DNA of 63,952 nucleotides, filler included, from Dimargaris cristalligena (lineage: Eukaryota): the NCBI GenBank assembly GCA_003614675.1. It is 4 parts of 4 records of this genome, joined end to end, with 100 filler letters (N's around TTAATTAATTAA, not from the genome) between each part and the next. Parts side by side here need not be neighbours in the genome. Positions count along the whole stretch, not along the records: positions 32,991 to 49,280 come from ML002854.1; 3 more parts are not named here. One strand, given 5' to 3'. Shown here piece by piece: positions 1 through 63,952 of the stretch; the stretch's first letter is position 1; each line of letters begins with the position of its first letter. The translations under genes and the position numbers were made by a program. The notes below the pieces were generated by a model. It was not told the DNA's origin and did no database searches. It saw nothing but the letters and a program-made list of their open reading frames with translations.

Positions 1-49
1 AGGACCTTGGCGGGGGTTTGCTGGGCGGGCTTGGCCATGGGGGGCTTAG

Positions 50-631
50 TGGCTGGACGATGAGATCAAGGGAAAGCGCGCCGAGTGCGAGACCTGTGTG
101 GCCCGCATGCCCGTTTCGGAGCTAGTTACCTTGCTCAAGGATGCCATCGAATCCTACGCTCACTCCATGCTGCTGGTGCGCCAGCGCCGTCTGCCCGAAG
201 CCCGTGCCGCCCTGGAAGCCTACATCAAGAACTATGAGAAGGGTAACCTTCTGCACCTCTACAACAGCTACCTTCTCAACACGATGGTGCCCCTCATGAA
301 CACCTGCATTGCCCTGAACGATCTGCATGCCGCCGTGACCTGGAATAAGGCCATCATCCAGCGTATGGCCGGTTCCCGCGCCATGCCCGAGAATTCCCCC
401 GAGATTGCCGAATTCTGGTACCATCTGGGTGACCTGACCCAGCGGTTGGCCCGCAACCGGGCCGGCAAGGCCAGTCGGGGTGGCTCGGCCCTGATCAACC
501 GTTACCATAAGGATGCCAAGCAGGCCTACACCAATGCCCATAAGATCTACGCCATTGCTTATGGTCGCGACCACCCCAAGACCATTGCTTCCCTGGCCCG
601 TCGTAACGAAATCAAGAACGAACAGCTGTAA
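50..631 (+). CDS. 3' exon of a probable SET/MYND (SMYD-like) protein: post-SET CxxC plus TPR-like C-terminal helical domain; 5' part outside the window
   Basis: Frame is open from an AG at 48-49 (WLDDEIKGKRAECETCVARM...) to TAA at 631. Codon usage is GC3-rich. C-terminal ...KIYAIAYGRDHPKT resembles the 'YGxxHP' end of SMYD-type TPR domains. The SET domain itself is not visible. Confidence 0.5.
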   Translation, partial: WLDDEIKGKRAECETCVARMPVSELVTLLKDAIESYAHSMLLVRQRRLPEARAALEAYIKNYEKGNLLHLYNSYLLNTMVPLMNTCIALNDLHAAVTWNKAIIQRMAGSRAMPENSPEIAEFWYHLGDLTQRLARNRAGKASRGGSALINRYHKDAKQAYTNAHKIYAIAYGRDHPKTIASLARRNEIKNEQL

Positions 632-1772
632 ATGAACCAAGTGTGCGTTTGTGTGCGTTGACCTTTCAGGCAACTGTCATGCCCCAAAAGTAACCAGGTA
701 AAATGTCTTGAGGGACCGCCTAGCACTTCTCGCTAGCCGTCTCCAAAATTCCGAGACTTGCTTAATGAGTGTCCACTTACTTTCCTTCCCATCTCCTCTC
801 AATCTTGCACGCTCGTTACGTTTTTTTTATTATTGCTTATTACGTGTGCATACGGCAATTCGATTATTTAGGTTTCGTTTCTATATTCTCGCCCTTCCAC
901 CCTCTTAACCCCCCCTTCCCCGAACTTCTCATCTAACCATCTGTGTGTTCATTTCCGTATGTCACCCCAGTTACCATCTTCCCACCTCGTCTCAACCCCA
1001 CCCTGACTTATGATGCTGTTTTTATTTATCGACACACTTTACCCCAAACTATGCCCGTTTTTTTTTATACCTTTACATTTATAAACCATCCTGTATTTCA
1101 CCCATCAGTTGCTGGATATTTCATATGGCCGAATTCTGTGATTGAACAATAGGTAACTGTAGTGTGGCTCAGCTTATGGATGCATATTGCTCATTCATGT
1201 CCATTATGGGATATAACAGGAGGGGGGACGTAGCCCAAACATCCGTTGCCTATTCTATTGTTAGCAGAGAGAAACAGACAGACAGGGGGGGGGATAACAA
1301 TCAATTATGGTAGGGACGTGCATAACACTTAACTGTATAGTATGTCTGATCTATATCCCTTTTGGGTCTTATTGTAAATAATATATGCAATAAGTTTCAC
1401 GAAGATTTTTAATAAAAAATATACGGGTTTTATATGTAAAGTCGTATATTATCATAATGTAATGGGCGGACTCGACCAACGAAAGTAAATACTTACAAAT
1501 CTGTTTACGAGCAATCACAATCCGGGAATAAAACTATATAAGGAGGGGGGAGAAGGGTCCATTTCGATACCAACCCAGTACTTAAAAACAAGGATAAAGA
1601 ACAATCAGAAAAGCAACCACCGATGTACAAAAGGTGTCAACGAGAAAGAAAATAATGGTGATATATGAAACGAAGGATACGAGGAGGTGCCGCTATAGAT
1701 TTCCTCCTGTGGGGTGAGCAACTAACTGGGGAAAGAGGACGGCAGAGGTCCAGCCAAAGTAAACCAGTCAAT

Positions 1773-3438
1773 TTATTTGTCCTTCTTAGGCTCGACAGTT
1801 TCCTCATCGTCCGAATCGGCAGCGTCCGAGTCAGAAACTTCCGAACCGGAAGAGGTCGCCGACAGCTCCTCGAATTTAGGGAGGCCCGAGGCCTCGACCG
1901 CGGGAGCGGTGGTGTCATTGTTAGCGCCGGCAGCCTGGGTCAGCTTTTCGAAGGGATTTTCGGCCTTCCAGGGACGAGTCAAATCACCGACGGCGGCCTT
2001 GTGGAAAAGGTGGATTTTCACGAGGTTGGAGGTGAAGAAGGTCTTGAGGGGCAGCACCGATTGCAGGAAAAGGGGTTGGATAAAGCCCCACTTGTAATTC
2101 ATGAACCCCAACATGGCCATGGTGATGGCCACGGACTTCATCTGCTTATCCACTTCGGCCAGGTCGTGGTCGCGGAAGGTGGTTTCAACATCCTGGCCCC
2201 TGTTAATAGAAAGTGCATCACCAATTGGAGAATAGATAAATCACGAATATAAAAATAAGTTAGCCCCGAAGTCAATGGAAGGTAGTTCGCCCTAATAGTT
2301 GGAGAATCAGGGAAAAAGGAGGTCGGGGGACCAAGTGTTTCATCGCGGATGTTGGGGCTATTAATAGACGAAAAATCCATATGGGTAAACTTACTGAGGA
2401 TGGGAGACGCTGGCAGGCTCCTTGTACTTAAGCGCAGTCAAATCTATAACATGGTAAGAGTAGAGACAATGGGGTAAGTAGTGATTATTGGCATAGGACA
2501 GACGAGGTCAGCGAACTGATTAGGGCACACGCAAAATTCAGGACCGGTTTCAAGCAAAACTGGTGGGGCATGTTCTAATTTTTGATAAGTAGTCTCTCTT
2601 TAATTGCCCACGGCGTGGTGTCGTTAAGAAACCTACCATTCTTTTGCTTAATAAGGACACGGAGGTAAAGGCAGCCTAGCAGGATGACCAGGTTGGAAGC
2701 GGCAAAGCCAAAGATAACCAGGCTAAATACCATGGGTGGATCATAGTGGCAAACATACGTGGTTCATATCATTAAATGGGTTAGTCTGTAATCATTATAG
2801 GTGAATATACAGCATTTGAGGGTAGTGGGGGGATAGCTATTGGCTGTTGAGACCGTGCCTTTCAAGAAATATTGAATTTAGTGGCTTACCTCGAGCGGCC
2901 TTCGTCCTCCAGATTGAGATGTTTGGCCTAAGGACGGGTATGCGGTTATAATGGGTTATGAATATGAGACACGTTAGAGTTATCAATAGCAGTGGAGAAA
3001 GAAGGGGCATAACTTAGCCATCGGAGCGCGGTCAACCCGAAGAATAGTATGTTTCATGGTGTGGTGTGGGATATCAATTAGGGGTATTTCGGTTGGCACG
3101 CTTAACGTGGGAAACTAGCTACTTTGTAGCGAAGGCCAAAGGCTCCGCACACTTACCACCTGAACGAGGCCAAGGACCAACACCATATTACTCATCTACA
3201 GTACAGCCACAATATACACACAAATGGGAGGCGAAGATAAGCGCGATTAGTGTATAGTATAATTAGTGCCACCCCTGAGCGGGAAGGTGGTCATCGCCAA
3301 GGAATGCAGACGCCGGGCTCGGGGGCCTGGAATCGGGCTGACGGCTATCGGCTACATTGCTGGCTGACCAGGTCGCCAAGATTTTAGGGTTGCCGCATAG
3401 CGCATCCCAACACGTACCTGACCACCGAAACCGGACAT
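1773..3438 (-). CDS. PHO88: Pho88/Snd3 family ER membrane protein (SRP-independent targeting / phosphate transport), 6 exons
   Basis: Exons spliced by hand at GT-AG sites: 3438-3418, 3195-3157, ~2927-2890, ~2723-2637, ~2443-2395, ~2199-1773. They give MSGFGGQMSNMVLVLGLVQVAKHLNLEDE...KNDLTALKYKEP...TTFRDHDLAEVDKQMKS...QPLFLQSVLPLK...VKIHLFHKAAVGDLTRPWK, which is the Pho88 signature. Confidence 0.93.
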
Positions 3439-4482
3439 TGTGAATGGGATTGCAAAGGAAATAACTAAAGCGTCGATAAAATCGGGGGGGAATGCCTAGT
3501 AACGAAGGAGGGATGTACGGAGGGGATACACCGCTGGAAAGGACCTGTAGTAGTAGGATATAAGCGAGATGAACTAGATCCTGAAAGCGTGGGGTGGAAT
3601 CTTCTCGAATAGTGGTGGAGTAGGGGAAAGGGTCCTGGCCTGAAGCTTAGCTGCTGAATAGGCCGCACCCTCCCTCCAGGTTTTGTCCCTGTCTGAACCA
3701 AAACTGAGTGGTGTTGCCTGGCAATTGGTCCATCCGATGGCCGGGAAATAGCCTCTTAGTCCCCTGTGTCTTGGCCTCCTCCCCCATAGCATACCACAGT
3801 GGTAGATTAGGAGGGTAAATAAAGTGGAGGTGCACTATAAGTGCCATTTCCAAATGGATACTAGACTATGTTTTCCTTCCTAATACGATTATTATTCCTA
3901 GCTGTACAGTATGGGTGGCATATATGATTGGGGAGATACGCATGTCCTACCACAGCTCAATGGTATATCCCCGCTACACGTACTTGCGTCCACGTCAGAC
4001 AGGCGGGGTGATAACTCCTCTATTTTGACTACATAGCAGTTGGGTTAGTTGCGCACTTTCGAGTCTCGTGAAAATCTCACCAGACAATGGTTCTTAACAG
4101 GTAAAAGGAAGCCCCCCCCACCCCGATACATGGAAACGCAGCGCCATGTTGGTAATTCAACAGTATAGCGTCTGCTATTTATCTGTTGTTATTTTTTTCC
4201 GGGGCTTCGGCTTCCCATTCATTGCCTACTATTCCCCTTAGTCTCGAGAGTTTCACTGAGGACGGGCGATATACGTACTCGAATCAAAGAGCTTCCAATG
4301 TCAATTGCCCTCCCCTATCCGAAAATCGGAGAAAATACCAGCCCATCGGGTAATAAATATTATGGGGTATGATTAGCGGTTTATATATGTGCAACTATCG
4401 AACACTTGGGGCACTAGTCACCGGGAACCAGGCCCGGAATAAGCCAGCTGGGCTCGCTCTTTAATTGGATCTCATCGATTCC

Positions 4483-6177
4483 TTAAAGGTGGCTGTCGGG
4501 GGTGGGCAGGGTTTCGAAGGTCAAATTACGCTGCAATTCCAAGTTCATAATCTGCCCCTGCTCACGATCAAAAATCAACCGATGCCGGGCCGAAGTTCCG
4601 TCTTCTTCTGGACCCCGGACCCGACCATGGAACCAGCTGGTATCCTCCTCCCCAGGCACAGCCGAGTCAGCCTGCGGAGCGTCTCCCAAGTAGGAGTACG
4701 GGTGCTCGGGGTCCCCCGGGAGCAATGACGCAAATCGCCCAGTCGGAAGCCGCTGGAAGTGGGGGAGAAACGGCACCACCGGGGTCCGCCTGGTGCGGTT
4801 GACTAACCCTTGCAGGGTCGGGTGGGCCCGCATGTCATTGAGGACGTACCACTGCGGGGGCAGCATATGGACGGCCCCGGTGGCGTACTGTTCCAGAATC
4901 TCCGTAGGGGTAAACCAGGCGAATTCGGAGTTTTCGTGGGCGTGTAAATGGACCTCGGGTAGCGGGAAGTTAGTGTCAGAGTTAGGGCCAGGGCTATCCA
5001 GTCCAGTCGGGCTAAAGGGGAGGAGGTAAAATCGGGTATTGTACCGTTTGGGGTAGGTCATCGGGGTTATCCAGTGGGCTAGAGGCAGCAGGGCTTCCGT
5101 CGCAGGCGACCAGTGGGGGTTCCGGGTGAACCATTCCTGATATTCTTCGGGGCATTCCAGGACCGCCGTTTGGAGGGAAGTCAGGGTGGCGGGATCCTGG
5201 ACCAGAGTTACTTCTGGTTTCGCACCAGAAAGAATGGCTTGGCGGGGTTGGACCATAAGAAGACGGCACTCCTCAAAGAGCTCCCGAAGCCCTGCGATGC
5301 GTGAGGCTTGGTCGGGCCTGGTGTGGCATGCAGAATATAACCATAGATGGGACGCCCGGGTAAGTTGGTGCTAATATAGGATTATAGATTAGAGCCTGGT
5401 TAAGCAGGCCTTGCTGAAGACCCGCATAACAATCGTCCGGATTTACCTTTTGACCGATAGAAGCGACTGCCACGCTGGAGATGTATCCGTATTGTCCGTG
5501 TTACCGCCTAAGTGGTCATGCAAAAGTGTAGATAAACCGCGAGTGAAATCGGGAGCGTGATAATTAGCCACCCGATATGAAAGGTCAACCTACGGAATGC
5601 TAAGTTCCTGTTTCTAGCAAACTGCCCCCTCCCTCCCCTGTCACCAAATTATATAAAGCAGATCAGGCTTACCGGGAAAAACATGGGCGTACTTGAACGA
5701 ACCGGTCCCGACTCTGCCAATAGGAGACATCAATCAGTGCATATTACCTTGTTTCTGTAAGTATTGAATAACTAATGTGTTTAGATAACCAGGTCTTTGG
5801 CTCAGTCTGTTGAATTAGATCGGTGATAAGTGCGTATGTTAGGTCCAGACCAAATAGAAGCCCCGCCTACCTTTTCATGAGCATTACTTTATAATTGAAA
5901 CCATTCGCACCAGGACGAGACGAAGTCTGGGCCGCTAAGACCACCCTATAAAAAGAAATATGACACCGTAGACATGACCAGGCGGTCGGTATTCATATGA
6001 GTCTACCAGGTATAGTGTGAAATAGTTCGATTGTGACTAACTAACGAGTAAGAAATGTTTCCTAAATAATTCTAACCTAAGTCTCTTTGGAAGATGGTAT
6101 TAAATCGAAGACTCTAGTGGCCGACTCTTAAACCTACGTTGCAGAATTCCGGAGGGTCTGTGGCAGCGGCGTTTTCA
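4483..6177 (-). CDS. Nudix hydrolase, NUDT19-like (acyl-)CoA diphosphatase, probably peroxisomal; start exon not resolved
   Basis: Spliced product ...RNSATVVLAA...YKVMLMKRVGTGSFKYAHVFPGGNTD...RIAGLRELFEEC (Nudix box) ...HWITP...KRYNTRFY...LPPQWY. It ends in -SHL, a PTS1-type peroxisomal signal as in NUDT19. Confidence 0.85.
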
Positions 6178-7465
6178 CTATATAGGGAAGTAAAAGTCAC
6201 AAGGTATTACACGATAGTTGTTGGAGCGAGTGCCTGTTCGGGCCGGCTGTGGTTAGATAAAAAGGGCATGCTAGAACCGTCGAGGGGTCCAGTGCCTGCC
6301 CGATACCCCATTGGGGCTCATGGGCTCGGGTGAATTACTTTCGTTGGGTCACTGACCTGAAAGGATTCGCCACATGGCTACTGCTTAGTCAAGATGGAAT
6401 GGGGTAGAGGAGTAGGAAATATAAATGTGGGAACAGTCGGTAATGGGGCAGCACGGGTAGTTAGAGGGTCGAGAGAGGTTAAGACAGAGCGAGTCATAGT
6501 ATCTTATTGAATTGGGAGGTAGTATTGAAGTTATACTACTTACTACCTGTATAAATTGTACTTCTGGTAGAGCGGGGGTATTCTTAGTGAATTGTTGTTG
6601 AATGATGGGGGGGGAGGGGGTTGTATTGCTCTACCCGTCTTAAGGTACAAATGTCCCACCGTCCTTGTATCTTTTGCAGGGGGTTGGCTCCCCAAATCCC
6701 TCCCTTTCACACCATTTATTTACCCGGTTCTATATTAGCAGTCCCAGTTTCCCTCTACCCAGTATTAGGGGGGAGGGCACTGGCCGCATGACTCGGCTGG
6801 GTTGATGAAACCCATTGGGTAACAAAAGGGCCGCCAGTTGAGTCGTTTCCGCCTATCATTATGAATGAGTAGGATTCTCTATGGTTACCGGGGTAAAAGG
6901 TCAGCCGGCTTTTATACCCTCTGACCAACAACACCTTTATATATATCCCCCAAACATAATTTAATAGGTCCTACTTTATAAAAGAATGATTTGGGTCGCG
7001 GTTTGAAAGACCGACTATAAGCATAGGGTGTGGTTGGATTTGGCGGCCCGCTACTAGTTTATGAGATTAACCCAATCTTACATTAAATATTCACCTATAG
7101 AACCTAGTCATTCACAATAGAGAAACCACAGGCATCCTACAAAGTCGACAATATGAAAACCCCATAATTGTACAGGCCCTGACCTCCTCCAAATGAGAGG
7201 ATACTTCTCCCGAAAAAAAAAATGGCGACGGTTTAACACCTATTTCCAGACTTATTACAGGGTCTGCTCATTTAGCCCTAATAAGCCCACCTCTCGATGG
7301 GGTTTTTATGAAAATCAAAACGGTACAAAACTAGTCACGTTTAATGTAAAGTAACAAGAAACAGCAAGCACAATAATATTGCAATATAAATATACACAGG
7401 TATGGTCAGGATTCATCGAGGAAATACATCACTAGCCGTACGACCATCTCCCCCTTGGGATCTAA

Positions 7466-10400
7466 TTAGTACCACCCCAACAGCTTCCACCAGAAGGGGC
7501 CGATGACGGCGTAACAGGTTAGATAGAGCGCGAGTACTACCAGGCCATTGAAAAACCACCTTCCCCGGCTAATGTAATCCTGGCTGAAGTACATGACCAA
7601 CGTGCCCGTCGAGTAATTGGTTAGACAACTACCGAGCGCACTGAGGTAGCTGATCATAGCCACCGCAGGTCCGGCCGGACAGCCAAGCTCGAAAGCCGCC
7701 ATGAGAAGAGGAGAGCTCAGGGCTAGAATATGGCTAGTCGTGGACGAGAATAGGTACATGGTACCCACGTAAATAATGGAAAGGGCCCCCAGGGCGGGCC
7801 AGGGGGGTAGACCGGTCAGCTGGCGCGACAGGCCCTGACCCAGCCAAGTGGTGATTCCAAAGGCATTGAGTTGCTCGGCCAGTATGATAAAGCTACCGAG
7901 CCAGAACAGGGTGTCCCAAGCTGTGGTGTTGCCCAGTACGTCGGACCATTCCAACACCCGGGTGACCACCAAGGCCGCAAACGCCAAAAAGGCCACGACG
8001 GCACTGTCGATACCGGTCAAGGGGCCCGTAACCCACAGGACGAGTGCTCCAAGTAGGATGACGCACAGTTTCTAAACCGGGAATTAGTGAACACCCAATG
8101 GTTGTATGAGGAATATAGAGACAGATGCCAGGTGTTAGCGAATTCGTCTGGCATGGGAGGAGACCGGCAAAGAATGGCCAGTCGGCGGATAGCAATTGGG
8201 TGTTTCCCCTGTATTTACTGCACAACGGCAATGGACTACGTCAGGTTGCAATGCAGACAGTCAATATCAATCGGCGATATACAAGCACAGCCAGGCGGTT
8301 CAGTCAGCTGCACTTCTAATTAGCCTATTCCGGTACTTACCAATTCGCGCATGGAAAAAGGTTTAACGAACTGGCTCTGCTCCTCGATAGAGTCCCGAAT
8401 GACACAGGGTGGAATCCGAGGTCGGAAAAGGCGGTAGACTACCAATGGCATGAGTAGGGCAATGATTCCACCCGGCAGTAAATTGCCTAAAAACCATTTG
8501 CCAAAGTCCCATTGGAAACCAAAAATCTCCCGGGCCTTGGGGGCCAGTAAGGGGTTTCCGGCCATGCCCGTTATGAAGAAGGACGAGCTGATAAGATTGG
8601 CCTGGGCGGCAGCGAAGAGTACAAATTGGCCCATTTCAGGGTGGGTGTGGTGGCTGACTCCGAGCGATTCAATTACCGAAACCACAATGGGATAAATGAT
8701 CCCCCCACCTCGGGCCGTATTAGATGGAACAAAGGGGGCCAATAGTATCTCTACAGGAAATGATGAAAGGGGATGGTTATGCAGTGACTACGGGGTAGGG
8801 TGAGTCAGGCCGTCGACTGTCCATGGTGGGGTGGCTCGTATTTGGATTCAACCGGTTGAATGCTTGGATGACAATGTGAATTCCGGGGATAAACTTACCG
8901 GCCAGGGTAAAGGCGTAGGCGATGCCCAGGGCAGAGCCTCCCATGGTTCGAAGCAAAGTGAAGCCAATGCGTTGACCAAGCCCGGAGAGCTATTATTCCA
9001 TAAGCAATAGTTGAAGTACCAACACCAGTGGGGGTATATTATAGTAGGAAGTGGTAGGGGTTAGTCGAATTGGTAAAGGGGCATGTTTGTCCGATGACTG
9101 GGTATATTATATATATGTATTAAACATTGGGTCATGCGGAAAATCCGACCATGTGGTACCTAGTAGTAAATCAACTAGAGGGCGAGATTCTAACTAGGTC
9201 CACCATCTGAGCTTATGGATAGGTTAGTTGCCAGCGGGGAGGCACTTACCATAACGGCTGTATAGTGTTGGGTCCAATCGGCCAGTTAGGGGATAGTAGG
9301 TAGATTAGTGATGACATCCGTAAGGTTATGCATGACAAAATGGCAACATACATGTAGCGAGATTTAGTATAGGCCGTCGTTTATCGAGCGACTGATATCG
9401 CAGCCCCTCACGGGATTAACTTGTGGGCATCATTGTCCATCTACCCATGGCACTTGATCATGCCCATGACTACGCATACACCGCGTGCAGCCGATATTGC
9501 GGAGACTTACCTTTGCCAATGTGAAACGCACTAAATACCTATGGAGCCAGGTCAGCAGCATCCCAGGGGTAATGATGGCAGCAACAGGAGAAAGAGGAAG
9601 GGGAGAGTAAGGGCAGGAGGGGGGTTAATGCAGGATCATGTAAGTAGGTGGAATGGCCCAGGATCACCCCCCACTCTAGTCGACGAGTTTGGACTAGATT
9701 AGAAGGCCGCATGCGAGCATATACCGAGGGTATATATATATATATATATATATATAAACGGGGGAATGATCAGGACAGATATACGCATAGTTTACTTACC
9801 AGCCAATTAATCTTGTTGGAGAAGCCGGACACAGCAGTTTGAAAAGCGCCCTCCATACCGTGACAAAGGGGGCGGCCGTCAGGTCCGGTCGTCTGACAGC
9901 GGTGACAGGCTATCCAGCCGCCTTCGGGGGTGGAACACTGCAGATTCTGAGTAACGATTAGAAAGGCTAGGGCCAAAGTTACAATCACGGACAGTTCGTA
10001 GGACGTGAGCATTACCGCGGCAATCATGCCAATATAGACGCTTAGAATCCGCGGACCGGTGGGATCGAGGTAGGCGGGATACGGAAAGTGCCACAGGCCC
10101 ACCACGAGCAGAAGCACGGGGAGAGTGCGAATCAGGGGGAACCGATCCCAGACGCGCCAGAGGTTGGTCCTCAGGTCTGGGAGGGGGAGTTATTATAGAG
10201 CGTAGAGTGCATAGGAGTTCGGGATAGTAAGTTTATTGGCTGGTCGCTAGGAACTAATGGCCGAGGTGCAGAAATTGAGCGCACTGCTCGCACGTCCACA
10301 CTCGAGTTTATTGGGGGTTTAAGGGGGGTGCAATATTATACCCGGTTGCATAAAACGATAGTTCCACCCTCCTTCTCTCCTTTCCTCGCCTTCGGACTAA

Positions 10401-10602
10401 ATACCCCATGCCGGTAAAGAGTAGGTTTTTGAGTGGGTTTTGGGTATATGCGCAATTAACGGGGCTTACCTTGTCGCCAAACGGACTTGACAGGTTCGGG
10501 CTCAAAACCGGGGGAATGCGCCGGAGGGCAATGGGCTATAGGTATGGCGCCGTACATGGCCGGAGGGGCAACAGTCCTGGACGAATCAGTAAGGTTTGAC
10601 AT
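7466..10602 (-). CDS. DASS family (Na+/sulfate symporter; CitT/TtdT / plastid DiT-type) dicarboxylate transporter, multi-exon
   Basis: Motifs SGFSNKINWLVFSAF, LSGLGQRIG, LLAPFVPSNTARGGGIIYPIV, ITGMAGNPL, WDTLFW, YLFSSTTSH and WWKLLGWY. Exons join in frame at GT-AG sites, including an 8-nt micro-exon at 9250-9257. Confidence 0.9.
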
Positions 10603-11472
10603 GGCGGCGGGGGAGAGATCGCTAAAGTAAAGAGAGTGAGAGGTACTCAAGGAGCCCAGGGCGAATAGCAGCAATAGAGAGGGCAACGAGTAAATATTAT
10701 TTAATAATTTAATCTAAAAGAAAACAAGAGGCTAGGGATAGGCCATTAATAAGACCACAGCCTATTTATGAGTCAAGTGCCTTTGTGTGGAAAGGACTTC
10801 CAACCCATGCAAGAAGGAGGGGAAAGAAACAGGAGGAGGGGGTTGTGCACTGACGAGGAAAAGGGCCAATAGATAGAGAGAGAGTGAGCTGTGTGTGGTA
10901 AAGAGGGCGGCGGCCGCGGCTGAATTTATATAGTCTAACTCAAGTCTCCACCATTAAAAGTCACCAGAGATTTCGGAGAATACAATAGGTGCGATTATAA
11001 TAAATTGAGCACGGTCATTGGTTCTGGGGCATTGAGTGGCTGTTGCATCGCGGGTAATCAGTTTTCGCCGTCACAAGATGGTGATTATTCTATTTATTCC
11101 AGTCAATTTTAATTCTAATTCTAATTCAAATAATAATATTCATATGCATATTGTAATATACACCACCACTACCACCAGTCAACGCCAAAGGCACCCAATG
11201 GTGTCTCTCTTCTGCCACCTGTCGGGCTTTGAACACCTGCACCAAAACAGCGGATACCCTTCTCTATTTAAAAAGGGCCGCCTCTGTTGCCGTAGTAGGT
11301 CCCATCATGGGAGAAACTCTATTTTTCCCTGTTATCAACCGGGCAGGTGGTGTGTACAATAGGGCTGTTTTTACCCACCGCCTTCCTTCCTTCCTTCCTT
11401 CCTTTCTTCCCGTTTACTCCTCTTCCTTTCTGTACTGCTATAACAAAGCAAGGTAAAGCTCGAGACCTCGCT

Positions 11473-14144
11473 ATGACTCAGTCGAAGCCCCCCGTTGCCC
11501 AGGACTCCAAGGATTACGTACCAGCTTCCCCGCCGCAGTTCTCCGAAGCCGAAAAGCACGGCATTCAAAATGCTCTCAGTCACTACCTGCCCAATGAGCT
11601 GCTTTGCACCCGTGCCGCTTTTGGGGGCTCCCGTTTAACCTACGTCGAGGGTTGGCGGGTTATCAGTATCGCGAATCAGATATTCGGATTCAACGGCTGG
11701 TCCTCGACCATCAAGGACACCAACGTCGACTTTGTAAGTCTACTCCTACCCGATCCTCTCCAAGACTGCGGTCTACAGATCCTATTGAATCACCCACTAT
11801 CCCCTTCAGATACACCGCCGGGGGGTGGGTCAACACCCATACGGTCTCCCCGTATATCCGGGCCCCTCCCTACCGATGCTATCTATATACCTCTCTCAAA
11901 GCCATTTTAACCCTCTAACTCTCCCTCCTCTTCAACCCACTAGTGCGAAGTGAGCCCCGACAACCGGTACAGTCTCGGACTATCGTGCACTGTTCGAGTG
12001 ACTCTCAAAGATGGGTCTTGTCACGAGGTACCCTAATAACTCCGCTAAACTACAGTCCTTCTCCATCCAATACCAACTGTTTATAACTGCCCTGGTTTGG
12101 GTTGTTGCAGGATGCTAACTACGCCATCTCTCCAATGTTTGGCCCGCCGATCTTTATATAGGATGTTGGATACGGCTCAATCGATAACGCCAAAACCAAA
12201 GCACAGGCATTCGAAAAGGTACCCTTTTACAGTTCCCATTTATATCGATGCCAGCTTAGCTATGCCTTCCCGTTTTTACCCAGCGTGAGCGAGGCTGGCC
12301 CCTCCCTGCTCCTTCATGTACAACTTTTACCGCAGATCCCCACCCCCCCTTGATACTACCCCCTATACTCCGAGCCAAACTAAAATAAGTCCCACCGAGC
12401 TATACTTCTCTTCTTTTCTTCAATAATCCACCCACAGGCCAAAAAGGAGGCGGTTACTGACGGACTCAAGCGTGCCCTTCGTATGTTCGGCAATGCCCTG
12501 GGCAATTGCCTCTATGACAAGGAATATTTGAAGCAACTTGGCCGCTTTTCGGTTCAAAAAGTAAGTCATAGTAGCGTTAGTTACATCCATATTATCCCGC
12601 AGACTAGTAAATGGACCACTCCACTACCCACATCCCTGGCTTATTAACATGTTTTTATTGACCGACTCCCCCTTAGGCCCAGCCCTATACTGAGGATAAA
12701 CTATTCCGACCCACCAACGGAGGTGCCTATTCCGCCTACGCCAACCCTACGCCTAACTCAAATACCATGCCCCCGCCTGCAAGTGGTATGTTATCTGGTA
12801 CAGCAACCTATGTTCCTTCAGGTAATGGGACTGCTAACCGCTACTAGGCACTGTCCATTCCGGACTCTTTTCGTTGTTCCTGCTAGCGTAACCTCTCTGG
12901 TGACATGTGTGATTAATTGATTTACTGCACCCATTTTTCCTCCCTTCATCTGTGTGTTTATTGCTTCTATATTTTTATTACTATTAACCTTAGCTCACCC
13001 TGATCCACAGCCTTCCAATCAACCCTTAGTTGACCCAGCCATGTTCGATGACTTCGACCGTAAGTTGCCTTTGATAAATATTCCCGTCTGGCAACCAAAT
13101 TCAACCCCATTTAGCCATTGGACACCCACCAAAGGATAGGGCGGTTAACGCGGGAGTAACGGCACCGTATTTTATTCATTTAATCTGCCGACCAAGATAT
13201 CTATATTGGTTTGACTCGGTGGATCTGCGCTACGACATCACGACTTTCTATATTTCTAATTACCTATGGTTAATTCTAGTATATTTGCTCTATCCCAATT
13301 ATACCCCCTTCCCCCGGGCCTACAATAGCCAACGACGAAATGTTCGACGAAATGGGCATCTCGTATGACTATATCCCGAATGTTGAGGATGGTCCGCGTA
13401 TGGTCGACTATGAAATAGAAGGGTAGGAACAACTATCCATTTTATTCACCCCTGCCCCGGAAGGGCTGGTTTGCCGAGCTAGCCTTGTTATTCCCGCCCA
13501 GTGTACATTATATAGCAATTTTCTGGTCATATAACCCAGTGTATTCCTCCTCTTTTCTACCCGTCTTCCCTTCTACTCTGAACCGTACAGCTTTCATCTA
13601 ACGACTGCTCATGGCCAATCGCCTAGTTCTGGTCAACCGGGACCCTTGACCCGGAACCAGTCAATGCGAGTGTCGCCAGTCAGCGCCACCCAGGCCTCCA
13701 GGCCGATGACAGCCAACGAGCTACTTCGCAGTCAATCCACTCCCACCGCCCTGTCCCGCGCACTCCCGTCCTCTTTCAACGTGAGCCAGGAAAACCCGGC
13801 CCATTCTACCGGGCCTCATACTACGAACAAACAGTTTACTTGTAGGTAGAATGAGAGCACTATTTGCTCTAGTAGGGCTATTGGGTGACCTGTTTTCATT
13901 CAGACCGGTTTAGCCTCCGAATACGCTAATTTTGTCTTTCCCTTTGGGTGGAAGGGCCAATCTCTATTTTATTTTATTGTGTTTTTGATATCCCCTATTA
14001 CCCTTAGCCGTCCCTGACGAGCAAACCACTTCTAACCGCCCGGCGGCTGGTACATCCCCGCGTCGTTTGGGGCCGACCTCGGCTGGCCGTCGATTATCAA
14101 TTTTGGCGACTTCAGGATCCATGGTGAAACAACCGCGCCCCTAG
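11473..14144 (+). CDS. RAD52: DNA repair and recombination protein Rad52, ~9 exons (3' exon structure less certain)
   Basis: Rad52 N-terminal domain: [41 protein letters not shown] / [12 protein letters not shown] / [11 protein letters not shown]...AFEK / [29 protein letters not shown] low-complexity C-terminus follows. Confidence 0.93.
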
Positions 14145-16169
14145 GCATTCCTGTAGGAATCTCTTTACTGGGGCCAGGCCATTTATTTCCAGCCGTAGCT
14201 ACCATTACCCTTTCTTTCCATTTCAATATATTAAAAAGCACTCTTCCACCGGGCAGCTGAGTCGAATAACACTTAAACCTACACAGGCACCACCATTCAT
14301 TTCACTGATATTGAAATATACCCACCTACATATATGCCTTCAGCCCTTTTTATACAGGCTCGGAGGCGTTCTGATGGCATGCACCTTGAATATTTTAGGG
14401 GTGAATCGTTTGATGCACAAGTCCTTAGGGGGGGGGAGAGAGGGTTACCTTGGTGTCGTGGGACGGGGTGGAGGGAGAGGTAAGCCAGTCAGTTATTTTA
14501 TTATAGCCACCTTGTGCCATAATCAGATGTACGGGAAATCATGTTTCGACGATGCCCCTCCCCCCTCACATATCCTTGACTGCCTCTGGAGCAAACCGAC
14601 AATGGCCTAAGGAAGACCAGCGCGACTCTCCAGCCACTAAACCGGGCCTTTAATCCGTTGTGCAAGACTTCAATAGCAAACCAATGAGCGAACAGGATTG
14701 ATCATCCTGGACAACAAAAAAGGGCTTCGTTTTCACAGTTAAGTGCCAGATTTAACGCCAGCGGTATTCATGATCAGCGCGGGGGAGGGCGGGTGGCGAT
14801 GGTTGGAGTGAAGGCAGCCGGCTTCGGGAACAGAAGGTCCAATTAAAGCCCGGTCCTTATGGAAGTATCGGAGAGCGCGAATTCTGGGGACTGGTTGGTT
14901 CCCGTGGAAGGAGGGAATGGTCTAGTCGGCTAGATTTAATTACCGATACGGCCGACACCCCAAGTGGGGCGGTATCGGACCGATTTATCTGGAGTGACGG
15001 CTATGCCTTTTCCACCGCAATGCTGGTGAAGGAGAGGGTTAGAGGGGCGGTGGCTGGGTTGAAGAGTAGGCAGACGTTGGGTGGGATATGGATGAGAGGG
15101 GGGTCGTGTCTCTGGGTCTGGGGCAGGCCAGCTTGGCTAGGGCGCGGTGTCCACAAAGGCCGTGGCTAGTATATTTCCTGAGCCCCACCACCCCATCATA
15201 TACCTCCTCCCCCCTCCTTGCCTTTCCTTTCTTTCTCAGTTTCGCTTCGTTCCGGAGGGGACTCACCCGGGTCACGTGTATTGCAACGAGCTCTTAATAG
15301 TAGAGTGGGGTGAATGACAGGCGGCGGGGTTTTTGGACTCTTTCCCCTACCATTATTATCATTAAGTCCACCCATACACCACATCATTCCATCGTCGGGC
15401 CATGAGAGATGGGGGGAGCTGGTTGGATGATTAGAGGGGGGAGACAACTATATAAAGCGGCCTCCGCCCTCCCTCGCAATCCAGCCGCGTTTTCTCTATC
15501 AGCATCCTGTTATTCTTCCTCTCCGTCACGCCCCTCCCCCCCCTTTCTTCCTCTATCTTCCTGACCCTTGCCGCACTTGCTATCCGTTCACCCTCTTCGT
15601 CTCCCCTGTATACAAGAGAATACCCCGTTGGTTGGTATATATATATATATATATATCCTTACCGTTTGTGCCTTTGCAATACTTGGGCAGCTCCCTTTCT
15701 TTTTGTGAGTATTTTTGAGCCTCAGGCAACTCCTGCCCCATTATTTTTGTATCCTGAGTCCCAGGTTCGCGAACCCCTTTGCTTGTAGCTTGAACCCCCC
15801 CGTACCTATCCTTTTTTCTTTGCGTGAACACCCACACACTTCTCTGCGTATATATATATACAGCGAAACCGCCTAGCCGGCTACTTAACACTAGCTCAGT
15901 TTCGAGTACGACACTGTGCTTGAGTGAAGGGTGCTCCCGCCTTCTCCACCCCTCCCCCACGTCCACGGAATCGGTAACCCCCACTCACGGGTTTCCTCTT
16001 CTAGCCCTTTGTTACAATCGCCCATCCATCTGGCTGTACATCTACACCCACCCACATTCCCTCCCCCCCTCCTCTCTCCTACACTCGCTTGACCTTGGGC
16101 CGTCCGCTAATACTAATATTAAGCCTCATTATTAGAATAATATTGGTAGTATTACCGTCTCTCCTATAT

Positions 16170-16201
<32 letters not shown>

Positions 16202-16400
16202 CGCCGGATAAACCCTCTATTTCCCGGACTGGCCATTCTATAGCTATTTTTAATTCCTCTTGGCGGCATCCACTTATCCGATCCATTCTCTCCATCGCCC
16301 CAATCGTTGGCCTTTTACCCCCTTCATGCCCTGCTCATCGCCACCACCACCATCGAAGCTGCTTACCCAATGACTCAAAGCCAGTATCTCCGAACTATTC

Positions 16401-16500
16401 NNNNNNNNNNNNNNNNNNNNNNNNNNNNNNNNNNNNNNNNNNNNTTAATTAATTAANNNNNNNNNNNNNNNNNNNNNNNNNNNNNNNNNNNNNNNNNNNN
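16401..16500. other. Artificial contig-joining linker (N44-TTAATTAATTAA-N44)
   Basis: The 12-mer carries stops in all six frames, sits in a 100-nt N block, and is identical at three places. Confidence 0.97.
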
Positions 16501-17850
16501 TCGTCCGCCACCAAGTAGGGACCACTTGCATCCGAATCCAGACGGGATATTTGATACGAAAACTCAGACCATTGGGTTTGGATAAATTGGGAAAGCATCA
16601 AACTGGTTACTCGGATCCGCTCCAGTAACCGATTATGGATCTCCAAGTCATTGGGCTCTGGTGCCGCGCCGACCATACCGGGTAGCGGGGGATTACTGCT
16701 GGGGTCCGTCGGCTCCTGCTTGATCATGGCGGAGTGATGGTCAACCGAATCTGGTCCGCCACCCCCGAAATTCCCGATGATATGTGGGTGACTGCCGTCA
16801 CTCGAGGTACCAGGGTTATCTACCTCAATCACCATATCAGAATTGGACACCATGGCTGCCATGGCAACGTTTCTAACCCCCTGGGCAAAGCTCTGGATAT
16901 CGGACTGCAGGAGTTTCGCTACCCAATGGGTCAACTCAATCCATTTGGTGATTAACAGTTCCTCTGAGAACCCGTCGGTGCTTGTAGACGCGGTAGGCGT
17001 CAAGCTGGACAGTGAAGCATGGCCGGGGTCCGGGGTTGCTGTGGCGGGACGCCGTTGCCAAGTCAGTAAGGTATGAGTGGGTTGCAACCAACGAATCATG
17101 CGTCCGACGATGTTTTGGAAGGAAGGGCCGGTGTACTTTGCGTTTCCACTATAGCGGGCTATTAGCTCGTCAGCAAAGGCCGGAAGGGGGATTACATAGC
17201 GGACAGAAGATGGCAACGACCCATCTAATTCGACCGGTGTAATACCAATACCAACGTCTAAATATTCGGCGATTATAGGGCTGATCGAAGAGGACGCTTC
17301 AAAGGTCGAAATGAAGAAATCTGATGAAATATTCAAATTATATAGCATGTGCCAAAGCAGTATTAGGGTATTGACCTATTTTGGTACATTTGTTTGGAAT
17401 GGGTTATTTGCTGGGTCCCAGTATACTGAATTGGAAAAAGGGCATACCTATAAGGTTGTGGATGGCTTCGGGCCGAGTCTCTGGGGTTTTCTGTGAAAGA
17501 TAGGACGCTATGAGTTCGTACCACTATATAATACATTCAGTCGAATAAGTACAACGAGAAGGGGATGTATAGTAGAATATAATAGCGGATTCGAATGAGT
17601 CGGATGGCAGATAATATGGCGTTGTCAAGCGACTTCTAGAACGGCCGCCTGCCACTTCAAAGCCCACCAACTAAAGGCCAGGTCTATGCGAAATTACGAG
17701 TGGCCACACGAGCCGATTGTCGACGGACTAAGAACCGCTGGATGTGGTAAATGGGGAATTACCTGTTTGGCAGGAACGCGTCGAGACCAAGCGGCATAAG
17801 TAATGGACTGCGGAGAAACGAATCCGACCATGGTAAGATGCCGAAGCGTC
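16501..17850 (-). CDS. Uncharacterised multi-exon protein, 3'-truncated by the contig end; further small exons probably extend to ~19500
   Basis: Open frame of ~275 codons from ~17320 to 16501. It is joined by a phase-compatible GT-AG intron to ...WYELIASYLSQKTPETRPEAIHNLI|DFFISTFEAS... and an upstream ...RRVPAKQ exon. No family recognised. Confidence 0.6.
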
Positions 17851-19937
17851 GTGTAGGTACTAAGGAAATATAAAAAATACAAAGTAGAAAGCCACAATAC
17901 TCATTAATGGCGCGGAATGAATCGTTTAACGCAGGTGTATTGGAGAAGCCAGTATACTGTGAATGAACTCCTCCCCCATTCAGGCAGTTGGAGCTGGGAC
18001 ATTCTTAAGGTAAAGCGAATCCGACTAAGTAGTATATTCCCTTATCTGGGAAAGCCAATGGAAACGGAAGCCCGATTGGACTATATTAGTTGATATATCT
18101 AATTTGCCAAACACGTCGAAATAGAAATACTATTGAATCTGAGAGTAGAGGGCGCTTTTTTCGGTGCTAACTCGTACCTTTATAGACTAGAAACCAATTT
18201 AAACCACTTTAATGCCACCAAAAGGATGCAGCTTTCGGTTGTTTCCATTTTACAAACCGTCCGGCCACTATCCGCTTTAATGTAGAGCCCCAGCTGAATA
18301 GGCCCGCTTTTTCGCGTGTCATTTTTATGCGGCTTACTTGCGATTTTTGAGGACAATGCCAATAGTCGCAAGACATCCACAATAGTAAAATGATAGGGTA
18401 TCATTGGAAATTTATTGAGTCGGGCAGCTTGGCTGTACTCCAGATATTCGGGCTTTCTATGTAGAACCTACATTGTAATATTTAGCACGCCCACATCAGT
18501 AATGGGTGAATAGGCAATATCCTCAGTACTCTATAGCATGGTTGCCGCTACCCCGTTGATAACGCCATATGAGGGCATACTTTATGACTGGAACACCACC
18601 ACAATTGATCTATATGATGTTAATACATACCTTTTTAGGGAATACGCGGTTTGTCGTGCGGTCAACAGTGGTTTTCAGGGCGAATATGACTTTTCAATCG
18701 GTAGCCCTTCAGTGTGAAATGGGCTGCTTTGATCTGGGAGACCCATTGTGGAAGTGGTAGGGTCATTTGTGGATAAAACGTTGAAGGCGGTTGTTGCTAA
18801 TGGCTGGTTTTGTATCCGTATATCATATTCACTTCTTATCGTCATCAGCCCATTCGTAGCCGGATTACTATACTTGCTCTTCTTTATTGGACTAACGCCT
18901 GGATCGTTGGTTGGGTGACTGTGTTGTAATTTAATATAGGAGGCGAACGCAGGATCTTATTCAACTAAAATGAGTTTGTAAAAGCCGCAAGAGTTATGGA
19001 ATCCATTATACTTCGTATTTTATTAATTCGGTTTCGACTGTAAGGAGGATTGGACGGTGGTAGTGTATACGGTGGGATACATTTTAGAGATTTGATAGAG
19101 GTGGAAGCGGACATCCCAACAGGTTGGTGATGGACCAAAACGCCCGAAAATAAAAGAGGACACTTAAAAATGGGTGTAAAAAATTCCGCGGTCCCTTACC
19201 TTTCAGTAAGTTCCTAGGCAGCAGTCGCATATCGGATGATGAGCAAGATACACTTAGCAACTATTGAATAACAAACTCCTTGCCGCTCAATAAACCCATC
19301 CGATGGCGCCTCCATTCCCTCTTCCTCATTTAAATGAAGAGGATTGCCGTAAGCCACACTATAATTATAGACTGGCCACACCTGTCGTGGCTGGAAAACT
19401 ATGACTGATCAACTCCTAACCTTTATGGTGCTTCTCTCCGGGACCAAATGCAGGCTACGGAAATGCCGATGGTAGGGATGAAACATCTTAGTTACCGCCT
19501 TTGTCGATTAAATTCGATAGTGGAATGCCGTCGACCCAACCACCCATCCCGAAACCGGCTGTGCTACTTCCTCCCCTAGCCGAAGACTGGCCGATTCTCA
19601 CACAAAATTTTAGAATGGGTCAGCTATTTACTCCCCGAAACCCTTTACGACCTATCAGCCGGGTATCCACCAGAGTACTTTCACAATGGTGGCTATATGG
19701 GCGTTTATGACCAACTTATACTGCACATAAAGAGCCGACTACAAAATGATGTATATTATATTAGCGTTGATGTATGATCAAGACGAGAACAGCAAATCCA
19801 CTCATTGAGCTAATCAGTTTCAACCATATGTTGTTAATCACTGGTAAGTATCGCATCGATCGCGTTGGAGGGTCTAGCCCGCTCCCATACCCACATTTGG
19901 ATAGCAAATGTCAATACCCATTTTATTGAATCTATAT

Positions 19938-20073
19938 GGATGAAATTAAAACCAGCTGTATAAAGTTTTACATAATATGCGTATAGGAGAATATAGGGGA
20001 GAATGACTTTTAACCAACAATATTGGCACTATCTAATGAATTTTTCGTTATTCAGCCTGTGTGAACTTCTCCC
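19938..20073 (+). mobile_element. MITE copy 1 (136 bp, ~26-bp imperfect TIRs, ATAT TSD)
   Basis: ATAT|GGATGAAATTAAAACCAGCTGTATAA...TTATTCAGCCTGTGTGAACTTCTCCC|ATAT. Aligns without gaps to copies at 40358, 48406 and 54010. Confidence 0.88.
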
Positions 20074-20799
20074 ATATTAAGAAGATATTGTCCGGCTAAA
20101 CATTCAACCGCTTGACATGTCTACTTCCAAGTTGTTCAAAGTGACGTGTTGTCAGCCGTACTGATAAACAGCACCTATTTGAGTTTTTTTATGTAGACTC
20201 GTTTCCCTGGTACTATTTGTATAGGGAAACGCACATCAACTTGTCCCTCCCGACAAACAGTTTGACTAAGCCATTTTATATGGAATTTGCCCTTTCAGTT
20301 GTGTATTACGCGGTTCTACCCCAACCCGCCCCCGTGCTTTGTTTTAACCGCGTCTACCCTAACGGCAAGGCCCCCCTCCCCTCTCATTCGTTTGGGTGTA
20401 CCCTATCTATGATCACTCGTTTCTTACTCATCAGCGGTGGTAGTTTTAGGGAAATGAGGCAACCTTTGCCGGTTTATTCATTCATAAGGAGGTACAACAC
20501 ATGTCGCTTGGTCAACCATATGGTCTAGGGGTGGTAGTTACACATGCGCATTTTGATGGCGCTGTTTTCGTTCTTGATGGAGCCAAGCAGCGGTAGACCA
20601 TATTTTTGAAGAGCCTCTATTAATTTTTTAAAATAAAAAAACCAAGCGACACGATATTCGAGCTCCAGTAAAACAACCAACCGTCCCACCTTTCTCATTC
20701 AAACTGGCCAATGAGCCTCCTTAGTAAGCGAATACAGGGCACAGAGGAATTCACACACACAGTCCATTACCACTCTACGGTATATGTGATGGTGGATAT

Positions 20800-20940
20800 G
20801 GCTGTCATTCGGCTTAACTGTATGAAGTTTTAAAAGACATGGGCATAGGAAAATAGGCGGGCGATTCACTGCTAACTAGTAGTATTTGGCTTATCTAGGG
20901 ACTATATTTTCTCGTTATACAGCCTCGTTGAACTTCGCCC
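20800..20940 (+). mobile_element. MITE copy 2 (141 bp, more diverged, ATAT TSD)
   Basis: ATAT|GGCTGTCATTCGGCTTAACTGTATGAAGTTTTA...TCGTTATACAGCCTCGTTGAACTTCGCCC|ATAT. Confidence 0.78.
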
Positions 20941-22538
20941 ATATTTTCCCTAAAAATCACCCAACACCCCGGACCCTGCAAGCTCATAAGGCACTCTGTC
21001 AGGGGGGGGAGGTTTGATAGTACAGGGTTGACGATCGCTGCTCATGAAAAATCGCATGACAAAGGGGACAAACATATCAACTGTGAACCACCCTTACAGG
21101 ATTCCGGGATGATTCTACAACCCTCCCCCCAACCGAAGGTCAGGAGGTAGGTGGGGCTTAAAATACGAAAATACGGGTAGATGCCCGCATTGATTGGGCC
21201 TCTTCAAAGCGACAGCGGAGGAGAGAAGGGGGGGACGAGGGGATCGGATAGAAGTCCATAGAGACAGGCGGAAGGCTGGCCACTGTGCAACGGTTTCGAA
21301 TTCACGGGTGCAACCATGAATCGCCCCTAGGACAAATCGGCGAGCGTTTCCGTAGGCGGGCCTCGCCGAAGAAAAGTTCCGGTATTTTGAGTCGCTGTTT
21401 CTAACCCTGTGGCGACGAGATTCTGATATCCCCCCCCCCGCCGGCAGGGAAACAGGCGGTCGGGTACGTAATGGCCTAATGCCTATACTACAGAAAATGG
21501 AAGCTAGCATGCCAGACTTTTTGGGCGACGGTGGGTCCGTAGAAGTGGTTTTCCCTTTATTGGGCCATCTATGGCACATGTTCTCGGTACTTTGTCGGTC
21601 GCTAAAATTTAGACCCATCATTTTCATTCTAACAGCCGAGTCCATAGCGGTACCCTGCCCTCTACCCCACTCCCTTCCTATCGCAAACTCCTTATTTATT
21701 GGCCTTCTCTGAAGCTTTGTCAGCAATAACCATTTCTATTTAATTTATACACTTGGTGTCAACGGGGCACCTTCTGCATTGCCCAGCAACACCCTTCCCC
21801 GCCATTATTGGGGACTGCATAGACCCGCTACAGATTTGACTCGTAATTTCGCTGACTCGACCTAAGGGGTACCCAAAAAGGGTTAGCGCTCGTGCCCGCA
21901 GCAGCCAGAGTATTGACGAAAAATGGGATGTCGTCTCCTTCGCCGACTATAGGATACCATATTATTCGTAGTGTAACTCATGCGGGGCAACGGCCTTGCC
22001 AATAAGCAACTAGCACGCCTATAAATCTTTTACCACCCACACCGCTTCGCCTCACTCGATTTTATTCCTAGAAAACAAACGAATCAAACATGAGGGAGTG
22101 CTCTCCATCCGCCCTAACCGTCCTGTTTTAATGGTCGTACATAAGTACTCCGCTGCCCTGGATAATTCCCACCTTCACCCTCGTTGTTTCACATATGACT
22201 TTTACGACCGAATTCCCCTATTAGTATTATTTTTTGTAAAAACCGAAGACATGACGACTTCACTGACTTACTAGACATGGTGCAAATATCGTATTTTCAC
22301 TATAAGTACCCCCCCAATTGTCCCACTTATTACACCCCTTCTTCTCAAAATTATATTTGTCAGTTCATACAGTTCGTGTTCAGCCCAGTTTAATGTTTCA
22401 ACAGCGGGTCATTTTGATTGGAAAATATTATTAATACTAATCTAACTAGGACCTATACACAACATTATCCAATTACGAGTTTCTTCCTTGCTTCCTTTGT
22501 TTTTTTTTAAAGAAGTTTGTGCTGTGTTATTTCAAACA

Positions 22539-23986
22539 ATGAGGTCTATTTTTGGTCCCGTCGTGGTTCTTAGCATGGCCCATCTCACTCTAGGCCTACC
22601 GAGTATAGTTCGCGACCTTAATTTCTCTAGACAAAGCTCAGCTGCGTCGGATTTAATGTCGCCAGCATCCACCAGCCCCTCCGATAGTTTATTAAGCTGG
22701 CCTTCAAGTACCACATATGTTCGCTCATTTAAATCTCTAAAATCCAAATTAAAAAAGGTACGTATGCTTCCATATACCATATAGTCCTTGGCGTACCAGG
22801 ATGATATTGCTCGGTAATCGCACCACTGCACCCGAACAGGCCCGTTCTCTGACACCATGTTGTTCATAGCTTATAAAATAACCCATCCTGCCCTACCACG
22901 GCTCAGTTTAAACCCCCTTCCCTCCCCTGTACCGTCTATTAATTTGTAGCCGACGGCGTGTTCTCAAAATACTATTTTAATCTACATCTACCCCAGATGA
23001 CATCGACACTCAAGCCGCGAAGATCCAGCATCAACCTCTGGGCCCAAAAATTACCTGACTACAAGAACCTATTATTTTTTGTACGCGAGTTTTTAGTCGC
23101 TGCCGCTCTCCAAATCATCGACTCGAAAATGCCTTTGGTTACCTCCGAGAACAAACGGGTCCGATACGAATATAAGTTACGACATCTCAGGCATCATATT
23201 ACCACTCGTATCATTAATTCGAAAGATACAGGTTCAATCGCTCCTGCTGATTTACCTTCTACACAGCCAACACCCGAACCCACTGGTCTACCTTCTATAC
23301 AGCCAACAAGCATACCACTTTTCGAACTGGCGCGCGAAGACTCGGCGAGTCACGCCTTTTTCAGAGTCCAGGGTTTCCTCCTAGCCAGTTTTGCCCACAG
23401 ATCCCTGCTGGCGGTAGCGGGCGATGCCCTCTCGCCCGAATTAGGATCCCTCTACAAGAGCTTGCTCGCCGAGACCACCACCACCACCAATGGTACCGCG
23501 TCGGTGGACCAGGCAGCCGATAGTTTCGTTATTCTGATGAACATGTTCCAGTGGACGGGTCTCACCCTGATTCATGGTCGCCATTATACCAAATTTTGCC
23601 AGTTCATCAACTACATTAATTACTGGCCCCAGATGATCCCCGTCGCGGCGTCCGACCGGCTAACCAAACAGCTTCTCGTGGAATCAGAATCGTGGGGTTC
23701 CAATACCACAGTATACTTGAAGTATGACTGCCATAACGAGGGTTGGTCTACCCGCTATGCGGAATTGACAGCGGAGACCAAGGCGGAGCTAAAATTGGGC
23801 ACCTCATCAGTTCAAATCCTGGACAGTGAGGAAATGTCCTTCACAGTAGATGGAAGCAAGCTTCCACGTGACGATCAAATTACAGCAAATTTACAGACCC
23901 TCTTTCGCAGTACCGGAGAAGCACTCCAAAAAACCGAAAGAATTGAAAACGAGGAAGCGCTCCGATTTTATAGCAGGTATCTATAA
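22539..23986 (+). CDS. Lineage-specific putative secreted protein (~2 exons)
   Basis: Exon 1 MRSIFGPVVVLSMAHLTLGLP... looks like a signal peptide and is followed by donors near 22758-22762. An acceptor TTTGTAG at 22949 leads into a 342-codon open frame ending at TAA 23986. The exact splice choice is uncertain and no domain was recognised. Confidence 0.6.
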
Positions 23987-24659
23987 TTGGAATGCTCTCC
24001 TTCTCATTATCACTCACTCTTCCTGGGAACCACATGTATGTTAGAATAATAAATAGCACTTATTACAAGTGGCCTTCGTTTCAAACACGCTTAAAATAGG
24101 CCAATGCAGTCGGAGTTAGAGTAGTAGTAGTGGTAGTAGTTTATGACCATAAATTAGAGAATGAATGTGTGGATATAATGGAAAATGCGAGAAAGGAGAG
24201 GTTAGAAGCGGGGCCTTATAGTCTAATACAGTACAACTGGCAGTGAGTACGTGGGCGTCTGATGAATGTGCGTTTGTGTGTTTTTCGAAATAGTAAAGGC
24301 AGCTAGAAGGATAGTAAAATGAGTATTTCTCCAAGCAAAATGAGGCACTTGGGTACGAGAAAAAATATATATGTTGACTACCCGATAAACCTCAAGACGC
24401 CAGAGTCGAAACTCTCGAATAACCGAAGCAGATACATAGGGCAGTCCCTTTTTCGTATAATAAAAGGCAGGGCTCGGGGCAATGTCTGTAGTCACCAGCG
24501 ATATACAAATAATGGCAGTAATGAAATGATCAATAATGGTAAGGGGGTGTCCGTGGATCAGTATTATCCCAAAGGGCAGTCACCTTTGAGAAAGAAACCA
24601 TCTATAAAAGATCACCCGTGGATTTCGCCTTGCAATCAGAGTCGTTCTGGGCAAGGGTG

Positions 24660-27155
24660 TCAACGCCGGGTATCGGGTAGCCCGGGTGATGTAGGTGAGA
24701 GTTCGCTTTGACTATCATCACTACTATTCCCCGGATCCGAGCGGGGGCCGGTCACCAAAGTAGCCAGACTAACGTGCCGAGGTCGAAACCCGCCGTTGGT
24801 GGTATCCGTCGGGGATGAGTGGTTGAACGCTCCCTCAGGGGCCCGGTGGGCACGGATGGGATCGAAAATCGACCAGGCTCGCAAGGCCCCGCCGCTGCCT
24901 GGGCCGGTGGACTGGCCCTCATTGGCCTGCTTCGTCGAAAACGAGGGGCGGGAGCCCCAGGGCTGGTCAATAAACGGGTGCGGATGATTGGACTGGGCCG
25001 GAGAGGGTGCCGACACCGGGAGTTCTCCGCTAAAGGTGTGGTAATCCCGCTCCGAGTGGGGGGAGTCTAGCATCCGGCTGTCATCCGGTCTGCCATCCAG
25101 GGCCCGGCTGTGGGTGCTCGGTCGGGCGGATGTGGCGGATGGTGGTAGTCCAGGAGAAGTGGGAGGGGGGAAGGGCGGTGACGATACGGACGGACGGGGT
25201 GTATCATTAGCAACAGCCATGTAGATGGGGTTAAGGACCCCGTGAAGTTGGGAAGCATGGCCCATGATACTGCGTGAATTAGACCGAATGCGATTGGTCA
25301 TTTCAGTATACCGGTGGCGTATAGCCTGGGGCAGACCGGGGGCCCCGAGGGATTCGGAGATACTGTCGGCAATGGACCGCCGCCGAGCCAGCAGTTCCGG
25401 TTGGAGGGGAGAAGTGTGATTCTCGAAATAGGACCACAGTGGGTCGCTGCTTTGCTCACCGGAAGTCGGAGCTACGCTGTAACTGTGCCGAAGGTGGTGA
25501 TGTCGCGGATGGGTGTACGGCTGGTGGGTAGGTGGATGGCTGACTTGGTCGACAACCGGACCAGGGCTCGTTAACGAGGATGACCGACGGTGGCTCTGCC
25601 GTTGACTTGGCAGGGGAGACCAGTTTTCGGCACCGGCCGGGGGGGAATAATTATCCGCACCAATGTCCCGGGCCGACACCCCTAATTCGGGATCATCGTG
25701 CGTAGTTTTCGGAATCGGCCCAACCGGAACACTGGGCCGGTTAGAAGTGATGAGAAACACGCCCAGGAAAGTCAACAAACAGCCCAAGACAAAAAAGAAG
25801 CCGGCCCGAAGGGACACGTCTTCAAAGTCGCGGTAAATCACGGCCGAGCCGATGATAGCACTCAAAGTGAAGAGCACGAACTGGGTGGGAATCACCACGG
25901 TCGAGTCAAAGTACTGGAGGGCCCGGTTGAGATAGCGGATTTGAACAACGGCGCTGTAGAGGAGCACGGCCAGCAACAAGTAGGTAATGGGGTGCTTAAA
26001 CATGAGGATGAGTTCGAGCTGGAGTAAGGACGAGACGCCCTTAGTAGCCAAGACGGTGTAGCCACCGGAGAGGGCGACCAATCCGATATCAATCAGGACC
26101 AGTCGGGGGCCCCACACGGGGGACAGAACGGCCAGAATAACCATGGTGGTGACGGTCAGTAGATAGTAGAGACCCGCAGTGAAACTAGTGATGGCTGCCC
26201 AGAGCGACTCGGGCGTTAGGGAAACCTCGGTTGATTTGGAGCTGGATACTACCACCATGGCCCCCAAAATGGCCAGAACGACTCCGATGGCGTCGCGGGT
26301 GCGGACCGTTTCTTTCAGAACCAGAGGCGCCAGGAACACATTGGTAATGAGGGTAACCGTGCCCAGGGGGGCTACTACCGAGGCTGGGGCAAACCCATAG
26401 GCCATGAAGTTCCCCACTTCACCTGAGACCATCAGAACCATACCCAGCCACCAACTACGGCTCTTGAGGTAGGCATTCTCATCGTGGCGGGCCGTGGAGT
26501 CCGTGGCCGACAGGGAATTATGTCCCGAGGAACCCAGGGCCTCGGGGGACGTGGGGATGGTCACATGCGAGTGGCCGGGGGCGGGACTGGGTGGGTAGTA
26601 GGGGCTGTAGTCTGTCGAAGCCGCACGTTCAGAAGCCCGGCGGGGGGTGGAACCGGACCCTGGCGTACGGGTCGGGAAGTGGGAATCGCGCAGTTGCCTG
26701 GGCAATAGGGGAGAGGCGGCCGTGAGTGGGTGGCCCCGACCGTCTTCTTCGTACTCGTCCCCACTGTCCTCGTCCGACCCGGAGACGGGCTGGTTGGGGA
26801 GAACCAATGGTGGGGGTCGATGGGACCGACTGGTCTGAGTCCCGCCACTACCGGAAGGGGTCGTTTCGGAACGCCCCTTACCCAGGGGACCCGTCTCCCC
26901 GTTAGAACGGGCGGTGGTTGAGGATGAAGACGACGAGGAGGACTGAGGGGCCAAGCGGGTCGGTTCGGAAACGGAGGCTGGAGCCGAGTACTCGGTGAAC
27001 TCAATGGCCTGCCGCTTTATCTGGTTATGAGCGTATTTCTGGACATTAAGGGCTAATGAGATGAGGAAATTGCCGGTAATGGCCATGACTACGCCGATGA
27101 GAGCCTTCACTTCATAGCGGGAGTCGTCGCTCATGAGCTCTGCCCACCAACTCAT
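24660..27155 (-). CDS. NIPA family magnesium transporter (DUF803), single-exon ORF
   Basis: Motifs GNFLISLALNVQKYAH, YLKSRSWWLGMVLMVSGEVGNFMAYGFAPASVVAPLG, GGYTVLATKGVSSLL and QIRYLNRALQYFDSTVVIPTQFVLFTLSAIIGSAVIYRDF. Multiple TM segments. Confidence 0.93.
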   Translation of the reverse strand: MSWWAELMSDDSRYEVKALIGVVMAITGNFLISLALNVQKYAHNQIKRQAIEFTEYSAPASVSEPTRLAPQSSSSSSSSTTARSNGETGPLGKGRSETTPSGSGGTQTSRSHRPPPLVLPNQPVSGSDEDSGDEYEEDGRGHPLTAASPLLPRQLRDSHFPTRTPGSGSTPRRASERAASTDYSPYYPPSPAPGHSHVTIPTSPEALGSSGHNSLSATDSTARHDENAYLKSRSWWLGMVLMVSGEVGNFMAYGFAPASVVAPLGTVTLITNVFLAPLVLKETVRTRDAIGVVLAILGAMVVVSSSKSTEVSLTPESLWAAITSFTAGLYYLLTVTTMVILAVLSPVWGPRLVLIDIGLVALSGGYTVLATKGVSSLLQLELILMFKHPITYLLLAVLLYSAVVQIRYLNRALQYFDSTVVIPTQFVLFTLSAIIGSAVIYRDFEDVSLRAGFFFVLGCLLTFLGVFLITSNRPSVPVGPIPKTTHDDPELGVSARDIGADNYSPPAGAENWSPLPSQRQSHRRSSSLTSPGPVVDQVSHPPTHQPYTHPRHHHLRHSYSVAPTSGEQSSDPLWSYFENHTSPLQPELLARRRSIADSISESLGAPGLPQAIRHRYTEMTNRIRSNSRSIMGHASQLHGVLNPIYMAVANDTPRPSVSSPPFPPPTSPGLPPSATSARPSTHSRALDGRPDDSRMLDSPHSERDYHTFSGELPVSAPSPAQSNHPHPFIDQPWGSRPSFSTKQANEGQSTGPGSGGALRAWSIFDPIRAHRAPEGAFNHSSPTDTTNGGFRPRHVSLATLVTGPRSDPGNSSDDSQSELSPTSPGLPDTRR

Positions 27156-29901
27156 GGTATGGCCGGATAGTCGAAAAGGGGCAGATAATGACGGGTGTGG
27201 CTGCCAAGGGCAGTAAACGGGTGAGGGAGTGGGAGAGAGGGCGGTGCTAAGGAGTGGCTATGGGGCGGGTAATACAAGGGCAACGCAGAGTAAGTTACAC
27301 GCGACAACCCCTAGGAATGAGCGATACCAGAAAAAAGTAGGCCAGCGGGGGGTGAACAGTATAGTACAGACACTATATGGGCCCAGTCGAAACCAGTCAG
27401 GGGTGTGCTGGGCTAGGTGAACGGAAAAGAGTACGGCAAATGAAACCAAGGCAGCTCGCTCAACAAAGAACAACGAATGCGATGGAACAACTGAAGGTCC
27501 GAAGGGTATATAGTAGGCCTATGAGACACAGCGCTGGTTTCCTTTCCAGTTAGCGCTATTCTGAGGTATCCAATGGCGCAAAAAAATATATAGTAAGCAG
27601 ACCCACTAATACGTATGCCCCGCCCACTTTAGAGCTGAGGAGGGTCGCCGGCCCTTGCTCCTCCCGTTATCTATTGATTGTGGTATATACAGCCGTAGTG
27701 ACCAGTCTGGAACAGTCCAAGACTACACAGCACGGTATATATAGGTATGCAGAAGGGGGTTTTAGGCGCTACTATCGTTCCCTTCACCTCGCTGAGTAGT
27801 AGCGTCGGGGGAATAGTGCAAAATGCAAGGTTAGACATATTGTAGGCAAAGGGTAACCGAGAATACTTCAAACCACCTCGGCGGCCCCAGCTCAACCCCA
27901 ATTGACCTACTGCTTCGCACCCACACCTCGTTTGAACCGGTCTATACTCCCCATACCAACGGTAAATTGGCCCAGTAGAGGGGCAGTGTCCCCAATTCGC
28001 CACCCGCAGTGGCATTGCCCTATGCCTCCAAGAGCTAGAATCCGAGTCAAGTAAAGTGTCTGGGAAAACGATTAAAAAGAGCAACACCTAGCGGTGATCA
28101 TTATGAATGACTGATACAGGTGGAATTACGTGGCAATCGCACTGAATGTAATTTATCACACATCTGCCGTGTCACCGGGCCCTCCTCCAGCTTGTACCGC
28201 TGCCTAGCATCGTTAGAAATCCCTCTTATCATGGTTTTAATTTCCCTGGCCAATGTGAGCGGGTAACATTCCTTCAGCGATCATCACCAGTATACTACTG
28301 TCTCTGAGTTGGTTAGGAATATATATTATATATATGCATAAATTTGGAAGGGATTGTCTTGCTCTCGAGGGGACATCCCTGTAAACAATTAACAATTTGA
28401 AAGTCAAACTACCCCAAAGTAGCAATACACAATAAGAGGCTTAATTGATACTCACCTACCTCTAGGGGCTTCATGAATATCGTATAATTAACCAAGGAGG
28501 AGCAGTCACCTAATCTATAATTAAACTTACCCGGTATACAGGCTATTGCTGAGATGTTCTTCGATCGGATAGACTCATAGCTAAACGTCAATGATGCGAA
28601 TACCTGGAGGGTATATCTTCTTTACCTATGGTTGAGAAGTACTATAGCAAAATAAAGAAATTCGAGAACAATGAAAGCCAACCTGCGCCCCCCTTCGCTT
28701 TCCCAGGGGGATACTGTATCTATTCGAACCTATGGTGATTGCTCCCTGCGTTATCTTTGAAAGTTGGCATATGTGCCTAGCTTCTGCTTTGCCTTCGATG
28801 AATTTAATAGGGTTGGGTGTCGAATGGCAAAAAGTAGCGCACAACATTAGTAAAATTCGATTTCTCTTTGATTGTCGAAGTGATATCGGCTTCTTGTAAC
28901 ACGATCCCCTGAAGGAAATAGGATTCAAGCGCCAGCCAGAACGGCAGCACAGAGATTCCACTAAGGTAGACCGTTCTAATGAAAGAATACGTGCACGAAG
29001 GCATCAATTAAAGGTCCCTCTAACCGAAAAGGCCTGCTCCACCATGAAAACGGAAGTGAGCGTACTGATGACGGCTAAGGAAAAGCATGTTAAGGATAAC
29101 CGTCCCCCATAACAGGGGACAATAGCCAGAACACTCAGTTCCCTACCAATCACCAATCCACAGGTTTAAATAGTGTCCCAGAAACCTATAAGGTACATAG
29201 AGCTGTAGGCACTAGGGCATTTAATAGATCCACTCACCTTGTGCCGTATAATAAATCACTCATTGGCGGAGTTATGGGATGGGGTATACAATAAGGGTAA
29301 AACCATCCATGGCTTTTTAAACAGCGCTCCAAGAGTCGAATTACTTTTCAATAATAAATGGCATGCCCATGGCTGGAATACATATACCAATTATGCATTT
29401 AATTTACTAAGCCCCTGACCAACTGGTGCCCATTTTAGTACTCAGGCCAATCCACTTAAAAAAAATAGATAAAAGTTATAGCACCAACTATTCCCAAGTG
29501 GTCTCCCACCTCAGTACTTAATTGGCTTACACATACTTAACTACGCAGATCTAACGGGATACGGTGCTAACATGCGAAAGTGGCCATAACTGAAAATTGT
29601 ACCCTTTTACAGATGATATACCCTCAACTTTATTAAATAACAGTTCCAATGTTTTATAACTTGTATCGCTGATGGCTATGGTGGGAGAATAGTGAGCGTG
29701 CATCATCACATGACGCCCGCTCGTGACATTATACTTAGCAACTGGTCTATTCAAAATGATAGATATTACTACACAGCTCTGGACAGATACTAAATATAAG
29801 GTATTATTAACAATGCGCGAAACTCTCTCTCTCTCTATATATATAAACGTAAATGAGCCGTACCTCGCCTAGTAATACAGTGGTTGTTTCAAGGATTATA
29901 G

Positions 29902-31662
29902 CTAACATATTAGGACATTGGGAGAACTGGCGCCTAGTGCAGGCGATCCTAGTGAGGGGGGTATCCATGAGGTATCCTGATCAAAGCCGTACATGTCAAT
30001 TAAACTATCTCGACTCGCCAATCGACTGGACTCGGTGTTCATTTTACCCCAGGGACGGTAAGGGTAGTTGTCCAAAATCTCGGAAGTTTGGTTTGACGAT
30101 CGATCCGCCATTACCTCTTCTTCTTCGTCTTCCCCCTCCCCCTCCCCGCCTTCCTCGGACGAGGCCAAATGTAGCATGGTGGAATCAATGGGAGATCCCA
30201 CTTCAATCGGCATGAATATACTAACAAACGTCAGTTCATTGTCAACAAGGTTGCGCGTATAGATGGTGACTTTGATTTCATGAGTAACCTGAAGGCGGGG
30301 CAGGCGAACGTCATACTGGATGCCTTTGTACCGGTCAGGTACGTGCAGGATAAGGGTAGTCCGCTGCCCCACGGGAATCTGACTCGCGCCGGCGCTGGTA
30401 AGGAACTGGGTCGAGGGCGAGTGCCTCAGCCTACTGCGAACGGATTTGACCGCCGGCAGGACCAGGGATAGTGTAGAGGGCACCAGATTCCGCAGCCGAT
30501 GGGCGGTTGAGCTGGGATGGGGGGCGTTTGTAGGGTTGTCCCGGCGGGCCGGTGCCACACATGGGCGGGGTTGGGTAAAATCTTCAAAACTGGTGGACAA
30601 GACATGACCGGCCTGGAGAGTCATTTGTGGATGGTCGGAGTCGGGGGGGAACGGGGTAGTCCGGTTGGCCCTATCCGGTCCAGCCGACCGGGTCACCCGG
30701 GCCTTATCGCTCGGTGAATGGGGCGGCGATGGCATATCGTAGTCCACACCGGGTTCCAGCTGGTCCATCTGGCCACCACCCCCTTCATCATCGTCGTCGT
30801 TTTCGGCGGTCTGGTACTTGATGGTTTCGTGAAGGCTTGCCACGATGCGGGTGATCCTCATGCGGTGGCGCAGTGGACAGGCGTACACGTGGACGGGAAT
30901 GGCCTCCTGTTCGCCGTAGCGTGGGGACGATAAAGTTACTACATACTCCAACTGGTCCCTCCAGGTATCCTTCAGGGAGGGAGTGGAATACAGCGGTGAA
31001 TCAGTCGCCCGGGCCAACATGGGTCGGTCCGCTCGGGTAACGGCAATGTACTGGGTGGCTTTCAGCGAAGAATAGGGCCAGCTCCGTCTTAGCGTAACCC
31101 GAATCTTGTACAGCACCACGATATTCAGGGTGTGGATAGTTTCCGGCAGGTGGTTCGGTAAAGTCGCTTGAAAAGGGAATATAATCTGATCCGTCGTCGC
31201 TTCGGGTTCATTCGGAGTGGGGATGGTGCCGTCATGCTGGTCTATCAAGGTCCAGGTATGGCGATGTAGTTCGATTCGCTTCTTATATCGGGTTGGTATA
31301 CCACGCGGCATGTATATCATATTGACCAGGCATTGGCAAGTCAGTCGCACTTTTAAGTCCCGAACGTGACTTAGTCGACGGGTGTTCGGAATAGCGACTT
31401 GAGCCACTAGCAGTGTGGACTCAGTGGGGTATTTTACACCAGAAGAGATAGGTATGGCCACGGAGCCGACCGGGTGGGCGTCTAACGGGAGCAGTTGGGG
31501 GGTTTGGATTATCCGCAACTGGAGGGCCTGCACCGAGGTGCCACCATTGTTCCGCGAGGTGGATTTCTCGTAAGACTTCTCAATTGATTTTGTGATACGA
31601 ATGTCCTCCAAGGCGTCTAGCCGTCGGAGGCTGTGGGTCGAAGTGCGCTTTAAGATTAACAT
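29902..31662 (-). CDS. Alpha-arrestin-like (arrestin N/C domain) protein
   Basis: 586-aa ORF with FPFQATLPNHLPETIHT...VLYKIRVTLRR (arrestin_N), WRDQLEYVVTL...IPVHV...LHETIKY and LQVTHEIKVTI (arrestin_C). Confidence 0.75.
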   Translation of the reverse strand: MLILKRTSTHSLRRLDALEDIRITKSIEKSYEKSTSRNNGGTSVQALQLRIIQTPQLLPLDAHPVGSVAIPISSGVKYPTESTLLVAQVAIPNTRRLSHVRDLKVRLTCQCLVNMIYMPRGIPTRYKKRIELHRHTWTLIDQHDGTIPTPNEPEATTDQIIFPFQATLPNHLPETIHTLNIVVLYKIRVTLRRSWPYSSLKATQYIAVTRADRPMLARATDSPLYSTPSLKDTWRDQLEYVVTLSSPRYGEQEAIPVHVYACPLRHRMRITRIVASLHETIKYQTAENDDDDEGGGGQMDQLEPGVDYDMPSPPHSPSDKARVTRSAGPDRANRTTPFPPDSDHPQMTLQAGHVLSTSFEDFTQPRPCVAPARRDNPTNAPHPSSTAHRLRNLVPSTLSLVLPAVKSVRSRLRHSPSTQFLTSAGASQIPVGQRTTLILHVPDRYKGIQYDVRLPRLQVTHEIKVTIYTRNLVDNELTFVSIFMPIEVGSPIDSTMLHLASSEEGGEGEGEDEEEEVMADRSSNQTSEILDNYPYRPWGKMNTESSRLASRDSLIDMYGFDQDTSWIPPSLGSPALGASSPNVLIC

Positions 31663-32890
31663 GGATTGAAACTGAGAGCCGGCCCTTTGGAATAGTGGAA
31701 TTGATTATTATTAATATTATTTTTTAAAAAAAACAGTCGAACCAGCCCTTTAATAATCAGTTAAGTATGAATAAAATCAAGTAAAATTACACACAAGCGG
31801 CTTTAACGGGTTAAAAAAAAGGGGGGAAGTAAGCAAAACAGGATTAAGTAAATGAGGGCGACGTCCAGCGCTTTTAAAGGATACCGAGGAATTCCGTTTG
31901 CAATTTCACATGACCAGTATGGTAATTGTCGGAGAACGAATAGACTAAACGGATGTCCGACTTTCTTGGATTGTAATCCAGTTAACTATAATTGCAGTAT
32001 ATATACGGCGGAGAGGAACGGGGAAGCAGCGCTCTACCTGAATGAAGATGCTAACCGAGGCCGTCATTCGACTGAGTGAGGTCAGCACTTGGGTGTCCCA
32101 TCTACTGGCCTGCATCATTAATCAAGAACAGTGTGAACAAGCTGGTTGACCAGCGATCCAGGCCAAGTTTGGCTATTGCAAGGGGGGGGGGAATGAGGAC
32201 GATCCGCCGTTTGTACAACGTCACTATACTCTTTGGGATTGGGCGGATCATTGGAAACGGATAGCCCATGTAAGACATGCGACTACACCAGCAAATCCCC
32301 CATTTCAGAACTTAAAACACCCATTTTCACAATACAACCTGGCCTTCATTGCACTAGTACAGTCGATGGATACTTCCCCGAAAAATCGCCCACAGTTGCA
32401 AGGAACCGGCAAAATTTATTCAAGGGTTATCGGGTACAGTGTATGGAAAGCAGGCGACCAGCGACGGTGGATCATCGTTCTATTTTTGCCGGAAACCATC
32501 CATCCTAGGGGGCCTGGTCAGAGTGAATAATCTGACCAAATCTGTAAGCAAATGTACTGACATTGATGCAAGTCCGAGTATCAATAATAGTGGCCTAGTT
32601 GCCATGTTTCTAATATTGACCAAATCTAAAGATAGCTAGATTTTTTTAAAATGGGGAAGAGGTGGATTGATGTGCGCCATCTATTAGAATATCGCTGTGC
32701 AGTCATCTTTTCCCGATTTCTACTCGGATTTACCTCAGACTTGACTCCAATAGTTAGTTTGGCGTGAATGAGAATGCTGGTAAATAGTTCAAAGGCAGGG
32801 TGGCGATACAATCCAACCAGCTTTACATCTGGTTTATATGGCAGAAGTTCATCCAGGCTGTATAATGAATAATCCATTTGATGAGGTAAA

Positions 32891-32990
32891 NNNNNNNNNN
32901 NNNNNNNNNNNNNNNNNNNNNNNNNNNNNNNNNNTTAATTAATTAANNNNNNNNNNNNNNNNNNNNNNNNNNNNNNNNNNNNNNNNNNNN
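32891..32990. other. Artificial contig-joining linker
   Basis: N44-TTAATTAATTAA-N44. Confidence 0.97.
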
Positions 32991-33699
32991 AGTTAATACT
33001 ATATCAATACACCATGTAAACCATATCCCCTCATCTAGCCCAATAGCATTCCATTGACTAACTATAGGGAATGATGAACCTACTACACTACCCTGCAGGT
33101 AATAAACCCAAGTTAGGAATCTTAAATAGGGATTCTTCAACAGCCCACTTGGCTATATAGCCTGGCAAAAGTTAGGCCTTATAGTAAGTCATTACTCTGT
33201 TTTTATTACCTATTGATAAGTACCAGCTCAGATAACCTTTAATATTGTATCCTACGGAAACCTATCTGTGTGAGCTCTAATTTCCGCTGATGGGATGTGG
33301 TCACTGGTACTATGCCTACCATAGCTCATAGAGGTTGGCAAAATAATTTAAATTGACTTATAATAAATCCACAAAATTGGAGTTGCTGTGCTGTTAATGG
33401 CCTAATGTAGTAATAGAGATAATTAGATTTATTTCAAGTAATAGTAATAAGTTTAATAATAATAGTTACAGGTAAATACCAGTACAACCATCAATAGTGA
33501 TTGCTTAAAAAGATATAAGAAAAATTGAGGTCAGAAGAGGAATCCCCATTCACCCTGTGGGGCATGGCATGGTTATATATATGGATTATTGCTACTGTGA
33601 TTGTTTGATTATATTAATAAATGACTATTGTATACCCAAGATATGTAGTCATAAAGTTTGTAATCCTGGCCAAAAAGATGAATAGTGAAAATATACTGG

Positions 33700-34850
33700 A
33701 AACAAAGGTTTGAATACTAAAGAAATAGTAAAACTCTTGGGGCTTATCCTCTTTTGGAGGGGAGATCCAAGACTAGAGAAAGTTTAGTCACTATATTAAT
33801 AGGGCTACTAGGGTTTTTCCCAGTCTGGCCACAAGGGAGTATATATCCTATTTGGCTCAGATGAAGTAGAGTTTTATTTCAAGTGAATCTAAGGCAGGCA
33901 ACCTTTTGATCATAATTTACCATCCACAGGGAATATATTAAAGGATAAATAGTTCAAAAACCCTCAAAAGCTACAAATAAAGAGGGAAAGGACATGGGGA
34001 GGACAATGAACAGACCCTGGGAAGAAACCAGGTCATTATGACAACCTACCCAACTTAGCTAGACTGGGGTTATTGGTATTGTCAGTAAGGTGGGGGGTCA
34101 TAGGACAAGGTCTCCCCCAAGGCAGAAAAAAGTAGTACTAAAACTAAGCGGCTAGTCTAAATGGCAGGGAAGGAATGTGTATGGTTGTGGTCAGGGAAGT
34201 GAAATGGACTTATAAGACCATCTCAGTATCTTGGGGGCTAGGAGGAGAAAGGGGGGAAGGAAGGGTACCTACCCAGGTAGGGCAGGTAGAGTTTGTAGAG
34301 GCAGGGATATCCTCCTCTGCAATCCAACCCTCCTGGACAAAGTTGTGAGCAACAGCTCTGGCAACAGTGGGTCTATGGATAGCCAGGTGGTGGGCAGCCC
34401 AAAGACAGCAGGCATGGTGAATTTCAGCCACCTTCTGAGCACAATCAGAGGGGAGTAAGGTGGTTAAGGCAGGGTCAGCTAGGTAGGAAGGGTGAAGGAG
34501 ATCAAACCCAACACAAATAGGGACCTTGGCAGTAGAAAGTGGCTTTGTGAGCTTGGGAGCATATTGGCAGTAGACCAGTAGGGCCACATGACCAGCAGAA
34601 GGGAAGGCTCTATCTAGCAGCCTGGAGATATCAATACCAAGGGTCCATAGGCTCTTTCAAACCTCAGCTCAGGTCAATCAGCAGTTCCTAGGGATCACTA
34701 CATACTCAAATCCCTGAGGGTCTGAGTTAGGGGTGAAGATCCTAGCAGCAGCCTTGTAACGGTACTGGGACTGGGCTGGGGGAGAGGGAATAGGGTTACC
34801 AGGGTTAGCCTGGTGCCCTCATTTGGCAGTCCAGGCATATGAGCCCTTGG
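33700..34850 (-). mobile_element. Degenerate non-LTR (LINE) retrotransposon relic: ORF1 plus probable eroded start of the endonuclease region
   Basis: Translation KAAARIFTPNSDPQGFEYVVIPRNC*LT*AEV*KSLWTLGIDISRLLDRAFPSAGHVALLVYCQY...FDLLHPSYLADP...VAHNFVQEGWI resembles ORF1 of LINEs from early-diverging fungi (recognised from memory, not searched). It has in-frame TGA stops and the region is strongly CpG-depleted. The left boundary is approximate. Confidence 0.7.
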
Positions 34851-35621
34851 GGGGGGGTATTGGGCTAGATGAGGGGATATGGTTTACATGGTGTATTGAT
34901 ATAGTATTAACTAAATATATGTACTATCTTGAATTGGGAAAAGACAGTAGCTGTTAGTTTAAACAGTAGCCGACAAGTATGATTGCTTTCATCCAACCAG
35001 TTACAATACTGGCCACTATAAATATATCAGTTTCGTGACAACCCCATGTATTGTGGAGGGAAATAGTACTTGTTTAATCCAATAGTTTTATTAAAATGGT
35101 TAAACCAATTTTGTAATCCCGGAACTTAAACCAAGTGCCTTAATATTACCACGTAAAAAAAGTATGTATAGCACCAATGAAATCATAGTGACCCTTGCCA
35201 TCTCCCCCATATAGCCCACCACGCTTCAGTTTCATTCAGATTATCTGATCCTGATAAAGGCTTTATTGGTATTGGTTTTAATGGAAATGCCAAAAACTAA
35301 TAGGCTATACTTTCAACTTACGTGGCTGATGGATTTCCTGATTGCAATCGTAAATCACATTTTCCGTAATGAACGACAGGCCGGAAGTGTGATCAAGGAC
35401 CAAGAGGGTTCAGACGAACCATGAATAATAAATATGGGCATTTCCCGACGGAGGGACTACTTAATTAAAACAATAATAATCTAAAGTAATACAACGGGTG
35501 GCCCTTTTTTTTCCTGGTTAGCCGAATATTGAATATATTGCTAACATATACCACCTCCTTATGGTAATTGCCACACCACAGTGTTTTTATTTATATATAT
35601 ATTCAGCGCCTTTGGTTCATT

Positions 35622-37316
35622 CTATTGGGCAGTCTCGATGGGGCCTAGAGTTTCTTCGATCGTTTCCTTGACCTTTTCCACGGTACCGGGGGCAACGTCA
35701 ATACAGCGGCGGGGTTTTTCGAGAAGACCGACGAATTCCGGGGGCAGGACGTCGTCAAACTGGAAAGTTTCGGCGGAACTATCCCCATGGGTCAGGGCCT
35801 GGGTGACGGCGGCGGAAAATTTAGCAGGATGGGCGGTGGATAAGCAAATGGTATAGGTCAAGCGACCCTGGGCATCGGAACGACTCGTGGGACCATAGAC
35901 ATCGGGATGGCGGGTGGCCATGACCTCGGCCGCCTTTACGCCCACAGCGGTATGCGGGTCCAGTAAGTATTGAGGCTGCTGCTTCGGCGAGGAGTCCGTG
36001 GCCGTGGCACCATTCCAACCCGCAGGACGGTAGTACCGGTGAATGGTGTCAAGGGTATCGGCGTCGGAAACCGCCACCGAGCCGAAGGTCTGCTGAGCGA
36101 CCTGGTGGATGGAGGCATCGACGGTAAACGAACCGGTGGTCTTGAATTGGTCCATCCATTTCCGGACCATTTCACCGGCCTGCACCGAGGGATTGTTATT
36201 ACCCGACTGCGCCTGGCCCGCCGTGGCCGCATAATCCCGGGCGAGGTACCAGAGCAAACGTTCAAAGTTGGAACTAACCAGAATGTCCATGGCGGGACTG
36301 AGGGTCTCCGAGACGGCGCTAGCCGCAGCAGCGTCGGTGACGGTGGACTTTTCGTAGCGACCGGTAGTGAAGAAACGGTCCAGAATATCGTTGGCGTTGG
36401 TGGCCACGACGAGGCGCTGGATCGGTAGGCCAAGCTGCTTCGCATAGAAACCGGCGAGGACATCTCCGAAGTTACCGGAGGGTACGGTATAGACCAGGTT
36501 GGCGGGGCCATGGCCCTGCTCCCGCAGTTGACGCTGGACGGCGAAATAGGAATGGAAGTAGTAGACGGTTTGAGCGAGAATACGGGCCCAGTTGATGGAG
36601 TTGATGGCGCCCAGGTGGTGCTTGGTACGGAAGGCGGGGTTGCCGAAGAGGGCCTTGACAATATCCTGGCAGTCGTCAAAGGTGCCCTGCACGGCCAGGT
36701 TGTGGATATTGGGATCGAGCACGGTGGTCATTTGGGCCTCCTGGATAGGGGAGACGCGACCCTTTGGGTGCAAAATAAATACCTGCACGTTCTTTTTGTT
36801 GCGCAGGCCGTAAATAGCGGCACTGCCCGTATCGCCGCTCGTGGCGCCCACCACGGTGATAAAATGGGGATCGAGGTGACCCTCCTCCTTATGGGCCGCT
36901 GCATCCCGCTGGTTACGGCGTTCGAGGAAATATTCAAACAGGTTGCCCAAGAACTGCAGGGCCACGTCCTTGAAGGCAAAAGTGGGGCCGTGGAACAGCT
37001 CCAGCACCCACCGGCGGTCGGCGGGGTGGCCCAATGGACGCACGGGCGTGACTTCAGGGTGCCGGAAAGTGCGGTAACTCTTGGCGACGAGGGCGGCCAA
37101 ATCGGCGGTGGGGATTTCGGACTCGTCGATGAAGAGACGGAGGATGCGGGTGGCCAAGTCAGCGAAGGGCAGGTTGGCCCAGGCTTCGGCCCAGTCGGCG
37201 GGGAGGGTGGGGATGGACTCCGGAATGAAGAGGCCGCCGTCGGGGGAAAGACCCTCTAGAACGGCGTCTTCGAACGAGTAGCCGACGGCACCTCCGCGCG
37301 TGGACAAGTATTTCAT
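35622..37316 (-). CDS. THR4: Threonine synthase (PLP-dependent), intronless
   Basis: MKYLSTRGG...GLSPDGGLFIP; LELFHGPTFAFKDVALQ (PLP-Lys motif); GATSGDTGSAA; NSINWARILAQ; VPSGNFGD; SPAMDILVSSNFERL; DPHTAVG; STAHPAKF. Confidence 0.97.
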   Translation of the reverse strand: MKYLSTRGGAVGYSFEDAVLEGLSPDGGLFIPESIPTLPADWAEAWANLPFADLATRILRLFIDESEIPTADLAALVAKSYRTFRHPEVTPVRPLGHPADRRWVLELFHGPTFAFKDVALQFLGNLFEYFLERRNQRDAAAHKEEGHLDPHFITVVGATSGDTGSAAIYGLRNKKNVQVFILHPKGRVSPIQEAQMTTVLDPNIHNLAVQGTFDDCQDIVKALFGNPAFRTKHHLGAINSINWARILAQTVYYFHSYFAVQRQLREQGHGPANLVYTVPSGNFGDVLAGFYAKQLGLPIQRLVVATNANDILDRFFTTGRYEKSTVTDAAAASAVSETLSPAMDILVSSNFERLLWYLARDYAATAGQAQSGNNNPSVQAGEMVRKWMDQFKTTGSFTVDASIHQVAQQTFGSVAVSDADTLDTIHRYYRPAGWNGATATDSSPKQQPQYLLDPHTAVGVKAAEVMATRHPDVYGPTSRSDAQGRLTYTICLSTAHPAKFSAAVTQALTHGDSSAETFQFDDVLPPEFVGLLEKPRRCIDVAPGTVEKVKETIEETLGPIETAQ

Positions 37317-38481
37317 GGTTAAGATAGAGGATGGGCAAAGGAGTGTGACAGGCTGGCTCAAAGCGGATAGGGTAGAGCGAGTAAAGCAATGCACGGTATG
37401 GCTTAAACAGCAGGTATTTAGAGCAGATAGAATAAAACGAGGTGGTAGTCAGGGTATGCTAAACCGAAAGAGAAAGAAGGGGCTCGCTCGGCGCTATATA
37501 GATAGGGCCCGGCATTAATCGAAGGGCGAAGTGGGGGAAGGGCGAGAGCCAGCCAAAATAACGACGACCAAGCCTATACATTTACATGATAGGTGGAGGT
37601 GATGATTTATAGTGACTAACTTGTCAACAGGCCAGAAGAAGCCCACTGTATATGTGACTGACCGACCACTGGAGGAAGCAGCCCGCCTAGAAAGAAGCCC
37701 CGGGAGTGGATGATCTGATTTATCGACAGCCAATGGTGCAGGCACGAGAGCCCCCTGCCACGCAACTACCCCTTAACCCTAAGCATGTATGGTAAAGTTG
37801 GCTTTTTATCCTAAATGTGCATGTATAAAATATATCTTCTTGCCGTACCACCCAGCTAATTAAGCGCAGCCCGTGTTTAAAACATACAGTACTATTTTTG
37901 CAAAGGAGCCCCCATCAGTTGAGGGGCAATGGGGTGTTTCATAGTCAATCCGGTGGCATGGCATAGAGTGCATTCGTACGTAAATCAGAGTATGAAGCGG
38001 GTCGGCCGCCAACGGTAAATATATTGGCCAAACTATCGATCGGGATATTTGCGGAAGCGCAGAAATTATATATCTAGATTACTTTTAGCACTTACCGAAA
38101 TATGGTATAACTAACTAACTAACTACCTAGCTGAATAAGAAGGTAGTATCCGGGGGCAAGGTCACGTGATTTATAGAGGCCCTGTTATATGCGCGTCTGG
38201 CCTCTATACTCGAAATCGCGGGTGGAGGTAAAAAAAAATAAAAGATATTCTTCAATAATGGTGGTGGATAGTATATCCCTTTTTTTGCAAGCACTGCCCG
38301 GGCGGGGGCAGCACGTATTGGCAACTACTTACCTGGCTATGGACCCAGTCCTTTGAACACATTCAAATCCTCATTTCTGTTCCTTTACTAGTAGACACTT
38401 CGCTATTCCTCTCTAAAGGGTCTCTCTGATCCACACAGTTCCCCCCTCCCCTACTCCATTGTCCCAGTCCAACTTGCCGTC

Positions 38482-40685
38482 ATGGATGTCTCTAGCGCCC
38501 TTGAGGCCCACAAGAAGAAATTGTAAGCAGGCCTCCTTTTCTTATTAGTTGCTTAAACCCAGCCCGCCTAGGGTTTATAAACATATATTCCCAACGCTAC
38601 TTGCCGAGGACCCGCTGTCGTCAAACACAACTGGGGGTATGCTCGGCCATATCTATATATAGACATATATATATGCCTGGTCAATGGGACGCAATAGGCA
38701 AGGCCTCTTTCAATTAAGCCATTCACTAAACTGCTCCATATACGGCGCCTTCTCTATCCCCCCTTCCAGTAAGACCACCGAGGTCGAAAAGGTGATTCCG
38801 CTCGATATCGACCTGGGGCTACTAACCGCCAGCGATATCAACGTGCTCGATGATTCCCTCCTGAAAAGCAAGGATACCGCTGCCCTGAACAAATATCTGC
38901 GGCGCATCACCCGGGACGGAGCCCAGCTGCTGATCAATAGCATTTTCTCGCGACCCACTCGCACCACCGAGGATTCGGTGATTGCCGAGCTTCCCAAACC
39001 CTTCTTGAAACTGCCCCGCGAGAAGCACGTAAGTGGCCCTATTCACTCTATGAGCCATATGCCCATGCCACTCTGGGTTTACATCGTGCCGCTCATTTAT
39101 AATTGCTCGACTATTAACCCGGCCTTAGTATATTTTTTACTATATCTAAATCCCCATTGCCCGAGTTTTTTTTTTCTTTGTATGGGTTAACTAACATTGC
39201 TTCTTTTGAATTATACCTCCACTTTCTTACTCTCCTTCCACCAGGTGCCCAAACCCAAACCCCTCACCCGCTGGGAGAAATTCGCCCAAACCAAGGGTAT
39301 CCAATCCACCAAGCGGTCCCAGAAGGTCTTTGACGAAGCGACCGGTGAATACCTCCCTCGCTGGGGCTACCGCGGGGTCAACGACGCCGAGAAGCAATGG
39401 TTGGTGGAGGTCAAGGACGGGGCCGATCCCTTCCAAGACCAGTTCCAGAAACTCCGTGACGAGAAGAAGGAGCGGGTCAATAAGAACCAGCGTCGCCACC
39501 AGCGTAACTTGGAAGAATCGGCGGCCGAGCAGCGGTCCATCAGCAACCCACGGAGTATGCAAAAGAAGGACCTGCAGCGGACCCTGGTTCTCTCCAAATC
39601 CTCCACCGCCTCGATGGGCAGATTCGACCGGCAGTTGGTTGGTGAACCCAAAGTCAAGGGTGTTAAACGCAAGGTAAGTTGGGTATTATATAGACGAAAC
39701 CAACTCTTAGTTTCAACTCCCAGCTTAATGTCTGGGATATTGGTCCTTTGATAATAGCCGAACTACGGGATACCGCAAACTCGTTTCATTTTCGAAAGAA
39801 AACACGGCATCCCCTACCTCATTCCTAAGCTAGGAAGTACGACCGGTGCTTATACCTAGAGTCATTGAGCGCTGTGCATCTTTTCCATGCCTTCTCGAAG
39901 TTGACCTCCCCTATTCACCCCCCCCTTTTTTTCCGCCATTGCCATTCTGGTATACTCGAATCCTGTTTTCGGAATCGAGCAGCCAAAATAGTAAATTTTG
40001 AAGGCTGGGCGCGAAGGCCAGGAGGTGGAGGGAAACTACGAGGGGAAGATTGGAAAGTGGTGGTGGTGGACTACATGGGGTGAATGGATCGGGTCACTCG
40101 TATCATTGTCCATTTGGGTTAACGATATTCCGATGTTTTTTGTGAAGTCATTCTAATTTTCTATCACTGTGTATCCCTCTTGCCCTTACTTAATATCGAA
40201 TAGTTCAAATCCAACGACGTTGATGCCGGTGAAGAAAAGGACACTTCTCTTAAGCTGCTCAAGAAAGTCGTGGACGCGCCCAAGGGCAAGATCGACGTCC
40301 ACAAGGTAAGTGGTGTTAATCATCTAGCAGCATGCCCAAGTTATAGCCCACGAATATGGGAGAAATTCAAACCAGCTGTATAAGGTTTTACATAATACGT
40401 GTATGGACAAATATATGTGAGAATATCTTTTAACCAGTAATATTGGCCTCATCCAATGGATTTTTCGTTATACAGCCTGAATGAACTTCTCCCATATTAA
40501 CGTTGTGGCTATTTTACTACTATTATTGAAATGCCAGCCCGTTTATTGCCAAACCCCTATTGAAAACTCGCGTTTTAGTGTACTAATATTTATATTATTG
40601 ACTTGATTTATTCACCATCATGGACTTGTGTTTATTACTATCTGGTTATACCTTTATACAGGCCATACGGAAACTCAAGAAATAG
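38482..40685 (+). CDS. RRS1: Ribosome biogenesis regulatory protein Rrs1, 5 exons
   Basis: MDVSSALEAHKKKF|KTTEVEKVIPLDIDLGLL...TRDGAQLLINSIF...LPREKH|VPKPKPLTRWEKFAQTKGI...PRWGY...STASMGRFD...GVKRK|FKSND...IDVHK|AIRKLKK*, with GT-AG introns. Confidence 0.94.
40358..40493 (+). mobile_element. MITE copy 3 (136 bp, ATAT TSD) inside the last intron of RRS1
   Basis: ATAT|GGGAGAAATTCAAACCAGCTGTATAA...TTATACAGCCTGAATGAACTTCTCCC|ATAT; the 26-bp TIRs match at 21/26 positions. Confidence 0.92.
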
Positions 40686-42364
40686 GTTTAACGACGCTTG
40701 GGTATACCTCGGGCCCCGAGCTTTGGCTGCTTGTCTTTATGCCTTGGTGCGCGTTACCAATCCCATGTGTAACCTTTTGCCGGCAGCCCTGCCCTATTTT
40801 TGAAAATAACTAGCCTTAGTGCCAATAATAAGGCCGCCTACCTCTCTCTTCAGCCTAATTATTGGGGCATTTAAGGGTATGCCGAATTCTTTCGGCTGAC
40901 ATTTTCTACATCTCGCTTAAATTAATGAAATACAGGCGGGCGGGGTATCTTTATACCGAGTGGCTTTAATAAAACCAGATGGGGGACCAGCCTAAATCTG
41001 TGAATTTCTTCCACAATGGAGACTGCCCCTACATTATATAAATACATAAAAAGGTGTACCCCCTACTGATTAAACCGGTAATGGGAGTCGTGAAAGCACA
41101 CCAGTGTAAGGTGTGAGGACTCTCTAGTAGAGACCAATCCCGCTGCCTTCGAAATAGCCATCAAGAGTATTAATATAGAATAAACGATGGCAGCGTCGAC
41201 TACACGGCAATTGAGTGAGTGGGCGATGTATTCAAAGTGCCTCAAGTCCAGTATTTTTATCCGCCCAGCTCATAAGGGACTGGTTATGGTACCCTTCCTC
41301 GCATTTGCATCTATAGTGTTTAGCCGTGTTAAACGATATCCGACTTCGGCCAACTCGGACTTCGCTAACTCCTGTAACTCTGGGGCACTTCCAGATTTTG
41401 ACCTATCTTGGGTCGGATGATTATATTACCCTGGCCGGAATTGGACAACCTTAGCCACTATAGGCACTACTAAAATGGACATGAGAGGTGAGGAAGAATA
41501 GGCTAAGGACTCAAGGAGTGTTATGCCCCTGATTAAGTTGGTGCGTCAGGGTAGCCGATTTTCTCAACTTAAACTCGAGCTTGCCGGATGCACACACTGC
41601 CCCTATTCTAGCTATCATACGGGGGGGGGGTAACCAGAGAAGAGTGAGGGGAGACGGTGAGTGGGGGGATATGGCACGGATTGATTGCGACGGACGAAGT
41701 ATTAGCCATCGTAGCGTCCGACAAAGAGAAGGTGGAACCGGGTCATAAAGACGGCGAGGATCGAGGCCAAAAAGTTGACCCAACACAGCCCCTTTACCCT
41801 TTTGGTTGATCTTTCAATCATCCCTAACTTCCCTTCCCCTAAACTATCCCCTATTCTCTAAATTTGGCCACCTCAGGCCAAGCGGGCGGGCTGTAAAGGG
41901 TAGGGGCCCCGAAGAAAAAGGCTTGCACGGGGCCTTCAGGGAATTCGGGAGTCGGACGGCAGGATATCCGCTATTTGCCCATGAGCATCATTGGCCTTGT
42001 ATGTCCTTTTAGTATTGCTTGGTCGCGATGTTACTAATGGGTGCCGGGGCTGTTGGTAATGGCATTGTGGCCGCGGCCAGCTAGATATACCTGTTGGTCA
42101 CACACACATATATATATAGACGGGTATCCCGCTGTTTCGGTTTAATAATCATCAACCTACGCCCGCTCTCCTCTCTTGACTTGCCTCTTCTCACCCCTCT
42201 CGCTCTTTCACAGACACACTCGTACATTGCTCTAATCTTAATTAGTTCCCCCACCTCCTAGTCACACCCCCTCTCTGTTTTTTTTGTGTTTTTCATTTTT
42301 ATTTTGGTCTCTCGCAACTCTCTCCCCACCCCTCACTTATACCAACCCATTTTAAAACATTACC

Positions 42365-42589
42365 ATGAAGTTCCAACTGCTGGTTCTGGTCGTGGCTGTG
42401 CTGGCGTGCCAGCTTGTCTCTGCCCGCTCTTTGGAAAAACGTGAGGTGGAAGCGGGTGCCGTGAAACCCACTCCCCAGCATTTGGAACGCCGTATATTCG
42501 GCAGTTTATTGACAATGGTAGCCAAGTATGTCGCCCCCACCGTCATCAACAAGGTTTTCGGCAAGAGTTTGACTAAGGGGGTATTGTAA
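42365..42589 (+). CDS. Small secreted prepropeptide (74 aa) with Kex2-type KR/RR sites releasing a 31-aa cationic amphipathic peptide
   Basis: MKFQLLVLVVAVLACQLVSA (signal)-RSLEKR-EVEAGAVKPTPQHLERR-IFGSLLTMVAKYVAPTVINKVFGKSLTKGVL. Strong start context (ACC ATG), with a TATA-like run at ~42109-42118 and a CT-rich leader. Confidence 0.82.
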   Translation: MKFQLLVLVVAVLACQLVSARSLEKREVEAGAVKPTPQHLERRIFGSLLTMVAKYVAPTVINKVFGKSLTKGVL

Positions 42590-43972
42590 TACTATTTTTC
42601 ATTAATTACCTATTTACTTGAAAAAATGGGTGGGGGGAACGCATTCTTCGGGGGGATTACGCTGGAGAGAGGGGTGGTTTAGCTGGCCTTTTCGTTCGTA
42701 AATGGTCAGTTTAATTAGCCGTAAATATTATTTGCTTTCAATGAAGTTAAATGGTGTTCCACCGACGAGCTCAATGCCCTGTTTTAGTGTCATCAAGCTG
42801 GCGCCCGCGGCCGATTCGAGAACCCAACCAATACTAAGTACGAACGTCGGTCCACCACAACATATCTTGGTCATCGTTGGCCACCTTCCGGCCCCCTTGG
42901 TTCCACGTCGGTTTACCCCATTTCCACTTTCTCCCCCATACTTTATGAAAAATCATTAGCCAGCGCAGCCATTTAGTAATATGGTATTTACGATAAGTAG
43001 TTTGTATAGTTAGTTCCTCGTCGGGATCGCATAAATTGTAATAAATCTACCTAATTAAAGTACTCGTATTCCTGGCCAATTTAATGGCGGAGGGTCCCAG
43101 TTCGAGGCTTCATTGTTCATCCTACGCGAGGCCCGCTAGGTTAGGTCATTGGCCAAAGTTGAATTGGCGGGTATAGTGCTAGTGGTCCGCTTTCTGGTCC
43201 CGTTTTATATTAATGGGTCGATTCCATCCTCCACAGCCTACCTATCCGCACCTTCCTCCAGCCTTGGCGTGGTTATCCGGCCTGCCGTTGGCACTGTTAC
43301 CACTTGGAAGTTCAAACACCCGACGCTTCCCATCATGTAAACCCATCTATAACTATAGTAAGCCAGGTTCGTTAGTGCGCTGAATTGACAAGTTGAATAA
43401 AGTCGACGCCCGTTGAAGCTGTGGTTATCTAAATGCCACAGGTTTATCGAGAAAGTACGGGAGCTTAATTGCCGAAGGTATTTTAACACCTTTAAAACTC
43501 GCGCTTCCCTCCTTCACCTATTCAATATCCATATTCCATAACCAACACCTCATTAATTGGTATGAATGAAGCCTACGACTGCATGGGTCCTGGAGTAAGC
43601 TGTAGATGAGGCAGTAGGCGGTATATTTAAATTTAGCTAGTACTCCTATTTCGAGCCGTTGGTTGGTCCTCCGTCGAATAAAAAGTATAGGTGTGCCGTC
43701 TTCTACTCTACGGCGACTACATTTAATGGACATATTACACGTATTTATAAGCATTGCCTACAAACCAGTGTCACGGCTACTTGGGTTTATCACCTAGCCA
43801 GTAGTAATTCGGTACCATTATCAGGTCCGGAAATTCATTTAATGAGGGGTGAATGTCTAATTGGGGTTTCCCGAAATTGTTATTTTTTTGTGCGTAAGAA
43901 GTATATACAATCCCGCCTCATAAATATAGCTATTTTTTTTTAAAAAAAACAAATATGTAGCAATTGTAAATT

Positions 43973-44653
43973 CTAGGATCTAACCAGCATAGTCTGGGGC
44001 CGCGGTTTCAGGGGATGCTGGGGCATAACTATAGCCTTTTCATTAGAGTGCGGGACACTGCTATCCGGTTGATGATGGGACTCGGGGTTCTCGGTAGAAG
44101 TCGGGCTAAAGCGGTCAACAAGTTCGAGAGACCAGGGCGCCATATCCAGGGACACTGTCAATGGCTCCCATTGGGCGTCTACGAATTTCATTAGCATCAG
44201 GTAGCCACTGGGACTGGGGGGAGTTGGCTCTAAAGAATAGCCATCCGAGTCCAGGCTCATTTGCGCTCGCTCCGGGCCACTGGTTTCGCTAGTTTCCGGG
44301 GACGAAAGTTCCATTGATGGACAAGGACGAGGACCGGTACCACGCTGGTTAAACATCCGATTACGGGCTTTTAGCGTATGTACCCAGTGGTGGAATTTGG
44401 TGGTTCTTTGCTTAGAGCCCGGTAATGTACTAAAAGATACGGGCGATTCCTCAGGTCTACATGGGCATCGACGAGTAATTTCAGGGGAGGTGGTAAAAAA
44501 GCCCAGCAGCCCGTTTATTTGCTCGTCCGAGTAGGGCAAATCGAAATGGTGGGCATCCGCCGAACTGGTTTGGGCTGCGGTTCCCTGAGTTTCGGGTTGG
44601 GCTCTGAAACGCCGAATGACCCAGGTGAAGATTTGGAAAAACTGAAAGGCCAT
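43973..44653 (-). CDS. Hypothetical Ser/Pro-rich protein (226 aa)
   Basis: Uninterrupted ATG-initiated 681-nt ORF in AT-rich intergenic DNA; no recognisable domain. Confidence 0.45.
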   Translation of the reverse strand: MAFQFFQIFTWVIRRFRAQPETQGTAAQTSSADAHHFDLPYSDEQINGLLGFFTTSPEITRRCPCRPEESPVSFSTLPGSKQRTTKFHHWVHTLKARNRMFNQRGTGPRPCPSMELSSPETSETSGPERAQMSLDSDGYSLEPTPPSPSGYLMLMKFVDAQWEPLTVSLDMAPWSLELVDRFSPTSTENPESHHQPDSSVPHSNEKAIVMPQHPLKPRPQTMLVRS

Positions 44654-45753
44654 CTTTAAAGTAGATTATAATGGCTGATTCGCCCAAAGTCTATAATCAC
44701 TGGGAAATGAGAATTAAGAACTGGGGGCCTGGGATTTAGAGTGGAATTGGAGACAGTAGGGGTAAGTAGCTGGGTAATGGATGCGAAAATAAAAAGAGGG
44801 CCTAGATTTAATCCTGGTCCAAAAGGTTAAGGTATCTCACAGGAGGCTGTTACAATGTTTTTATATGGACTTACAGCCCCCTTGAGGCTATTGATTGTTG
44901 AATACCAAATATTTCTAATCGCCCAATTTTTGGACTGGAGGATTATATTAAGAATTAAAACATAATTATGTATAGTTCTTGGTATTTATTGATATTTCTT
45001 TTACGTACGACTAACTCTTCCGCCCTAATTGTAAATCGCCGCCGGGGTTGATAAGGATGTATTGAATAACTGTCCTATTACCTTGATGACGACTTGGTGA
45101 ATCGGAGTAGGACTCCGTGGAAGACCGCTGATTATTATCAATAATAAATCGTACTTTCTTTATTTCGAGTTTAGGGGGGCGGTGCAACAATCGGGTATTG
45201 TAGAGTGAGTCCAATAATCCTTCCAGTAACCACTCGGTCTGTCGGTAGGTTTCGATATTTGTAACTCGGAATGTGAGTAAGTAGCTACTATTAAGGCCAC
45301 TAAAGTTTCTTATCCGTTTACTACTATCCACAGTACATCAGCCTCAGCATTAATCCCAGTTGTTGTTCTTATAGTTGGATCCTACCTCGGAACTAGCCGA
45401 TTAGTCGGTTGTTTAGCCAGGATGGCCAACAAAGAGGAAACCAGTGGCGCACTGATTATATACTGAAGGTATTTTAAGCGGGAATGCCAGCTATTGTTCA
45501 AAGGATACGGGTATTATTCACGAACAACCAAATACCATGCTCCCAAAGAGACGGCTATTTATTTATATTGGAAAGGGGCTAGAGTTAGCAGCTGCAATAA
45601 AAGCAGCTCCCTTATAGTACCGAGCGTCAGTGTAAAAATGAGCAAGGCATGCTACCTAGAAGTTGTAAATGTGGTTTGGGTTTTAATAAAAGGGGGGTTG
45701 GCCTGATGGGCTCGAAAGGTTACTCAGTAGCGAAAGGCAAAGATACCGGCTCA

Positions 45754-45951
45754 TCAGGGCGAGGTATAATGTCCGCGGTAGTACATGGCGTAATATTCCT
45801 TGCGGTTGAGAATCGAGGCGAGGTATTCGGAGGAGCTGGCCTGGTCCTCGGCGGACATGTCGCTAAAGCCAAAGGGCAGGTCATATTCATCAAGCGGGTA
45901 AGCGGGGTGAACGTTCTCGTAGGGGTCGGAGTCGGTATAGCTGAGCGTCAT
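45754..45951 (-). CDS. Hypothetical 65-aa acidic, Tyr-rich microprotein
   Basis: MTLSYTDSDPYENVHPAYPLDEYDLPFGFSDMSAEDQASSSEYLASILNRKEYYAMYYRGHYTSP*. GCACC-ATG context, C-ending codon bias like the housekeeping genes here, and an upstream CT-rich tract and TATAAA (~46113-46118, minus strand). Confidence 0.55.
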   Translation of the reverse strand: MTLSYTDSDPYENVHPAYPLDEYDLPFGFSDMSAEDQASSSEYLASILNRKEYYAMYYRGHYTSP

Positions 45952-47747
45952 GGTGCAGAGCGTAACGGGTGAAAGAAGAGGGGGGAGTTGGGAGAGGCGA
46001 CACAGGTCGACGAAAGTAAGATTGAAAAATAGGGTAGCTGAGTAGAAGGGAGAGAGCAGAGAAGGCGGAAACGATGAACTATACACAAAAAAGAGTGGGC
46101 GGAGGGCTTCAATTTATAAGTCTCGCTAACTAAAAAAATTCAGGGGTAGGATTGGGGTGATGAACACTCTCACTGCCCGAAGGTATGCAGATCCCGAATG
46201 GTGTTGCGTACGACAGGGAAGCACCGGCGAGTCTATTCAAGTGATATCATAAAGCTTTTATTGGCTGGTGAGGGGCTGGACGGGGGCGACCAAGCCTGTT
46301 TATTGATGTGGAAAAGGCTAAGGAAGAAACAACTCACTTTGGACTTAGTGATGGCGAGTGCGGTCGCTTTCCATGTCGGCCGACGAGCTCAGATTTTCTT
46401 GCTCGGCCAATTGCTACACCAGTCGCGGTAGTAATTCAGTGGTCTTGTTCGCATCTAAACATAGTTTTGATGCCAGTTGGTGAACCATACTTGCTCTTAA
46501 ATGTTTGCCGGTACGTATGGCGTACTTTGTCGTTAAACCAAGTATGTGCCCACACTAGTTAAAAATGCGTTTATACTCGTCCCTCCCTCACTCCGGCCCC
46601 GTTTACACAAGTACAATATACTCGGCTGCGTGGATAATTTAATGACTCAATACGCGATGGCAGATTGTACTCAAATTGTCCATGGCAACCCTTTAGCCAC
46701 CGTCGCCGACACCACAAATTAATAACAACTCTTGCATTTGTTGTATTAGAAGGGCAACTGAGAGACTCTTCGTTTTACAAGTATAGTGGTTGGCTATAAC
46801 TTTATGTTCTTGAAATGCTTTTGTTGAATGGTTATTAGTTCTCAATTGTTATACCTCACCCGTTTTCCTAACATCTCCAGTGGTCGACAGCCCAAATGCC
46901 CTCCGTACCCCCGAGCCCTTGTATGTGGCCCCATATCCCCCCTACAGCCTAAAAAAACTATATATGTATCATGCCATCAAATTCGGCCAACGTATCCAAT
47001 GTCCAAATACTCATCAGCTCCCGACCTCTCCTTCCCCGAACTTAGTTGGATCTCCAGATGGCATCGCCCAAACCACTGCAGTATACCCTTAAATGGGCAA
47101 AAATTTCTCACCCCTCCGGATAAACTCGCAGCGGTGGTGCCCAACCAAGTCAACCACCCACTTGACTGTGAAGTGTAGTACCAATGCAACACCACAGCCA
47201 AATCTTAATAGCTATTTCTTTCTTAGGGGGCAATGATGGGTCGAAATAAGCAGCCTTGCGTTTAAATTGCTCTGAGTAAGAAAAAAGGAATGGGATACCT
47301 GATTTGGCGGATGTGAACTGTGGTTTGACAAAGATATGTAATGATTTCTCAAGCCAATGCCATGGTGCTAAAATGTCCAAAGCTATAGTGCTGTCCAGCC
47401 GGCCATGACTGATCACCAAAGGCAGATACCAATTCCTACCTATGATGAATCAAACGAAATATATATATAACCCCAAGTTATAAATTCATCAGTATAGCCT
47501 TCAGCAGCAATACTGAATTAATGAAGTCACTGTAAGTGAACCTAGGAAGGAAAGGTGTGGATTAGGAGAGGCATAAGGCTATTTGGCATGTCAATGAATT
47601 AAATAATGCTATTCTACTGATTTTCAATAGTCTCCAAGACCCTTCTACTTACTGGCATCCATAATATTATTTTTGATATTTAGTTAAGCAGTAAAATTAG
47701 GGCCTCACATGAGATGTCTTTAATGAGTATTAAAAGATAGAGATAAT

Positions 47748-48233
47748 TGTATCAGACTATCTAATCTGCCCTAATCCAGACACCTTAGTATCTATTCCTA
47801 TTAGGCCTTATAGCACCATATTAGCCTTCCCATAGTCACCCCTAGTACTATGGGATCACCCTATACCATATAACCTTTCCCCTTCTGGACCTCATCTCTT
47901 TACACTAATTACTCAAGTACTGATCCAAAGACTCTTCCAGACCCTAATAGCCATCCAGTTAGCCTACTTTACTACACCTTAGTCTTAGCAGTATCATTCC
48001 CCCAGGGCCTCCCTCTGGAGTTGCCCCCTGCATATATATAACTGGGCCCCATTGGGACCAGTTAGGTTCTGAAGCTTATTCTTACCCCCCTTAGTTTATC
48101 CCAATAAACTCTATATATGCACACTGCCCTTATACTGACTAGTAAGTGTGCCTGCTGCATATTCCTTACCTATACCTACATTGAAGCCGTTATTAGTTAG
48201 TACTATATCTATACCTAATGCTAGTGGCTTACT
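47748..48233 (+). repeat. LTR-like repeat, copy 1 (~490 bp, degenerate)
   Basis: Direct repeat of 48778-49277. It starts with TGT, contains TATATATAACTGGGCCCC and AATAAACTCTATATA, and is CpG-depleted. Confidence 0.65.
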
Positions 48234-48405
48234 TAGTTAAGGCCAAGCCCCAGCTACCATTAGAAGCCTATCCTCGGGACTCTTGACAGATTAAGAGTGG
48301 CTAACCCAGGTGACATTACAAATGGTATTATAAAATACCCCCAATTCATTTTATTGAGTGAGTTACACCAGTTAACCATAGTAATCAATAAAAAATAGTA
48401 TATGT

Positions 48406-48541
48406 GGGTGAAGTTCAGCTTGGCTGTATAGGGTTTTAAATGATATGTGTATGGGAAAACTAGTGGGATGTTTATTTTCAACTAGTAGTACTTGCCTTAT
48501 CAAATAGATTTTTTGTTATACAGCCTTGTTGAATTACTCCC
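48406..48541 (+). mobile_element. MITE copy 4 (136 bp, ATGT TSD)
   Basis: ATGT|GGGTGAAGTTCAGCTTGGCTGTATAG...TTATACAGCCTTGTTGAATTACTCCC|ATGT. Confidence 0.88.
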
Positions 48542-48777
48542 ATGTGCTGCTGTGGGCAGCTGGGCCAAGGCTGCATAAGCACTGGTACCAGTTACTAATC
48601 CAAGAAGTAGTTATACTTTAGATGAATTTGAGGTCCCCAGATAATAGACAAGTTGATTCTATGGGAACAGTCTGGGACTAAAAGTATTATTCTATTTCTT
48701 TTAATAAGCTGATTCTCCTTTCTTTCAGCTTTCCAACTTATTATTCTATTCATATTTCTATTTATTATTAATGAAGT

Positions 48778-49277
48778 TGTAGGCCCTCCTAATCTGACTT
48801 AATCCAGACTTAACAATCATCTGCCCTTATTAGGCCTTATAGCACCATATTAACCCTCCCATAGTCACCCCCAGTACTCTGGGATTATCATTTAGTATAT
48901 GACCCTTCTCCTTCTAACCCCAACTCTTTACACAAAACACTCAACCTACTGATCCAAAGACTCTTCCAGTTCCCATAAGAGTCTTCCAGATATGAAGCCA
49001 TCTGGTTATCTATCTATCTACCTATACCTTAGTCTTAGTAGTATTTCCCTTGGGACCTCCCTCTGGAGCTGTCCCCATATATATATAACTGGGCCCCACT
49101 GGGACTGGTTTAATTCCTTAGCTTATTCATACCCCCCAGTTTACCTCAATAAACTCTATATACACTCACCCCCTTATACTAACTAGTAAGTGTACCTGCT
49201 GCACGTCCCTGACATTTACCTGCATTATCCTTTTCTGGTTAGTACTACACCCCCATCCTAACACTAGTAGCGCACCA
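48778..49277 (+). repeat. LTR-like repeat, copy 2, abutting the contig end
   Basis: Shares CTAATCTG...TATTAGGCCTTATAGCACCATATTA...CTGATCCAAAGACTCTTCCAG...AATAAACTCTATATA...ACTAGTAAGTGT with copy 1; many differences are C/T or G/A. Confidence 0.65.
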
Positions 49278-49280
49278 TGG

Positions 49281-49380
49281 NNNNNNNNNNNNNNNNNNNN
49301 NNNNNNNNNNNNNNNNNNNNNNNNTTAATTAATTAANNNNNNNNNNNNNNNNNNNNNNNNNNNNNNNNNNNNNNNNNNNN
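49281..49380. other. Artificial contig-joining linker
   Basis: N44-TTAATTAATTAA-N44. Confidence 0.97.
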
Positions 49381-52300
49381 TATACTCCAGCCAGCCATTT
49401 ATAGTTATATATATATTTCTCATTTCTTATAAACCCCGAATTAGCCGATTTTCCTCACACATTATTTTCAATTCTCTTATATTCCACTTAGTCTATTATT
49501 TTCATATTGCTCTATTTCTTTTTAGTAAATAAATTTGTAAAAAACCACAATGTCTTTCTCACCGCAAAGTGCTTCTACAACCCCACCATTGGCTGCACTA
49601 CAATCTGCCAATAACAAGGTCCCTGATAGTGGTTCGAACCTCCCGCCGAGTTTCCCGGCTTTTTCCCCCCATGACGTAATCCCCGACCTAACCGGTCCAC
49701 CGGGTCTCGACGCTACACTTCTGTACTGCTGCATAGTGCAGGTTTGAGGCAAGCTTATTTTTATCAATTCCTTATCAGGTCTATCAAACCCCCAGTCTAT
49801 TACCATTTATATTTTTGAAAACCAAAAACAAGTGCCAATGCTGAATTCATAGCCTAGAACTAGCCGTTATCTCTGAAATCGTGAGAGAAGGCGGTGGTTT
49901 CTAGGCTATGAGGGCATAAAGTGTTGAAGGATAATAGTCAAGGTGAGAGAAATCATAGTCAACGACCGTTCAGCGCCTGTTGTGATCATTCCACCTTAGT
50001 CTTGCAATTCGGATATAAAAACCCGCCTATTTTACTCCCTAGTTCGGGGAGAAATCCAGAGCAATCTGCTGAGAAAACGAACTAGTCATATATTACTGAT
50101 TTCACCACACTTATTCCTAAATAAATATTCCTTTATAAAAACCTATCTATTAATTTATCACTTTAACAAGGCCGTTGAAGAGCGAATATAAAGTAGCCAC
50201 GGTCCCCGAGCTCGAGATATATTCGTTCCTTTTAAAATGAAACGATTTACCAATTTTATTAAAGTTATTTCATTTAATTAAACACTATGTTCCGCTTGAA
50301 GCGTCCGTTCACTGGGAGCCCGGAGGTGTCTCCTCCACCCTCCACCCTCTCCATCCCGTCCCCACTCTCCACTTGAATGGTTGTTTCCGGCCTCCTCATC
50401 CTCACGGTCTGGTGCCCTTCAACCCGACAGGGTCACGCCGAACCCTCCTGGATCCCCGGGCCGTGGTACTACACTTCCAGATTAAAGACACCAAACGAAC
50501 CGCCCTGGGAATTCAACCCCATTTATTCTAAGCCAGACCAAAAGTACCTTCTTCATCGCATGCCCTTCCACCTTTTTAATTATCATTGTTATCCGGTAAG
50601 TACCCGTCAGTTACCCTAAACATTAATCTAGTAAGCCCCCTCCCACTGTCTAGGAAAATGACGGAGTCTTGGTATGTACAAGGAGGGAAGGGGATTCCTA
50701 TCCAACTAAAAAAAAATCAATTATGTTTACTTGAGATCCAAAAGCATTAGGGTTATCCTTAAGAATGGTATTGACTATGGTAGTGTATAGATTGCTCTGG
50801 GATATCAGCATATTATCAAAATCACAAATGTATGACACTGCCACTAAACTATAAACAACTTGGACGTATCTATCTCTTACCTAGTCACTGAGGGTGCCAA
50901 AATAAAAAATATAACAACAACTGGTAGTTAAATACACATTTCCTATTCCAATTACACTAAAATGGCTGTCCGTTATTTCTGGTCGGTCTATTGTTATAAT
51001 CTTTCACCAAAGGTTAGAAGGCTTTGCATTTCCTATTAGGGACGCAGTATTTTGACCATGACTATGCTAAGGCCGGGTGGTTATCATCCCATTGGTGGTT
51101 AAGCAAGTCCGGTAGGGTTTAATTTTGGCCATCAGCTATGCCTTACAATAGCTGCCAGGCGGATTCATCTCCATCAAATAAGGCATACCGTGAGTGACAA
51201 TGAAGGGCTTAGGCATTGTAGCTGGTCTGATCATCCTCGGGAGAATATATATATGGATATTCAGAATGTTTTTCTGCATTGTTATCATGTAAATATTATG
51301 TAATAGAAGCCTTCAGTCAATAACCTTGGTCATGTCCCTATATCCCAGATCTAGATATCGCAGGAAGAATACCTTAGGCCATAACACTATTCGATTATGC
51401 CTAACCATAATCCAATGACCATCTTACTATAGATCTTTTAATTACAGTAGCTATTGATGAAGCCATTTGACTAGGCCACAAAGTGAATGCTGGGGTATTG
51501 TTTCCCCATAAAGGTGTTGGGATAAATGCAAGGTTGCTATTCACTTTAAAGAGATAGTTAGGTACCAGTACAGTATAAATACAAGCGAGTTTCACCTCTG
51601 GTATCCATACCACATACTTATACACTTACCACCCCCCACCTTGTGCTTACACCTGCATGCTTCAATCTTTTATACTCTTTTCCTACCCGACCTAATCTTT
51701 CTCTCTCTCCTCCATTTTTTGAATGGCCGTACCAAGGCTTCCCTTTTTCTTCCCGATGGCCGTCGTTTTGAAGACGTACAGGCCCCATCCTGCAGCAATG
51801 CAGTAAGAAATTCATCATAGTCACCCCCAGCGGGGTGCCAATGGGTGCCCTCATTTTGTCTTGAGGGACTACCCTGTCTACGACCCCAAGCACAAGCTCT
51901 CTGAGGCTGACCGGGGTCGAGCAACTAACCCAGCCTCCAACTGAATAAATGACTTGGAGGTGCCTGCCAAAGCGCTGATTAAATGGACTTTGCCTATTGT
52001 ATATTTATATTTATACATATATTTGGATGTAATTAGCTGGCTATGGCATCCATTTTATATTCCGATTCCTATTCATTGAATTTATTATATCAATAAACCA
52101 ATCTGTCATTTTTAAAATTAGCATAGGATAAAAGCCGGCAATAAAGTAATTGGGCTGAATTATTACATATACCTATCATAATGCCACTGCGGCGATGTGG
52201 ATAATGGAGGGGATGTGGACGAGTGCCTTTGTTTGTTTTAATGGAAACTACTGAATCATCCAGCCGAAACAGCTAAACTGATATCTAAAATACCAAGGCT

Positions 52301-54009
52301 AACTACATATACCAGTTGGTGTGGTATTTTCGGTCTTTTTATAAATTGACAGCACTGCTGATTAACATTTTAATAAAAACAAGTGTCGGTAACTACAAAT
52401 ATGCTATATATTAACCCGTTGAAATGTTCGTTGCAGTTTTGAGGGATAATTACATGATAGCAATGGCTATGCAATTTTTATATTAATTTTACCGATCCAA
52501 CATGTTTCCACTATCTGCCATGCAAAAAAATATGTTTATACTCGGATTGGATTTAAGACAATCAGTGTTACACACACGTATCTAGAGCCCTGTGATATTA
52601 ATTTCTTAATGGGTTGAAAAGATACTAGATCTAAGCGAATCGTTTCCGGGTCAAACGATCTGCAGATGTTAGTGTAGGCGACCAATTAAAGAGCCCACCG
52701 GTGAGGCCGCCGCCCTGGGGTTAAATTTATTTAGATATATTCACCATCGAGTTAGGTAAACTACAATCGCCTTGGTAGTGTAAATAAAGTTAGATAGACG
52801 CGACCGGCATTGCCTCAATTATATAGATACCTATGTATGTCCTTGTTATTAAAATAATGAAATCTCTCCCCTTTTTGAGAGTGTGGTAACCTGAGCCGAG
52901 AAAAAAGGTGCGTCACCACCCTGTTGATGTATGAAAAGTGTCAAACTTGACTAGGGGTTATTTAAGTTAGCCCCATACATTTTTATGGAACAAATATAGC
53001 ACCTTTAGTATAGCTCCTGTTAATGAGCGGTTGAGCAAGTGGATAGCTAAATAGGATAGTGGTTTATTGGAAAATGAATAATAATAATAGATTGTATAAT
53101 AGTAGTGATTGGGTAATAGATTGTAAGCGAATATGGGGATAGTTATCTAAGGTTTGCCAGAATGCCAATCGGCTCTTCCTTTATATTAAAGGATCGAGTG
53201 GACAGGTAGAGAGGAGTGTGAACAGCCACACCTGTTATCTGTGTGGAGGGTCTAAATCCTGGACCGGTCTAAGGTTAGGATTGAGTGCAACATCACTGGG
53301 GGCCTGGAAGTACGCATATAAAGGCGGGCTATGTGTAGTAAATGATACTGAGTCAGTTCTAGCTGTATAGCTAAGTTCTTATCCTCCGGGGTGGTTCTAC
53401 CCTGGCTATGGGACGCTGGTCTGTTTGGTTGGTGCTGGGTACTACAGTCGGTTCAGCATTAACACCCCCTTGGTATATATAGATAGATATAGATAATAAT
53501 AGTAATAGTAATTGGGTGGTAGTTCCAATCAATTGAGCATTGAGAGTTTGGGATCGGGTGGCCGGAATTACTAAGGGTTATATATAAATAGTTAGCCCCC
53601 TACATTTTTACGGGAAATAGCGGCTTTATAGATAGATAAATAGATATAAATAACGGAGGGTGGATAGCCTCACATGCTATTCCTTGTGAAACATAGTTTG
53701 TATATCCATAACCCTATGTAGGTAGATAGTCGCACCATCCCCCTCCTAAAGTAATAAAGTCCAGGATAATACGTCTCGGTCAAGGAATTGACTCGGAGGT
53801 GCCTAGACACCTGTTGGGGTGGACATTATGCCCACAGGCTAAATAATTAAACATATGCCGGTCATGACCGGCCATCAGCAGTGCAACAAGGACTGTCGAA
53901 ACAAGGGCCATATGTAAGAAGCTCGGTCCAATCGAAAATCAAAAATTACCAGACCAATGCCATTATAGGATATTCACCGGCCAAATAATGGCCTATTTGT
54001 TTAAAATAT

Positions 54010-54145
54010 GGGAGAGGTTCAACCAGGCTGTATAACGAAAAATCCGTTGGATAAGGCGAATGCTACTGGTCAAGCATGGATATCCCGCCTATCTTTCCGT
54101 TCATGTATTCTTCAAAACCCTATACAGCTGGGTCGAATTTCATCT
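54010..54145 (-). mobile_element. MITE copy 5 (136 bp, reverse orientation, ATAT TSD)
   Basis: ATAT|GGGAGAGGTTCAACCAGGCTGTATAACGAAAAATCC...CTATACAGCTGGGTCGAATTTCATCT|ATAT; it is the reverse complement of the other copies. Confidence 0.88.
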
Positions 54146-54622
54146 ATATGCAAATAATAGCACCAATCTGACTATTAGTGGACAAATGTAATAGTAATAG
54201 ATAGTGGACAACAGCCTATACTAGCAAAGATGCTTCCTCCCCTCCTCTCAGTCCACCTAAGCATATCATCAGCCAGCAATAGGGATGCTTAATACTGCCG
54301 AGTTTTCAAAAAGTCGATCTATTTATTACTAGCAGGAGAACGTAGCTTCTATTTGATGTGCTTAAAAACATTATAAGTCGAGCCATACTATACCGACGTC
54401 TATAAAGGATGTAGGGTTATACTTATTCTAACACGGTATTTTTTATTTAGTACTACATGAACGGTCTATTGGTATGAATTGGGACCCGATTATTCCGCCT
54501 AGTGCAGGAATGGCCCTCGTCGTTTCCGTTAGGAAGGTAGGGGAGGCAATACCACTAAAGGTTATTCTTATATTGGCAAGGGGAGCGAAGGAAGACCAAG
54601 GAAGTTCGCTAGATCCCCTAAT

Positions 54623-56788
54623 CTATCTTCGTCTCGGACTCCGACTACGACTGCGACTGTGGTCGTGAGTGCGAGTTCGGCTATGGTCTCGACGATTCTC
54701 AGAGGTTCGACGGTCACGGTGGGAGCGCCGCTCACGAGTAGGTGACGATTGGTGGTGGCTGCGGCATTGTTGGCGATCGAGTCGCTCCAAGGATTCATCC
54801 AGAGAACGAGGGGGCGGCGTTGGGGACCGAATGCTGGGCGACGACTGCGCAGGAGTGGCTTCCTTGTTCTCATTGACATATTTAGCCTTCTACTCGGGAA
54901 TGGAAGACATGTAATAAAATAATTCAGATAGTATAGTCAGCACCCTCGCGAAACAGTTTGATCGGAAAACCCATCTAGTTGTTTGAATCGGGGGGGGGGG
55001 GGGGGGGGACTTGTGATATAGGTATAGAGTATATCGGTGCTAGAGTAATTGGCCAAGCAGACCTGGGTTCAGAGTAAGTCATTAAAAACCCCCCACTAAA
55101 AGTACACGGCGTGAATAGAAAATATTAAACGATGGGGCTTACCATCTGGGCAGCAAGCTGTTCAGCCCGCTGGCGAAAATCGGCTTGTTGCTGGCTAAGG
55201 TCACCCTGTTTTTGGGTGATTTGGGCCTGGATGCGCTCACTTTCAGCCTTGATTTCAAAAAAAAGGCAAGTGCCATAGAATGGGTGGGGGAAGAACACAA
55301 TGATATAAAGGCTATTGTTAGGATCTAGTCAAGAGGATAACCCAGGCATATGACTAGAGAATGGTCAAAATACGATCGTCGGCCCAACTTCCTTGGGTGT
55401 GCCTCCTGGCTTACTTTTTTATTCAGAATTTCACGCTTTTTCTGTTCAAGAAATTCCGGGGGGATACCCCCCAAGCTGTTCTGTGCACTAATCAGTAGTT
55501 TCCACAGATCCAGGACAAACACGGGTGCCTTACGGCTTAGAAAGCCAGTCAGGTTGATTTGCATGTCTTTGGGGTCGGGCGACTAGATTTCAAAAAAAAA
55601 AAAAAAAAGCGACACATCTGTATAGCAATCGATTGGGTTAGAATAAGCATGGAACATTGGGAAATATGAATTTCTTATAATCATATATATTATCCGGCAG
55701 CCGGGGTGCATAGCATAAATCGAGGGGTTTGTTTAAAAAAAACGCACTTACATTCTCCTCGAGCATACCGAGGACAAATTCAATCACCACTTCGTCTTCG
55801 AAGCCTAGATGCTCGGTGATCTGCTGGGTAACCCAGGGCCGAATTACCGTCATATTTACTTTGCGTAGGTTGACCTATTGGGGAATCGGAGATTTTACAA
55901 TGGACCCTATCGATTAGTTACAATATACATCACCGAGCTAAATCCGGGGTATTTGGTGTATTCCGGTAGTGGTGACGCGGTGACGTTGGGAAATAAATAT
56001 CGGAAACAATGGGGTACTAACTAAGAATTAATAGGCTACCTTGGTGTTGAATTCCGCCGGGAACTCGGTCGTTTTACGCAGCTTCTTCTGCTTGTCACTG
56101 AATCGCGGATCCTGCTCGGCATTTGTGCCCTGCACAATATAATCAAGAGAGTCAGCGAGCCGATAAGCACGCGTTATTTCGTGTCAAAAAAGGGGTAGGT
56201 GCCAACAAACGAACGGAAGACGACACAGTAAAAAGAATGAGAATGCACGTATAAAAGAGGTATATTTTAGTGTGGGGGTATGGAAAATCATCGCCAATTC
56301 TAAATCAGGGCTGGATTAACTAAACAAGAAGCTCCAGTAATCGGGGTGGAAAGAACCATGGGTGAAGCATTTCGGTCAAATTGCGCCAATATCTCGAACC
56401 AGCCAAACAGTATCCCAAAAATGAACATCGACCCGCGAATTATTCCCAAGGATGCCGCGCGGTGTAGCCATGACAATTGCTATTAAGAAGGGCAGCCGTC
56501 CGTGTGTCTTTGGGAGGGTTAAATGTGTCACCATTTTTATATTAAAGAGCAACACGCGCGGGCAGGGGGATGATATACAGGCTTTGGAGAAGAGAGTGGG
56601 ATGGTGGAACCAGTTCCAATTACTCGATGGGATTAGTAACTATTCAAACGCGCCGACAGTACACCAGATAGAAGGCATGGCAGCCTAAGGCCAGGGTGTA
56701 GAGCAGCCTAGTACATTGGCAATAGTACTCCTTGAGTCGACCTTTCCGAGTATAAAAGGACACTTACTCGGAAGAAACTGGCATCCAT
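54623..56788 (-). CDS. PWI-domain splicing factor (SRRM1/SRm160-like) with RS tail, 6 exons
   Basis: MDASFFR|GTNAEQDPRFSDKQKKLRKTTEFPAEFNTK|VNLRKVNMTVIRPWVTQQITEHLGFEDEVVIEFVLGMLEEN|SPDPKDMQINLTGFL...LWKLLISAQ...GIPPEFLEQKK...RSRSRSPRRR*. Confidence 0.92.
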
Positions 56789-57458
56789 GGTCGGCTAAAA
56801 AGTTAAGGGAGCAGCGGGAGGGGTGTTGAAAGAACGAGGTTAGAGAAACCAAATGAAAAGGATGGAGAGGTTCAATGAGGGATATTAAATATATTTGAGA
56901 AAGCAAGCTGAAGCAATTGTAGAACATAAAACCAGCGGAAAGCGATTGGCGGGAATTAGCGAAGATTGGCTCATTCCTATTTCTATTCCTATTTCCAGTC
57001 CCAGTCTCGTTTGTTTTTGAATTGGCTAGTATAACCAGAGTATTACCACCAACCCTTGGGAGACTGTAACTGGAGTTACTCATAAACACGGTAAGCAAGG
57101 GCCCCTTCCCTGGTTGACGAGATTAGGCATCCTTTGTTCTACTTGGTTTTTTACTTTTGTTGGTGTGGTCTACCTATTTAGTTGGCCGTAAGTTCCCTCC
57201 CCGAAGTGATCTGCCCAACTGCTTCTTTTCTTATTAAACCCTCCTCCTGGCATCTTTCTCAGCGATTGTGATGGGTAAGCATAACACACCAAAATAGGCC
57301 TCTACTCATCTTACTCTGTTGTAAGGGCCATTTTACATTGGCCGTCCTTTTTATTCCTTACTTGAGGGGAGGTGTTTTTTTCTACCTTTCATATTAGTAT
57401 ACCTTTCCCCCAGCTACCTGCGTTGTGCTTTCTATATTGATTTAGTGCCTGGTTCACC

Positions 57459-57935
57459 ATGTCGGGTATTTGTCAAACCCGTCTCATCGAAGAACGCAAA
57501 CAATGGCGTAGAGATCACCCGTATGGCTTTTTCGCTCGCCCCACCAAGACCGCCGATGGCACATTGGACCTAATGAACTGGCAGGCCGGCATTCCGGGTA
57601 AAACTGGCACCGATTGGGAGCATGGTATCTACAAATTGACCATCAGCTTTCCCGAAGAATACCCTACCAAGCCACCCAAGTGCAAATTCACCCCACCCCT
57701 CTTCCACCCCAATGTCTATCCCACCGGCACTGTGTGTCTTTCCATCGTCAATGCCGACGAGGACTGGAAACCCGGTATTACCTTAAAACAGATTCTGCTT
57801 GGAATTCAGGACTTGCTCGACGACCCTAACCCCCTCAGCCCAGCCCAGGCAGACGCCTATAATTTGTTCCGTAAGAACCGCGAGATGTACCAGAAACGTG
57901 TCCGGCAACAGGCAAAGGAAAATATCCCCCAATAA
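57459..57935 (+). CDS. UBC9: SUMO-conjugating enzyme E2 Ubc9
   Basis: [50 protein letters not shown] (catalytic Cys), [18 protein letters not shown]; 158 aa. Confidence 0.97.
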
Positions 57936-60351
57936 AGAACCGGAGAGTTATCCCACCCATCTTGACTATAAAGAGAACCATCAGTGGTGTGTGTACTACC
58001 TATAGCCTACAGTGTGTAGTTAGTTGGTTTCCCCCCACCCAATTCACCCCCCCCCCCAAAAAGCTTGTTTATGTTTTCAACTGGATCTCTTTTGGTTAAA
58101 TCTGTATTTCTGGTATTTTATATTCAATACATCATGTCTGCTTTTACAATGACGATTGTAGGTATGTGTCCTCTCCCCTTTTCTTGGTGAGAGGCATAAG
58201 GGGGTTAAGTGTATACTGGCTGTGTCCAGCAGACATTTACTGGTTTAGATAACAAAGAGCCAATACAGATCAAGGATACGCGCGTGGTAATTGTAGAGGA
58301 TTACTAATAGAATGTGGTTGTAGAAATAGGGGAGTAGTAGGGGCGCACTCATAGATGCTTGGCTGGTACGGCCTTATCTAATGACAATAACCTACACCAT
58401 TGAACCGGGGTGATTTTGATCAAGTTATCCTTTATTACGTTCCCTATGGATGGCAAATATGATCAAAAGGTCGCCTGCCTTAGATTCGCTTTAAATAAAA
58501 CTCTACTTCACCTGAACCGGAGTGAACCTAATATCCATCAGACGTTTTTAGCTAGAACAGTTTAATTTAATCCTTAGAACTATAGTGGATAGGTAAAGTT
58601 GGCGGGAGGTACTACTGGTCTCTCCCATCTAACTCACATAGGTGTCGCCCTTAGTACCTACCTACCTATATTTGCTATATATGACTTAGCAACCCTCAAT
58701 TCAGCGCCCTTTAAGAGCGATGGTTGGCCTGGTTGGATATAGGTCGCATGGCCCCCACACACGGGGTGTTCAGTTCGGCGCAGCTATTTAGGCCTTAACA
58801 GAGTTCACATGAGAGGTGTGATACTGGTGAAAAAAAGATCCGATTTAAGTAAATCCGACCTAATCAACCACCATACATATAGTCAAATCGGTTGTTCTCC
58901 CATGAGTATTGCTGGCTAGTTTATATTTATGATTCCATTATTAAAAATCATCACCTGTTTTCGCCCTTTTAGAATAAAGCCTATATAGTCCGTAGACTGT
59001 GGCGGTTTTGAAGGGGTATTCGGGAACCAGACTACTTTAATGCCTGCCATTCTAAAAGCCACCACCAGCTGCTCGTTGGTCTGTCACAATTGCTTACATT
59101 CCCTCCCTCTCAACTGGCTGCCTCTCACAGGGGCAGTTTCCAGGAAATGCGGGGGAAAGGAGTGGGTAGGTAGAAGCCTCTATAGTCTTGGTGGTCATAA
59201 GACTACTCGACTAACAGAGAAACACCCCCCACAAGTCCTTCATTCCCCTATGGGGCTTCTCGATCCTCCTTCCATTCTCCCGCCTTTATTGGCGCATACA
59301 GGGAGGGAGAGTTTCTTCCTTCTGTAGCTATTAGTAGTTGGCTTCTTTGGGGTGTTCCATTCTTCCTCTTTCTCCTTCCTTCCTTTCATTCTTGTCCTTT
59401 CCAGTTATACTTAATATTTCTCTGATCTCGTCCATAGTTCGTTAAACGACCCTCGCGTTCACAGCCCCATAAAACCCCCGCTCTATCCAGCTCGCGTTAC
59501 GATACTCCCAGCTCACTCTAATCCTCGCTTCTTCTCCATCATCTGCGCCTCCTTCCCTTCAACCCTCTCCATCCCTCGTCCTTGCTTGTGTTTTATTGAT
59601 TCTTGTGGTAGGTTTGTATGCTATTTCTTGTCTATTAGTTATTGTTTCTTTTTTGTGTAGCCCAACTTGTCCTGTTTTCAGCTAGTCGCTTTGTTCCCCT
59701 CTCTTCATGTTTTCTACTTTTGTTACAGCGGTGCTAAGCACCACTTCCCCCTCGCCCCGCCCCAAAGCCCCCGTGCATTCGGCCCCCCTGCCTCGTCTTC
59801 CCTCTTACTTGCATTCCTCAATCAGCTAGTGTTTTTAATTTCACCTGTACTTATAACGTTTGGTCGCTCGTCGCCATAGTGTTTCCTTATCCTATTTTTT
59901 AACCTTAAGAACCTTTCACTGGACTAGTCTCCATGTCATTTATCCCTTTTCTCAATATATTTTTTCTTCAGCTCCTTTGATTTTTGACCAGTAGCAGCGT
60001 CCCTGTCTTTATTTTCTCCAGCTCCTCATGTATGTACCGTTGAGTCCGATCCCAAGTACCCTTTTTTTATTTGGCGGCCGCTATGTCGGTCGAGGACTTG
60101 TGCGTTCAGTGGTCCAGCGTATGTTTGGCCCGATTCTATAGATGATATTCCTCGGTCTACACCGCGCCCCTCACAACTGGCTTTCTCTGACTTTTTACGC
60201 GTCTTTATCTAACCTAGCGCGTGTCTATTGCCTTCTTCCGTAACTTATTAGCCCCAATCCCAACAGAAGACCCCTTACTGTGCCCCCGGCCATTTGACAT
60301 CTCGCTTGGTTTACTCTAACCACTCCTCGCAATCCCAGATATTCTTTCGCC

Positions 60352-62819
60352 ATGTCGTACGATGCCGGCTCCAACTCCCGCCGCGATGGCCCCCACATGG
60401 ACGAAGACTACCGCCAAACCTCTCGTGAACGGTACCAGCGCGACCGCCGTAGCCGAAGTCCCGAGGGTCGAGGTAAAATTATTGACAATGGGTTTGTCGG
60501 AGACGATCCCAATACATACCTCTTATTAAATCCCCTTATTTGATAGCGTCGTTCATGAGATGACCTTCGTTGTTGGTTCCCCAGGCTGCACCACACTTTT
60601 GGCACCTCTCCTTTTGTATCAATACTAACCTTGGCCAACATCCGTTCTGATATTTACTTGTTTCCTTAGGCTATTCATCACGCCCCAATTCCCGTTCCCC
60701 TCGCCGCCCGGTGGTAAATGACGGCGATCACTATGTGCCCAACTACGATCGGGAGGGCTACGCACCTGCCCCGCGTTACAACGATCGGCCCTCCGGCGGT
60801 GCCGATCGTTACAATTCGGATAGCCGTCGAGATCAGGGTGGCCGACCTGACCTGGATAATCCCAATGAGTTCAACGGCATGGAAGCCTACGGCCCCATGG
60901 GCCAACGCCCCCACTCCTCCCGGGGCGGCATGGTCGACCCCGAAAAACTGGACTATATGGTGACCCTCAAGTACTTCACCGACTACTATCGGTCGAAGGC
61001 TAGCGGCTCTAAGCACTATAGTTCCGACGAAATCGATGAAAGGTACCAGGAATACAAGCAGAATTTCCGTGGTCGCCAACACACAGCCTTCTTCACTGCT
61101 CACCAAGAAGATGATTGGTTCCGGGAGAAGTACCATCCCAAGGCTCGGGCTGCCCGACTCCATCATCTGAGCATGGCCAAGGTGCCCCGTTACGAGCACT
61201 TTGTCCGTCAATTGGAAGCCGGTGCATTCGATAATGTCAGCATGGACGAGCCACCGAAGGGCGATGGCGAAACCGCCGAACCTGTTCAGAACAATCCCGA
61301 CCATGAAACCCACACCCTGTTTATCAAGACCATCCCACCTAGTATCGGTCGCCAGCGCCTTGAGGAATTCTGCTCCACTGTACCTGGGTTCCAGTACCTG
61401 GCCCTCACGGAGGCTAACCCCACTAAGAAGTTCCACCGTTTTGGCTGGGTGAAATTTTCCCCCAACACCGATATGGATACCGCCCATCAACAGTTGGACC
61501 GGGCCAAGATTGATGAATTCCAGTTTCATTTCAACCACCACCAGCCCAGTAGCACTCAGCAGACCCGATTGGCGTCCGATATCTGTAACACCCCGGAGCG
61601 ACTCACCAAGGACTTGGCAACTAGCAAAGCCTTGATTGAGACCCTCGATGCGGAAGTGAACGGAGCTCTCGCTGAGGATGTTGTCCCTCGATTTGAGGGA
61701 GAACGCCTACTTGAAGTGCGGGAGGCCTCCCTGCTAATTGCTCGCGGGGAGAACCCCGAGGGCGGTGAAGCTGACGATGCCTCAGTTCCTCGCTTGAAGC
61801 TGCAGCTCGATATACGACTCGCTTATTTACGGGCGATCCACTACTTTTGCTACTACTGTGGGTCCGAATGCGAGAGCGCCGAAGACTTTGCGCGCAAGTG
61901 CGGGGCCCATCATTACCGGCGTCAGCCTCAAGGTGCCGTCCACAAGAGCCAGAGCACCACCAACTGGCTGGCTGGACTGGATGAGCGGTTGGCTATGCGC
62001 ACCGATCCCTCCACCGGCGCCGAGCTTGAACGAATGGGCGGCAAGAGCCTAGACAAAGAGCTAGAGGCCATGTCGCTGAAGCACATTGAAAAAGTCGAAG
62101 AGGGCAAGTATCGCTGCGCCCTCTGCAGCAAGCTTTTCAAGGGCGAGGCTTTCGTCGTTAAGCACATCCGCAACAAGCACCCAGACGCCATTCAAGTAGG
62201 CGATTTGGAAGAGAACACGGCATTCTTCAACAACTATGTTCGAGATTCCCGACGTTACCAGACCCCAGCCACGGGTATGCTCCCCGGCCAACTACCGGGT
62301 GCTATGGGCTACGGCTTCAGTAACCCCATGATGGGAGGCATGATGAACCCGGCCATGATGATGAATATGGGTATGGGGATGGGCATTAATCAGCGCATTG
62401 GTGGGCCAATGATGAACAACGGTAACGGGTATCCCGGCCGGGGTGGACCGGTCCAGAATCCCATGTTCATGGGTAATGCCTTTGCCATGGGGGGCATGAA
62501 CCCCGCGATGCTCATGGGAATGGGCATGGGTATGGGAATGGGAATGGGGGGCCCCAACGGAGGTATGATGGGTGGTGGTGGCAACTGGGCCAACGGCGGT
62601 GGTCCCAACCGGGGCTACGGTGGTGGTCAGGTGCGGCCGCCAGGCGGAAATAACGCCATGGGTGGCCGACCAGGAAGCAGTGCCAACTTAGGTGGCAACG
62701 GTGCCCCTGGTCGCGGAATGCCACCGGGTATGCGGGCTGATCCCCGTCAGATGCGATCTTACGTGGATTTGGATGCCCCGGCCGAAGGTGATATGGGTGC
62801 GGACAATAATTTCCTCTAA
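60352..62819 (+). CDS. ARS2: ARS2/SERRATE RNA-processing factor (cap-binding complex partner), 2 coding exons
   Basis: Exon 1 60352-60472, intron to 60669. Motifs YQEYK...FFTAHQEDDWFREKYHP, RRM-like TLFIKTIPP...FHRFGWVKF, LAYLRAIHYFCYYCG, C2H2 YRCALCSKLFKGEAFVVKHIRNKH and C-terminal DPRQMRSYVDLDAP. Confidence 0.93.
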
Positions 62820-63952
62820 ACATTGCCCTATATGGTTTATTCTGCTCATATCCGTTTGTTTATTTAATTAGCCTCCTCTGTCCGTTCATACACCTGCCTA
62901 CTATACCCCCCCCCTTTCCTTCACCACTACTAGATTCGATAACCCCCTTTTCCTATTGTTCATCTTGACCTTTTTCGTCCTGCTCTTATTGGCCTCCCTC
63001 GTTGCTGTGTTGTGATAAAACTTAGAATGTCCCTCTATTTGTACACGTTTCGCTGATTTATTCTCTTGACCTTATCATGTTGTCTTAATAAATCACCGTC
63101 AATAAAACTGGTATTAGCCTCTTATACACCCATCTCCAAAGAGTACCACGGTTTTGTTAGATTCGATACCACTGCGTTACAAATAATCTGCCTGTCTGTC
63201 CAAGCAGTTCCGGTTAACCATAAGGGTGCAATTCAGCGCAGCTGGGAAATATTTTTATATGAAATATTCAAAAGATTAAGTAGGCTGTATATTTTTAAAC
63301 GGTAAAACATACTTATTTAATCATATATTCATTACACGACTAGGCCGAATCTTTCCCACAAATGATACCCGCTTCATTTGGTCTGAAATGTCAATGATTC
63401 CTAGTGGTTTTACGATCATTGCCAAATTAGCTGTCAATTTGGTTGGATCAGACATTCACTGGTTTTGCTCGTGATTTCCCTAAGTCATATTATCCAGCAA
63501 TTATAGAGAAACAGGCCAGCTGGCTTTTTGTTAACACGCTGGATCAGCAGTGCTGACAAGTATATAAAACCCGATTACACAAGTTGAACCACGAGACATT
63601 TGCTATACGCAACTGAAATACCATGTCATTTTGACTGTGCCCGGCCATGCGTACTCTAAGTGCACCCCTAATCTGGTTGAAATTATCGATAATCCATCAA
63701 TTTATACCTTAGCAATACTTTAATTACACCATAACACTCTATCCTCAATGCCTCGATATCTCATTCAGATTATCCAATATTGGTATAAAAAATCATAGTG
63801 TGCTGTATTGACAGTTTCTATGTATACATATATGTAAAGCAGCACAACTTATATTAAGAAAATGGTATGAGCGCAGAAAAATAACATCCTTCGAAGGAGA
63901 ACCAATGGGGGCAACCGTATATATCAACATCCTTCAGGATGAACAATAGGAA

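Follow-up and report, generated by a model that had tools for sequence, protein, structure and literature searches.

At positions 42365-42589 (+) of the DNA stretch analysed here (the window; 63,952 nucleotides from Dimargaris cristalligena, filler included), an ATG opens an ORF of 74 codons followed by TAA (protein P0001). The locus raises the question of whether this ORF is a complete gene for a secreted precursor that releases a short membrane-active peptide, as the initial annotation proposed, or the first exon of a longer protein, or no gene. The ORF was present exactly as first described. An early-diverging fungal source was likewise borne out: the neighbouring threonine synthase (ThrS) is 63-67% identical to the closest named Dimargaritales proteins, and the sole homolog of the ORF carries the label Dimargaris cristalligena.

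D. cristalligena is a haustorial mycoparasite. To our knowledge, little is understood of how Dimargaris and other obligate mycoparasites breach host hyphae or manipulate them. No orthologous signal of mycoparasitism is shared, according to the genome paper (PMC6784888), from which the word "kexin" is absent.

Probable gene start, coding frame and homologs

A heuristic n/h/c plus -3/-1 test for signal-peptide-like N-termini identified 1 of 142 ATG-ORFs of at least 50 aa, namely the 42365 ORF (the set leaves out one further ORF that contains N). Among the 430 ATGs followed by at least 40 open codons, 3 had signal-peptide-like starts, the 42365 ATG included. This start codon lies in an ACC|ATG context (42362-42367, +), as do those of the local genes NIPA, ThrS and Ubc9; ACC precedes 19 of the 430 ATGs. 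The putative promoter-proximal region and 5' leader (42060-42364, +) is rich in pyrimidines and free of ATG. C+T content of the 250 nt upstream of the ORF is 71.6%, a level reached by 0.21% of 250-nt intervals on both strands, and the same measure gave 0.57-0.69 for six Pfam-supported genes and one unassigned ORF. The ATG-free leader is 306 nt long (nearest upstream ATG at 42059); 3.0% of 250-nt intervals are ATG-free.

Codon log-odds were highest for the ORF frame among the six frames (0.18 vs 0.05 or less), and its GC3 (0.65) lies within the range of four Pfam-supported genes (0.62-0.71). At the ORF stop codon, GC drops to 0.33 (60-nt bin). Two antisense ORFs (42299-42481 and 42352-42546) had negative codon scores and were rejected. 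The length of the ORF alone was not significant, and 100 ATG-ORFs of 50-120 aa occur outside the four training genes. The codon score of the ORF was matched or exceeded by 17.7% of 509 length-matched open segments.

A phmmer search of 1.84 billion representatives returned one match, P0122, which is the same locus in another D. cristalligena assembly; in that assembly, gene callers begin the protein at this very ATG. When P0122 was compared with the window by tblastn, 71 of 73 residues were identical over its first exon. The two differences, V64A and S68G, are conservative, and the frame is intact across the 73 codons in the other assembly. The variant codons (42554-42568, +; V64 at 42554-42556, S68 at 42566-42568) both fall within the predicted mature peptide, which hints that this putative active part may evolve faster than the rest of the precursor. 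A word-indexed homolog search and a PDB sequence search at E ≤ 10 gave 0 matches each, and none of 593 pattern matches in metagenome contigs was confirmed. The initial annotation envisaged a family of paralogs; none was found within the window or by exhaustive phmmer. In an hmmscan of Pfam-A at E ≤ 10, PF10161 DDDD (E 0.025, 14.7 bits, cut-off 27) and PF21827 New_glue (E 0.24) were below threshold and were rejected. The accessible parts of the literature on mycoparasite Kex2 toxins and on Zoopagomycota SSPs/AMPs yielded no description of a Dimargaritales peptide of this kind.

Predicted precursor and 31-residue peptide

The ORF begins with a predicted 20-aa signal peptide (M1-A20; 42365-42424, +) of the kind first noted: MK is followed by a 16-residue uncharged hydrophobic core and then by VSA|RS, with V at -3 and A at -1. 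Its Kyte-Doolittle 19-residue means are 1.8-2.2. According to the -3/-1 rule, cleavage would occur after VSA20; further compatible sites are present at residues 14, 15, 19 and 22. The signal peptide would direct the product into the ER and be removed; in the next step, a Golgi kexin-type protease may cleave after LEKR26 and LERR43.

Both motifs lie in the pro-region (residues 21-43; 42425-42493, +), as had been noted: LEKR at residues 23-26 (42431-42442) and LERR at residues 40-43 (42482-42493). KR and RR are the usual fungal KEX2 sites (PMC6339444). The description of the pro-region as acidic and dibasic held for the dibasic sites and failed for acidity, since 4 Glu are set against 6 Lys/Arg. 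In-silico cutting of the mature protein at KR/RR leaves fragments of 6, 17 and 31 residues. The EVEA stretch that had attracted attention is indeed present, at residues 27-30; it is not a clean Ste13 signature, because the first dipeptide, EV, is neither X-Ala nor X-Pro, and it is located away from the 31-mer rather than directly before it. The residue after RR is Ile, and the 31-mer begins Ile-Phe. No carboxypeptidase step would be required for its release, because the peptide terminates at the stop codon. A GPI-anchor signal was ruled out by eye, as the last 12 residues contain 3 Lys. These features support the view that the 42365 ORF starts as real genes do and encodes a precursor of signal, pro and mature parts with two kexin-type sites, as predicted from motifs.

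The predicted released peptide (residues 44-74; 42494-42586, +) agrees in composition with the first description: it contains 4 Lys, no Arg, Asp, Glu or Cys, and Pro at position 15. The freed product would be a peptide of net charge +4 with a central Pro and no acidic residue. Its mean hydrophobicity is 0.64 on the Fauchere-Pliska scale and 0.36 on the Eisenberg scale, and its charge and hydrophobicity agree with those of the class of linear cationic membrane-active peptides.

An amphipathic spacing of hydrophobic residues (i/i+3/i+4) had been claimed for the peptide. Comparison with 20,000 within-segment shuffles upheld it for peptide residues 1-14 (42494-42535, +), whose moment at 100° was 0.505 (Fauchere-Pliska, p = 0.0010) or 0.394 (Eisenberg, p = 0.0016), and not for residues 16-31, whose moment was not above shuffles (p 0.29-0.52). 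The mean moment of the two halves gave p of about 0.04. Neither the whole 31-mer at 100° nor its best 18-residue segment exceeded shuffles; the whole 31-mer had a strong moment peak at 85-90° (p ≤ 0.001). Single-sequence AlphaFold2 gave a helix over residues 37-72 at low to moderate confidence (pLDDT about 47-75, mean 66). The first 14 residues of the peptide may fold as an amphipathic helix, and the Lys-bearing second half would be less ordered in polarity.

The usual Kyte-Doolittle cut-off for a TM helix is 1.6. The 19-residue maximum in residues 43-66 was 1.29, vs 1.8-2.2 in the signal peptide, and a TM anchor or single-pass membrane micro-protein was rejected. Language-model neighbours of the precursor were clusters of bombinin, brevinin-2, dermaseptin, temporin and cecropin precursors (0.77-0.84), and the named matches for the 31-mer alone were dermaseptin and frog-AMP clusters (0.76-0.78); values below the threshold of 0.9 count as leads only, and one third of shuffled proteins reach 0.8. 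Membrane activity of the 31-mer is plausible from these properties. A lytic or antimicrobial function, as suggested by composition and by look-alikes below 0.9, seems to us rather doubtful.

The 147-aa gene model and alternative readings

The initial annotation held the gene to be so short that annotation pipelines might miss it. This was not the case: the locus is annotated in D. cristalligena as a 147-aa hypothetical protein (H4R33_005972). The model (P0122) retains codons 1-73, bypasses the stop codon by splicing and gains 74 further residues; its junctions are 42585|42788 and 42906|43237. The same structure was obtained on the window, where the two introns are of the GT-AG type and measure 202 and 330 nt; the translated sequence of exons 2 and 3 does not differ between P0122 and the window. 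Splicing into a longer protein, which the initial annotation named as a threat to its reading, is thus what the public model contains; the splice signals, however, do not fit the local rules.

These rules were drawn from six introns inferred from Pfam continuity or from reading of the sequence. Their donors are GTAAGT (5) and GTAGGT (1), i.e. GTRNGT, each of their six acceptors has CTRAY about 15-70 nt upstream, and local intron lengths are about 110-265 nt. The two model introns are normal or slightly above in length. Their donors, GTAATA (intron 1; 42586-42787, +) and GTCGGT (intron 2, after exon 2), are not among the six gene-supported ones. No CTRAY was found in the 202-nt intron 1, and the 330-nt intron 2 has a single CTRAY, 186 nt from the acceptor. 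The lone GTRNGT within the ORF, at 42526, has its closest branched acceptor at least 575 nt away, and that splice yields a nonsense tail. Enrichment of GTNNNN hexamers was uninformative (44 GTAAGT vs about 33 expected by our own arithmetic).

Codon statistics were less decisive. Exon 2 (42788-42906, +) showed no preference for the model frame, which was not the best of three (0.07 vs 0.08 and 0.22), and is probably non-coding. Exon 3 (43237-43340, +, stop codon included) may or may not be coding: of its three frames, that of the model has the highest score (0.24, GC3 0.65), and codon statistics do not reject the exon. In comparison with length-matched open segments, codon log-odds did not separate the ORF from exons 2 and 3; the share of segments that reached both LL and GC3 was 9.2% (ORF), 10.8% (exon 2) and 10.0% (exon 3). 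In this comparison the stop codon of exon 3 was included in the scoring, and the value of that exon is lowered by it (0.24 is the value without stop). Residues 68-147 of P0122 had pLDDT below 50 in single-sequence AlphaFold2, which is weak evidence, and no Pfam domain is recorded for the extension, which has no relatives beyond P0122's own cluster. Low-coverage Kickxellomycotina assemblies have been annotated by Funannotate with Augustus and GeneMark (PMC9866270); assuming that P0122 belongs to this set, the model is most likely ab initio.

We favour an unspliced 74-aa product over the 147-aa model, because both model introns lack the GTRNGT donor and the CTRAY branch of the six supported introns. 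Model intron 1 is then probably no intron, and its span would probably cover the final base of the last codon, followed by the stop and the 3' UTR; the GC drop at the stop codon also argues against splicing there. That the ORF is exon 1 of a longer secreted protein appears improbable to us, even with a public model of exactly this structure, acceptable intron lengths, an extension identical in the two assemblies and codon statistics that reject neither added exon. This reading would leave no free C-terminus to the 31-mer, because splicing takes out the stop codon and the chain runs on for 74 residues. A chance ORF whose hydrophobic start happens to follow a pyrimidine-rich tract would account for the number of ATG-ORFs of similar size, for the open segments that score as high and for the lack of a homolog found beyond the species. 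It is quite improbable, in that largely independent features (3/430, 19/430, 0.21% and 3%) meet at one ATG, the frame is the best of six, and 73 codons are intact in the other assembly with two conservative replacements.

The reading that we tentatively prefer, and would put a little below an even chance, is that of a real, stand-alone, intronless 74-codon gene whose secreted prepropeptide releases the 31-mer. The most likely activity of the peptide would be to bind and disturb lipid membranes, whether of competing microbes or, at the haustorial interface, of the host fungus. The more specific proposal of an independently evolved candidalysin-like toxin, by which a Dimargaritales haustorial mycoparasite permeabilises fungal-host membranes at the interface, is distinctly unlikely. 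The evidence for a gene start and a signal peptide applies equally to a real secreted product without lytic function, such as a pheromone-like or signalling peptide, a Rep1-type hyphal peptide with surface activity, or a small uncut effector that is secreted or membrane-associated. The "repellent" Rep1 peptides of Ustilago were reportedly described by Wosten in 1996. A non-lytic product gains from the finding that amphipathicity is significant in just half of the 31-mer. Kex2-released fungal peptides are described as varied in role (pheromones, hormone-like peptides, hypha-attached Rep1; PMC6339444), and orphan SSPs as very common in zygomycetes (PMC9391592). Several features argue against such products: the X-Ala/X-Pro signature of pheromone precursors is missing before the 31-mer, the repeat structure of Rep1 or KEPs is absent from the ORF, and the Kyte-Doolittle maximum of 1.29 disfavours a stable TM anchor in an effector. 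The 31-mer is also longer and greasier than typical α-factor-type pheromones. We consider a non-lytic product unlikely overall.

Under the favoured reading, a short peptide gene with a single exon was extended by ab initio callers to a "hypothetical protein" of three exons, and pipelines for secretomes and peptide mining would then fail to recognise its prepropeptide layout. Animals provide well-known examples of linear cytolytic peptides encoded by genes. Outside the Candida clade, or in the parasitism of fungi on fungi, we know of no linear membrane-active peptide toxin that is encoded by a gene; if the candidalysin-like reading were true, the peptide would be the first in both respects. A kexin-released membrane-active peptide, if real, would be a simple candidate for the step at which host hyphae are breached or manipulated, and a possible antifungal lead. 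If the peptide is inactive or the ORF unexpressed, the locus is one more orphan small secreted protein among thousands in zygomycetes.

Comparison with known systems

Candidalysin is the 31-residue Kex2-released toxin of Candida albicans Ece1p, a 271-aa polyprotein with seven KR sites, and is described as needing Kex2 cleavage on both flanks plus Kex1 trimming (PMC5784256). Its residue features, read from the sequence printed in that paper, are largely those of the predicted 31-mer: both peptides have 31 residues, are hydrophobic and Cys-free, lack acidic residues, and have Pro near the middle and Lys towards the C-terminus. Both derive from a signal-bearing precursor with a dibasic kexin site, which is predicted from motifs in the present case. 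In contrast to Ece1p, the ORF encodes a 74-aa precursor with two sites, RR flanks the peptide on the N-side only, and the peptide ends at the stop codon. Ece1 was not returned by the phmmer search of 1.84 billion representatives, which indicates no sequence relationship with the ORF. The source also differs from Candida: it belongs to an early-diverging lineage and is a mycoparasite, so that any target would be another fungus or microbes.

Like KEPs, the ORF encodes a small secreted precursor whose KR/RR sites would free short peptides, and the N-terminal signal peptide expected of a KEP was detected by the heuristic test. KEPs are reported to be frequent in Zoopagomycota, with the most per strain (11.56 over 16 strains; PMC7329392). 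They are defined by repeated motifs and by at least four fragments of 2 aa or more after KR/RR cutting (PMC6339444), whereas the ORF yields three fragments that share no motif beyond the terminal L-E-[KR]-R. Precursors of the α-factor type carry, according to the same source, a STE13 signature in which KR and then X-Ala/X-Pro precede each repeated peptide (PMC6339444). Unlike these, the 31-mer directly follows RR, with neither X-Ala/X-Pro nor repeats.

The nearest language-model clusters were amphibian skin AMP precursors (bombinin, brevinin, dermaseptin, temporin; PF03032) and insect cecropins. The layout is that of these precursors, in which a signal peptide and a short propiece with a dibasic end precede a C-terminal cationic helical peptide of 20-35 residues. 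In frog skin precursors, the acidic propiece ends in KR ahead of the cationic mature peptide; the ORF propiece differs in having 4 Glu vs 6 Lys/Arg and in ending in RR, ahead of a mature peptide that is likewise cationic (+4). The ORF had no Pfam match at E ≤ 10 to PF03032 or any AMP family. The likeness to frog and insect precursors is at most a convergence of design, because they belong to a different kingdom.

The zygomycete SSP inventory comprises 47,494 proteins in 132 genomes, of which 74% fall in non-singleton groups and about a quarter are singletons (PMC9391592). The ORF product resembles the orphans among them: it is putatively secreted, shorter than 300 aa, without a Pfam domain and found in one lineage. 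Most SSPs are thought of as folded effectors; the 54-residue pro-form differs from these in having dibasic sites that predict a linear peptide. Neither a KEP nor a candidalysin homolog, the ORF is, as judged from its predicted features, an orphan example of a known precursor design.

The short ORF and its start codon

The ORF at 42365-42589 on the plus strand begins with ATG and has 74 codons followed by TAA. Its product, P0001, carries a putative signal peptide (residues 1-20: MK, an uncharged hydrophobic core of 16 residues, and VSA at the end), a pro-region (residues 21-43, with LEKR at 23-26, EVEA at 27-30 and LERR at 40-43) and a predicted mature 31-mer (residues 44-74, nt 42494-42586). 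The 31-mer has 4 Lys, Pro at its position 15 and, by composition count, no Arg, Asp, Glu or Cys. At both dibasic sites (LEKR26 and LERR43), P4 is Leu and P3 is Glu. Every literal element listed in the initial annotation was present in the sequence. The pro-region, described there as acidic, is not net acidic. EVEA, listed there as a dipeptide stretch, is not a clean STE13 signature because its first dipeptide, EV, is neither X-Ala nor X-Pro; it sits after the first dibasic site, not ahead of the 31-mer.

ORF length was uninformative: 100 ATG-ORFs of 50-120 aa occurred outside the four training genes. N-termini were scored by a simple heuristic (n-, h- and c-regions plus positions -3/-1), by which P0001 was the only signal-peptide-like pass among 142 ATG-ORFs of at least 50 aa (one N-containing ORF dropped). 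The heuristic was passed by 3 of the 430 ATGs with at least 40 open codons after them, the other two being the start of an ORF of 41 aa and a Met codon inside the NIPA transporter gene. ACC directly precedes the P0001 ATG, a context found at 19 of these 430 ATGs and exactly the same in NIPA, threonine synthase (ThrS) and Ubc9. On the coding strand, pyrimidines make up 71.6% of the 250 nt before the ATG, a value reached by only 0.21% of all windows; the corresponding fraction was 0.57-0.69 upstream of six genes with Pfam support and of one ORF without assignment. The upstream region is ATG-free for 306 nt, and just 3.0% of 250-nt windows lack an ATG; NIPA likewise lacks one over this span, and for ThrS, Ubc9 and arrestin a single upstream ATG was counted per gene, at -188 or farther out.

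The P0001 frame was the best of six (codon log-odds 0.18 vs at most 0.05 elsewhere), with GC3 of 0.65 vs 0.62-0.71 in Pfam-supported genes. An equal or higher codon score was found in 8 of the 100 ORFs of 50-120 aa and in 17.7% of 509 length-matched stop-free segments, and an equal or higher GC3 in 9 of the 100. The codon evidence is thus modest. Several largely independent features meet at this single ATG, and we consider it very likely to be a real gene start.

Three pairs of 44-base N runs, at 16401-16500, 32891-32990 and 49281-49380, recur in the window every ~16.4 kb. Microsatellites of the (TA)n and (CA)n type lie at 42100-42118 and 9700-9770. The run ~250 nt upstream of the P0001 ATG could have a TATA-like role; a like run also lies within a symporter intron, so such runs are not promoter-specific. 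A 230-aa ORF at 43973-44665 (minus strand), convergent with the peptide gene, scored weakly on codon usage (0.11 per codon) and had no Pfam match; it is probably a lineage-specific gene with its 3′ end toward the peptide gene. A short acidic ORF (65-119 aa) at 45754-46113 (minus strand) had the top codon score among small ORFs (0.33-0.55 per codon; GC3 0.75) and likely represents one exon of a gene that has escaped recognition. The ORF at 62295-62687 (minus strand), antisense to the Ars2 gene, scored high (0.48 per codon), probably as an artefact of Pro/Gly-rich low-complexity coding on the sense strand.

The sole relative and the splicing question

A word-indexed search of P0001 among proteins of 40-130 aa gave no match. 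Exhaustive phmmer against 1.84 billion representatives returned a single match (E 1.3e-36), P0122, a public 147-aa gene model named in NCBI [quoted passage not shown]. The protein libraries searched yielded no relative beyond P0122, and the metagenome contigs searched yielded none. Residues 1-73 of P0122 equal P0001 save for V64A and S68G, and its remaining 74 residues match two stretches of the window downstream of the ORF. Both replacements lie in the mature 31-mer; neither the signal and pro part (43 residues) nor the translation of model exons 2 and 3 (73 residues) shows any. By our own arithmetic, the chance of both landing in the mature part is ~4% if random over the compared stretches; this confinement, noticed post hoc and with synonymous changes invisible, is no more than a hint.

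The window's threonine synthase has a 100% identical entry, marked as the window's own; its best named relatives (63-67% identity) were from Dispira, Dimargaris verticillata and Tieghemiomyces, which all belong to the Dimargaritales. Together with the species label of P0122, this places the window in D. cristalligena or an almost identical fungus and bears out the earlier assignment to an early-diverging fungus. PMC6784888 treats D. cristalligena as an obligate mycoparasite, and PMC9866270 treats Dimargaritales as mycoparasites.

The window genes (NIPA Mg transporter, arrestin-domain protein, fungal-type threonine synthase, Ars2/SERRATE, RRS1, Pho88 and Na/sulfate symporter) are eukaryotic housekeeping genes, mostly with long uninterrupted exons; a Ubc9-like ORF was recognised by eye. 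NIPA, arrestin, ThrS, Ubc9 and the main part of Ars2 are single long exons. Introns were located in genes whose exons were joined by Pfam profile coordinates, and the junctions were then read; the two Pho88 introns came from reading alone. RRS1 has an intron at 39029-39245 (plus strand; donor 39029; profile 1-75/72-165). The symporter (minus strand) has introns with its donor at 9799, at 8898-8788 (donor 8898) and at 8340-~8075 (donor 8340; profile 269/272). Introns were also listed at ~2636-2444 and ~2394-2200 (minus strand). The six donors of RRS1, symporter and Pho88 were GTAAGT (five) and GTAGGT (one), and CTRAY lay ~15-70 nt upstream in all six acceptors read (RRS1, two symporter, two Pho88, Ars2). 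Measured lengths were ~110-265 nt. Introns are sparse in this organism and, by fungal standards, rather long, and the CTRAY branch element is often ACTAAC.

The initial annotation had named splicing near the stop into a longer protein as one case against its reading, and the P0122 model does exactly this, from a slightly different donor. Exon 1 (42365-42585, donor GTAATA), exon 2 (42788-42906, donor GTCGGT) and exon 3 (43237-43340, stop codon included), all on the plus strand, are separated by introns of 202 and 330 nt. These lengths are normal by local rules; however, neither donor fits the local pattern GTRNGT (0 of 2), intron 1 has no CTRAY in any of its 202 nt, and the sole CTRAY of intron 2 is 186 nt from the acceptor. 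Also against the extension, exon 2 has no frame preference (0.07 vs 0.08 and 0.22), GC drops to 0.33 in the 60-nt bin with the P0001 stop codon, and residues 68-147 of P0122 had pLDDT <50, weak evidence from a single sequence. Two results weigh the other way: the exon 3 frame outscores its two alternatives (0.24; GC3 0.65), and the three exons were not separable by codon statistics.

The local rules themselves rest on six introns placed by Pfam coordinates or by reading. The only GTRNGT within the ORF, GTATGT at 42526, shares its phase with the model donor. Within 900 nt downstream of it, the sole acceptor with a branch element lies at 43101; splicing there would remove 575 nt and yield a 78-aa product ending in a nonsense tail. 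According to PMC9866270, low-coverage Kickxellomycotina assemblies were annotated ab initio by Funannotate with BUSCO-trained Augustus and GeneMark, and we assume that P0122 belongs to that set. Over 42586-43340, P0122 appears to be an ab initio over-extension, in which a short gene of one exon was stretched across two introns whose donors are non-consensus and which lack a usable branch site. Given a real gene, we regard the stand-alone, unspliced structure of P0001 as likely.

Physical properties of the predicted 31-mer

The 31-mer has a net charge of +4 and a mean hydrophobicity of 0.64 (Fauchere-Pliska) or 0.36 (Eisenberg). For the amphipathic helix proposed earlier, the hydrophobic moment at 100 degrees gave a mixed picture: residues 1-14 are clearly amphipathic (moment 0.505 and 0.394, p 0.0010 and 0.0016), residues 16-31 are not (p 0.52 and 0.29), and the mean over both halves gave p ~0.04 (20,000 shuffles throughout). 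The whole peptide or its best 18-residue window did not exceed shuffles at this angle (p 0.35-0.76, 5,000 shuffles). The hydrophobicity of the whole peptide showed sharp periodicity at 85-90 degrees (~4.0-4.2 residues; p <= 0.001 against shuffles), whereas an ideal alpha-helix would give 100 degrees. AlphaFold2 without an alignment gave P0001 helices at 3-29 and 37-72 (mean pLDDT 66). A stable transmembrane anchor in the C-terminal segment is unlikely, since the best 19-residue Kyte-Doolittle mean there is just 1.29, compared with signal-peptide values of 1.8-2.2.

In language-model features, P0001 lay closest to Atlas clusters of precursors of bombinin (0.84), brevinin-2 (0.82), dermaseptin (0.81), temporin (0.80) and cecropin (0.77), and the named matches to the 31-mer alone were dermaseptin and frog-AMP clusters (0.78 and 0.76); all scores were below 0.9, a range that gives leads only. 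P0001 had no Pfam match to these families and no sequence match among solved structures.

Proposed processing and comparison with known peptides

The signal peptide would send P0001 to the ER and be removed, most likely after VSA20. Kexin would then cleave after LEKR26 and LERR43; KR and RR are described in PMC6339444 as the usual fungal KEX2 sites. No C-terminal trimming would be needed because the 31-mer ends at the stop codon. The amphipathic N-terminal helix of the peptide, together with its Lys residues, may mediate association with membranes. Judged from sequence, the locus is probably a small, unspliced gene whose peptide product is secreted and processed by kexin, and a membrane-active function is plausible from the composition of the 31-mer. 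We regard it as an interesting candidate, not a discovery.

Kex2-processed repeat proteins (KEPs) per strain are highest in Zoopagomycota according to PMC7329392. The KEP pipeline of PMC6339444 demands four or more fragments as well as motifs that recur; P0001 was rejected as a KEP, with three fragments on KR/RR cutting and no repeats. It fits the large orphan class of zygomycete small secreted proteins described in PMC9391592. The signal-pro-mature layout is common to frog AMP precursors, via convergence only. Homology to candidalysin was ruled out by the exhaustive phmmer search. Candidalysin, as described in PMC5784256, and the 31-mer are alike in having 31 residues, hydrophobicity, a central Pro, C-terminal Lys residues and kexin release (predicted for the 31-mer), although the P0001 precursor is far simpler. 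The 31-mer is thus predicted to be candidalysin-like in design, not by homology.
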